Positions 1 through 64,000 of a stretch of 64,000 bases of DNA are shown in pieces. How positions within the stretch are numbered: the stretch's first letter is position 1; every line of letters starts with the position of its first letter. Origin of the DNA: a virus; the IMG/VR virus record IMGVR_UViG_3300029288_006769, positions 58,367-122,366 of that record, one strand, 5' to 3'. The notes under the pieces are model-generated. The model searched no databases. It was given only the letters and a program-made list of their open reading frames with translations, and was not told the origin of the DNA. The translations under genes were made by a program, and so were the position numbers.

Positions 1-193
1 ATACGGTTATGCTCTTCCGATTTCACTAAAGTACTATGGTACATAGTATTCTCCTTTTTAGATAATATCGAATGATATCTACAACATCTGCCAATAACAT
101 TGAAATAGCTAATAAGTCATAATAAGTGATTTTTTATTTTATTATATTAGAAAAGTATAAAAATTCATTTTCAACATTTTAGAAAGGCTGTTT

Positions 194-754
194 ATGCTTA
201 AACGTTTTTTGCTTTTGCTCTTTGTTTTTTCGTTTTCTAGTTCTAGCACTCCGTTATTGTACACATTTGAAGGGAACTTATTAGGTTCTTCAGTGATATA
301 CAATATCGCTATGGATTTCGAAGCAAATGGAATTGAAAATGGTTCAATATTGTATGACTATGTAGACCCTTTTGTTTTAGATGATTATGGTAGCGCTCAA
401 CTACAAATGACAAGTAAGACTTACTATGACAATCTCATAGTATTTACAACAGCATATTGCAATCATTATGAAGGCTGGTTTTACAGTGAAACACTTTTCG
501 ATAATTACATTTCGTTTTCAGGTTCTATTGCAGAAATTTCGAGAACCTTAGAATTCAAAAACTACCAACCTGCTTTTAAAATAGGCGACATTTTCAAGAT
601 AAATGAAAGTTACAATTCTGCATCAATAAATGGAAATGTTACACTGGCATCTATAAAATCTTTTAATGAGCCTCCTGCATCAGTTCCTGAACCAACAATG
701 CTTTCTCTTTTGAGTGTTGGCTTGCTTGGGATCGGACTAAGTCGCAAAAAATGA
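194..754 (+). CDS. Secreted protein with PEP-CTERM sorting signal
   Basis: N-terminal hydrophobic signal peptide (MLKRFLLLLFVFSFSSSS). C-terminus VPEP + hydrophobic stretch (TMLSLLSVGLLGIGL) + basic SRKK matches the PEP-CTERM/exosortase architecture. Confidence 0.6.
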   Translation: MLKRFLLLLFVFSFSSSSTPLLYTFEGNLLGSSVIYNIAMDFEANGIENGSILYDYVDPFVLDDYGSAQLQMTSKTYYDNLIVFTTAYCNHYEGWFYSETLFDNYISFSGSIAEISRTLEFKNYQPAFKIGDIFKINESYNSASINGNVTLASIKSFNEPPASVPEPTMLSLLSVGLLGIGLSRKK

Positions 755-1779
755 GGTTTTTTTCGCTACTTTTTTTACTTGCCACACTTGCTTACCCGAA
801 TTTAAACCAAGGGAGTGCTTTCAAAGCATTCTTCTGGTTTTCCTATGCAAATGATAGCGTAAAAAATGGTTGTTATGGTTATGTTCAAGTCGATTCGGTA
901 AAAGACACAGAAACCGAAGAACAATGTTATGCTACTTTCTGGTTGACATACAACTGGTTTTTCTTAAAATTTAATGGTGCTTATATGCCTGTAAAAATGA
1001 CATTCAATAAGACAAGACCCAAAAAAATAACAAGGAGCCCAAATCATTTTATCAATATCCAATGGTTCTCACGTTTTGAAACGAATGACACAATAAACCA
1101 TTCTGCTATAAATTTTTCATTCCCTATTTTATCTAGACCCTCTCAGTATGGTAGATATGACTATTTTACTGTTGATGTAGATTCTCTTTTGGATTTAGAA
1201 TTTTATGGTGCAGGCGACAGTATCATGGTTGGTACCTTTGTACATAAAAAACCCAGTGGTTCTGGTATCACAAATATTTTAGGAAGAAATACATTTGTTG
1301 TTGAGTTGACAGATTCAAATCCTTTGAGAATAAAAAGCGTCAGATGCCAAAGCGCTCATGACTCACTTCTGGATCTTTATCTTAAATTTCCATTGGATTC
1401 ATTGAAGAAAAATGTTGAATGGTATGGTGTAGATATTCTAGATACTATATCAAAAATCCCAAGAATTAAAATTTATGCTCTCAATTTAAGCGGTAAAGAG
1501 CCACATATAGTCGGAACACAATCTGATATTACTTGGAAGTTAGATAATAAGCCAGGTATTGATAGTTGTCTTGTTACTGTTTCTTTTGATAGATTGACTT
1601 GGGAATCTATTGGAAAAACTCTAGTTGATACACTTATTCCATGGAATATAAATTACAGATCTACTCCTGCAACAATTTTGCAAGTTGTTGCATGTGGAAA
1701 AAATGGAGAGAGAATCTCGACTACAAGAACTGATATGAATTTTTCAAAAGCAGTTCTCCGTTCATTGCAACTTCGTTAA
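751..1779 (+). CDS. Secreted hypothetical protein
   Basis: 342-aa ORF whose ATG overlaps the upstream stop (ATGA), with an N-terminal signal-peptide-like segment. No recognisable catalytic motif. Confidence 0.45.
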   Translation: MRFFSLLFLLATLAYPNLNQGSAFKAFFWFSYANDSVKNGCYGYVQVDSVKDTETEEQCYATFWLTYNWFFLKFNGAYMPVKMTFNKTRPKKITRSPNHFINIQWFSRFETNDTINHSAINFSFPILSRPSQYGRYDYFTVDVDSLLDLEFYGAGDSIMVGTFVHKKPSGSGITNILGRNTFVVELTDSNPLRIKSVRCQSAHDSLLDLYLKFPLDSLKKNVEWYGVDILDTISKIPRIKIYALNLSGKEPHIVGTQSDITWKLDNKPGIDSCLVTVSFDRLTWESIGKTLVDTLIPWNINYRSTPATILQVVACGKNGERISTTRTDMNFSKAVLRSLQLR

Positions 1780-1856
1780 AATTCCTGTAAAACATTCTCA
1801 TGTTAATGTATATTTCTATTATGTTCTTGTTTTGTCTACTCACAAAGGAGGGCACG

Positions 1857-2260
1857 TGAAATATGTTGTTCTAGTTGTTTGCTTGCTCGCTTTAAGTTTT
1901 CCTGCTTATTCACAGGTTAAAAAGAATGAAGAAAGACAGACTATAACTCTTTGCTGGTATTCTCCATTTGATACAGCAGCATCATATCTAATTTATTACA
2001 ACAGGTATAATGTTGACACAGCTTGGAAATACATTGGTACTACCAAAGAAAAAACTTTTGACGTCGCAAAACAAGGTTTTAAAGGCGATATTGCTTTTGG
2101 TGTAAGGGTAATTTATTACAATGATACTTCAGCAATACACACTTCATTAGATCCAACAGCATGTTCGACGGTAAATGCTACATGTGATACAAACTGTACT
2201 TCAGGTGCCTGGTATGTTTCCTGGCATGTTGCAAAGCTTAAAAAACTTGCTGTTAAATAA
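1857..2260 (+). CDS. Secreted hypothetical protein (probable GTG start)
   Basis: The ORF track starts at a TTG (1832). A GTG at 1857 sits 6 nt after the RBS aaaggaggg and is followed by signal peptide KYVVLVVCLLALSFPAYSQ. Confidence 0.4.
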
Positions 2261-2261
2261 A

Positions 2262-2284
2262 AAAGGGGAGCAAGTCTCCCCTAC
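2262..2284 (-). terminator. Rho-independent terminator hairpin between convergent genes
   Basis: aggggag-caagt-ctcccct perfect 7-bp stem. On the minus strand it is followed by a T-run (ttttttattt). It overlaps the stop of the SNase-like gene. Confidence 0.5.
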
Positions 2285-2697
2285 CATTCTTCTTTAGTCC
2301 CGCCAAAGTAAGGTTTTGCAAGTCCCTTTTCAATAAGCATGGGCCCGAGTTCTTTTCCGTCGACAAATACTTTCGCTACAATTCTAAAGTACTTGTCTCT
2401 CAGCATATCTCTCAATTCTATTACTTTTGCTTCACGTAATTTAGCAACGGTGAACTGCTTTGCTTCCAATGCCTTTGCTTTAACAGCGCTATCCTTGTCT
2501 TTCAATTCAGGGCAATCAATACCATAGATCCTTATACCTATTCTTTCGCCTATGATCTTCGGGTAATCTGTTATGGTTCCTCTAAATGTATCACCATCAT
2601 AAATGCTCGTCACCGTTATTTTTGCATTACCATAAGTCTTTGGACCTTCAGCAAAGACATAAAATGACAGGACAAAAATTAACAAGATTTTTCTCAT
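2281..2697 (-). CDS. Secreted staphylococcal-nuclease-like (SNase/thermonuclease) nuclease
   Basis: Motifs YDGDTFRG and RIYGIDCPE match the SNase fold. Signal peptide MRKILLIFVLSFYVFA begins at the second Met; the track start at 2757 is probably too far upstream. Confidence 0.7.
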   Translation of the reverse strand: MRKILLIFVLSFYVFAEGPKTYGNAKITVTSIYDGDTFRGTITDYPKIIGERIGIRIYGIDCPELKDKDSAVKAKALEAKQFTVAKLREAKVIELRDMLRDKYFRIVAKVFVDGKELGPMLIEKGLAKPYFGGTKEEW

Positions 2698-2724
2698 AGT
2701 GTCCCCTTTATTATAAATAAAGAT

Positions 2725-3075
2725 ATGAACAACAAGTTTGAATTCGTTATCAATCAAAAAATAATTAAGACTGAAGATATAAAAAATGATTTTTTCAAAA
2801 TCGAGACTGAAGACTTAAATTCTTTTTCCATGGATAGAGACATTCAAACTGTTAGATCAGTAAGTGGTCTTGCAATCGATATGCTTCCAGGGCCTCTAAC
2901 CTATACATTTACTTTAATACTTTCTCCCAAAAAATTCCCAAATCTTTTAGAACGACTCACAAAGAATCAAGGTGTTCTATATCAAGACAAATTATTTTGG
3001 GTCACTCAATGGAATTACGAGCACAACACAAACGATCTAGAGTACAAAATAGTGTTAGAATGTATCGCCAGATGA
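2725..3075 (+). CDS. Hypothetical protein
   Basis: 116-aa ORF filling an otherwise noncoding 300-bp gap. No motifs. Confidence 0.3.
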   Translation: MNNKFEFVINQKIIKTEDIKNDFFKIETEDLNSFSMDRDIQTVRSVSGLAIDMLPGPLTYTFTLILSPKKFPNLLERLTKNQGVLYQDKLFWVTQWNYEHNTNDLEYKIVLECIAR

Positions 3076-3393
3076 ATCTTCTTGTGTTTTCATCTTCATG
3101 ATACCAATTTGCGCTATTAAGAACAATATACATTCTTCGAGAACAACTTCACTGTCTCTCTGCGTATCCAAAGGAATTGTAGCTGTTATAGGTACTTCAT
3201 TGGAAGTAATAAACACACTTATCTCAAAAGCAGGTTCAGATAGCAAGCCTAATGAATCCGAAGTGCAGTCTTTATGATATTCAAGCATATTAAGAGATAC
3301 CGAAGCATGCTCTCCCGTCTGCTCTAAAATAGTATCCTGTATTTCATGCATTGTATCGAAAACTGTAGACAGAAAATTGCTCGAAACGTTCAT
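3055..3393 (-). CDS. Hypothetical acidic protein
   Basis: 112-aa ORF with RBS aagaggagg 4 nt upstream of the ATG at 3393. Confidence 0.4.
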   Translation of the reverse strand: MNVSSNFLSTVFDTMHEIQDTILEQTGEHASVSLNMLEYHKDCTSDSLGLLSEPAFEISVFITSNEVPITATIPLDTQRDSEVVLEECILFLIAQIGIMKMKTQEDSSGDTF

Positions 3394-3474
3394 ATTTCCT
3401 CCTCTTTTGTTTTATATATCGCTCAAATGCGAATAGGGAGCCAAAAGACTCCCTAAATAATTACAAAAAACGAA

Positions 3475-4422
3475 TCACCAAGAAGTAATGGAACTTGTTT
3501 GAGCGCCTGTAGAGAAATCGAGAGAAACCTTTGCATGGTCTCCAAAACGAACTAAAATATCAGTATCAGCTAGATTTTGTACAACAGTAATTGATGTTGT
3601 TCTGCCAATATGTTTAGTTCCAGGTTTATTCCAGAATTTTACAGCAGCTGAACTTGCACCATAATTAGTATCTGATGTTCCTTCAAAATCAACGCCAAAA
3701 GTTACAGCTGAATGATACGCAAAGTTACTAAGTGTTTGTCCTGACGCATTGCCATTATCAATTACACCAACAGTAGCTAATTTGATTCCATACGTAATGT
3801 TGTGTGATACTGCTTTATTTCCTCTAGCAAGTACATCAGCCTGTGTTGCATATCCGTTGTTCTCAGAATAAGCACCAGTATTTACTGCAAAACTTTCAAG
3901 TAAATAAATATCACGTGAGTCAAGTAGAGCTACATGTAGATCAGGATTGAATATAGAATTCGGGTATGAAGCATCATTAGTTGTTCCGATAATATGATCC
4001 ATGTTCCATGCATTTACAAAACATTTTTTTGCATAAGTTTTTGAACGAACATGTTGAACACAGGCGTTTTGTTCGTCTCTTGTAGTACCGTAATCGTAAC
4101 CTGCTTCATCAATAAAGATACCATTGACTTGTAATGTATCCCATTGATTGACTTTCGTTTGAAAATCAGCAATGTCTTGATTAGCTGATACATACCCATA
4201 GATTTCCATGTCAGGCTTGATTGCTTTTAGCCTTGCAATAATTATTTGAGTATTGGCATAATCGGGATGTGATGAATCCTGAATGCCGTCACCAAAGACG
4301 CAAATGTCATATTTTGCCATGTCCATGGCAACATTTTCATTGTTCCAGCCGTTTGTAGCACTGTTGAATGAATTTAGATAGCCGTAATAGAACAATACGT
4401 TTTGAGGACGTGCACTAGCCAT
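3475..4422 (-). CDS. Putative TIM-barrel glycoside-hydrolase-like protein
   Basis: 315-aa ORF with alternating beta/alpha-like pattern and acidic motifs (GIFIDEAGYDYG, YLLESFAV), suggesting a GH114/GHL-type fold. The family assignment is tentative. Confidence 0.3.
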   Translation of the reverse strand: MASARPQNVLFYYGYLNSFNSATNGWNNENVAMDMAKYDICVFGDGIQDSSHPDYANTQIIIARLKAIKPDMEIYGYVSANQDIADFQTKVNQWDTLQVNGIFIDEAGYDYGTTRDEQNACVQHVRSKTYAKKCFVNAWNMDHIIGTTNDASYPNSIFNPDLHVALLDSRDIYLLESFAVNTGAYSENNGYATQADVLARGNKAVSHNITYGIKLATVGVIDNGNASGQTLSNFAYHSAVTFGVDFEGTSDTNYGASSAAVKFWNKPGTKHIGRTTSITVVQNLADTDILVRFGDHAKVSLDFSTGAQTSSITSW

Positions 4423-4468
4423 AGTAACCCCCTTTTATAACTAGTGTTTATAATAACAAGTCAAAAAA

Positions 4469-4834
4469 TCAGACGTGTTCGAGAACGCCTTCAACTACTT
4501 GAACAAAACCTTCATAGGTAAAGGGTTTGTTCAAGATAGGAATGTCGGGATACAGTTCCGATAAGGGTTCTTCGCAATATGCAGTCACGAACACCGCTTT
4601 GATATTGGGATGGATAGCACGAATTTTTTCATATACATCAGAACCCGACATATGAGACTGCAAGTTCATGTCTGTTATCAGTATGTCGATATTGTTGGTT
4701 TTTGCAAGTTCGATTGCGTCATCAGGTGTGCTTGCACATAGCACATTCAACCCGCCATTGTAGTCTGAAAGAAAATCGACCATCAGGTCTTTGACCTCAT
4801 CTTGGTCGTCGACAACAAGAATTGTAAATGGCAT
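4469..4834 (-). CDS. Single-domain response regulator (CheY-like receiver)
   Basis: Canonical receiver motifs: VVDDQ acidic pair, phospho-acceptor Asp in IDILITDMNL, T in VFVTAY, conserved K in NKPF. Confidence 0.7.
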   Translation of the reverse strand: MPFTILVVDDQDEVKDLMVDFLSDYNGGLNVLCASTPDDAIELAKTNNIDILITDMNLQSHMSGSDVYEKIRAIHPNIKAVFVTAYCEEPLSELYPDIPILNKPFTYEGFVQVVEGVLEHV

Positions 4835-4857
4835 ATTTGCCTCCCATCAAAATGAGT

Positions 4858-5193
4858 TTAAAAAACTTTAGCAATTTCGTCGATAATTTTGAGCGAAGAG
4901 AAAACTTTAGCTCCGCTTAATTCAAGAAATTTGATCTCTACATCATCAGTAGACAATGTCCATATAAGAACATATAGAGTAGGTGCTATGATTCGGGCGC
5001 TGACACAGAAATTTAGTATAAGCGTATATTTCGATGGGTCAGCATTTACCAGAACACAGTTGATTTCATTTTTTAAAAAACATTCCATTGCATGTTCGAA
5101 ATCAGCAACGACAACCGAGTGTCCTTTTGCTTCCAAAAGGTTTGTTGTGATCTCGATAACTTCTTTACAGTCATCGACAACAAGAATGTTCAT
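4858..5193 (-). CDS. Receiver-like (possibly degenerate) response regulator domain protein
   Basis: MNILVVDDCKEV receiver-like N-terminus. The phospho-acceptor region reads VLVNADP, so the Asp may be shifted or replaced. Confidence 0.5.
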   Translation of the reverse strand: MNILVVDDCKEVIEITTNLLEAKGHSVVVADFEHAMECFLKNEINCVLVNADPSKYTLILNFCVSARIIAPTLYVLIWTLSTDDVEIKFLELSGAKVFSSLKIIDEIAKVF

Positions 5194-5406
5194 AGAATCT
5201 CCTGGTTGAACACAACATGTTCGGTGTTAAACTTTCGAAATTACATTAAATTTTAGTGAAGCAAAAATCTTGACAATAGCAACTCCTTGTAGGTGTTGTT
5301 AGATATATCGCACCCTATTTTGTAACTACCAATTTGTTTGAATCAGACGAGATAGGCTAGAACCTTATGAAAGTCCTAGCCTATATAGTTTTATGTTGGA
5401 AAACGT

Positions 5407-5622
5407 CTAGTATCTTCGTCTTCTAGGCTCGCGTTGCTCACGTTCTTCACGCAATTTGCGCCGTTTCGCAATATTCATTTTTCTTTTACGAGTTTCGCTT
5501 GGTTTCTCGTAATGTCTGTATGATTTCAGTTCTGATAGAACACCTGCACGTTCACATGTTTTTATAAATCTCCGTAATGCTTTTTCAAAAATTTCTGTTT
5601 CACGTATGTAGATTCCATTCAT
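5407..5622 (-). CDS. rpsU: Ribosomal protein bS21
   Basis: 71 aa. IRETEIFEKALRRFIKTCERAGVLSELKSYRHYEKPSETRKRK aligns with bacterial S21 (E. coli [42 protein letters not shown]). Basic C-tail. Confidence 0.8.
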   Translation of the reverse strand: MNGIYIRETEIFEKALRRFIKTCERAGVLSELKSYRHYEKPSETRKRKMNIAKRRKLREEREQREPRRRRY

Positions 5623-5641
5623 GTATCTGTTCCTAAACTTT

Positions 5642-7003
5642 CTATTGTTTAAGTGAAAATTTTATTTCAACACGCATCTTCTTTGTCTGTTCAAATCTTA
5701 CAATATTTTCTTTTATAACATACTTCAAATCAGTTTTAATTTCGTATTTGTATTTTGCTGGTACAAAAATTTCTGTTGTGCCCGAAACAGTAGCATCATA
5801 ATCGCATTCAAAACAAAAAGTGTTATTCTTAATATACCATTTAGGATTAGAACCTGCAATTCTTTGTGGGTATATTCTTACAAGCTCTTCAAGATATTCT
5901 CTTTCATTACCATTATTATCGATCAAACCTTGCCCGCTATAAACCTCTTTATCATAACAATACCATAACCAGTTGATTTTATGTTTGTCTGCTGCTTCAA
6001 CCATATCTCTTACAAATGACATATAGTCTTTAACTGTAGTAGAAATTCCTATTTCTCCAATCAATGCTGGGCTGTTCAGTTTTCTTGCTTCTACAGTTTT
6101 AGATCTGAATGCTGTTTTTGCAAGTAATCTGTTGAACCAGTTATAATTACCTTTATTGTGACAGAAAGGAGGATAATAATGTGGCATGTGAACATTTCTG
6201 GTTCCAAACAATTTCGAATCTAAATTTGTAGGAGTACCTGTGCTTGTTAATATCCAAGATTCAAAAAACAATGTTTTAGAGAAATCTTTAACAGAAGACG
6301 TAATTTTCATTTTTGAATACAAGTCGTTCAAATACTTTTTTTCAAATCTCCAAATGAACGGGAAATTCGGGAAAGGTTCGTTTAGAACGTCAATTCCTAT
6401 CACATTCTTACAGTCTTTTAAAGAATATTGTACGAAATTTACAAGTTCAACATATTTGTTTTTCAGTTCATCATTTTTCCAGAAATATTTATAACAGTCC
6501 ATGACTGCAGGAGTAAAGTAATTTTTCCACCATGGGGTTGCTGGTTTGAATGGATGTTTTTCTGGAGGTAGAGCCCATTCAGGAAAACCATTCCCAGTGA
6601 ATTTTCTGCTATAAAGATCTTGATGCAGATCGACAATTACATCGATTCCAAGTTTTTCAAGGATTGAAATATGTTCTTTGACTTTATTAAGGTATTCTGT
6701 ATTGTATTTGTTTTTTTCAGGTTCAATAGCTTCCCAGAAAACAAGAAAACGAACAAGATTAAATCCCCAATTTTTGAGCCGAGCATAATCTTGTTCCGTA
6801 TGCCATGGTAGAAAGTCTGGTAAAGCTGTTTTTGCATAGTTGCAAATATTGACACCCCTATAAATTTTTATCCTATTATAAGAGTCTCTAAAATATGTTT
6901 CTTTTTTGAAATTGGGTAGACCTAAAAAACGCCAGACATAAAGTAGCAATTGAAAAAGGATAGGAGCAGCTAGTACAGCAACAACTAAAAAAACATAGTT
7001 CAT
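5642..7003 (-). CDS. Glycoside hydrolase family 5 (cellulase-like), membrane-anchored
   Basis: N-terminal TM segment. GH5 motifs: NLVRF..FWEAIEP, catalytic acid in VLNEPF, nucleophile in LIGEIGIS. Confidence 0.7.
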   Translation of the reverse strand: MNYVFLVVAVLAAPILFQLLLYVWRFLGLPNFKKETYFRDSYNRIKIYRGVNICNYAKTALPDFLPWHTEQDYARLKNWGFNLVRFLVFWEAIEPEKNKYNTEYLNKVKEHISILEKLGIDVIVDLHQDLYSRKFTGNGFPEWALPPEKHPFKPATPWWKNYFTPAVMDCYKYFWKNDELKNKYVELVNFVQYSLKDCKNVIGIDVLNEPFPNFPFIWRFEKKYLNDLYSKMKITSSVKDFSKTLFFESWILTSTGTPTNLDSKLFGTRNVHMPHYYPPFCHNKGNYNWFNRLLAKTAFRSKTVEARKLNSPALIGEIGISTTVKDYMSFVRDMVEAADKHKINWLWYCYDKEVYSGQGLIDNNGNEREYLEELVRIYPQRIAGSNPKWYIKNNTFCFECDYDATVSGTTEIFVPAKYKYEIKTDLKYVIKENIVRFEQTKKMRVEIKFSLKQ

Positions 7004-7057
7004 AGAAACATCCTTTTCTGAGGTTCTATGAACTAATTTTATAATAAGATTAGAAAA

Positions 7058-7414
7058 TCAGGTTTTTCGAGTTTCCAATTTTGAATTTTTCATTCTTGTA
7101 AAGGGCAGGTATATAAAACGACAAAAAAGAATAGGCAGAATCCAGACTAATAAGAGTGTAGGTATAAAATTCATCATAGCGACACGAGCTGCAAGTAAGA
7201 AAAATGATGACATGGTAACACAAAACATATAGTCACCTATTGAAAAATCAAGCTTATTTCTTGTAGTAAACCCTAAAAACATATAGACTGCAAAGAAACC
7301 TGTGAAATAGACAAAAAACTCTAATAACATCATACTACACATCCTTGTCAAACATTTGAAGAGTTGTTGTGTCCGCATTCCATCCAGATCTAACAAATTT
7401 GCAAATATCTTCAA
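7058..7414 (-). CDS. Small multi-pass membrane protein
   Basis: Several hydrophobic helices. The true start is probably an internal Met, because the ORF overlaps the upstream gene by 80 nt. Confidence 0.35.
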   Translation of the reverse strand: MKIFANLLDLDGMRTQQLFKCLTRMCSMMLLEFFVYFTGFFAVYMFLGFTTRNKLDFSIGDYMFCVTMSSFFLLAARVAMMNFIPTLLLVWILPILFCRFIYLPFTRMKNSKLETRKT

Positions 7415-7766
7415 CCATCTTAGGATCGACAGGATAAAGTTCTGTTGCGAATTCGAATGTTTTATCTTTAGCAGAAAATGGTAAAAGTTTCACTTCACAA
7501 TTTTGTTGATCGATTGTAATGAAAAAAATTCCTGTCTTCTCATTTATAGCTGAAACTTGTATAATCAAAATTGTTTCTGAATTTGTAAGTTTTGCTCGGA
7601 CACCTGATTTAAACCAAGAAAAAGTTGATAAAAAAGGAGTGTCATATTGTAACATAAGAGGATCTAGAGCGACATCTTTCAAAAAGAAATTTGCAACAGG
7701 GCACAAATAATTATACTGGGTTAGCATGAACTTTGCACCACGTATGTATAATTCCATATCAATCAT
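7335..7766 (-). CDS. Hypothetical protein
   Basis: 143-aa ORF in the minus-strand operon. No motifs. Confidence 0.35.
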   Translation of the reverse strand: MIDMELYIRGAKFMLTQYNYLCPVANFFLKDVALDPLMLQYDTPFLSTFSWFKSGVRAKLTNSETILIIQVSAINEKTGIFFITIDQQNCEVKLLPFSAKDKTFEFATELYPVDPKMVEDICKFVRSGWNADTTTLQMFDKDV

Positions 7767-8032
7767 TGATAGACTCTCGATCTCCCTTTAGGTACTGGTG
7801 TGCCTTGTTCATCAAGATCGTCTTTTTCGATCAGTTTCCCGCAAATCTGACAAGCACCACGAACATAAGCACATTTCGGACATGGAACAGCTAGATTTTT
7901 ATGATACAAAACATGTCGTCCATGTTTGTCGCATATACCTTGAGCAAGGAAATCAGATTTTTTCTTGATCTGAGTTCTATGCTCTTTGCATACAATTAAA
8001 GTCGTTATGACATTGTATTTTATCATTGGCAA
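7763..8032 (-). CDS. Small zinc-ribbon protein
   Basis: Cys pairs CPKCAY...CQICGK. Confidence 0.35.
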   Translation of the reverse strand: MPMIKYNVITTLIVCKEHRTQIKKKSDFLAQGICDKHGRHVLYHKNLAVPCPKCAYVRGACQICGKLIEKDDLDEQGTPVPKGRSRVYQ

Positions 8033-8205
8033 CGTTTTTCTAAAGCTTCTTTGAAAGTTTGGGTCATTTCTTCTATTGTAATTTCACCAGATTTTACTGC
8101 TTGTTCTATTACTCCCAACTCCAGACCTTCATCGTCTTTCCTGTCATAATATAAAAAATCAGCAACCAAGTCGCCAATTACACCAAGAATATGTTGTTTC
8201 AACAT
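8023..8205 (-). CDS. Hypothetical small protein
   Basis: 60-aa ORF overlapping its neighbours in operon fashion. Confidence 0.25.
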   Translation of the reverse strand: MLKQHILGVIGDLVADFLYYDRKDDEGLELGVIEQAVKSGEITIEEMTQTFKEALEKRCQ

Positions 8206-9479
8206 AAAGTAAGTCCCATGTGAAGATCCTGTCTGTAAGCAGAAAAAGTATCTCTACAGATTTTAACCATTGAAGGATCACCTGTGTTTTTACCATAGTC
8301 ATCTGATAATTTGATTGCGGGAATTTCTAGACCCCCATAAAGTCTCGATACTAGCTTGATAACCATGTTCAAAGGCTCAAGCCCTGGAATATCATGAGAG
8401 AAATAAGTTCCAATACAATAATAGTTAATATCAGAGTTTCTTCCCATTGCTGTCAATTGCTGTTGAATTCTTATCGCTTTTTCGTCATTCAAAGAATCTG
8501 AGAAGAGCATTATTTTTGATTGATGTTGGATTCCCAATTCACTATAATGATGCATAAATTTAGTGGCAAAGTCTATTGGATTACCGCTATCTTGTCTGGG
8601 ACCATCAAAAAGCTTTGCCCATTTATACGTGAAGGAGTGCAAGAATGTGTCAGTAGTAAAAGTATCAGGCAGAACAATACCTAATTTTCCATTATAAACT
8701 TCATACCATTTTTCCATGGCAACAGTATTTGCATAGATGAATCCATAGATTGCAGCCATGAGAGAATAAAGTTCGTGAGCTTTTGTGCCAATTACAGGTA
8801 AATCATAAGTCATAGCAAAATATGGATTGCTTGTTCCCAAGAACTGAGAACGAATGCCAGGAATCGAAAGAAAGTCTTCAATAACTATTTGTTGATTTTG
8901 GAAAGAGTGACGTCTCCGAGTTCCCATGTCGACAAATTTAAGTCCATTATTGGAAAGATTCTTTGCTTTTTTGATATTGATCGCTTCCAGAATATCTCGA
9001 CAAGGAAATGGCATTTCTTGAAAAAATAATTCACTTATGGTTGCCATCAGAGGAACTTCCCAGAGAATTGTTCTGTGCCAGTAACCTTCAATTTCAAGCA
9101 TGATTCCGTCTTCGCCAATCGCGCCAACAGTTACTTCAGTCGGGTCATACCGATAGTTTTTCAGAAAATCAAGATAGACTCTATCGAAATAGGTACATTT
9201 TGTTTGAAGGAAAGCATATTCTGCTTCTTTGAGATAGAGCTCCCGCATTTGATCGATTTCTTCACTCAACTTCCTGACAAAAGTTCGGGATGTTGTGTCA
9301 CCAAACAACGCGAAGTTTCTCGGTTTCCGGATGAAAAGTTTGTATTTTACTCTTTCTCTGGGGAATAATTTCAACGCAAAATTCTGCATCGAAAATTTAT
9401 ATAAATCTGAGTCACATAGCGACGTAATTATTGTTTTTCTTTTTTCCATAATTATGATTTGCCCTTCTTTTTGAGACAA
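8199..9479 (-). CDS. Nicotinate/nicotinamide phosphoribosyltransferase (NAPRTase family, PncB/NadV-like)
   Basis: N-terminal SLCDSDLYKFSMQN matches the NAPRTase TDxYKxxM motif. GTSNPYFAMTYDLPVIGTKAHE matches the conserved GTSN...GT.AH active-site region. 426 aa. Confidence 0.75.
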   Translation of the reverse strand: MSQKEGQIIIMEKRKTIITSLCDSDLYKFSMQNFALKLFPRERVKYKLFIRKPRNFALFGDTTSRTFVRKLSEEIDQMRELYLKEAEYAFLQTKCTYFDRVYLDFLKNYRYDPTEVTVGAIGEDGIMLEIEGYWHRTILWEVPLMATISELFFQEMPFPCRDILEAINIKKAKNLSNNGLKFVDMGTRRRHSFQNQQIVIEDFLSIPGIRSQFLGTSNPYFAMTYDLPVIGTKAHELYSLMAAIYGFIYANTVAMEKWYEVYNGKLGIVLPDTFTTDTFLHSFTYKWAKLFDGPRQDSGNPIDFATKFMHHYSELGIQHQSKIMLFSDSLNDEKAIRIQQQLTAMGRNSDINYYCIGTYFSHDIPGLEPLNMVIKLVSRLYGGLEIPAIKLSDDYGKNTGDPSMVKICRDTFSAYRQDLHMGLTLC

Positions 9480-10185
9480 TCTTGTTAATTGTTTCTTGTG
9501 AAACTTTATGTCCTAACATCCCTTGCGAAATTTTTAACCTTGTTTCTAAAGACGCTTTTCTACCTGACATTATGGATTTTAATTTATTTTTTTGTTCTTG
9601 CGACATTATTTTACCTTTATTTTTCCCAATCATAGACTTTCGCATTTTTTCTTTTGTCGCATCTGACATAATTCTTTTCTTTCTTGATTTACTTAAATTT
9701 CTTCTATGTTCTTCTGAAAATTTAACTCCTTTTCTTGCTAGACTCATTTTCTTTTTTGTTTCGTCAGAGTGAGGACCTATTTTTTTTCCAGTTTTACTTT
9801 TACTAATTTTTAACTTTGACTCTTGAGAAAGAATTTTACCTGCTGGACCTTCTCCTCCATCTGTGAAATTTAATAAAGGCCCTTTCTTGCAATCTAACCT
9901 GCCAATTTGAGCTATTACTTCTTTTTCTAAGAGAAAAGCTTCATTTTCAAGTAACTCATCTTTAATTTTTAAAATAATAGGCTTGAGACCATTCTTATCA
10001 AGTTTTCTTATTTTATTGTTAAGATAACCGCTTTCAGTTTTAGAAACAGATGAACGTTGTTTGAAACGTTGTCCTTTACCTTTCCCAACATAAAAAGGTT
10101 CATTTGAAAACGAATATTCTCCATATTTGAACTCCCCATTTTTAGAAGGATCAAGATAAATATAAACATAAAAAATTTTATTCAT
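9412..10185 (-). CDS. GIY-YIG homing endonuclease with NUMOD-like DNA-binding repeats
   Basis: N-terminus IFYVYIYLDPSKNGEF...FYVGKGKGQR is a GIY-YIG core. The C-terminal half has repeated SxExKxKhS motifs (NUMOD3-like). Overlaps the 5' end of the NAPRTase gene. Confidence 0.75.
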   Translation of the reverse strand: MNKIFYVYIYLDPSKNGEFKYGEYSFSNEPFYVGKGKGQRFKQRSSVSKTESGYLNNKIRKLDKNGLKPIILKIKDELLENEAFLLEKEVIAQIGRLDCKKGPLLNFTDGGEGPAGKILSQESKLKISKSKTGKKIGPHSDETKKKMSLARKGVKFSEEHRRNLSKSRKKRIMSDATKEKMRKSMIGKNKGKIMSQEQKNKLKSIMSGRKASLETRLKISQGMLGHKVSQETINKIVSKRRANHNYGKKKNNNYVAM

Positions 10186-10561
10186 TTAAAATTGCAACTT
10201 CAACAGCTTGTATAAATTTAGGGTCTGGAATTATTTCGAAAGTAGCAGCCACAAGAATTGTTGGATCATAACTATTGCTGCTCGTAATAACAGCAGGTTT
10301 GAACATCTTTATCGGGCCACCGAGCCATGAGAAAACTCTCGTACCGTTATTAGATTTATATGAATCAACTTCTCCGAGGTCGTCTCCTGACAAAGGAACT
10401 TGCTTCAAAAGCTCAAGTGCATCAGGGGAGATGTCGACGAAATCTGCATTGACGACAAAGCCGAGTTGGCCTTTGTCTAAGGGTTTATTGAGAAGACCTT
10501 CTGCATTAACATTAGATTTAATTCCGATCCAACCTTTGTGGGCAAAAATTTGTGTTCTCAT
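10178..10561 (-). CDS. Hypothetical protein
   Basis: 127-aa ORF. Confidence 0.35.
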   Translation of the reverse strand: MRTQIFAHKGWIGIKSNVNAEGLLNKPLDKGQLGFVVNADFVDISPDALELLKQVPLSGDDLGEVDSYKSNNGTRVFSWLGGPIKMFKPAVITSSNSYDPTILVAATFEIIPDPKFIQAVEVAILNE

Positions 10562-10565
10562 TGTT

Positions 10566-11060
10566 TCACCATGAAGGATTGATTGAAGAAGAATAAAAAG
10601 GACCTTCTTCTATATCAAGAAGTTTTTTGATTTCATTTGAACGCTCTCTTTTACCTTTTTCAAAAGCTTCTACTTTCGACTTTTCAAGGAGAGCATATAC
10701 AGTTTCAACATCAAGTTGCTTTAACACACAAAAATCAATGTAATACTTGAGTTCACTTAATGGACATTTGCTTTCAATCATTGAAAGCAATTTTTTACCT
10801 TCAAATGTTTCTTTGTGGATCTTGCAATTTAAGCCGAAAATGCACTCATGAACCCAAAAACTTGTTTTATTTGAATAAATATCTTCATTACCTTCAATAT
10901 CGAAGTCCTTCATAGAACCAGTACCAAACGTACCGCCTTCGATATTGATAATAACTTCGCGTGTAGAAAGTACATTATTCATAAATAGCTTTAAAAAGAA
11001 TAGAGTATTCTTTGGAAGAAAAGTTCGATTGGGCTTCTTTGCGAGTTTTGCCAATACCAA
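10566..11060 (-). CDS. Hypothetical protein
   Basis: 164-aa ORF. Confidence 0.35.
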   Translation of the reverse strand: MVLAKLAKKPNRTFLPKNTLFFLKLFMNNVLSTREVIINIEGGTFGTGSMKDFDIEGNEDIYSNKTSFWVHECIFGLNCKIHKETFEGKKLLSMIESKCPLSELKYYIDFCVLKQLDVETVYALLEKSKVEAFEKGKRERSNEIKKLLDIEEGPFYSSSINPSW

Positions 11061-11153
11061 AGAACCCAGGAGAACTTCTTCTATAGCACTTGAAGTTCTC
11101 TCTTTCTTTTACCGTCACTATTTCGTTTACAGGTTTTTCTGTTATGTCCTTCA

Positions 11154-11468
11154 TTATTCCACCACGAGTTCACAGTTTACGCTAGATATTAACCCATTGA
11201 CATAAACCATAATGTCAAGTTCGCCTTTTTCTGAATGTACTAAAAGTGTTTCGGGCCAATTATGAACAACATATACTCTGGGCCGTTTTTCTTTGATTTC
11301 TTTGAGAACAGCAGCAACTTCAAAGTATTCACAAAATGTCAAACATTCGAGGCAGGCTTCAATGGACTGTTCCAAGAACCATTCTTTTGTTTTCTGTGGT
11401 ACTCCATCATTAATCATAACACGCCTCCCGGTAATGATTATATCTAATGGAGCTAAATAAACTACCAA
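11154..11468 (-). CDS. Hypothetical protein
   Basis: 104-aa ORF. Confidence 0.3.
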   Translation of the reverse strand: MVVYLAPLDIIITGRRVMINDGVPQKTKEWFLEQSIEACLECLTFCEYFEVAAVLKEIKEKRPRVYVVHNWPETLLVHSEKGELDIMVYVNGLISSVNCELVVE

Positions 11469-11518
11469 CTATTTTGCTCGAATATGCGTAGCCTATAGGA
11501 AAGTAGGAATGATATGTT

Positions 11519-11773
11519 CTATTGACCTTGGTCCTTGGGTGTGCTCGTCGGGACGCGAGCAGGCTTCTTTTGGGTTAAAGCCTGTGCTATAGAATTGAAC
11601 ATGGGAGTGCAACTTAGACAAATAGCTTGTACTATTTTGACAATACCTGAAACGATAATTAAGACAATCAATAAAGCCGATGAGAAAAATGCAAAGAAGA
11701 TAAGAACTTCTTGCCAAGTTGCCCCATCAATTATCATTTTGTTTGCAATGTCAAGCAGATTGATGTCCATCAA
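11519..11773 (-). CDS. Small membrane protein
   Basis: 84 aa with a central hydrophobic helix (VLIFFAFFSSALLIVLIIVSGIV). Confidence 0.3.
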   Translation of the reverse strand: MMDINLLDIANKMIIDGATWQEVLIFFAFFSSALLIVLIIVSGIVKIVQAICLSCTPMFNSIAQALTQKKPARVPTSTPKDQGQ

Positions 11774-12041
11774 AAAGTCCTTTTACTATTTCGACAATGT
11801 GATCGGGCATATAAACCTTGCCCTCAAAATTTTTTATGGGATAAGTATTGTTTCTAAATACAAAACCTAAACCGTCAGGGTGCAGGTAAATCCCATTATA
11901 GTCGTCAAACTTGACACATACGGAGTTGTTTTCAAAAACCAAGTGTTTCTTTTCAAGCAAATGTTGTTCTACACGCGCCCAAATTTTTTTGGTTACCCAC
12001 ACTTGCATTGATACTCCCATAAAAAAGAAGATGACGCACAC
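11751..12041 (-). CDS. Hypothetical protein
   Basis: 96-aa ORF. Confidence 0.3.
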   Translation of the reverse strand: MCVIFFFMGVSMQVWVTKKIWARVEQHLLEKKHLVFENNSVCVKFDDYNGIYLHPDGLGFVFRNNTYPIKNFEGKVYMPDHIVEIVKGLFDGHQSA

Positions 12042-12118
12042 ATGCCGGACGCTTCGGGGCCTACCCTAACGTAAGGACTTTTTAAGGCCGTCCATTTTAC
12101 GGTAATTGTGCGCCATCT

Positions 12119-13117
12119 TCATACCATGAGTTTTCTGCGTTTATTAGGCCGTTTGAAAAAGAATTGTCCCGTTAAACTATCAAAAAACCATCCTTGATCA
12201 TCAGTGTTATGTGTGAGTTGTAGATTCATATAATTTGTGTCGGCATCGAGGTTATCTGCAAATGCAACTATTTTTGCTTCTAACGTCATAGGAACTATAA
12301 CAGCAGACTGTTCTCTTTTGCCATGGTGGCTTAAAATTATATGCCCTACATCTTCGACAAGAGACTGATCTGTCTCTCCAACAATTGATCTAAATTTAAA
12401 ATAACTAAGTACAGTATGTTCGTGCAATCTTCCTATATCTGTCATTGTTGTCTTGAGTTGCGTGTAATTATAAGCATCTATTTTCCCGACATCATGAAAT
12501 AGAGCACCAATCAAGATCTTATTCAAGTCTATACCCTGATCTAAAGAAGATAGAATATAGAGTTGTTTTGCGAAATTGATGACAGAAAGCGTATGTTCAA
12601 GTAGCCCATGTTGATAAGCATGATGAACTGTACCCTTACCACCTGGCCATAATTTGAATTTGTCTAAAATATTTGATGACTCAAATTTTTCCCATGCTAG
12701 TTTGTAGGGGGCCAAAGATAAATTAGCTTCCATGATTCCTTTTATTTCTGTCCACATTTCTTCAGGATCTTTTGAAGCTATTTTCATTAAATCTTTCAAG
12801 TTGTAACTGTCAGCTTTTTTGATTTTTTCTACAACAACTTGCATTTTTTCGTTGTAGATGTTTGTTCTACCTTTGATTGTCACAACTTGTATGTCTTTGA
12901 GTTGTTCTGCTATACTTTCAGCATTATCCCAAAGTTTTGCCCAGACAATCCCTGTTTTGTCTGACAAACTGAAAGTAAGGAAATGGCCGTCTCGTTCGTT
13001 GAAAGGTTTGAGCTTTATGTCTGATAAAGCAAATGTCCCTTCGACAAGAACATTATTTTGCAGTTTTAAAATTTCAGTAACGTTCATTTTTTTAATCCTA
13101 ATCTTATTTGAATACAT
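12119..13117 (-). CDS. YhaM-like 3'-5' exonuclease (OB-fold + HD phosphohydrolase)
   Basis: N-terminal OB-fold-like segment followed by HD-domain motifs: H..H (HHAYQHGLLEH), LFHDVGKID, ILSHHG. Confidence 0.6.
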   Translation of the reverse strand: MYSNKIRIKKMNVTEILKLQNNVLVEGTFALSDIKLKPFNERDGHFLTFSLSDKTGIVWAKLWDNAESIAEQLKDIQVVTIKGRTNIYNEKMQVVVEKIKKADSYNLKDLMKIASKDPEEMWTEIKGIMEANLSLAPYKLAWEKFESSNILDKFKLWPGGKGTVHHAYQHGLLEHTLSVINFAKQLYILSSLDQGIDLNKILIGALFHDVGKIDAYNYTQLKTTMTDIGRLHEHTVLSYFKFRSIVGETDQSLVEDVGHIILSHHGKREQSAVIVPMTLEAKIVAFADNLDADTNYMNLQLTHNTDDQGWFFDSLTGQFFFKRPNKRRKLMV

Positions 13118-13183
13118 TTTCGATAATAAAAGTTAATGCTATTAGCACTATAGCGCTAATAATCCACTCTTTTAAAGACAACA

Positions 13184-13759
13184 TCAATCTTCTTTCTTCA
13201 AAAGACTTGCAAGGGCATCTTCAACTTGAGCTAAATTATGCCCTGTGTACCTTATCACCTGTTCATGTTTAAAATTTTCATTTGTCTTACTTGCGGGCAT
13301 AATGACTAAACCACGTGGTCTCCATTCGAGCCACCGCAATATATAATCAGGCCAGTCGTCGACTAAGACTTTACCATAGACTAAGTCTTTGTCGCGAGTA
13401 ATAGTAATGTCTGTATTTGTACCAAGGTTGCCGTCAATCCAGATTTTTTTGCCTGACCAAGCATTTGGGTTTCTCTTGGGTCCTGCTGTAAGGATCATTC
13501 TTCTAAAACCAAGATCATTGGTAAGTTCCCAGATATCAAACCCTAGTTGAAATTTGGGAAGTGTCGCCCACCATTCAACGGAACTACGTATTAGATCGAC
13601 TCTTTTTCTCAAATACAAAGGAGCGTCATCGTCAGGAACACGATCTATATATTGCTCTTGTGGACTGTTCAGATCATTCAAATCGGCAATCAATCTGCTC
13701 TCGTAGTCGCATAAAGTGCCGTCCATGTCAAAGAGGGCAATTCTTTCTTGTTCTTTCAT
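13184..13759 (-). CDS. HAD-superfamily phosphatase (nucleotidase/polynucleotide-phosphatase-like)
   Basis: HAD motif I FDMDGTLCDY near the N-terminus. 191 aa. Confidence 0.55.
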   Translation of the reverse strand: MKEQERIALFDMDGTLCDYESRLIADLNDLNSPQEQYIDRVPDDDAPLYLRKRVDLIRSSVEWWATLPKFQLGFDIWELTNDLGFRRMILTAGPKRNPNAWSGKKIWIDGNLGTNTDITITRDKDLVYGKVLVDDWPDYILRWLEWRPRGLVIMPASKTNENFKHEQVIRYTGHNLAQVEDALASLLKKED

Positions 13760-14010
13760 CTTGGCTTCCTTGGCGTAAACACACTTAATGACGGTGGTTT
13801 TCTGAAAACAATTTTTTTATTTGGGTCTTGAGAAGCTTCAAACATGATATCAAGCGAATTATAATATTTCGCTTTAAGTTTTTGTAACGTAAAAGAATCT
13901 AATCGAGCAAGGGCACTGTGAAGATCGTTTAGAGCTGCAACAATTGGAGGAATTCTTGTTTCGGTAAGTCCGACATCAGAAAGCTGTTGATAGAAATCTT
14001 TTGTTTTCAT
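13756..14010 (-). CDS. Hypothetical protein
   Basis: 84-aa ORF. Confidence 0.3.
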   Translation of the reverse strand: MKTKDFYQQLSDVGLTETRIPPIVAALNDLHSALARLDSFTLQKLKAKYYNSLDIMFEASQDPNKKIVFRKPPSLSVFTPRKPR

Positions 14011-14047
14011 ACTAGATTTCTATTTAAAAACTTGTTTGTTTGAAAAT

Positions 14048-14317
14048 TTATTTTTGGGTATTAGAAAACCAGATATGATCGAATTCAACTTGAGGTATTG
14101 CGACTGACTTCATGCATGCCGAGCACATACCAAAAGTTTTATCACATTCTGCTAAGTCAACTTCATCACAAGCAACACATTTGCCAGCTTCTAAATTCTT
14201 CCTGTAGTCCGCAAAGAAAGGTGAAGTAGATTTCTTTAAGTATTCTATTCCTTGCATAGTGCTTATGTTACTAATTGAAATTCTTTCCAGAAATCTGTTC
14301 CATTTACATTGCATCAA
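14048..14317 (-). CDS. Small zinc-binding protein
   Basis: CVACDEVDLAECDKTFGMCSACMKS cysteine cluster. Confidence 0.3.
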   Translation of the reverse strand: MMQCKWNRFLERISISNISTMQGIEYLKKSTSPFFADYRKNLEAGKCVACDEVDLAECDKTFGMCSACMKSVAIPQVEFDHIWFSNTQK

Positions 14318-14511
14318 ACCTCTTTTATTTTGTAAATTTGATACTGATCGTCTTTGGCCCTGTTTATTTCATCCCTGATTATGTTTCCAGCTCTGCGCAT
14401 TATTTCTGAATCTGTGGTATTAGAATTACAACGTATTTTAATGTGTATTTTTGCATTCCCCTCAAAATTTTCACTAAGAGTAAGAGATACAATTTTAATC
14501 ATAATTACTCC

Positions 14512-14880
14512 TTATATAAGTTCTGCGATTTGTCCCTGTTTTGGGAATATGACTGTAATACCACAGTCATGGCCCTGAAAAAATGCGCGTGTTATGCAAG
14601 CAGCTCCGTTTGGGATTTGAACTTCTTCATTTTCAGGTCGTTTCCAGGGAGCAAAATCTGGGACATTAAATATTTTTCCATTATCTAAACGGACAAATTT
14701 GTAGTAAGTTTTAGTTCCACCTTCCCAATTTGCATTCCATCCCGTGTCAACAGATTCTTTGTAGTCAAGATAGATTTTCCTACCCTTATAATCAGGATAG
14801 ACAAATCTAGCTATCTTGACAATTTCTGGGTGAGTTTTTTTCGTGACTTTCATAGGTATCTTATTCAAAGAAAAAAACAC
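14512..14880 (-). CDS. Hypothetical protein
   Basis: 122-aa ORF. Confidence 0.35.
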   Translation of the reverse strand: MFFSLNKIPMKVTKKTHPEIVKIARFVYPDYKGRKIYLDYKESVDTGWNANWEGGTKTYYKFVRLDNGKIFNVPDFAPWKRPENEEVQIPNGAACITRAFFQGHDCGITVIFPKQGQIAELI

Positions 14881-15337
14881 CTTGTTTATGAACCCAACGA
14901 TTCTTGGGTATAGCTTCAGTTCTACAAGAATAATTGAATTCTTTCAAAAGTTTTTCTCGATCCATTTCGATTGAATGATACCAGGGAGAAAAAATGCTCG
15001 AAATTCGATCTTTGTTTGCATCGATCACAGCTTGCACACCATCCTCACGCCAACATGAATCATGATGAGCAGCAAGCATCCAACATGTAGAACCTTTTGT
15101 ATAGAGTGTTTTACTATGTTTTAGACAAACGTGCCAGTCTTCTTTGACATAGACTGACACATAATTCTGGTGTCCATATAACAGAAGATTAAGATGTCTA
15201 AATCCTTCTTCTTTGGGATCCAAAGCAATATTAAAAACTACAACCATTGCTTGAGAAGGCGCTCTATACGCCTGTCCCCTGCCAAAGACTGTTTCAAATG
15301 TCTCGCAAATGATTTCACTTAGAATATTGTTTGACAT
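14861..15337 (-). CDS. Hypothetical protein
   Basis: 158-aa ORF. Confidence 0.35.
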   Translation of the reverse strand: MSNNILSEIICETFETVFGRGQAYRAPSQAMVVVFNIALDPKEEGFRHLNLLLYGHQNYVSVYVKEDWHVCLKHSKTLYTKGSTCWMLAAHHDSCWREDGVQAVIDANKDRISSIFSPWYHSIEMDREKLLKEFNYSCRTEAIPKNRWVHKQGVFFFE

Positions 15338-15343
15338 AGTACC

Positions 15344-15886
15344 TCAGTCATTTCTTATAGTGACTAGTTCATTACGCCCTATTGGATTTATACCTTTGCT
15401 CAGCAATTCTGCTGCGGCTTTGACAGCAAAACAATTGTCGCTTGAATGAATAGTTTTATAAAAAGTTAGAAGCTGTTCGGGAGCAACGACATGCCATCCG
15501 AAAATACTAGTTATTTGAAGATCTTTTCTAACAAAAAAGTCAATGATTAATTTTTTACCAGTTTGCATTGGTTTTTCATAACGTCGGAAATCGTCGTTGT
15601 CTTTAAGTCTGTCGAATCTTGTTGATACTCTTTCAAACCCTAGGGAATTTAAAATTGTTAGAACATATTGGATGTTATGTGGTAGAACAAAAATGTCGAC
15701 GTCTTTATGATCATGAGCATGTTTTAATTCGACATGATTGAGAGGAGACATGAAATGCCATGCCCAGCCACCTGAAAATACAACCAGTTCTTTTAGATAG
15801 ACCAGCTCTTTCAAATTGGCGATGAGAGTCGGGTCCCATACTTCACCGTATCGTTTTTTATCGTGTGGATCTGCCATAATGCCCAT
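15344..15886 (-). CDS. Hypothetical protein, possible minimal nucleotidyltransferase fold
   Basis: FSGGWAWHF...HKDVDIFV loosely fits the Pol-beta NTase hG[GS]...DxD pattern. Weak. Confidence 0.3.
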   Translation of the reverse strand: MGIMADPHDKKRYGEVWDPTLIANLKELVYLKELVVFSGGWAWHFMSPLNHVELKHAHDHKDVDIFVLPHNIQYVLTILNSLGFERVSTRFDRLKDNDDFRRYEKPMQTGKKLIIDFFVRKDLQITSIFGWHVVAPEQLLTFYKTIHSSDNCFAVKAAAELLSKGINPIGRNELVTIRND

Positions 15887-15915
15887 ATATCATTAATTTA
15901 GAACTAAGATGCCAA

Positions 15916-16344
15916 CTATTTATAAGCTGCTGCTTTTTGTTCATTCCATAATTGGAACAATGGATCTACAGGTTTTCTTGGTATCCAACAAGATTCCCAT
16001 TCTTCTTTAACAGTTTCGAGATACATATCAGTGTAATTGATGATAATTATAACATCATAAATATCGCCTACAATGACATTAAAATTTACTCTTAATTTGG
16101 CTCTGAATAAAGCACCAAAACCTGAGGGTCTGCCTTGTAAACTACAAGCATATTTGTCAGCTCTTTCTTGACATTCTGGGCTCCTACAACAGCCTGTAAC
16201 GTCTAAAAACTCGATATCGCTCGGGACTCTATCTCCAATTTTATATCTTTTGCACTGTTTCTCAAGTGCACTAAATTGAAATTCCATCATACTTTTTTGT
16301 CCGCAATATGGGCAATTAAATACAAGATAGATGTGATCGAACAT
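15916..16344 (-). CDS. Zinc-ribbon protein
   Basis: N-terminal CPYCGQ plus a downstream Cys cluster. Confidence 0.3.
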   Translation of the reverse strand: MFDHIYLVFNCPYCGQKSMMEFQFSALEKQCKRYKIGDRVPSDIEFLDVTGCCRSPECQERADKYACSLQGRPSGFGALFRAKLRVNFNVIVGDIYDVIIIINYTDMYLETVKEEWESCWIPRKPVDPLFQLWNEQKAAAYK

Positions 16345-16416
16345 AATACCTCTGTCTGTTTAGTTTTCTACGGTTTTTATATAACATTAAATCTAAACTT
16401 AAAAAAGGATTTGACA

Positions 16417-17697
16417 ATGCAACCTAGTTTTAGAAAATATTTCATGAAAAAAGCAAGTGAAACTCCTGATCCAAATGCAATTTGTTCTAAAGTTGATCCA
16501 GAGACTTGGAGCATATTTTCAGATATCTACAAAGATGAAAATGGTTTTAGACCGAGAATGCCTTTGACATGCAAAGAAGTCAATGAATGGCTCGACAAAA
16601 GAAGAAAACAAGCTGACAAAAAAGACAATTGGAAAGTCCCTTTTGCAGAATTACTTGATGGTACAAAGATCTTTATTGTTGATGGTGATTTTATAAGAGA
16701 CAATATCTATGTCGATTTTGTTCTTGGTGGTCATGGATATGTATATGATTTCGTCCCGAAAGATGAAATTTGGGTAGAACAGGTACAGGACCATAAAGAC
16801 GAACAATATAATCTTACTCACGAAATTATTGAGTATTTGCTCATGAAATTATGCGATAAAGATTACGACAGTGCCCATGAGTTCACTGCTCATGTAGAAG
16901 ATATCTTGAGGCGATATGACAACCAAAAAACTGTTTCGAAAGCTACAAAGTTTTTTCACATGCCTCAAGTTAGACAAAATACTGATAATACGTGTGGTGC
17001 TGCTTGTGCAAGTTCTATCATGGCTTATTACGGCAATGACATTGTTGAGTCTGATATTTCTAAAGCCATGAATACTACAGATGAGGGTGTTGATCCTGAT
17101 GCCATAATTGAGTATTTCAACAATAACAAACTGACTGCAACAAAAGAAGAACTTACACCAGAAACATTGAAGTCTCATATAGATGAGGATGTTCCTGTCA
17201 TTGTCGAACTGCAAGCATGGGGAGACAAAAATGATTACTCTAAAGATTATAAGAACGGGCATTATGTCGTGGCTATCGGATATGATGATAATGGATTCTT
17301 TTTCATGGATCCTTCTCAGTTTGGGTATACTTACCTTGAAACTGACGACTTGAACTCACGTTGGCATGACGAAAACAATGGCGAAAAAGATCAGAACCTT
17401 GGAATCATTGTCAAGGGAGAAAAACCAGACTTTACAATTGAAGACGCTAAAGTTATGGGAAGTAAAAGACCCAGTTCGTTAGAAGCTCAAATCAAAGAAC
17501 TAGATATTAAAAGAATCGTTCGCCGTGGTAATACAGCAATAACAATTTATTTCAAAACAAAACCGACAATAAATGTTTTAAAAAACTTAAGAGCTCCATA
17601 TGAAGTTTCTAAATCATATCCTGTCGATTGTTCCTATTTAAGTTTGCAATTCGAAACAGACGGTCAAGCTGAAGATTTTTTCAATAAAATAAAATGA
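16417..17697 (+). CDS. Peptidase C39-like papain-fold cysteine peptidase
   Basis: NTDNTCGAACASSIMAYYG (catalytic Cys region) and GHYVVAIGYDDNGFFFMDPS (His region) match the C39 family. The start is taken at the internal Met preceded by aaaaagga; the track start at 16276 overlaps the upstream minus-strand gene. Confidence 0.55.
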   Translation: MQPSFRKYFMKKASETPDPNAICSKVDPETWSIFSDIYKDENGFRPRMPLTCKEVNEWLDKRRKQADKKDNWKVPFAELLDGTKIFIVDGDFIRDNIYVDFVLGGHGYVYDFVPKDEIWVEQVQDHKDEQYNLTHEIIEYLLMKLCDKDYDSAHEFTAHVEDILRRYDNQKTVSKATKFFHMPQVRQNTDNTCGAACASSIMAYYGNDIVESDISKAMNTTDEGVDPDAIIEYFNNNKLTATKEELTPETLKSHIDEDVPVIVELQAWGDKNDYSKDYKNGHYVVAIGYDDNGFFFMDPSQFGYTYLETDDLNSRWHDENNGEKDQNLGIIVKGEKPDFTIEDAKVMGSKRPSSLEAQIKELDIKRIVRRGNTAITIYFKTKPTINVLKNLRAPYEVSKSYPVDCSYLSLQFETDGQAEDFFNKIK

Positions 17698-18695
17698 CAA
17701 AAATACAAATTATCCCATGGGCAAATGGCATGGGCGATTTACTTCGTCTTGAGCCAATGATAAGGGGTCTCAAAGAACGATACCCTGATAGCCATATAAG
17801 CATTTTTTGCAATAAAAACTCCGAAATTCTTTCAAGGAATCCTTTTATAAATCAAGTCTTTTCTATCTGGTGTAGTCGTTGCGATTACATAGTCAATTGC
17901 AACTGGGGAATGGATGAACTTTTGCAAAAAATATTGGGAGAAGACAAAGGAAAATATAAAGAATTGCTCGGTTTCCATTCACGTAATACAGGCACAAATC
18001 AGCAAGCAATAAACGAGTTTCTAAAACTCCAAGAATGGGAATTAGGGTTTGATGCTATCTATGAAAGAAGAAAGCATTACAACACAAATCTCGCTTCTTG
18101 GTTTTGTAAGTTCACTGATATCTATCCTTCAGATCCAAAAACAAGATTTTATTTCAAAGAAGAAGATGAACAATTTGCAACAGACTATATTGCTAAATTA
18201 GATAAGCCCTTGGTTGTAGTTCATCCAACGTCAGAAGGAAAAATAGGGCTCCATGTTACTTATACCGACTACAAAATTTCAAAACTTTTAGAGCAAGGAA
18301 ATAAAGACTGGCAAGCCGACAAATTTATTGCTCTTATAGATATGATCAAAGAAAAATTTCACGTCATAATAATAGGAAGTCAAAAAGATAAAGAAATTTT
18401 ACAATATATTTCGAGTTCTACTGGTTGTGATATTGGCTTGAATTCTCTATTTCAAAATCTTGCTTTAGTAAAACATGCAAAGTGTTTTATAGGAGTGGAC
18501 TCATGTCCAGCTCATGTAGCATTGACATGCGATACGCCATCGCTTTTGATTATGTGTGAAATATTGTACCATGTATGTTACCCTATAGATCCTAAAGTCA
18601 AACATCAGTATATCTGCGAACCAGAAACTGTGAAACGAATAAGTATTGATACGGTTTACAAAGCATTTTTAAAATTAATTACTGAAAATAAATGA
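17694..18695 (+). CDS. Glycosyltransferase family 9 (heptosyltransferase-like)
   Basis: C-terminal FIGVDSCPAHVALT resembles the GT9 GxDSGxxHLA motif. ATGA overlap with the upstream gene. Confidence 0.5.
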   Translation: MTKIQIIPWANGMGDLLRLEPMIRGLKERYPDSHISIFCNKNSEILSRNPFINQVFSIWCSRCDYIVNCNWGMDELLQKILGEDKGKYKELLGFHSRNTGTNQQAINEFLKLQEWELGFDAIYERRKHYNTNLASWFCKFTDIYPSDPKTRFYFKEEDEQFATDYIAKLDKPLVVVHPTSEGKIGLHVTYTDYKISKLLEQGNKDWQADKFIALIDMIKEKFHVIIIGSQKDKEILQYISSSTGCDIGLNSLFQNLALVKHAKCFIGVDSCPAHVALTCDTPSLLIMCEILYHVCYPIDPKVKHQYICEPETVKRISIDTVYKAFLKLITENK

Positions 18696-18702
18696 GGACA
18701 TT

Positions 18703-18975
18703 ATGAGAGTTTATTACAATGGTAATGGTAGCACGGGTGGAACGCTTCCAACAGATCTTACGAATTATGTTTTGCAAGATACTGCTGAACTGCTTGATGT
18801 TGGTACTTTAGTAAAAGAAAATGCAACATTTTATGGCTGGGCACCAGAAAATAATTATGAATTCTATCAATCTGGAGATTTCTACAGGATTTTAGTCGAA
18901 CAAGACGTGACATTTTATGCTATTTGGGAAAACGATCCAACAATAGGCGGATTTTTGGGAAGAGAAGAAACTTAA
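18703..18975 (+). CDS. Listeria-Bacteroides repeat domain protein
   Basis: 90 aa with G.TGG.LP...ATFYGW...YAIWE, typical of a single List_Bact repeat. Confidence 0.4.
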   Translation: MRVYYNGNGSTGGTLPTDLTNYVLQDTAELLDVGTLVKENATFYGWAPENNYEFYQSGDFYRILVEQDVTFYAIWENDPTIGGFLGREET

Positions 18976-19917
18976 ATGAAACCAAGTTTTTTTAGACAGA
19001 CACAGTATAGAGAACCAGATAAAATCGAATTGAAAGAAATTCATGGTTACAATTTGTCTGCTATCCAATTGATGCAGGGGTTGGGTTATGCGATTATTGG
19101 GAGAGGAATTAGAAGAGAAATCGAACAACAAAGAATAACCAATGCATTAAAAAATTTGATCGCTATAGATCCAAATAATTCGCAATATAAACTTGCTCTA
19201 CAAGAAGAAGAAAATAAAAGAGATTTCAAAATAACACATTTAATTGGTATGCTGCCAGACAACTACCAATACAAACACTTCGGATGTGATATTTATGTCT
19301 TTTTTCCAAAAACATTGTCACGTACTAGAGTTCTTATTGTTGGGGGCATACATGGAGATGAACCTGCAGGGCCTTTAGGGTTAATGGAGTTTCTAAGACA
19401 ACGAAACTCTAAAGAAATATTAGATAGATTGAGCGTTTCCTTTTTGCCAGTAATGAATGTTTACGGGTATATTCATAACACAAGAGACAATGAAGGAAAT
19501 AAAGATATAAACAGAAATTATGACAATGGTTCGCCTTCAAAAGAAGCACAAGCTATTAAAAACAACAAAGATTTTATTTTCAATTTAGCTTCAAAAGGTT
19601 TTTTGACTTTACATGAAGATATCACGAAAGACAAGTTTTATTTATACACATGCGGCAAAAATCGAAAACTATTTGATTCATTACGTGCTGTGGGCAAAAA
19701 AGCTTTTGGGCTTGCTACCGGTGAAGCAAATGACAAGTATCCGATAGATAACGGATTTGTCAAAGATGTTCTTGATGATGGGTCTTTTGAAAGTTTTCTT
19801 GGGAACAATGGAATTATAGGTGTTACAACAGAAACGCCTACGATAGAGAAAATTGACAAACGGATTGAAACAAATAGATTATTGGTTAATGCTTTTCTCA
19901 GGCATTTTGTTTTATAA
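18976..19917 (+). CDS. M14-like zinc carboxypeptidase / AstE-AspA family deacylase
   Basis: VLIVGGIHGDEPAGPLG matches the zinc-binding H-x-x-E region of the M14/succinylglutamate-desuccinylase fold. Confidence 0.5.
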   Translation: MKPSFFRQTQYREPDKIELKEIHGYNLSAIQLMQGLGYAIIGRGIRREIEQQRITNALKNLIAIDPNNSQYKLALQEEENKRDFKITHLIGMLPDNYQYKHFGCDIYVFFPKTLSRTRVLIVGGIHGDEPAGPLGLMEFLRQRNSKEILDRLSVSFLPVMNVYGYIHNTRDNEGNKDINRNYDNGSPSKEAQAIKNNKDFIFNLASKGFLTLHEDITKDKFYLYTCGKNRKLFDSLRAVGKKAFGLATGEANDKYPIDNGFVKDVLDDGSFESFLGNNGIIGVTTETPTIEKIDKRIETNRLLVNAFLRHFVL

Positions 19918-20406
19918 CTTGCCTCTTTGCCTCCAACGACAAATTGTTGATTTTGACATACCGTATTTTTTTGCTAATTTAATTATTGTTCCTCTTTTTA
20001 CTGTCCATGAAGAACCAGGTTTTGCGCCACGGACTCTATCTGTTTTGATTTTTCGTTCTGGTAAATCTATGGGTTCAAGGTAGACAAGTGTGTCAGCATA
20101 AGGTCGTGTCCAGCCGGGCACCCAGCGAAATGTTTTTCCACGGATAATTGAGAGAGCGGCTGATTGAGATATGTTATAAAGCTTTCTTGCTTCGGAAGCA
20201 GTAATGCCTTTGGGGACTCTGGCTCTTATTTTTTTGACGTTTGCAATAGATATTTTTGCTGTATTCATTGCCCATTTTGATTTGACGGGAGAGAAATTCG
20301 AGTGAGGAGAAAGGTCGAAAACATTGTTCCAGACAGCAACAGGCCTACAATCAAATTTCCGAGCAATGAAACTAAGAGCGTAGTTTTGCTCGAACATTGA
20401 GCGCAT
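19912..20406 (-). CDS. Hypothetical protein with C-terminal HTH
   Basis: C-terminus KKYGMSKSTICRWRQRGKL is a helix-turn-helix-like segment. Confidence 0.35.
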   Translation of the reverse strand: MRSMFEQNYALSFIARKFDCRPVAVWNNVFDLSPHSNFSPVKSKWAMNTAKISIANVKKIRARVPKGITASEARKLYNISQSAALSIIRGKTFRWVPGWTRPYADTLVYLEPIDLPERKIKTDRVRGAKPGSSWTVKRGTIIKLAKKYGMSKSTICRWRQRGKL

Positions 20407-20467
20407 TTCTTGTCGTTACAGGTGCGAAAATCTTTTACCATTTGATTTCTTTTTTCGCAATTGAACC

Positions 20468-20746
20468 TCAAGGAATAATCTGAATTTGTTTATATGAACA
20501 AGTATTGCATCTCATATATTTTTTCGTGATACCATTTTTATTCTTTCTAGAAGAACGTACGTGTAATGGTGTTTTGCATTTAGGACAACACGAAGATTGA
20601 GTGGGGAAAATCTTTGTGATTATTTTTTCTGTCAGTTTCTGAGCAAGATGGTGTCCGTTTCTGACAACAGTTCTATTACGTTCCAGGTCTTCACAAATCG
20701 TAATACATCCTTCATAGATTTGATTTCTTAAATAGGAAGTTTTCAT
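20468..20746 (-). CDS. Zinc-ribbon protein
   Basis: CCPKCKTP...CNTCSY. Confidence 0.3.
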   Translation of the reverse strand: MKTSYLRNQIYEGCITICEDLERNRTVVRNGHHLAQKLTEKIITKIFPTQSSCCPKCKTPLHVRSSRKNKNGITKKYMRCNTCSYKQIQIIP

Positions 20747-21162
20747 AGGACTCGGACATTTCTATAAGAAGTTTTGTTTTTCTTGTGATTATTACAAGGA
20801 TGACAAGCAATTGTACAGTTGCTTTTATCCCATTTCGAACCACCAAGCGACAGAGCAACTATATGATCAATAGTGGCAAGTGTCTTCAACTGAGCTTTGT
20901 CACATGGGTCTAGAATTTCACGAACTAGATGTTCTGCACCGCAATACTGACAAATTAGTTCACCATGTATTGCTTCAAATTCGTCAAAAATTTCATTTCT
21001 AAAAGTTTCCCATTCTTCCATTACTATTTTTTGCATCTGATCTCTCAAAAAAAGATAAGACGCTCTTGATTGTACAAAAGGTTCTTCAACAAAAACTTTA
21101 TCAGCATTAGTACTCAAATACAACATATAGTTAATAACAAACGGGTTAGAATATTCTGCCAT
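20743..21162 (-). CDS. HNH endonuclease
   Basis: CQYCG...IDHIVALSLGGSKWDKSNCTIACHPCNNHK is a classic HNH motif with flanking Cys pairs. Confidence 0.75.
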   Translation of the reverse strand: MAEYSNPFVINYMLYLSTNADKVFVEEPFVQSRASYLFLRDQMQKIVMEEWETFRNEIFDEFEAIHGELICQYCGAEHLVREILDPCDKAQLKTLATIDHIVALSLGGSKWDKSNCTIACHPCNNHKKNKTSYRNVRVL

Positions 21163-21250
21163 TAGATAGGGTTATTTTAAGCACATTAGCATAGGTGCTA
21201 ATGAATTCATATAGACATGGTATCAATAATATGCTAGACGGTCCGCGAGC

Positions 21251-23812
21251 TTAGTCTTTCCAAAACATTTTAGGTGTAATAATCACACCATTTGACCATC
21301 CCCAACTATTTTCTCTTCTTTCACTCGTAAATTTTCTGTGGTCTGTTTCGTATAAAAAATCACTATAAGGAGATTCAGACCAATGTACTCCATAAATACT
21401 ACCCTCAATAAGCAATGCAGTATGTTGCCCGTATTCCGCTATCAAAAAAGCAAATGGGAGTTTCATTACTTTTTCTAATTTCTCTTGGTCTTGTTTAGAA
21501 AATTTTGTCGGGTTCCTGATAGGTTTTTTATCGACATCATACATTGTAGGTTTATAGTTGATTACCAAATCTTCAACGGGCAAAATCGGTTTTAAAATAT
21601 TAGTGCCATATATCTTTTCTTTAGATGCCATTTCATAAATGAGTTTAAGTATGTCTGCGTCTTTACCATAAAAGTTGTTCGAATCGGGCGTATAAAAAAG
21701 AGCTACCCAGTTTAATTTGAGTAATTCAAAAGCAAGTTCATGTCCAGTTACGCTTGCAAAAGCTTTTTTACATTTTTTCCAAGTTTCACCAAAACAGGTT
21801 TTATTAAATCCAATTTCCATGACTTCTAAGATGAAAGTTATGCAGTCGGTTTTCTTTAACTTGTATTGTTTTTTATGTACTTCAAACTTGTTTTTTATTG
21901 ATTGGTCCCAGGTACCTTTGAATCTATCAGCACTTAAACTAAAGCCACCCCTTCTAGCAGCTTCTAAATATTCTGCTTCATTTTTAAATGAGTATGGATA
22001 GAGACCTCCATAATGAGTCCCGCATGATCTTTCAAGAACATTTTTATAATGATTACCTATAATGAAAATTACTGCATCTCTAAGATTATCAATTAAAATC
22101 TTATTGCAATCTATTGAATGAAGTGGATTATCTTCTTTTGAATTAAATGCCATATCCCCATCTAACTCGATTACGTATCTTATCGTGTAGACTGCAAAAG
22201 CTTTATTTTCGGGCTCAAATGGCATGATTATTACAAATTTCTCTTTTTTATCTGAGTCAAAAGTCAAGTAAAAATGAGAGGGTTTGTATTTGAGGGGCTC
22301 TAAATATTTATTACCTTCTTTATCTTGTGTGTCGGGTGCGGGTAGCTGATGTTGAAATTCGTCAATACGTACAACTTCGCTAAAACAATAAGAATCTTTA
22401 CTTTTTTCTTTTATAATTACTTCAAATTTAGCAATTATTTGCGGGTTTGAATCTTCATAAATATTCACTATACATTTTTTGCCGACCAACAATGTGTCAG
22501 TTTTTAAGTAATCGACGTGTATTTGTACGTTGCCACCGCCAAAGGTGTCCCCATCAATAATAAAATTGTTTTTCCTGAACTCTATTTTTTGAATTTCTTT
22601 GTCGTTTTGTTGCCATTCAACTGGTGAAGTATAATTTTCACCTTTATATTTTACAGAAAGAGTATAAGAATCTTTTGAGACTTTCCATAAAACATCACCT
22701 TTGTTGTCGGTTCTTGAAGAATATTTTTTCCCTTTTTCATTACTTATAATACAAATTATGTCTTTTTCAAAATTACCACTATTATAGAAACCTAAATTGA
22801 CGTGTACATAACCAAAAGGCAATGCAAGTGTATCGCTTTTAAAATTGTCATTTGATGCAGCTCTATTTTCAATTACTGCAAAATATTCGACAGCATCTCC
22901 TTTTATATAATTTGTTGGAGTAGACAGTTTGAAATCTGTTGTCCAGCTATTTTCAGCAATAAGACGTCCTTCTGCTATTTGACTTAGATCTTCGGTTTTG
23001 CCTTTGTACACACAAAACAATTTTGCAAAAACTTTATTTTCTGTGTTGTCTAATCTCCTGTTGTTCTTAAAAGAAAATTTGATTTTAATTCTTTTATTGA
23101 AAACAATGTCTTGACTGTCATCGAACTCACCTGAAATAAATTTTAGTTCTAGCGGTGCTATTTGAGCAACTGGTTCTTCTGGGTCTTCTTCTTTGAAGTA
23201 ATCATCGTCATATAGTTCACCGAAAGCATCATTCCACACATCTGTATAACTTAAATGCCCTTTAAAATAGAGCCAGTTTATTTTTCTGAATTTGAATTGA
23301 ACTTCTTCAAGGTGGTTATATCTTTCGAACCGTGGGTCTTTGACATCAGGCATTGTGTGATGAACTTTATGAAGACGCACATTTTCTAAGGTCATCCTGA
23401 AATATTCTTCTTGTTTTCCTTTTTTGCTGCTATATTGGTACCACCTGATCTCAATTTTACTTAAAAAAGCACCAGTTTTCATGTAATTCAAGAGATAAGG
23501 GCTTATTTGGTCAATATTTTTTACAAACATCATTGGTTCATGTTTTCTCACAAAATCTTGACCATGGAGCAAAGCATAGAAATAATCTTTGGAAACTGTA
23601 TAAACATGATGAGTGAATTCATAAATGTAACAACCAGAAAGGCCAGTAAATTCATCTTTTAATTGGTCCAAAGACGAAAGGCCTGTAAATTTATCTTTTA
23701 ATTGCTTCAAAGACGAAATTGCATAAATAGAATCTAGCTCTTTGATTTTTACTGGCCCAGGTATTACGTTCCCTTTAGAATCGTAAAATATAACTATAGG
23801 AGCAATTGCCAT
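21251..23812 (-). CDS. Large hypothetical protein (853 aa)
   Basis: N-terminal 14-aa tandem repeat (SSLKQLKDKFTGLSSLDQLKDEFTGLS). C-terminal region has Cys...His spacing that could be a peptidase-like domain. Function unknown. Confidence 0.5.
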   Translation of the reverse strand: MAIAPIVIFYDSKGNVIPGPVKIKELDSIYAISSLKQLKDKFTGLSSLDQLKDEFTGLSGCYIYEFTHHVYTVSKDYFYALLHGQDFVRKHEPMMFVKNIDQISPYLLNYMKTGAFLSKIEIRWYQYSSKKGKQEEYFRMTLENVRLHKVHHTMPDVKDPRFERYNHLEEVQFKFRKINWLYFKGHLSYTDVWNDAFGELYDDDYFKEEDPEEPVAQIAPLELKFISGEFDDSQDIVFNKRIKIKFSFKNNRRLDNTENKVFAKLFCVYKGKTEDLSQIAEGRLIAENSWTTDFKLSTPTNYIKGDAVEYFAVIENRAASNDNFKSDTLALPFGYVHVNLGFYNSGNFEKDIICIISNEKGKKYSSRTDNKGDVLWKVSKDSYTLSVKYKGENYTSPVEWQQNDKEIQKIEFRKNNFIIDGDTFGGGNVQIHVDYLKTDTLLVGKKCIVNIYEDSNPQIIAKFEVIIKEKSKDSYCFSEVVRIDEFQHQLPAPDTQDKEGNKYLEPLKYKPSHFYLTFDSDKKEKFVIIMPFEPENKAFAVYTIRYVIELDGDMAFNSKEDNPLHSIDCNKILIDNLRDAVIFIIGNHYKNVLERSCGTHYGGLYPYSFKNEAEYLEAARRGGFSLSADRFKGTWDQSIKNKFEVHKKQYKLKKTDCITFILEVMEIGFNKTCFGETWKKCKKAFASVTGHELAFELLKLNWVALFYTPDSNNFYGKDADILKLIYEMASKEKIYGTNILKPILPVEDLVINYKPTMYDVDKKPIRNPTKFSKQDQEKLEKVMKLPFAFLIAEYGQHTALLIEGSIYGVHWSESPYSDFLYETDHRKFTSERRENSWGWSNGVIITPKMFWKD

Positions 23813-23815
23813 ATA

Positions 23816-26116
23816 TTAATCCTTCATAAGACAACATCTAAAACCTGTTTCATCATTTGCACCTTCAGGCATACGCATATCTCTGAAAGTTACATTGACT
23901 TTGTCGAGCTCAGTATAAAAACTCCCACCCCTAAGTATTATCCCAGTATTGTACTGGTCTTTTTCGTGGAAAGGATCAACCAAGGGAGTAGCAGACTCGA
24001 CATATTTATAAAACCAGTCATTTGTCCATTCTTCAACATTCCCAAACATATCAAATAATCCATATCCATTACTATTTTTCTGAGCAATTTTTTGTGGTGC
24101 ATTACAGTCATCAATGTACCAAGCTATTGCTTTCAACTGGTCTTCTCCAAAATAAAGAACACTCGAATTGCCCTTTGCGGCAAATTCCCACTCAGCTTCT
24201 GTAGGAAGCCTGAAACCTTTTTTATTAAAATCAATTTGGAGATTGAGCAGGATTAATTTAGAACTTTCAGGAATCTCTCCAAAAGTCCCTTGCATTCCAT
24301 TATAAGAGTAAACTGTATCAGTACTTCCAGCAGCTTTTGTTCGAGCATTGCAATATAGAATTGCTTCATACCAGTTGATACCGAAAGCAGGAAGATTGTC
24401 ATCCAATGGATATGATGACCACATGTCTGGTGTTTTATAAATGCTTGGGTATGCTACCGACATGATTGCAGCAAATGATTTTTGTGTTACTTCCGTCTTA
24501 TCATACCATAAATCGTGAGTCAACATTACAGGGTGCATTGGCTTTTCAGTACTGTATGCAGAATCACCTCTGCCTCCCATATCAAAAACTTTATCTTTTG
24601 AATTGATGAAAACCATGTTAGCAGGATCTTCCCATTGAGCATTAAATGTCACATTACCTGCACCCAATTTATATGTATCATCAGGTTTGTACAAAGTTTT
24701 CGTACTGTCTATCCAACCTTTGAATGTATATCCAGTCTTGACTAGAGAAGAAACTGGTATTTTTACTAGAGTTTCATATTCATAAACATTTTCTTCAGGA
24801 ATTTGTCCAAAATCGTAGTCTGAGCAAATAAATGTTACCTTATAGCTATTTTTTTCCCATTTAGCATATAATGTAAGGTTATCAACGATTTTCACCTGTG
24901 ATTCAGAAAAATAATCTATTCCTTTACCCAAACTATCTGTATTCCAGCACAAAAATCTATGGCCTTTTTTCGACAACAGATTGTTTGAAGAAATTTTTGT
25001 TTCGGTTCCTTCTACAAGTCTTGTTTCACTGGGCACTGCGCCTTCAGTACCATAACTTTTGTAGGTTATTGTAAAAACTGGTTTTGCTTCCCATTTAGCG
25101 TATAGAACTAAAGAATTGGCTACAATTATTTTGTCGCCTACAAGATAGTCGGTTCCCTTCCCTGTACTGTCTGTATTCCAGCACAAGAAATTATAACCCG
25201 ATTTAGAAACAGTGGCATTTGAAATTTTTGTTTCACTCCCCCTTAGGTATTCTTTTATTTCAGGTAATGTCCCATCTATTCCACTTGTCCGTTTATATGT
25301 TATTGAAAACATGGGAATTGATTGCCATGTGGCCACCAATGTCAAGTTTGTGTCTATTTTAAATTTTTCTCCAGGTTTCAAAATTGTGTCTTTTTGAACT
25401 ATAAACCACCCTGAAAAATCACAATCTTTTTTAGATGCTAAGGTGTCCATAATACTAACATCTTGTCCTGTTAGATAATTGTTAGTGTCAACAGGAACAA
25501 TACGGCTATCATCTTTATAGACAACCATGAACTTGACAATTATTGGTTCTACGGTATCTTGTGTAACTACGGTGTCCTGCCTGGTAGTATCTTGGGCAAT
25601 AGTGTCTTCCGTGGTAGTATCTTGAGCAATAGTATCACGTGTGGTAGTGTCCTGGGCAATGGTATCCAGAGTAGTAGTGTCTTTAACAACGGTCGTCGTG
25701 CAAGGTATGTCCAAAGTGTCCAAGGTTACAACAGGTGTTGTGTCGGCATCTTTTTTGAAATTTGCAAAGATATAAAGACTGTCATAATAAATTGCGTTTC
25801 CACCGCTATATCGTGTACTTATCCTTATAATATTTTCACCTTCAACCAAGTCTTTTAAAATCAAGGTGCTTTCAGGCGACCATTCGTCAGACCAGTCACC
25901 ATTATTGATCCTGAACTTAAATCTGCTCTGTGGTTTATTTCCAAAGACAGAAAGAACTGCACTATCTACTTTAACCGTATCACCATTGTTTATTGAATTT
26001 TGGCTTAACAAGATGACAGGCGGATCGTAACTTGTTCCTTTTTCATCAAAAGGATTGTCATTATTAGCAAAATTGCAAGAAAGCAATAACACTAACAATG
26101 CTAACAATCTGTACAT
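23816..26116 (-). CDS. Secreted multi-domain protein: tandem DTIAQDTTT repeats, four Listeria-Bacteroides repeats, C-terminal FGE-sulfatase (SUMF1-like) domain
   Basis: Signal peptide MYRLLALLVLLLSC. Four ~70-aa repeats ending (L)YAKWE/ATWQ/AQWE. C-terminal GYGLFDMFGNVEEWTNDWF matches the formylglycine-generating-enzyme/SUMF1 fold motif. Confidence 0.65.
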   Translation of the reverse strand: MYRLLALLVLLLSCNFANNDNPFDEKGTSYDPPVILLSQNSINNGDTVKVDSAVLSVFGNKPQSRFKFRINNGDWSDEWSPESTLILKDLVEGENIIRISTRYSGGNAIYYDSLYIFANFKKDADTTPVVTLDTLDIPCTTTVVKDTTTLDTIAQDTTTRDTIAQDTTTEDTIAQDTTRQDTVVTQDTVEPIIVKFMVVYKDDSRIVPVDTNNYLTGQDVSIMDTLASKKDCDFSGWFIVQKDTILKPGEKFKIDTNLTLVATWQSIPMFSITYKRTSGIDGTLPEIKEYLRGSETKISNATVSKSGYNFLCWNTDSTGKGTDYLVGDKIIVANSLVLYAKWEAKPVFTITYKSYGTEGAVPSETRLVEGTETKISSNNLLSKKGHRFLCWNTDSLGKGIDYFSESQVKIVDNLTLYAKWEKNSYKVTFICSDYDFGQIPEENVYEYETLVKIPVSSLVKTGYTFKGWIDSTKTLYKPDDTYKLGAGNVTFNAQWEDPANMVFINSKDKVFDMGGRGDSAYSTEKPMHPVMLTHDLWYDKTEVTQKSFAAIMSVAYPSIYKTPDMWSSYPLDDNLPAFGINWYEAILYCNARTKAAGSTDTVYSYNGMQGTFGEIPESSKLILLNLQIDFNKKGFRLPTEAEWEFAAKGNSSVLYFGEDQLKAIAWYIDDCNAPQKIAQKNSNGYGLFDMFGNVEEWTNDWFYKYVESATPLVDPFHEKDQYNTGIILRGGSFYTELDKVNVTFRDMRMPEGANDETGFRCCLMKD
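25565..25700 (-). repeat. Tandem ~30-bp coding repeat (about 4 copies) encoding DTIAQDTTT(R/E/L)
   Basis: Near-identical 30-nt units (ggtagtatcttgggcaatagtgtc... variants) are visible on the plus strand. Confidence 0.7.
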
Positions 26117-26127
26117 AACTCCTCCTT

Positions 26128-26991
26128 TTAAAAATCTATTACTAAAGAAAAACTCATTTCTTCGGATGTCGAATTTAAAACGATTTTATCTTTTATCTTT
26201 TTCCCTTTGTCAAAGATGGTTATACCAATACCTGCAACAAAGAAGACAGAACCTAAAATCCCAGAGGTTTTAGTCCACTGAAGTAGATTGTTTCTGTCAT
26301 TTTTTAATGCATCAATATCAGCCTGCTTGTCAGCAGCTTTATAGCGTTGATACTTGTTTTTTGTTGCTATCAAAAGACCACCAGAAGCGACAAAAGACGT
26401 AGCACTAATTACAAACACGCTGTTTCTCAAACTATTGTCTTTTTCTTTGACGGAATCTTGTATTTCGGGTTCTTTAGATTTATATGTGTAAGGGTAATCG
26501 TCTTGAACAGGTTGTATTTGGCCATTTATTGTAAAATGGAATTGTCCATTGTTTCTAAAAACACCTTTATCTACTCTGATATCAACTTTTTGAGATTTGA
26601 TACCATAAACAGAGTAACAAAGCCTAAAATTTGATAAATGCACTTTATACGGACTTCTTTTAATATCTATTCCATTCCAGTCAAATAAACTTGGGAAAGT
26701 ATCACTTTTGGGGTTGTACAAGTTATCACTTATTGACGTAAATACAACAGGAGTTGTTACTTCCCCAGAAACTACTAAGGGTCCTCTTACAATTATGCCA
26801 GTAAAAGGTTTAAAAAACAGAACACAACCCTCTTTAAAAATTGTTGGTTTTTTACCGATAATTTGGATTGTGTTCAGGACAATATAAGGATTACCTGTAG
26901 AATCAAATGTCTTCTCTTTAATGTCACCTGACAAATGAGTTTCCGAAACACTTATATTGAATAAAACAAAAATTATCATGAAGAATTTCAT
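26128..26991 (-). CDS. Secreted/membrane-anchored hypothetical protein
   Basis: N-terminal signal peptide plus two C-terminal hydrophobic helices. Confidence 0.4.
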   Translation of the reverse strand: MKFFMIIFVLFNISVSETHLSGDIKEKTFDSTGNPYIVLNTIQIIGKKPTIFKEGCVLFFKPFTGIIVRGPLVVSGEVTTPVVFTSISDNLYNPKSDTFPSLFDWNGIDIKRSPYKVHLSNFRLCYSVYGIKSQKVDIRVDKGVFRNNGQFHFTINGQIQPVQDDYPYTYKSKEPEIQDSVKEKDNSLRNSVFVISATSFVASGGLLIATKNKYQRYKAADKQADIDALKNDRNNLLQWTKTSGILGSVFFVAGIGITIFDKGKKIKDKIVLNSTSEEMSFSLVIDF

Positions 26992-35838: not shown

Positions 35839-36795
35839 TTACTCCAACATTAAATCATAAATACTGAGTGGGCTTAACTGATTTTCTTTGTATTGTCGGC
35901 TTGAATTTTTCTCATTATTTTCGTGATCTAGCTTGTTTTCTTCAAACATCTTTGTTAACTTTTCAATGTGCTCTTTTTTAAATCTCTTTTGCTTGAGACT
36001 TTGTACCAATGCATTAAAATGATGATCATAATGGTATCGACGTCCTGCAAGCATTAAAAAAGCTTCTAGTCTCATCAACAAAGTGAGCTTCTTTGATTCT
36101 TTTGCCTGATGCAATTTAACATGTAATTCTGCTAATTGTTTTAGTTCTCCTTCATGCATCATTCTACTCAAATCATGATGTATAGCATTTTTTGATAAAT
36201 GTATTGTAAGCACATCCCATTTTTCTTCTTGATAAGGATAATAACCATCATAAATGAACTTTAAGATGTTGTTTAAAATGTAAGCACGTGCATACAAAGG
36301 GTTTTGCGAAAAAACTCTAAAACATTCGCCATGAATATTACTTGTTACTTTCGATAATTCGCTTAAATCTGAAAGAAGCTCGTCATTATATCTTCTTAAG
36401 TAATAAATAATTTGTTCGTTATAAGCATACAACTCGTAAATATTAGCAAGTTCTATATCTGTTTGACGTAATAAACCTATTATGTCAAGAAACCCATCAA
36501 AAGCATCAAAAAAGTTTTCAGGTTTTTGAAAACCATCTGTTTTGTCTTTGAGCAAACCTTCGCAATGATGTGCAATAGCAATTCCCCATGGAGTTGTTGT
36601 ATCCCATCTAACTGTATTTGTAGCACTTGAACCCATTATCCAATGTGCTGAATTACTTGTAGTTCCAAGCAATGCATGCCACAAACTTTTCGTCAAATTT
36701 CGAAGCTCTACATCTTTGATTTCGTCTACTAGACTAACCATTTTACTGATTGTCCAATAGAGTCCCTTTATTCGTTCTTCATTTGACAGACTCAT
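35839..36795 (-). CDS. Hypothetical protein
   Basis: 318-aa ORF. Confidence 0.45.
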   Translation of the reverse strand: MSLSNEERIKGLYWTISKMVSLVDEIKDVELRNLTKSLWHALLGTTSNSAHWIMGSSATNTVRWDTTTPWGIAIAHHCEGLLKDKTDGFQKPENFFDAFDGFLDIIGLLRQTDIELANIYELYAYNEQIIYYLRRYNDELLSDLSELSKVTSNIHGECFRVFSQNPLYARAYILNNILKFIYDGYYPYQEEKWDVLTIHLSKNAIHHDLSRMMHEGELKQLAELHVKLHQAKESKKLTLLMRLEAFLMLAGRRYHYDHHFNALVQSLKQKRFKKEHIEKLTKMFEENKLDHENNEKNSSRQYKENQLSPLSIYDLMLE

Positions 36796-36997
36796 TAGTT
36801 TTTTCCCCTTTTAGATATTCAATGCTTACACAACAAAAAATAATCCAGCATAATGGACCGTAAATAATTAACCAGAATATAGTTTGTTTTTTGTTTTTAA
36901 ATTTTGTTTTAGAAATTGCTGCTAGAAAATAACCTGCAACAGACCAAAAACATAGAATCCCAACTAAACGTCTAATCATCTCTTCCATTTTTGTCAC
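36779..36997 (-). CDS. Small membrane protein
   Basis: Two TM helices. Confidence 0.3.
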   Translation of the reverse strand: MTKMEEMIRRLVGILCFWSVAGYFLAAISKTKFKNKKQTIFWLIIYGPLCWIIFCCVSIEYLKGEKTNESVK

Positions 36998-37117
36998 TCA
37001 TTATAAAAACGAACTTATTTAGATTTTTATATTGTCGCATACAATAAGGACAAAAATAAGCTTGATAATTTTCGAAATCAGTGTAGCCGCAATCTTGACA
37101 AACGGAAGCGTCCAGCA

Positions 37118-37291
37118 TTATTTGCTATAATGTTTGAACTTATAAGGGCAGTATTTAGTTACGGGACATTCATCGCAATAACCTGGGTTTCTTGATTGAA
37201 CTAAAATACAACCCCAGGGAGTCTTATCTTCTGCGTTCCAATGTCTATCCACGGGAACATGAATAGCAGCAAGACTACAAAGTTCTTGCAA
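37118..37291 (-). pseudogene. Short ORF with EndoIII/MutY-like Fe-S cysteine cluster (possible gene remnant)
   Basis: No in-frame ATG (TTG start possible). C-x10-C-x2-C-x5-C (WGCILVQSRNPGYCDECPVTKYCPY) resembles the HhH-GPD glycosylase [4Fe-4S] loop. PVDRH is similar to the VDTH motif. Confidence 0.2.
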
Positions 37292-37335
37292 TTGTTCTCT
37301 ATTTAGGCTTCTTAAAAGTTGGGCTGATTGGAATA

Positions 37336-37506
37336 TTGAAAACAGTACTAGAGTTTGTGCTTCTTATAGCAATCGGTTGTTTCCTTGTTACATCTAGCAT
37401 ACAACACAATAAAAAGCTTAATGATTTAAAAGCAGGTATAGATAGCATTCGAATCGAAACTGAAAAACTACATAGACAAATAGATTCATTGAGAACAAAA
37501 GAATAA
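37336..37506 (+). CDS. Candidate small membrane/coiled-coil protein (TTG start)
   Basis: 56 aa: TM helix (VLEFVLLIAIGCFLV) plus a heptad-like tail. Its stop overlaps the ATG of a following 23-aa ORF (TAATG, 37506..37577). Not in the ORF track because of the non-ATG start and size. Confidence 0.25.
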   Translation: MKTVLEFVLLIAIGCFLVTSSIQHNKKLNDLKAGIDSIRIETEKLHRQIDSLRTKE

Positions 37507-37669
37507 TGCAATATATTTTAACTCAAGAAGAGCTTGATACACTAACTTCAAAAGATGCTCAAAATGAATGTGTGTAAAACCTGGAAACATTATTTGCAAA
37601 ACAAAACCCAAAATACCAAAAGGTAGACAAACAAAAAATATTGCAGGACCTTGCCCAGTAAATTTCATT

Positions 37670-38398
37670 TTATTTTCCTGTTATTGGGCACCACCACCAC
37701 ATCCCAAATGTTGGAGTAGGATTTGTTCTAACATTGTAGATAGGGCACGAGAGGGAAAACGAAGTCTTACCTATGGAGAAACCTATGCCCCCAGTCAGAT
37801 CAAACTCGAACCCCTTCTCGCGGACCGATGAATTAGCATAATCACCGTCATGCATATAATACCCAGGATTAAATTCGATAAAAACATCTATGCCTTTAAA
37901 TAATTTAACTATTGGGCTCAGAACAGCATAAATTGCAGGTTCTTTATAATAATCATAGGCTACTTGAACTGCAGCATTTGCTTGGAAACCAAATCGATTG
38001 TTCTCCCAAAGGAAATGATATTGAGGAGAAACATACCATTGACTTCCTCTTAATACGAGTATGTTGTTTTTTCCAAGGTCATAACGCACCATAGCTGAAA
38101 AATCGACAGATGTTCCTGTAGATGTTTTCACCATAGAAATATGTGACCAGATATCTGTATTTGCCGTCATACCATAGACAAGGTAGATGTCTTCACCGAC
38201 TGCACCTGAGCCATCAGAATAAAGATAGGGATTGAGAACAAACATTTTGTCTCCAGCCATTGAACCAATAGCCGTGTAACTATACGAAAAAATTGTAGAA
38301 ACAAATAGACAAATTAACAGAAAACTCTTAATCATGATAACCGCCTTCAGCTTGTATAAGTGCTTCATGAACTTCTTCTGAAACATAAAAGAAGTCAC
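37670..38398 (-). CDS. Secreted outer-membrane-like beta-rich protein
   Basis: Signal peptide/TM at the N-terminus. Alternating hydrophobic pattern with many Y/G/S/T residues. Confidence 0.4.
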   Translation of the reverse strand: MTSFMFQKKFMKHLYKLKAVIMIKSFLLICLFVSTIFSYSYTAIGSMAGDKMFVLNPYLYSDGSGAVGEDIYLVYGMTANTDIWSHISMVKTSTGTSVDFSAMVRYDLGKNNILVLRGSQWYVSPQYHFLWENNRFGFQANAAVQVAYDYYKEPAIYAVLSPIVKLFKGIDVFIEFNPGYYMHDGDYANSSVREKGFEFDLTGGIGFSIGKTSFSLSCPIYNVRTNPTPTFGMWWWCPITGK

Positions 38399-38756
38399 CT
38401 GATATAGTTCTACAACAATAATTATCTCCTATAGGATTTCGAGAAAAACTTTCAATGGTATCTGGTGCTATTTCGAGCACGTCACTATGACAGCCATTAT
38501 CTGTTGGTCTTAAGATCCCTATTATCATCTTTTTCATAGGTCGCTACTGCCTTAGTATTTTTTCTATCTATTTTTTTAATATGGTACCCAATTGGTGCGC
38601 TTGTAAGCAAAAACATGCATTCTTACATTTGCGATATCAGGACCATAGCAGAAAACAAAAATAATAAAGACAAACAGGCAAACAGTAAAATTTTCATTTT
38701 TCGCTCCACATTTTATAAATATTGCCAGCATAAAAGTACTGGCAATATTTGTTTAA

Positions 38757-39356
38757 TCAGATAATCTGTACACCAAATGATTTAGCTGCAAGGATTGCAT
38801 GCCCGAACCAGAATTTAAGAGTTGTTTCTGGGAGCTTTTTTATAAATCTTTCAATCTCTTCATGGGTTGCAAACCTGAACTGGTTTTCGCAAAGTGTATC
38901 GTTTGTACCAAGACAGTATGTTGCTTCCTCGGCAATGCAAAACAGATCGTTTTCGATGTTATTGAATGAAGAGTTACCATACAAATCGTCGGTGTCTTGT
39001 GCTACGCACAAAACAAACTCGTCTTCATCGATGGAATTATCTCGCCGATCATCCATCTCTTTGATACAGACAAGCAACGTAAACAATCCGACTTCGAGTT
39101 TGCGCCCGACTCTGTCATCTTCTTCGTTATCAGTATCGACTTGAATTGTTTCGTTAAAAATAACAGACATAAGATCGGCAAGGATTTCTTTTGTGTCGTC
39201 ATCAACGTTAGCTCTTTCAATTTTGTTTTTGACAACTGTACCTTTTTCCGAAAGCCGCTGATCAGTATCCTGAATCATTTCCCGCCGCGGATTCATAGCA
39301 ATACTGGCATCGGTACATTGTTGTACGATTTTTACTATGGCTTCTGTCGAATTCAT
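38757..39356 (-). CDS. Highly acidic hypothetical protein
   Basis: 199 aa, D/E-rich. Confidence 0.4.
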   Translation of the reverse strand: MNSTEAIVKIVQQCTDASIAMNPRREMIQDTDQRLSEKGTVVKNKIERANVDDDTKEILADLMSVIFNETIQVDTDNEEDDRVGRKLEVGLFTLLVCIKEMDDRRDNSIDEDEFVLCVAQDTDDLYGNSSFNNIENDLFCIAEEATYCLGTNDTLCENQFRFATHEEIERFIKKLPETTLKFWFGHAILAAKSFGVQII

Positions 39357-39799
39357 AATGCCTCCATCTTTTTAATTTTGCGTACAATAGAAGTTGCAAG
39401 CTTCTCTATATCTTTTATGCTTGCAACTGTAATTACTGTTGAAATCTTTTCAATTTTATATTGAGTATCCAAATAAGTTTGACGTAGATCCTTCAAAGTT
39501 TCAAGCGACTGAGGCGACTTTCCCGTCCTCGCTTTTGCTCTTTCAAAACAAACTTCAACTGGTGTATCTACAAAAATCGTTATTTTCGGTTTTGGAAAGA
39601 ATTTATGTGCATAAAATTCTTTTATAAAATCATAAGAGCCCGTATTGTATTTCAAACAATAAACAAGTCCACTCCAAATGTATCTATCGCAGATGAAGTT
39701 CTTCTTACTTGCTTCCCAACCAAGCTTCTCAGCAACAAGTTTCGATAGTGTAGTTTTACCACACCCATCAATGCCTTCAAATACAATAAATTTGTTCAT
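39353..39799 (-). CDS. Thymidylate-kinase-like P-loop dNMP kinase (short)
   Basis: FIVFEGIDGCGKTT P-loop and DRY motif (ICDRYIWSG). Only 148 aa, so it may lack the LID region. Confidence 0.6.
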   Translation of the reverse strand: MNKFIVFEGIDGCGKTTLSKLVAEKLGWEASKKNFICDRYIWSGLVYCLKYNTGSYDFIKEFYAHKFFPKPKITIFVDTPVEVCFERAKARTGKSPQSLETLKDLRQTYLDTQYKIEKISTVITVASIKDIEKLATSIVRKIKKMEAL

Positions 39800-40000
39800 A
39801 AGATTTCCTTAAAAGGAAGCAGTAGAAAAAACAAGTATTATGACAACAAAGCTCATCGCTGTTCAACAATGGAAACAATAAATATTACCCGCCAGGAACT
39901 CTTTACAACAAAGGTGGGTAGAGTTCTACAATGGCTGGAAGTCACCATGGTTCTTGTTCTTTTCGGCATTGCAAGCAATACCTATTCTACTGCTTCTTAT

Positions 40001-40297
40001 TTACTTCGCTAATGGGGAAATCGGGCCCATAAGATCTTTGAAGTCGATCGGGAGCTCAATTTTCGTGGAAGCATTGACTTGTTTGATAGTAGCAGCAATC
40101 TCGAAAAGAGCATTGTTGATTGCTGTTATACGTTCATCGACTTTGACAACATCATAGAGTGGCCGTTTTTCTTTCTGACTTGTGTCTCTCCATGATGTTT
40201 CGGTAGCAGTTTCTTTTTCCAGCTCTTCAAGTTGCTTTTTTCTCTCTTTCAATGCTTTCTGCATCTCAAGAGCTTTACTTAAAGTCATGTTTTCCAT
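40001..40297 (-). CDS. Coiled-coil small protein
   Basis: 98 aa, charged heptad-like. Confidence 0.35.
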   Translation of the reverse strand: MENMTLSKALEMQKALKERKKQLEELEKETATETSWRDTSQKEKRPLYDVVKVDERITAINNALFEIAATIKQVNASTKIELPIDFKDLMGPISPLAK

Positions 40298-40347
40298 ATA
40301 GCCTCCTTGTTTTACTTTATAACTAAAAAAGGAGCTATATTCACAAG

Positions 40348-41154
40348 TTATAGGTAGGATTTTACGTCGTCGACAAGCTGCTGGAAATTTTGAGATTTAC
40401 GAATTTCTGGGTTCCATGCTAAACCCATTTCTTTGAGGTCGAGTTGATGTGTTACCGTGGCGCCTTCTTTATCTTGTTCTTTAGCCATGATCCAGACTGT
40501 GTCAGCAATTGCCATAGAATTTTCAAGATCGTGACTAACTATTATAAGCGTATTGAGTTCATTAAGAGCAGAAATTCTATTGAGAAGCTCAATTACTTTG
40601 TCAACCATGATAGGATCTAAACCTGAAAAAGGTTCATCTAACAATATAAATTTATTGTCAGTGAGCACTTGTTGTATAATGCTTACGCGTTGACGTTGCC
40701 CTCCGGACAATTGAGCAGGATATTTTTGAAGATGTTCTGCAAGGCCAAAGTCTTCGGCATGTTTCAAAATCAGATCTTTCTGCTCTGCTTTGCTTCGTTT
40801 GTAAGAAGAATGTAGTATACCTTGCCTTAGATTTTCAAAGATCGTTCTATGATCGAAAAGAAAATAGTTTTGAGGGACAATTCCTACTTCTCCAGGCGAA
40901 ACTTTATGTTGATCTGGGTATACCCAAACTTGTCCTGTAGTCGGTTTGTTTAACCCAGAGAGTATTCTAAATAACTGTGTTTTTCCAAGACCTGAACGCC
41001 CTATAAGAGCTATTACTTGGCCCTGAATCGAATCTGGCCGAGTGACGTTTCTTATTTCAAAACTAATATCCCTTAGAATAAGTTTGTCTCCATATTTGAG
41101 ACTGATATTCTCAGCTTTAATCAGAAGCTCTTCAAGAGCGTAAATTTTCTTCAT
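40348..41154 (-). CDS. ABC transporter ATP-binding protein
   Basis: Walker A GRSGLGKTQ, signature LSGGQRQRV, Walker B ILLDEPFSGLD. Confidence 0.8.
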   Translation of the reverse strand: MKKIYALEELLIKAENISLKYGDKLILRDISFEIRNVTRPDSIQGQVIALIGRSGLGKTQLFRILSGLNKPTTGQVWVYPDQHKVSPGEVGIVPQNYFLFDHRTIFENLRQGILHSSYKRSKAEQKDLILKHAEDFGLAEHLQKYPAQLSGGQRQRVSIIQQVLTDNKFILLDEPFSGLDPIMVDKVIELLNRISALNELNTLIIVSHDLENSMAIADTVWIMAKEQDKEGATVTHQLDLKEMGLAWNPEIRKSQNFQQLVDDVKSYL

Positions 41155-41252
41155 TTGAACTCCATAGATAGTCCGGTAACTGGTATTGAAGGATTTATGT
41201 CATCATCACCATAGGGACCTTCAACGTGGTTCCAGTTACCGAACATAGTTAA

Positions 41253-41618
41253 TCACTTTTTGCACATGAAAATCATATGCAGGTCGTCGTTTTCCGTGAT
41301 GAACAGTTCGTGACAGATAATCCGTTCGATATTCTTGACTGCTGCCGCAATATCCTTTTCGTTCTGTTCGAAAACCAGATTGGGATCGAGCTGACCGATT
41401 TTTGCGGTATGCAGAATTACCGGATAATGTTCATCATCCCGATAACCGAGAGACATGATCAATGTCTGGGATTTCTCGAGAAATTCGACGCCGATGCTTT
41501 TGGGAGCGACCTTGTTTTCCGAGACCCATTTTTCGATGTTCCCGAGAAGTTCACGAAGGTCCGTGTCTGAAGTATAATCGGTGGCGAACAATTTGAATTT
41601 CCCATGTACCTGAATCAT
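41253..41618 (-). CDS. Hypothetical protein
   Basis: 121-aa ORF between the ABC ATPase and permease genes. Confidence 0.4.
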   Translation of the reverse strand: MIQVHGKFKLFATDYTSDTDLRELLGNIEKWVSENKVAPKSIGVEFLEKSQTLIMSLGYRDDEHYPVILHTAKIGQLDPNLVFEQNEKDIAAAVKNIERIICHELFITENDDLHMIFMCKK

Positions 41619-41649
41619 AGGATTCCTTTCATTAATGTTTTAAGGTAAA

Positions 41650-42417
41650 TCATTTTGCTTTCCCTAATCTACAATAAGGAAAAAGCCAATGACGAGATTT
41701 TGCTAGCAATAAATCGATTAACATTCCTACTATAAAAATAACGATGAGAAGAGCAAATACTTTGGGCAGGTCAAGGTACTTATTTGCCTTTAAGAGCATA
41801 ACTCCGAGCCCGCCCTCTGACATGCTAGTACCTTCAACCATAGTAATCATAAGCCAGGATATTGCAAAATTCTGCCGTTTTACTTCAATCACTTGGTCAG
41901 CTCTACCCAAAATAATTACTTCATAAACAGTCTCCCAGATCCCATAACGAAGAGTCCTGCAAAGATCATATTCATGAGTCTTGATTTCAGAAATAATAGC
42001 CGTAAGCGATGTTACAAAAAATGGAACAATACCGAAAAGTAACAGACTCATTTTCAAATCACTTCCATTTTTGGTTACCAATGTGAAGAGAAAAATAAGA
42101 CCTGTTAAAGTAAGATATCTACATTGCGTAACAAATTTCGATATTGGATTAAAAGCTGGTATGACAGAAAGGTATGCAATAAATAGAGCAATCGCCATTG
42201 AAATCAGCATGCTTGTTATTGTCAATGAAAAACTGCTCACAAGATTTCGTACAAAATCTGGCTCACATACTAAAGCAATCATGGCTTTTCCGACTACAAT
42301 GGGGCCAGGAATGAGACCTCCCCCATTAAATACATGCCATAGAATTAAAGCACCAATTGCTTCAATGACAGCAACCCCCATCCAGATGCGATGGGGGACT
42401 ATTGCTAAAGGTTCCAA
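41650..42417 (-). CDS. ABC transporter permease (TauC/SsuC-like BPD-type)
   Basis: Six predicted TM helices. C-terminal ...LLIVIFIVGMLIDLLLAK is typical of BPD_transp_1 permeases. Confidence 0.6.
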   Translation of the reverse strand: MEPLAIVPHRIWMGVAVIEAIGALILWHVFNGGGLIPGPIVVGKAMIALVCEPDFVRNLVSSFSLTITSMLISMAIALFIAYLSVIPAFNPISKFVTQCRYLTLTGLIFLFTLVTKNGSDLKMSLLLFGIVPFFVTSLTAIISEIKTHEYDLCRTLRYGIWETVYEVIILGRADQVIEVKRQNFAISWLMITMVEGTSMSEGGLGVMLLKANKYLDLPKVFALLIVIFIVGMLIDLLLAKSRHWLFPYCRLGKAK

Positions 42418-42677
42418 TAAAGGAATTCGAAATAATCAGGGCCGGGAAGATTTGCATCATCAAGGAGTTTATAAAAATGTTTTTCGAATTTTTCAATATC
42501 CTCGGCATTCAATCCTGGAGGTTTTTGTGCCGGTTGGATTCGAGGAACTGCGAAAGCAGGTGTTGTTGGTGTTTGGAGATTCTGTGGAGACTGTGGAGTT
42601 TTAGGTTTTTCATCAAATTCAATAAGAGGAGACAAAATCTTTTTAAGTGTATTCATAAATTGATCCTTTTTTGACAT
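42405..42677 (-). CDS. Hypothetical protein
   Basis: 90-aa ORF. Confidence 0.3.
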   Translation of the reverse strand: MSKKDQFMNTLKKILSPLIEFDEKPKTPQSPQNLQTPTTPAFAVPRIQPAQKPPGLNAEDIEKFEKHFYKLLDDANLPGPDYFEFLYWNL

Positions 42678-42742
42678 GAGTCATGAATCATTGACCATAC
42701 ATTTCTATATCTTTTTTTTTCCAGATTATAAGAACAATTCTT

Positions 42743-43774
42743 TTAATTAGAAATTGTTTCGTGTTTTATTTCTTTGATTTTGTTAACGAAGAGTTTGAGA
42801 CCTGGTAGAGAATCTATATGGTAAGACATAATGTATTTTTCTCCATCAATATCAGTTGTCCATTGTTCAGGTGCAGGACAACCACAATGCCCGACAACCC
42901 GAACATCCTTAGCCCCGACAGGATCAGCGTAAAGGTCGTTAGCAACATCTAAAGGTACCGGCCCATTAACTACCCAATAGTACCAGGCACGTTTGAAGAT
43001 GAATGGTCCCTGTTCAATAAAACCGAATTTAGTAAATGGCACTTCAGTATTACCCAATCCCACGGTTTCAACTGGAATACCTACTAATTTTAATTCCATT
43101 TCAATAAAATAATCGCAAAACACATCTCCTGCAAGGTTCCAAAATCTATTATAATCTTTTCCACCAATTTCAAAGATTTGATTTGCCTGTTGTTGAACAT
43201 GTTGCTCCATACAATCTTTATGGAAGTATCTTCGTACACGACAAAAAATCTTTTGTCCCTTCTCTATGATTATGTTTTTCTCTTTCTCATCATAGTTTAA
43301 ATAATATCGACCGTCAGTTTTTTGTTTTAAAATTTCATTAAGTTCGATAATCGATAAACCGATGTACAAACCCGAATCTAATTCTATTGTTTCGTCGACA
43401 AAATGGCACTCTAAAAAATCCTGAGTTTCAATACTCCAGTTTTTTTGACAATGGAAACAATTTGTCGAAAAATGTGGTGGACTCCACATATATGTTGACA
43501 TAGAAGACTCTATATGTCGAAAATCGTCTATTGTGACAACTTTTGGCACTCTAACTCTTTTTTCAAGTTTCCATACGTTCCCACATGTATCTAAACGGAG
43601 CGCACCGAATAAAACAAATTCTTCAAGTTCTTCTTTTCTAATGTAATAAGCGTCATGTCGATTACGCAACATTGTTACAAAAGTCTCGTATGAAGAAAAA
43701 GTCTGTTCAATCCCATATATAGTGTTGTATGTCTCTTTATTGATTTTTGAAATAAAATCAAATTTTGCTGTCAT
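42743..43774 (-). CDS. Hypothetical protein
   Basis: 343-aa ORF. Confidence 0.45.
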   Translation of the reverse strand: MTAKFDFISKINKETYNTIYGIEQTFSSYETFVTMLRNRHDAYYIRKEELEEFVLFGALRLDTCGNVWKLEKRVRVPKVVTIDDFRHIESSMSTYMWSPPHFSTNCFHCQKNWSIETQDFLECHFVDETIELDSGLYIGLSIIELNEILKQKTDGRYYLNYDEKEKNIIIEKGQKIFCRVRRYFHKDCMEQHVQQQANQIFEIGGKDYNRFWNLAGDVFCDYFIEMELKLVGIPVETVGLGNTEVPFTKFGFIEQGPFIFKRAWYYWVVNGPVPLDVANDLYADPVGAKDVRVVGHCGCPAPEQWTTDIDGEKYIMSYHIDSLPGLKLFVNKIKEIKHETISN

Positions 43775-43816
43775 GTTTTTATCCTTTAATATTTTCTAGA
43801 TTAGAAAGGTAAATCT

Positions 43817-44143
43817 TCACCCGGGATTTCTTTTTAAAGCAGGAGGTGGTTCTACTTCGCATTCATATTGAGAACAATCTTGTACAGGTATGTCTTCTAA
43901 TCTAGAATAAAGTTGTTCACCATCATGAGGCAAATTAGAGTGAATTAAATAGTATTGAAGTTCTTCTTCAGCTCCTATATCGCGAATCACCGTTCTTAAA
44001 ATTATATATGATATTTTTGACTTACATATTCCTGGCGTACCATCGTCAAAAAAATAAACAGGGTCACCAGGTTGAAATTTTAATTCAACATTAATCTCTC
44101 TTACAACAACATCGTCTTTTAAAAAATTGAATTTGTTTTTCAT
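43817..44143 (-). CDS. Hypothetical protein
   Basis: 108-aa ORF. Confidence 0.35.
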   Translation of the reverse strand: MKNKFNFLKDDVVVREINVELKFQPGDPVYFFDDGTPGICKSKISYIILRTVIRDIGAEEELQYYLIHSNLPHDGEQLYSRLEDIPVQDCSQYECEVEPPPALKRNPG

Positions 44144-44177
44144 AAATACAAAGGCTGGTTTCCCAGCCCTTCCTAAA

Positions 44178-45338
44178 TTAATTTCCGCCTTTAGGCACAG
44201 ACATATCGAGTGTAAGATCCTTTGCAGTTTTTGCCATTAAGAGATCAACAAGCGCCGTCGCTCCATTTCCCCCTTTATTTGCATCACTACCCATTATAAT
44301 AGTAGGCACTAATTGATTACCCTTGAGAGCTTCAGCATAAGTACCGTTAACCTGAATCCAGGCTTGAAGTTTCTTGTCCAAAGCTCCGTCAGCAGACATG
44401 ATAGCACGTTTCTTTGCAGCTTCTCCTTCTCCCTGAAGGATGAGTTTTTGTTTCTCAAACTCAGCAGCTTCTTTTTCAAGTTTTGCAACTTCTTTCTGCT
44501 GTTCTGCTTCCGTAACTTTTTGAGCCTTGATTACTTCCTGCTCCCATTTTGCTTTTGCTGCATTGGCCTCACCTTCCTTGGCTACAGTAATAGCGTTCTG
44601 TTCAGCTTGTTTTGCTGATGCAATAGCAGTCTGAACATCCATAGCAATTTTTTGCTGTTGCTGAATTTGTTTTTCAACCGCATCATCGTATGGAAGGCTT
44701 GAAATCGCAAAGTTAAATGTACGAATTCCGAATTCTTGTAAAACCGCATGATCCTGACGCAAGAATTGTCCAGAAGAATCTTTTGCAATTTCAACAACAG
44801 TAATAGTTTTTTCAGAGCCAGTCAAAGGATCTGTTGTTTTGACATCCTTTTGCAAAGTTTTATAAACTCCATTTTGAATCTGATCTTCAACATAACTTAA
44901 CAGGTAATTCCTTTTTTCAGCGAATGATTCTTTCGAACTCATCAAAGGACCTGTCATGTAAATCGATTTATTGACGATTGTCTGGATGAGTTGCATTTCA
45001 ATAGCTTTTTGACTCCCAAAACGAACATGTAACTGAGTCAAATGTTCATTATCTATAGGCATTTCATATTGGATCGACCCGATCATTTTTCCGTGTCCGC
45101 CATCATTGAAACGTACAGGTATTTCGAATGCGTAACTTTCGCGTTTGTCATACTTAGTCACTTTGCCGAAAAACTGAGCCTTGATTCCTGGCGTAGTGTG
45201 CCAGGTAAGTTTTCCAGCGATAGGGCTTTGAACCACCATGATCTTACTTGCGTCGAGATTTTCGGCAACATTGAACGACATGAAAATAGCAATTAGTATA
45301 CCGACAACGGCAAGTACTGCTCCCAACGTAGCACGCAT
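44178..45338 (-). CDS. SPFH/band-7 (flotillin-like) membrane scaffold protein
   Basis: N-terminal TM helix, SPFH-like core, C-terminal EA-rich coiled coil (AEQQKEVAKLEKEAAEFEKQKLILQGEGEAAKKRA). Confidence 0.6.
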   Translation of the reverse strand: MRATLGAVLAVVGILIAIFMSFNVAENLDASKIMVVQSPIAGKLTWHTTPGIKAQFFGKVTKYDKRESYAFEIPVRFNDGGHGKMIGSIQYEMPIDNEHLTQLHVRFGSQKAIEMQLIQTIVNKSIYMTGPLMSSKESFAEKRNYLLSYVEDQIQNGVYKTLQKDVKTTDPLTGSEKTITVVEIAKDSSGQFLRQDHAVLQEFGIRTFNFAISSLPYDDAVEKQIQQQQKIAMDVQTAIASAKQAEQNAITVAKEGEANAAKAKWEQEVIKAQKVTEAEQQKEVAKLEKEAAEFEKQKLILQGEGEAAKKRAIMSADGALDKKLQAWIQVNGTYAEALKGNQLVPTIIMGSDANKGGNGATALVDLLMAKTAKDLTLDMSVPKGGN

Positions 45339-45359
45339 AACTCCTCCTTTGATTGTGAA

Positions 45360-45659
45360 TTAATCATCATCAGCAATGGCTGACATTTTTGGATTACTTG
45401 ATGTTTCCCTTTTTTTGTTTTTAATTCTTTTTTCGATATTTTTTTCAATAGTTTCTTGTTTGAGCTCAGCTAACTCGTCCTTTAACTTTTCTTCTTTTCG
45501 GAACATTGGGAACAATTTTGTTCCTCGTATAATAGGAATACTTACTTGCGTAATCAATGTCCAGCCAAGGGTAACAACGATTAAAACTTCAAAAGCAATT
45601 ATAAGTATCATACAAGTTCCTTTTTCTTGTGTATAAGTTTCTATATTTTTCAAGTTCAA
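45360..45659 (-). CDS. Small membrane protein with charged tail
   Basis: TM helix plus a K/E-rich tail. Lies upstream of the SPFH gene. Confidence 0.35.
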   Translation of the reverse strand: MNLKNIETYTQEKGTCMILIIAFEVLIVVTLGWTLITQVSIPIIRGTKLFPMFRKEEKLKDELAELKQETIEKNIEKRIKNKKRETSSNPKMSAIADDD

Positions 45660-45731
45660 GTGAAAAAAATGTTTGAAATAGTTTTTAAAACACCAGTTTA
45701 AGATATAATATTAACTGGTGGGGATTAATCT

Positions 45732-45911
45732 ATGACGGTCTTGAAAGAAGAAGTTACATCTAGATTGCAAACAATGGCGTTTTTACTTGATGCTATTTCG
45801 TCTCTCCATAATGCTGGAATAATATCAGACGAAAAAGCTTGTGAAAAAGCAAATTGTTATATTAATCACATCGATGATGTTATGAAAATAGCGGAAAGTG
45901 AAATAGAATAG
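45732..45911 (+). CDS. Candidate 59-aa protein (below the ORF-track cutoff)
   Basis: ATG preceded by ggtgggga. tataat at 45704-45709 upstream. Begins a short plus-strand pair divergent from the SPFH operon. Confidence 0.3.
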   Translation: MTVLKEEVTSRLQTMAFLLDAISSLHNAGIISDEKACEKANCYINHIDDVMKIAESEIE

Positions 45912-45919
45912 GAGCACAT

Positions 45920-46228
45920 ATGAGTAAAAGGGCAGCAGACCACGAAAGATACTTGGGAGTTATACATAGTATAGCTAGAGCAGAAGAACTTGAAGAAAAA
46001 GATAAAAGGAAAGAATTAAACAAACCCGAAATCAAAAAGACATGCTTTAATTGCGGGAAAAAGAAAAACTGCAGGAAATTCAGTGGAAAACTTACTTATG
46101 ATGGTTCTTATTCAATTGGCGGCGATACACACAGTGAAGCTTGCGATAAATGGGAACAAGTAAAGAATATAGCAAATGACCCTAAAAAAGTCAAATCATT
46201 ATTGAAACAATTTTCGAAGCTTAGATAA
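45920..46228 (+). CDS. Hypothetical Cys-containing protein
   Basis: RBS aggagca. CFNCGKKKNC motif. Confidence 0.4.
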   Translation: MSKRAADHERYLGVIHSIARAEELEEKDKRKELNKPEIKKTCFNCGKKKNCRKFSGKLTYDGSYSIGGDTHSEACDKWEQVKNIANDPKKVKSLLKQFSKLR

Positions 46229-46717
46229 GACATCTTTTGAAGACAACTCTAAAGCCAAAAAATGCTTTACTAAAGTTTGTTTTGGTTTTGAACACGTTTC
46301 TTCTTTAAATTCACTCAAATCTTCAAATCTTGCTATAGTGTTTTTACCCGCATGTCCATACTTAACAAGTAATTCTTTATAAATCTCTATTGCTTCAGAA
46401 ATTTGTTTGCTATCTGTTATAGTCGAAAAACTCCCTCCAACATTTGCATCAAATCTTACATTACCTCCACTTGGAGGATAATAACTCATAAAAAACCAAG
46501 AAATGTTTCCCGATAAGTCTCCACCACGTGCTGAAGCATCAAACCGCCAATCTTTGCTTCCTGTTAACCAACAACTATCATTTGTGATCTGTATGAACCA
46601 AACATGATCTTCATCGTCAAATTTAATATCACAATTTTGTGTATTAGCTTCTCTTTGCATTTTGTGTAGAATAGGTAATACTTCGCCTGCTGGCATTTTT
46701 CGTATATCACACATCAT
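46199..46717 (-). CDS. Hypothetical protein
   Basis: 172-aa ORF. Confidence 0.4.
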   Translation of the reverse strand: MMCDIRKMPAGEVLPILHKMQREANTQNCDIKFDDEDHVWFIQITNDSCWLTGSKDWRFDASARGGDLSGNISWFFMSYYPPSGGNVRFDANVGGSFSTITDSKQISEAIEIYKELLVKYGHAGKNTIARFEDLSEFKEETCSKPKQTLVKHFLALELSSKDVLSKLRKLFQ

Positions 46718-46914
46718 GATCTATCTGCCTCGTATATTTGTTCTATATCGTAAGTTGACTTGTCGAAATACTTAATCACAATTCGTTTCCATAAACGATA
46801 AGGCATTTTTCCACGTCGAACTCCCAAACCATTACATGCACCACATTTTGGAGAATTTTTCGAGTCATAGTATCCAGAACCGCCACATGCGGAGCAGATC
46901 TTGACTCGTTTCAT
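46714..46914 (-). CDS. DnaJ-type CxxCxGxG zinc-finger small protein
   Basis: CSACGGSG...CGACNGLG. Confidence 0.4.
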   Translation of the reverse strand: MKRVKICSACGGSGYYDSKNSPKCGACNGLGVRRGKMPYRLWKRIVIKYFDKSTYDIEQIYEADRS

Positions 46915-47432
46915 TTATTATACCACTCAAAAGTTTTTGCTACTATAAAATCGTTATTGGATAATTCGATTTTAACAGTAACAATTTTGTGGCTTCCATC
47001 TGAAGGAAGGAAATCATTAGTATACCCACTACCCATAAAACTAGTCAAGATTTCATTTTCGACAAATGATTGCCGATACTTTTTTTGCCATTCAAGATCA
47101 AAAACATAATCATATTCTGAACGAGCAAAAGGCCCAACTCGATAAACCGAAGAATCATTTGTCTGAATAGCTACAGGGAGCAAACCATAATAAATATTCC
47201 CATTTAAGAAAGGACATTCGTATTTTGCTGATTGTACGAGCAAATCTTGATCGCGGACGTCAAGTCTCCGTAAAGTGAGAAAAGGGTCAAAATGCCCATA
47301 GAATGTCAATGGAAACATTAACGACTTAACATCATCGAATTCAAAATAACTATGGATCAATCTCCCGTTGTCAAAAATGAAATCACCAATTTCAGGTTGA
47401 AATTTCTCCTGTTGTTGCTTGACCGTTATCAT
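46911..47432 (-). CDS. Hypothetical protein
   Basis: 173-aa ORF. Confidence 0.4.
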   Translation of the reverse strand: MITVKQQQEKFQPEIGDFIFDNGRLIHSYFEFDDVKSLMFPLTFYGHFDPFLTLRRLDVRDQDLLVQSAKYECPFLNGNIYYGLLPVAIQTNDSSVYRVGPFARSEYDYVFDLEWQKKYRQSFVENEILTSFMGSGYTNDFLPSDGSHKIVTVKIELSNNDFIVAKTFEWYNK

Positions 47433-47598
47433 TTTGAATTCCTTTCTCTACATCATTTTTTCTTGCTCGAGCTTCTTGATCAGCTTTTTTCTTTGCTTCT
47501 CTATTTTCTTTGATCATTTTCATCACTTCTTTGATTGATGCGTTTATCTCTCTGTTTTTTGCACCCAATTTCTTCAAGTTACGCACGACTTCAGCCAT
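47392..47598 (-). CDS. Small basic coiled-coil protein
   Basis: 68 aa, K/E-rich. Confidence 0.3.
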   Translation of the reverse strand: MAEVVRNLKKLGAKNREINASIKEVMKMIKENREAKKKADQEARARKNDVEKGIQNDNGQATTGEIST

Positions 47599-47620
47599 TG
47601 AATTTCTCCTATAAAAAGGT

Positions 47621-48301
47621 TCATAAAGGATATGTCCTCTTTATATACTCAATGGCTTGATCTCGAGTAAACAGTTTCTCTTCTAATTGCTGGTCTTGTA
47701 CGTCGTCTAACATAGTTCTAAATGTAGGCCCCTTGAGATAACCCATAGAAATCAAATCGTACCCTGTTACAAGACGGGGAAGCTTGTCGAGCTTCACAGT
47801 CTCTGGAGTAGCTTCAAAATCTTTGAGTTTACTTTTCATAAATTCATAATGCTCAAGTCCACCATGAGATGACATGCAATCAACCCTATGCAGCTCAAGA
47901 TGCTCGTAAAACTTGGGCAAATTCATAAACCGCTTGAGCTTAGAAACTCTCATTTTCTCAGCTACAGGAAATTTCATGTGATGCTCGACCATAGAAACAA
48001 CATGATCTACGAATTCGTTCGAAAACTTGAGTCTTTTGAGAATCTCTTCAGCCATGTATTTCCCCTTAGAATCATGACCACTAAAACGTATTCGATCCTC
48101 AAAAGTTTGAGTTGGCGGCTTACCAACATCATGGAGAAAGACGCCCCATAATAGAGTATCCGAAGCATTTTCAGGAAGTAATCCGAGGGCTTTTATGGTA
48201 TGCTCCCAGACGTCACCAGGATACATTTTGTATTTTGATGTGTCTTGATGATCTGGGTTGTTGATGTCAAAAGTTTCGAAAGGGCCAAGATTTTCATTCA
48301 T
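47621..48301 (-). CDS. CCA-adding enzyme C-terminal (neck/body) fragment
   Basis: YPGDVWEHT is the conserved neck motif. FLHDVGKPPT...FSGHDSKG...RLKF.N matches the CCA/tRNA-NT C-terminal region. It resumes exactly where the head ORF stops. Confidence 0.6.
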   Translation of the reverse strand: MNENLGPFETFDINNPDHQDTSKYKMYPGDVWEHTIKALGLLPENASDTLLWGVFLHDVGKPPTQTFEDRIRFSGHDSKGKYMAEEILKRLKFSNEFVDHVVSMVEHHMKFPVAEKMRVSKLKRFMNLPKFYEHLELHRVDCMSSHGGLEHYEFMKSKLKDFEATPETVKLDKLPRLVTGYDLISMGYLKGPTFRTMLDDVQDQQLEEKLFTRDQAIEYIKRTYPL

Positions 48302-49014
48302 TTAAGATATTCATTTCTAATTGAATCATATTCTACATAGTCTGAAATTAGAAAACAATCAACACTAAAACCTATGTATTTAGGTGTTAGAGTAAATTTA
48401 ACTAATTGTTTTTCATAATCTAAGTTTTCATGTAAATAAACATTAGAACTTATTTGGGCATTTCTATTAATAAAGGTATCAACAATTTCATGACTTGAAT
48501 ATTTTAGTATGATATATTCAAGATCAATAACGGGTAGAATACCTATTTCTGGTAGACAACCAATTCCCGGTGTTTTAATTGGAACAGTAACACTATGTGC
48601 TGCTGCAAGTTTTCTTCTATCTAACAAGAATGGTTTAGATTTTCTATCTTTAATTGTGTCTAAAATACTATCAACAATAAAACCATTAATTGTAATGTAT
48701 GTTTTAATTAAATCACAAGTTATTAATAATCGTTGACAATTTATATCATTGACGAAATAATAAGAAACATGGTTGTAAATTTTAATAGTATCAAAAGTCT
48801 TATTAGAATCTTGACAATAAAAACCTAATGCTTCTAAATAGTACTTTGTTTGCGTTACTTCATCAAGTTTATTGTTCCAACATGTATCTTGTATTTCTTT
48901 TAAACGATCATTATCAAATTCTTGTTCTTTTTCTTTTTCAATAGTATTGACAGGACGAATACAATTAAAAATGACAAAACAGATTATTAACAGATATTTA
49001 AAAAGTCTAAACAT
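48298..49014 (-). CDS. Hypothetical secreted protein within the CCA-gene insertion
   Basis: Signal peptide. Very AT-rich. Confidence 0.35.
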   Translation of the reverse strand: MFRLFKYLLIICFVIFNCIRPVNTIEKEKEQEFDNDRLKEIQDTCWNNKLDEVTQTKYYLEALGFYCQDSNKTFDTIKIYNHVSYYFVNDINCQRLLITCDLIKTYITINGFIVDSILDTIKDRKSKPFLLDRRKLAAAHSVTVPIKTPGIGCLPEIGILPVIDLEYIILKYSSHEIVDTFINRNAQISSNVYLHENLDYEKQLVKFTLTPKYIGFSVDCFLISDYVEYDSIRNEYLK

Positions 49015-50000
49015 TTTTGAATTTCCCTTTCTTGATTGTTTTTATAATCATGTTCCCAAATAATTAACCCTTCAAACCCTTTACTTATTGCTATATCGTG
49101 TTTTGTTTTATCAAACTGCCATATTTGTTCAGCAGTTAATTGGGTATAAGGGTTCGGTTTATCTGTTTCGCAATAAAATAATGGGTTTGCGTGAAACTTG
49201 TCTCCATGGAACTCAATAAACTTCTTTCTAGTGATATTGACAAAATCAAAATTACAATGTGAAAGAAAACAACTGTGTTCATGATTTAATTCAGCAAAAT
49301 AGATTTTTTCGTTTGTCGGAAAATTCAACTTATTATAAATTTTCCAACAAAATTCTTGAGAAATTTTAGAATAATTCTTTTTATTCTCTTGTTTGTTATA
49401 AATTCTAAAATATGAAATTCTCGATATATTTTCTGAACGTTCTTTATGTTTTTGTTTTCCAATTTCTACACCAAATTTTTTTATAAACCAATCAAGAGTA
49501 AAAACTCCCTTAACAGACTCTGAAATTCTGTTTCTCTCTTCTTGAGTTCTCTTCCTGTGCGACTGAGTTTGGAATCTTTTTGAATTTTTTAAACCCAACA
49601 CAATCTTCGCTTTTGTTTCCTCTGATGTTGCTTTTCTTGAATAAGTTTTTCCTGTTGCAGCATTTGAAAGATTTTCTCTAAATTTTTTATATTTTTTTGC
49701 TCCTACGTCTAGCCCATAAACTTTTATAAAGCTTTTTAGACTTACTTTGTCGCCTCCAACTTTTCCAGCTCTACCATTGAATTTTGAAGAACAAGAATTT
49801 GAGCAAAATTTTCCATTAAGAGAAGTTGTTTGATATGTTTTTTTACATTCTTTACAGATTTTTTCAAAAACTTGTATGTTTTTAAATTTGGGATGCTCTA
49901 AGTGCCAATATTCAAAACACTCATTAGAGCAATAAAGACTGCGAGTACCAGTTTTTAAAAAAGGTTTTTCGCAATATCGGCAAAGAATTTCTTTAAACAT
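48987..50000 (-). CDS. Homing-endonuclease-like protein: Zn fingers + NUMOD-like repeats + Vsr/PD-(D/E)XK-like nuclease
   Basis: N-terminal Cys clusters. SEETKAKI / TQEERNRIS NUMOD3-like repeats. C-terminal EFHGDKFH...ISKGFEGLIIWEHD fits the Vsr-like E.DG..WH...GW.V.R.WE pattern. Confidence 0.5.
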   Translation of the reverse strand: MFKEILCRYCEKPFLKTGTRSLYCSNECFEYWHLEHPKFKNIQVFEKICKECKKTYQTTSLNGKFCSNSCSSKFNGRAGKVGGDKVSLKSFIKVYGLDVGAKKYKKFRENLSNAATGKTYSRKATSEETKAKIVLGLKNSKRFQTQSHRKRTQEERNRISESVKGVFTLDWFIKKFGVEIGKQKHKERSENISRISYFRIYNKQENKKNYSKISQEFCWKIYNKLNFPTNEKIYFAELNHEHSCFLSHCNFDFVNITRKKFIEFHGDKFHANPLFYCETDKPNPYTQLTAEQIWQFDKTKHDIAISKGFEGLIIWEHDYKNNQEREIQKCLDFLNIC

Positions 50001-50051
50001 AGCATTTCCTTTTTAAAGAGAAATGCTATAAAGGCAATGCTAAAGAGCATA

Positions 50052-50804
50052 CTATTCTTGCATTATCTTTCTGACTCTTGCACCCTCAGGGTGAAACTGT
50101 GGCGGTTGTTCACATCCAACCATTGCTGTAACTTCAGGTAAAATCTCTGAAAGCAAACCTGTACTAAGAAGCAACTCAAGAGCTCTTCTTTTGTCTTTTA
50201 CCCTGAGAATTTTTGTCGTTTCGTCAGCAATACGTTCTGCTGAAACAGAAACAATTTCATTTGCACGTTGGCATACAGCAAGATATGTATTGGGTTCGAT
50301 TTCAAAACCCAGCCGAGCAGCAAACCGAATAACGCGCATAAGACGCAGTTTATCTTCTTTTATCCTGTCATCAGGGTTTCCTATGAGCCGTATTATCTTT
50401 TGCTTTAAATCAGTCTGACCACCCACGACATCAATAATTTTGTCAGTTAAGGGGTCATAAAACATACCATTGATCGTGAGGTCTCGTCGCCTTGCGTCTT
50501 CCTCTAAAGAAGCGAATTCTATCGAGTCAGGGCGCCGTCCATCTGAATAAACTCCATCGGACCGAAAAGTTGCAACTTCAAATTCTTCTCCATCAACAAT
50601 AACAACAATGACACCAAAAGCTTTTCCGACAGCTACAGTTTTGGGAAACAGAGCTTCTATTTCATTTGGCCTTGCATTAGTGGCTATATCAATGTCATTT
50701 GGCTCAAGACCAAGAAGATAATCCCTTACACACCCACCTGCATAAAGAGCTTGGTAGCCTTGTTCAGATAAAATCTTAATTATTGAAAGAGCTTTAGAAT
50801 TCAT
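50052..50804 (-). CDS. CCA-adding enzyme (class II tRNA nucleotidyltransferase) head-domain fragment
   Basis: GGCVRDYLLG, DIDIAT, RRDLTING and EDKLRLMRVIRFAARLGF are canonical. The ORF ends ...FHPEG + 9 aa, inside the conserved HPEGDVWEHT motif. Confidence 0.8.
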   Translation of the reverse strand: MNSKALSIIKILSEQGYQALYAGGCVRDYLLGLEPNDIDIATNARPNEIEALFPKTVAVGKAFGVIVVIVDGEEFEVATFRSDGVYSDGRRPDSIEFASLEEDARRRDLTINGMFYDPLTDKIIDVVGGQTDLKQKIIRLIGNPDDRIKEDKLRLMRVIRFAARLGFEIEPNTYLAVCQRANEIVSVSAERIADETTKILRVKDKRRALELLLSTGLLSEILPEVTAMVGCEQPPQFHPEGARVRKIMQE

Positions 50805-50914
50805 GTTTTCTTTCTAATTCGTGATTTGACATAAACGGAATAATGCAAATGCTATAAGCACACCTAAACCAAGCAACACAGAAGAAATTAAAAATATCAG
50901 AACAACTGGGTGTT

Positions 50915-51259
50915 TCAACTGTATGCCTCCAAAACGAGTTGATAAAGAATCACTTCGTTCTTTTTGGCTTTGTATATTGCTTCGACTAAAGCACTGGTTT
51001 CTGTGACGTCTATTATTTCTCTATTACCAAAAGAAAGATACTTTATTGTCGAAGGTTCATCAGAATCATGATCAGTCCAAATGCAAGTCTGAAGGCCATC
51101 AACATAATGATGCAATTCTACTATAAGAGCTTCAAGTTTGACTTCATGAAGAAAAACATCGCTGAAACCCGATCCTTCAGAAAGTTCTGCAGAAAGAATG
51201 CTTGCATGGTTTGTGTTTAACTTCACATGCTTCAGTTCTTTATCGTTTGTGATAATCAT
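50915..51259 (-). CDS. Hypothetical protein
   Basis: 114-aa ORF. Confidence 0.35.
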   Translation of the reverse strand: MIITNDKELKHVKLNTNHASILSAELSEGSGFSDVFLHEVKLEALIVELHHYVDGLQTCIWTDHDSDEPSTIKYLSFGNREIIDVTETSALVEAIYKAKKNEVILYQLVLEAYS

Positions 51260-51269
51260 TTGTTTTCTC

Positions 51270-51524
51270 CTACTTTATTGTACTCAATTCTTTATTTAGC
51301 TCTTTATGAGCTAAAGGTACGACCCTTTTTATTCCTGCCATGACTAAAGCGACTCTAGATCGTATGAATGATGAATTAACTGAAACTCCAGTAAATGTTC
51401 GTTTATCAAGCAAATATGACATAGGGATTGCATAATTAGAAGCCCTCCAGTCAGGGTTTGCTTTTTCAACTTCTTTATAAAGCCTTTTGACAAAAGCTTT
51501 CAACTTTTCAGGTTTGTCATCCAT
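51270..51524 (-). CDS. Hypothetical protein
   Basis: 84-aa ORF. Confidence 0.3.
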   Translation of the reverse strand: MDDKPEKLKAFVKRLYKEVEKANPDWRASNYAIPMSYLLDKRTFTGVSVNSSFIRSRVALVMAGIKRVVPLAHKELNKELSTIK

Positions 51525-51561
51525 TAGATCGTTATTTCGATAGAAAAGAAGTTATCTGCCA

Positions 51562-52425
51562 TTAACCCAGAAATGTTTTTACAACATTAATACATAATTC
51601 ATGAATTGCTTCACGGTTAGGCGATTTGGGTAAAGTAGAAGTTTTATAAATATCAGCAAGAACAACATCTTGTTCTTTTGCATATTCTTCAACTTTTTCA
51701 AAAGGCCAACCACCATTTCTAATAAATTTAAGTTCCTCAACATCTATATTGGTTCTGTCAACATGTAAAGTACTTTCAAGTAATCCTTCTTTACCCATTC
51801 GAAGCAGTCTTACAAGATGCATTGCATGCTTGGTGTCATAGCCAAACTTTGCTTCTAAGTCAGCTCTTTTGACATTACGTGTCTTTTGCCAGTTTAAGTA
51901 TTGTTTCCATTCTGACATTGCATTATGAAAATTGAGTTCTCGTCGTGCTTGCTCTACATATTCATCTTTGATATACTGAGAACCCAATGAAGTAAAAGCA
52001 TGACATTGCGATTTCAAACCTGCTTGCAACCATTCCATTGCAAAAGTTCGTTCTTCAGGTATAATAAAGCGTGTAAGCAAAGGAACAATATAATCACCAT
52101 AAATTCTGTCGAGTTCAGCAACAAACGACTCTCTTTCCGATTCAATAATAAGTTCAAGAGCTGCTTGACAAACAGCTTTGATTTGTGATGTAGGGAACAT
52201 GGGTGTATCAGGCAAATCAAAATCAACCCGTTTAGGTTCTGCTTTTAGAGGGTTCAAAAGAAATTTTCTATGTGTTTTGATTCTATCAAGTTGAGCAATT
52301 GCATAACCAGAAAACGTGTAGCGCATTCTTTTTGATAAGAAAAGCGTTCTATTTTCAAGAATTTTTTCCCAGACAGAATGCATTTGAACAATACAACACT
52401 CCGGTGTAAAGAGCAAATCAAGCAT
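51562..52425 (-). CDS. Hypothetical protein, possible C-terminal part of a Pol-beta-superfamily nucleotidyltransferase
   Basis: 287 aa. Lies 26 nt downstream of a 78-aa ORF carrying the NTase GS...DxD motif. Confidence 0.4.
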   Translation of the reverse strand: MLDLLFTPECCIVQMHSVWEKILENRTLFLSKRMRYTFSGYAIAQLDRIKTHRKFLLNPLKAEPKRVDFDLPDTPMFPTSQIKAVCQAALELIIESERESFVAELDRIYGDYIVPLLTRFIIPEERTFAMEWLQAGLKSQCHAFTSLGSQYIKDEYVEQARRELNFHNAMSEWKQYLNWQKTRNVKRADLEAKFGYDTKHAMHLVRLLRMGKEGLLESTLHVDRTNIDVEELKFIRNGGWPFEKVEEYAKEQDVVLADIYKTSTLPKSPNREAIHELCINVVKTFLG

Positions 52426-52451
52426 GTTTGGGTTATTGTCAGCAACAAGTG

Positions 52452-52688
52452 TTAATGCTTTTCTGATTTCATAAATAGTTTTGTCAAGTTCTGTATATCC
52501 TTGAAATTGTTCAACTCTTTTTTGCCCAAGAAAATATTCGTATATCCAGGGATCATGACGCCTGCATAATCTGTGTCCGAAAACTCGTTATGGGTCCCAT
52601 AAGCTTGAGACCCAACAACACATTCAAAAATCGTATGAGCTTCTACATATTCAGGTGTCATTTTCTTCCTCGTCTTGAAGTTCAGCAA
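52452..52688 (-). CDS. Nucleotidyltransferase-motif N-terminal fragment
   Basis: VVGSQAYGTHNEFSDTDYAGV matches hG[GS]x9-13Dh[DE]h of Pol-beta NTases. Too short to be a whole enzyme. Confidence 0.35.
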   Translation of the reverse strand: MLNFKTRKKMTPEYVEAHTIFECVVGSQAYGTHNEFSDTDYAGVMIPGYTNIFLGKKELNNFKDIQNLTKLFMKSEKH

Positions 52689-53148
52689 TTATTCTGTTTA
52701 TATTGTCCATCAATGTTTTTTTGTAAGAGTCGCTTGCATCATGATCTAATAAAGAAGTAATTGTTTTTAACTCGTCATATTTTTCAAGTTTTTTCTGTAA
52801 CTTGTGTTTTTTTTCAGGGTCATGAGTTTTTTCCATCAAACCTATTAGAATTTCGCGTTGTTTATTATAATTTTCGTGTGAAAATTTTTCAACAATTTCA
52901 GACATTTTTTCGTGATCATCAGGATAATCCATGACATCAATTTCGCTCAATTTAAAATACAAAGACTTTGCTGCAGGATTACACATTGCTGAAGCTATCA
53001 AATCAAGAAGATTTTGTTGTTTTTTAAGCATTCTAGTAAAATAGAAAAGTTGAAAATCCAAATTTTCTATCTGTTTTTTTTGATAGAAAATTATGATTAC
53101 AACAAGAATAAGCGCGACACTAATTGAAATACGTTCTAAAAGATTCAT
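52651..53148 (-). CDS. Membrane-anchored coiled-coil protein
   Basis: N-terminal TM helix, K/E-rich remainder. Confidence 0.35.
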   Translation of the reverse strand: MNLLERISISVALILVVIIIFYQKKQIENLDFQLFYFTRMLKKQQNLLDLIASAMCNPAAKSLYFKLSEIDVMDYPDDHEKMSEIVEKFSHENYNKQREILIGLMEKTHDPEKKHKLQKKLEKYDELKTITSLLDHDASDSYKKTLMDNINRIIAELQDEEENDT

Positions 53149-55109
53149 TTTAACATCCTGAAAAAATCATCCTCGCTCAAAATTGTAATACCAAGTTGTC
53201 TTGCTTTTTGAGCTTTACTGCTCGTCGAACTTGGATCAACCATAACAAGATAAGTCAAACCTTTGCTGACGGAATCTTCCGCAGTCCCTCCATTTGCTTT
53301 GACTAAAGCCAACATGTCATCTCTGACATATCGTTTTCCATCCGGCTTGACTGCTTGAATTGCTCCCGTAAAACAGAAACTCATTCCTGCAAATTTATTT
53401 GAATCAACTTTTATTTTTTCAGGCTCCTTTATAGTAATACCAACATCAAACAAATTTTTCATGAATGTTGCTTTAGCAGCCAGACCAACTTTAATTTGGG
53501 ATGCTGTTTTAGCACCTATACCTTTTATCTGGACTAGAGCTTCTTCTGTTGCTCCAAACATTTTTACAATATCATAACCAGCAGCCAGTAACGTTTGTGC
53601 TGTTTCTTTGGAGAAATTAGGCATATTGAGTCCAGCTATAAACTCGGGTAAAGTTATTGCCATTTTTGCTCTCAAATTCGTTACGATTTTCGTAGCTGAA
53701 CGTTCACCTAAACGCTCAAGACCCGCAACTTGGTTGACTGTGAGTTTATAAAAATCAGCAGGTTCTTTCACAAGGCCATTTTCGTAGAGCATCTGAATAA
53801 TTTTGGGACCAAGCCCGTCAATGTCAAGAACTTGAACCCAACGTTCAAGGTTTCCAGTTCCGAGCCCTGAGCAGGCATCATTGGTGCACATGAGAAATTT
53901 GCCCTGAATTTCAGCTCTACCACCACATTCAGGACAAACAAGTGGAACTTCAAAATCCTCTGTACCACCACCATGATTTTCAAGGAGATATGGAATTACA
54001 TCATTTGCACGTTCAATAAGAACAGTGCAACCTTTTTTGAACTTGAAAGTTTTGAACATTTCGACATTGTGCAAGCTGCAACGACGTACAGTTACGCCAC
54101 CCATGGGAGTAAGTTCAAGAATTGCAATGGGAGTAATTCTCCGACTGTTCCCTATATGCCACAGAACATCTTTGAGAATTGTTTCTTTTTGCATGGGCTT
54201 GAATTTCCAAGCGATTTTTGCTTTGGGATTGCCACCCAGCATACCATGCTTTTGTTGGATAGAAACATTGTTTGCTCGTATTACGAGCCCGTCAATATCA
54301 TAGGGTAATGTCGCTCGAATTTTCGACTCATATTCATTAAAAACTTGAATTGCTTCTGCAATAGAAACTTTTTTCCAGAAACATGTTTTGAGCCCGAATC
54401 GCTCAATTGTCTGGAGCTTTTCTTCTTCTGTATTAAAAGTTATTCCTGCAATGTCATAGTAATAAATTGACAGAAATTCGACGTTTTCGCCAGTAAGAGT
54501 TTTCTGCAGACCTGTTGCTGTGTTCCTGGGATTTTTATAGTCTCTACCGCTTTTTACAAGCAGTTTCTCAAAATCTTCTCTCAAGATAAAAACTTCTCCG
54601 TAAATATTTCCAGTGAATCCAGGAATTGTTGCTCGAACATTTTGCATCTTCAAAACGTTTTGCAACATATCTTCACCTTCAACACCATTTCCTCGAGATA
54701 TTGCTTGAATCAGATTACCATTGTCATAAACAAGATCGATTGAACCTCCATCCATTTTATCGAAAATGACATAGGAAGAATCACCAATTTCTCTCGTCCA
54801 AGCTTCAAATTCTGCTTGAGAATTGACTTTGTTGAGAGAAGTCATCTGTATGCGATGACTTGCCTTTTTCCATTCTGAAGCTGCAACTACTGGCGCCCCT
54901 ATTTGATTAAGGTAGACTTCAACATCTTCAACCAATTTGGGATCAATGGATTTTTTTGGAAAAAGAATACGGTTATAAAGCGTTGTCAGTCGGTCTTTCT
55001 TTTGGTCATATTCAGCGTCAGTGATAATCGATTCACCTTCATTGTAATAAGAGTCTGATGCTTTCTGCAATAACACCAAAATTTCTTTTGCTTCATTAAA
55101 TAATCTCAT
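53145..55109 (-). CDS. ligA: NAD-dependent DNA ligase
   Basis: N-terminal Ia-domain pattern (SYYNEGESIITDAEYD). Adenylation motif KMDG. Zn finger CPECGG...C..DAC. HhH and C-terminal BRCT-like segments. 654 aa. Confidence 0.9.
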   Translation of the reverse strand: MRLFNEAKEILVLLQKASDSYYNEGESIITDAEYDQKKDRLTTLYNRILFPKKSIDPKLVEDVEVYLNQIGAPVVAASEWKKASHRIQMTSLNKVNSQAEFEAWTREIGDSSYVIFDKMDGGSIDLVYDNGNLIQAISRGNGVEGEDMLQNVLKMQNVRATIPGFTGNIYGEVFILREDFEKLLVKSGRDYKNPRNTATGLQKTLTGENVEFLSIYYYDIAGITFNTEEEKLQTIERFGLKTCFWKKVSIAEAIQVFNEYESKIRATLPYDIDGLVIRANNVSIQQKHGMLGGNPKAKIAWKFKPMQKETILKDVLWHIGNSRRITPIAILELTPMGGVTVRRCSLHNVEMFKTFKFKKGCTVLIERANDVIPYLLENHGGGTEDFEVPLVCPECGGRAEIQGKFLMCTNDACSGLGTGNLERWVQVLDIDGLGPKIIQMLYENGLVKEPADFYKLTVNQVAGLERLGERSATKIVTNLRAKMAITLPEFIAGLNMPNFSKETAQTLLAAGYDIVKMFGATEEALVQIKGIGAKTASQIKVGLAAKATFMKNLFDVGITIKEPEKIKVDSNKFAGMSFCFTGAIQAVKPDGKRYVRDDMLALVKANGGTAEDSVSKGLTYLVMVDPSSTSSKAQKARQLGITILSEDDFFRMLK

Positions 55110-55239
55110 AATTAGTTATCTCCTGTTCTTCTATTATATCTAAAGCACGCATAAAAACAACCAAATAAAACATAATATGCCCCGAGAACCTCAGGGCACA
55201 TTATAGGTATTAATAAATGTGTAATTTAATTAATATAAT

Positions 55240-55530
55240 CTAATCTGCATTTTCAAAACAAGGGCAGGAATCTCGTAAACAGTCATAACATGTACTTACT
55301 TTTTTGCAGGTTTTACAAAGCGAGGTTTCCCAAGCGTTTTTAAAGTCACTTGCATGAACATCAACCCATTGTAAAAAATATTGTTCACTTGGTTTGCCAT
55401 TATAATCATAGCGTAGATTAAAATTCTCTTTTTCACTTGCTAAATAGACTGATTTGTCTATTGCATGAATTTGTGCAGTAAGAAATTTATCAAGATCTTG
55501 CATATTGCACCCGCTAATGCTCTTATACAC
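55240..55530 (-). CDS. Small Cys-rich protein
   Basis: CKTCKK...CYDCLRDSCPC. Confidence 0.3.
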   Translation of the reverse strand: MYKSISGCNMQDLDKFLTAQIHAIDKSVYLASEKENFNLRYDYNGKPSEQYFLQWVDVHASDFKNAWETSLCKTCKKVSTCYDCLRDSCPCFENAD

Positions 55531-55633
55531 AAACTCCTGTTTTAATCTTAATTTTATACGTTTTTAATCAAAACTTAATTTTTATATGCTTTATTTTCTC
55601 GTATAAAAACTTTGCAAAAAAATGTCTTAAACT

Positions 55634-64000: not shown

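Follow-up and report, generated by a model that had tools for sequence, protein, structure and literature searches.

An endonuclease cassette splits a predicted CCA-adding enzyme gene of a jumbo phage at a recurrent break site

In a jumbo phage genome of about 424 kb, a gene predicted to encode a CCA-adding enzyme is broken into two ORFs by inserted DNA that carries an endonuclease gene. The question raised by this locus is whether the enzyme is restored by splicing of RNA or protein, whether it is made in two pieces, or whether the gene is dead. The locus was analysed within a window of 64 kb, the whole stretch of DNA presented here, and compared with related loci. Probably, an endonuclease element fractured the gene, which now yields two separate polypeptides, and splicing plays no part.

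Anatomy of the interrupted gene

Four ORFs on the minus strand make up the locus, in agreement with the preliminary description of a CCA gene split by an insertion. The upstream ORF (50052-50804, 250 aa) encodes the head and neck of the enzyme (N-half). Its native part, 50804-50082, ends in ...HPEG, and the C-terminus of the ORF reads ...QPPQFHPEG-ARVRKIMQE*. The downstream ORF (47621-48301, 226 aa) encodes the HD/body and tail domains (C-half), with DVWEHT from residue 30 and a native part from 48217. A free-standing Vsr-like/EDxHD-type endonuclease ORF (48987-50000, minus strand, 337 aa) and an orphan ORF named ORF2 (48298-49014, minus strand, 238 aa) are located between these two collinear parts of one enzyme, which have their own stop and start. 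Alignment with uninterrupted CCA genes put the insertion point between HPEG and DVWEHT, where the neck meets the body.

Codon-level comparison with the alleles L001, L002, L004 and L079, which lack any extra residues at this site (loop-less alleles), placed the whole inserted cassette at 48218-50081 (minus strand), with an ambiguity of one GGT codon at its boundaries. The junctions proposed earlier were correct relative to these alleles (Gly241 at 50084-50082, Asp30 at 48214-48212, insertion of about 1867 nt). In order, the cassette consists of an N-tail (ARVRKIMQE, 50055-50081), a stop codon, an RNA hairpin (49999-50029), the endonuclease gene, ORF2, a start codon and a C-head (MNENLGPFETFDINNPDHQDTSKYKMYP, 48218-48301), all on the minus strand. 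The AT-richness of the insert was confirmed: the GC content is 29% in the endonuclease gene and 25% in ORF2, compared with 40-41% in the CCA halves and 35% over the whole window. Non-coding DNA between the halves amounts to just 51 nt, and about 97% of the insert is ORF. Neighbouring ORFs overlap, ORF2 with the 3' end of the endonuclease gene by 28 nt and with the start of the C-half by ATGA. Here it is ORF2, not the endonuclease gene, that precedes the C-half start, at which no clear Shine-Dalgarno sequence is present. Between 47300 and 51300 a promoter scan performed no better than on shuffled sequence and no terminators were found. A megablast search of GenBank phages with the 3.6-kb region gave no match.

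The N-half contains the Pfam domains PolyA_pol (PF01743, 1e-38) and PolyA_pol_RNAbd (PF12627, 6e-16) and matches the NCBIfam CCA tRNA nucleotidyltransferase NF009814 (1e-75). The motifs GGCVRD, DIDIAT, RRDLTING and EDKLRLMR are visible, corresponding to GGxVRD...DxD, RRD and EDxxR of the PolyA_pol head, and all catalytic motifs sit in this head and neck half. For the C-half, HD (PF01966, 4e-9), tRNA_NucTran2_2 (PF13735, 5e-6) and HDIG (TIGR00277) were identified. Joined at HPEG/DVWEHT, the halves align in one piece with the tRNA nucleotidyltransferase of Tunturiibacter phage Tunturi_5 (99% coverage, 43.8% identity) and with the uninterrupted metagenomic homologues L001 and P0001 (78-83% identity), which identifies them as collinear parts of one gene and not unrelated paralogous fragments. 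An AlphaFold (AF2) model of the homologue P0002, which is intact and bears a loop at the break site, resembles the class II CCA enzymes 6QY6 and 1MIV (E 1e-21, TMt 0.84). This model and the one-piece alignments place a collinear body/tail region after the neck, as in the seahorse fold of the solved enzymes. Assignment to the class II CCA-adding enzymes, rather than to CC-adding or A-adding enzymes or poly(A) polymerases, is only favoured by the best family matches. Within the 64-kb window of this genome, no second CCA gene was found.

The endonuclease is predicted to combine two CxxC...C zinc-finger-like units, a NUMOD3-like helical region and a C-terminal nuclease domain. The proposed Vsr-like nuclease tail, joined to a candidate zinc-finger/NUMOD-like N-terminus, gained support from tblastn matches to phage 'VSR endonuclease' genes (2e-14), from a profile match to Vsr in the PDB (E 0.013) and from structure prediction. 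The AF2 model (pLDDT 88.7) contains repeated helices and a pair of small beta units that resemble zinc fingers, and Foldseek matched it to 3R3P_B (I-Bth0305I; prob 0.97, TMt 0.70) and 1CW0_A (Vsr; prob 0.96), with weak E-values (0.2) due to the use of the whole multi-domain model as query. Vsr and I-Bth0305I were reached only by profiles and fold comparison, as phmmer against PDB sequences gave no match. The NUMOD3 score of the N-terminus (E 0.009) stayed under the Pfam cut-off, and PF07460 was found in several homologues. Among 50 endonuclease homologues, D252, E263, D267, H270 and D297 show no or almost no variation and align with the D..H..D positions of Vsr; W315 and E316 are also conserved. 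The C-terminal domain is predicted to have a Vsr-type nuclease fold with the composite Asp, Glu, His and Asp residues of EDxHD enzymes. Peptides of the endonuclease used in a degenerate scan of IMG/VR led to no confirmed relative. Not every homologue lies inside a CCA gene, since the one in P0142 is free-standing between unrelated genes. A NUMOD3 protein encoded two genes upstream of a loop-bearing CCA gene in L005 turned out to be unrelated to the window endonuclease.

The hairpin (50029-49999) covers a Shine-Dalgarno-like sequence, AAGGAAA, together with the A and U of the endonuclease start codon, and would sequester the ribosome-binding site of this gene in the manner known from phage Aeh1. 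The 91-nt region containing it has a folding energy of -20.7 kcal/mol (z -2.2). An equivalent hairpin, with TATAAATA and AAGGAG, is located ahead of the endonuclease gene in L074; the exact TATAAATA is absent from the window hairpin. Such an upstream hairpin is a feature of this endonuclease family (Dassa 2009, PMC2677866), with which the window protein also shares the predicted Vsr/I-Bth0305I fold, the catalytic residues and the 3' overlap with the downstream ORF.

ORF2 has a hydrophobic N-terminus and is known only from this cassette. Among 1.84e9 protein representatives it matched only itself, no match was found in Pfam, PHROG, PADLOC or NCBIfam, and it is missing from L011, L017, L025, L074 and L077. 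The chance of an open frame of this length at 25% GC was estimated at about 3e-10, which is very unlikely.

The break site and its tails in related loci

The related 422-kb phage L079 lacks the whole cassette. From 47552 to 42420, starting 70 nt past the CCA gene, the window is 100% identical to L079, the last mismatch being at 47553, while identity is 68-94% for the CCA gene and all upstream sequence. Within exon 1 (the N-half coding part) identity drops from about 91% to about 70% approaching the insertion site, and BLAST identity resumes at 48217.

The identical break site was found in eight other loci. Homologous endonuclease genes occupy it in six (L011, L017/L062, L025, L074 and L077). 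In L042 the halves are separated by a 79-nt spacer and an endonuclease remnant of 26 codons is left (MKNCLFCNKPF...HCVEFIQG*), and in L007 two intrinsic terminators and an unrelated small ORF lie between them. The host genes of the nine split loci are 27-63% identical and their halves are intact. In five further genes, which are unsplit (P0002, P0007, L003, L021 and L034), both tails are fused in frame as a loop of 32-38 aa. A neighbour-joining tree scattered loop-bearing and split alleles beside loop-less sisters (window and P0001 90%, L042 and P0032 93% identical). Judged by these sequences, which come from several other uncultured phages, the arrangement is a recurrent family and not a one-off.

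The residues flanking the break, at first considered unrelated, are in fact 9 and 28 residues that recur in conserved form in other CCA genes, both split and unsplit, and are missing from intact loop-less homologues, as expected of genes in pieces. The N-tail is basic (pI 10.8), and A[RK]V[RKQ]KI is kept in other split and loop-bearing genes. The C-head is acidic (pI 4.4) and its motif LGPxExxDxxNP[DE]HxDx[ST]KY is likewise kept across both groups. Over the split loci the N-tail measures 6-10 aa and the C-head 23-48 aa, and the charges are opposite, basic upstream and acidic downstream, in 6/8 loci, with L074 and L077 as exceptions. A protein search with the 77-aa C-head region alone returned no candidates. 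In the P0002 model, AlphaFold places one strand per tail in a small sheet (244-247 for the N-tail, 275-278 for the C-head) with a short helix at 267-270; the loop has a moderate pLDDT of 71-83 and is based on four loop-bearing rows. Most likely, the two tails form a pair that aids reassembly of the halves; whether they mediate this assembly we consider evenly balanced.

This can indicate that the cassette carries a portable two-piece adaptor, a basic strand and an acidic NPDHxDxTKY module, which would allow it to break an enzyme gene without killing it, would travel with it between divergent CCA alleles and, after loss of the endonuclease, would persist in a split gene or as a new loop of 32-38 aa. 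We put this forward tentatively, at somewhat less than even confidence. A less probable version, which nevertheless deserves weight, puts the loop first: a pre-existing surface loop of 32-38 aa tolerated the landing of the endonuclease and spread as a passenger by co-conversion, the tails having no special role in assembly and the halves being joined through their native neck/body interface. The deepest clade of the tree fits this order, as all four members bear the loop (L077, L034, L017 and L003) and two are unsplit, and the tails of Aeh1 are not needed for heterodimer formation itself (PMC3045599). On the other hand, the loop is absent from 118/120 close homologues, and in distant pairs the tails are better conserved than the host protein (mostly 40-57% versus merely 27-35% identity) and usually opposite in charge. 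The P0002 loop also retains an internal 'QMND' where split C-halves begin, and this Met-Asn-Asp inside a loop fits re-fusion after a split. Tail identity correlates with host-gene identity (r 0.72), which agrees with a loop-first order, although such tracking does not separate tails that arrived with the endonuclease from an older invaded loop spread by co-conversion. Both orders of events are variants of a fractured gene, not alternatives to it.

Expression of the split gene and rival explanations

For the fractured gene we infer separate translation of the halves, tail-based assembly and enzyme activity, as well as the activity and target of the endonuclease. The CCA gene would not be repaired at the RNA or protein level and would be expressed as a head and neck polypeptide and an HD/body and tail polypeptide, the start of the C-half probably being reached by translational coupling via the ATGA overlap with the upstream ORF. 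The cassette would bring the stop codon, the start codon and two conserved coding tails. The N-half tail is the basic strand A-R/K-V-R/K-K-I and the C-half tail an acidic head of 24-45 aa, LGPxExxDxxNPDHxDxTKY..G; their pairing would help to reassemble the halves as for NrdA-a/NrdA-b of Aeh1. Assembly into an active enzyme is supported indirectly, by signs of purifying selection, by persistence of the split after endonuclease loss and by the predicted strands. The hairpin over its ribosome-binding site probably keeps the endonuclease quiet. For the spread of the cassette, the endonuclease may cut cassette-free CCA alleles of co-infecting phages, upon which repair would copy the cassette-bearing allele. 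Homing by site-specific cleavage is suggested indirectly by the common insertion site in six loci with divergent host genes and by the identity boundary adjoining the gene. Later decay of the endonuclease would leave either a permanently split gene or an in-frame re-fusion with a loop of 32-38 aa.

That the insertion simply inactivated the gene, leaving two decaying remnants, is improbable. Jumbo phages can use the host CCA enzyme, and there are no tRNA genes in this window. The halves are nevertheless full-length with all motifs present, and dN/dS against the unsplit L079 is 0.11 for the N-half and 0.08 for the C-half; both halves are, by this comparison, under purifying selection. Moreover, nine loci retain the split with both halves intact, even where the endonuclease has been lost (L042 and L007), and the start/stop architecture and the tails are conserved.

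Far less probable still is a group I intron that carries the endonuclease ORF and is spliced from the mRNA, one of two options in the preliminary description, which leaned towards a fractured gene. Group I introns of recA do hold Vsr-like endonucleases (Dassa 2009, PMC2677866; Taylor 2011, PMC3239194), and U is the last base of exon 1, but Rfam models gave no group I or other match at E<=10, and a scan of the whole window at gathering thresholds was likewise negative. The residues flanking the break are conserved as protein and are translated in frame in intact homologues. With so little of the insert left non-coding, its ORFs overlapping, and the same break carrying the short spacer of L042 or the terminators of L007, the lean towards a fractured gene was borne out.

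Equally remote is a split intein, in which the tails would ligate the halves by protein trans-splicing. The endonuclease family and gene order are those of split-intein loci (Dassa 2009, PMC2677866), but the tails are far below the size of a HINT domain and no Hint/intein Pfam match was obtained. The tail starts with Ala or Ser and the terminal His-Asn is absent (the window boundary has Ala1 and Pro-Gly/Asp), in most loci Asp, Asn or Thr follows the C-head and not the usual Cys/Ser/Thr nucleophile, and the fused loop is retained in the protein of intact genes. In T4 gene 60 a gap of 50 nt is crossed by translational bypass. Bypass of this type was rejected because the gap here is 1750 nt and full of ORFs.

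Relation to known fractured genes

The kind of system is already known; the literature searched gave no example of a CCA host gene, of this recurrence or of travelling tails. Among the closest is the nrdA-a / mobE / nrdA-b 'genes in pieces' locus of Aeromonas phage Aeh1 (Friedrich et al. 2007; Crona et al. 2010, PMC3045599). There too an enzyme gene is interrupted by a free-standing homing endonuclease gene and its two ORFs are translated separately, as is probable here, with short extra tails missing from intact homologues (basic upstream, acidic downstream; PMC3045599), a hairpin over the endonuclease ribosome-binding site and neither RNA nor protein splicing. The Aeh1 endonuclease is of the HNH type and the enzyme a ribonucleotide reductase, whereas a Vsr-like/EDxHD endonuclease and a CCA-adding enzyme are predicted here. 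Aeh1 is a single case in which the tail solution was shown experimentally, whereas the present tails, known from sequences and models, are conserved over many divergent loci and also re-fused in intact genes.

An intein-less fractured SbcD-like gene (Dassa et al. 2009, PMC2677866) shares the endonuclease family, the gene order, the overlap of the endonuclease 3' end with the downstream ORF and extra residues at the break (25 + 9 aa) missing from intact homologues. It concerns another host gene at one locus from one lake sample, and no tail conservation or re-fusion was reported. Split-intein fractured genes (gp41, NrdA, NrdJ, DnaE and others; Dassa et al. 2009, PMC2677866) have the same order of N-part, endonuclease gene and C-part in uncultured phages, as well as hairpins and overlaps, but the window locus has no intein, its tails being too short and the splicing residues missing. 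The prototypic EDxHD homing endonuclease, I-Bth0305I (Taylor et al. 2011, PMC3239194; PDB 3R3P), resembles the window protein in its C-terminal Vsr-like fold and catalytic Asp/Glu/His. It also has an N-terminal modular DNA-binding region with NUMOD-like elements, of which the window protein carries a candidate counterpart. I-Bth0305I is intron-encoded in recA, whereas the window protein is free-standing with two N-terminal zinc-finger-like units and has no detectable sequence match to 3R3P. In the T4 gene 39 / mobA / gene 60 topoisomerase, an enzyme subunit is likewise divided in association with an endonuclease, and Crona et al. (PMC3045599) noted tail-like extensions there; nothing like the bypass of gene 60 was seen at the window locus.

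Endonuclease-split genes rescued without splicing have so far been mainly single cases (Aeh1 nrdA, one SbcD-like locus and the T4 topoisomerase). The present locus adds another host enzyme, and its site offers a natural allele series that runs from untouched genes, through split ones in which the endonuclease gene is live, reduced to 26 codons or replaced, to re-fused genes with a scar loop. With this series one can test the idea of Crona and Edgell that tails carried by such elements serve generally as an antidote to gene fragmentation, as well as a cycle of endonuclease gain, decay and loss. The natural split site of a class II CCA-adding enzyme and its short tail pair could serve split-enzyme designs. 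For annotation, paired phage ORFs labelled 'poly(A) polymerase head' and 'HD domain' can be one enzyme. If the tails are indeed a portable adaptor, a selfish element would drive both gene fission and the gain of a new structural element in a conserved enzyme, with all stages of the cycle visible in natural sequences.

The fractured gene and its reading

Positions 50804-47621 of the window are filled by four minus-strand ORFs, two of which encode the halves of a CCA-adding enzyme. The N-half (50804-50052, minus strand, 250 aa) comprises the class II nucleotidyltransferase head and neck, with matches to PolyA_pol (1e-38), PolyA_pol_RNAbd (6e-16) and the NCBIfam CCA tRNA nucleotidyltransferase (1e-75), and ends in ...QPPQFHPEG-ARVRKIMQE before its stop codon. 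The C-half (48301-47621, minus strand, 226 aa) begins MNENLGPFETFDINNPDHQDTSKYKMYPG-DVWEHT and carries the HD and tRNA_NucTran2_2 domains. The interruption at HPEG|DVWEHT proposed in the preliminary description was confirmed by alignment with uninterrupted CCA genes. Joined at this point, the halves are collinear with the enzyme of Tunturiibacter phage Tunturi_5, in a single-piece alignment (99% coverage, 43.8% identity), and with two uninterrupted metagenomic genes, L001 (78% identity) and P0001 (83%). The inserted DNA is indeed AT-rich, with a GC content of 25-29% against 40-41% in the CCA halves. No second CCA gene, second endonuclease copy or tRNA gene was found within the 64-kb window.

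A split intein was rejected because the extra residues at the break (tails) measure only 6-10 and 23-48 aa and intein boundary residues are missing; the tails gave no Hint-domain match in Pfam, and in intact genes that carry them as a loop they stay in the protein. The group I intron with an embedded homing endonuclease gene, considered earlier, was not borne out either. Rfam gave no match over the whole window at gathering thresholds, and the suggested check with group I intron models, run over 47900-50400 at E<=10, returned nothing relevant, as did the gap between the halves of a second split locus, L007, at the same E-value. Only 51 nt of non-coding DNA lie between the window halves; the endonuclease gene overlaps the following ORF2 by 28 nt, and the stop codon of ORF2 overlaps the start of the C-half (ATGA). 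These observations rule out a group I intron, as do a 79-nt gap at a third split locus (L042) and the terminators of L007, which are unable to hold a spliced intron. With collinear halves and no intron or intein features, the earlier leaning towards a fractured gene was upheld, and the locus is well supported as a real one.

Residues at the break

The residues flanking the break had been called unrelated, which proved incorrect, since a matching in-frame insertion is present in some intact homologues. Codon-level comparison and homologue sequences revealed two kinds of intact relatives. HPEG|DV.EHT is read straight through, without a loop, in 118 of the 120 best homologues, while a few intact genes carry an in-frame insertion exactly at this point that matches both window tails. 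The site reads HPEG-ARVRKIFQMNDVNLGPFEIFDIKNLEHLDSTKYKMYPG-DCLEHT in P0002, HPEG-ARVKKIGQDEFEDFDLKNSEHKDPSKYKLFPG-DVWEHT in P0007 and HPEG-AKVKNIITNVIEDYNPQNQEHLDDTKYLMVKKG-NVLDHT in L003; L021 and L034 are additional unsplit genes with the loop, whose motif can be written A[RK]V[RK]KI...NPDHxDxTKY. Because the tails match this loop, the non-CCA DNA of the window sits inside it, between ...RKIMQ and MNE.... Six of the eight split loci examined for charge have a basic tail on the N-half (pI 8.6-12) and an acidic one at the head of the C-half (pI 4.2-5.6), the pattern being absent in L074 and L077. Tail identity is mostly 40-57% where the host genes share 27-35%.

An AF2 model of P0002 (pLDDT 90.7, pTM 0.88) showed the same fold as class II CCA enzymes of known structure. 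Three secondary-structure elements are predicted in its loop (pLDDT 71-83): strands at RVRK (244-247) and YKMY (275-278), with a short helix at LEHL (267-270) between them. The natural split lies immediately after the first of these strands, so that each half would receive one, and we infer from the model that the RVRK and YKMY strands may pair with each other.

Endonuclease and ORF2

The Vsr-like nuclease tail noted earlier for the endonuclease, a protein of 337 aa, was corroborated by homology and by fold. Matches by tblastn included phage genes annotated as VSR endonuclease (e.g. Aeromonas phage Aes508, 2e-14). D252, E263, D267, H270, D297, W315 and E316 show little or no variation among 50 homologues, and a profile of these homologues reaches E. 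coli Vsr (E 0.013) with the D...H...D...WE positions aligned. In fold comparison, the AF2 model (pLDDT 88.7) matched 3R3P, the catalytic domain of I-Bth0305I, with prob 0.97 and TMt 0.70, and 1CW0 (Vsr) with prob 0.96. The protein belongs to the Vsr-like/EDxHD family (Dassa et al. 2009; Taylor et al. 2011). Nucleotide features described for the Vsr-like family are a hairpin upstream of the endonuclease gene and a 3' overlap with the downstream ORF (Dassa et al. 2009, PMC2677866). In the window, a hairpin covers the endonuclease ribosome-binding site and AUG (50029-49999), and the 3' end of the gene overlaps the following ORF; the L074 hairpin is a version containing TATAAATA.

ORF2 (49014-48298, minus strand, 238 aa, 25% GC) has a hydrophobic N-terminus, and a chance open frame of this length at such a GC content is very unlikely. 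It gave a self-match only among 1.84 billion representative proteins and no match in Pfam, PHROGs, PADLOC and NCBIfam, and was found only in the window's copy of the cassette. Its start is the ATG within the conserved endonuclease AAATGY (Lys-Cys) codons, the same position at which the C-half of L077 starts. ORF2 may be cargo acquired by the endonuclease element.

A homologue with 42% identity to the window endonuclease (P0142; L075/L076, 3001-3882) is free-standing on at least 24 contigs, with an HD-domain gene on one side and a DFP/flavoprotein gene on the other; the family thus also uses insertion sites outside the CCA gene. A 310-aa NUMOD3 protein on L005 (2839-3771), two genes upstream of the unsplit loop-bearing P0002, was unrelated to the window endonuclease on comparison. 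The gene call of P0066 (665 aa) joins a CCA-enzyme homologue to a GIY-YIG and NUMOD-repeat endonuclease at its N-terminus; either the call has fused two genes, or a further endonuclease has settled directly upstream of a CCA gene.

Recurrence, history and use of the split

Viral and metagenome contigs were scanned for DNA encoding HPEGA[RK]V[RKQ]K, and the genomic contexts of endonuclease homologues were searched as well. Eight further split loci were found, L017 and L062 being counted as two although the compared stretch of CCA-flanking sequence is the same in both. At all split loci the N-half stops 6-10 residues past HPEG and the C-half starts 23-48 residues ahead of [DNT][VA]..H. Between the halves, L011 (= L073) encodes an endonuclease of 326 aa that shares 51% identity with the one in the window, and L017/L062, L025, L074 and L077 encode related endonucleases that share the C-terminal nuclease domain and have partly different N-termini. 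In L074 the endonuclease gene is followed, ahead of the C-half, by an additional 63-aa acidic helical ORF (3890-4081), a further instance of variable cargo. In L042 (Ga0315285_10013524), the 79 nt between the halves hold a 26-codon mini-ORF, MKNCLFCNKPFNPKNKWHHCVEFIQG and a stop, in which the endonuclease's zinc-finger N-terminus is fused to its ...KC.EF... C-terminal end, indicating a near-complete internal deletion that left the split in place. L007 (IMGVR_UViG_3300037086_000474, 981-1560) carries no endonuclease gene, its halves being separated by a 126-aa ORF between two clean intrinsic terminators; this proline-rich product begins with a coiled-coil-like segment and ends in a tail rich in Pro, Ala and Thr.

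In a neighbour-joining tree of CCA genes computed after masking of the loop, alleles that are split or carry the loop are dispersed among loop-less genes. Identity over ungapped columns is 90% between the window's CCA sequence and loop-less P0001, and 93% between L042 and loop-less P0032. The 422-kb contig that carries P0001 (L079, Ga0378408_0000018) is syntenic with the window and 100% identical to it from 47552 to 42420 (5.1 kb), the last mismatch lying at 47553, ~70 nt beyond the CCA stop codon. Across the CCA exons the two phages share 85-88% identity, and per 250-nt bin the value is 67-90% in the 6 kb upstream of the gene, to at least 57147; within exon 1, identity is ~91% over the first 420 nt and ~70% beside the insertion. 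The sharp mosaic boundary (100% against 67-90%) adjoins the endonuclease cassette. Such a pattern would be expected from recombination initiated at the endonuclease site or close to it; a coincidental mosaic boundary is possible. The identical block includes a 66-aa ORF (46714-46914, minus strand) in which a zinc-finger repeat of the DnaJ CXXCXGXG type scores below the Pfam cut-off (E 3e-4). At the insertion site, L079 (6700-6730) reads PLEFHKEG where PPQFHPEG is usual, the sequence of this cassette-free allele being ...CATAAAGAAGGTGATGTTTGG...; the difference may represent an altered target site of the endonuclease.

The tails may have come in together with the endonuclease, or the loop may be older, invaded by the endonuclease and now spreading via co-conversion; tail identity tracks host-gene identity (r 0.72), so the data fit both histories alike. 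The P0002 loop retains Met-Asn-Asp where split C-halves start, and re-fusion after an earlier split is the favoured origin of this allele, judging from its sequence.

The closest precedents are nrdA/mobE of Aeh1 (Crona et al. 2010, PMC3045599) and a lone SbcD-like locus that lacks an intein, encodes a Vsr-like endonuclease and has 25 + 9 residues added at the break (Dassa et al. 2009, PMC2677866); an endonuclease-fractured gene is therefore already known in kind. No CCA-adding enzyme split by an endonuclease turned up in full-text literature searches. A CCA enzyme as host gene, recurrence at one site, conservation of the tails and a natural allele series from intact to split to endonuclease-lost and putatively re-fused genes were not reported in the literature searched.

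Comparison with the unsplit relative L079 gave dN/dS values of 0.11 (N-half) and 0.08 (C-half). Intact halves have been retained despite the split across host genes only 27-63% identical, and the split with intact halves also outlasts loss of the endonuclease gene. The dN/dS values, this persistence and the tail conservation are evidence that both halves are probably in use, and a putative role of the tails in assembly of the halves is an attractive hypothesis.
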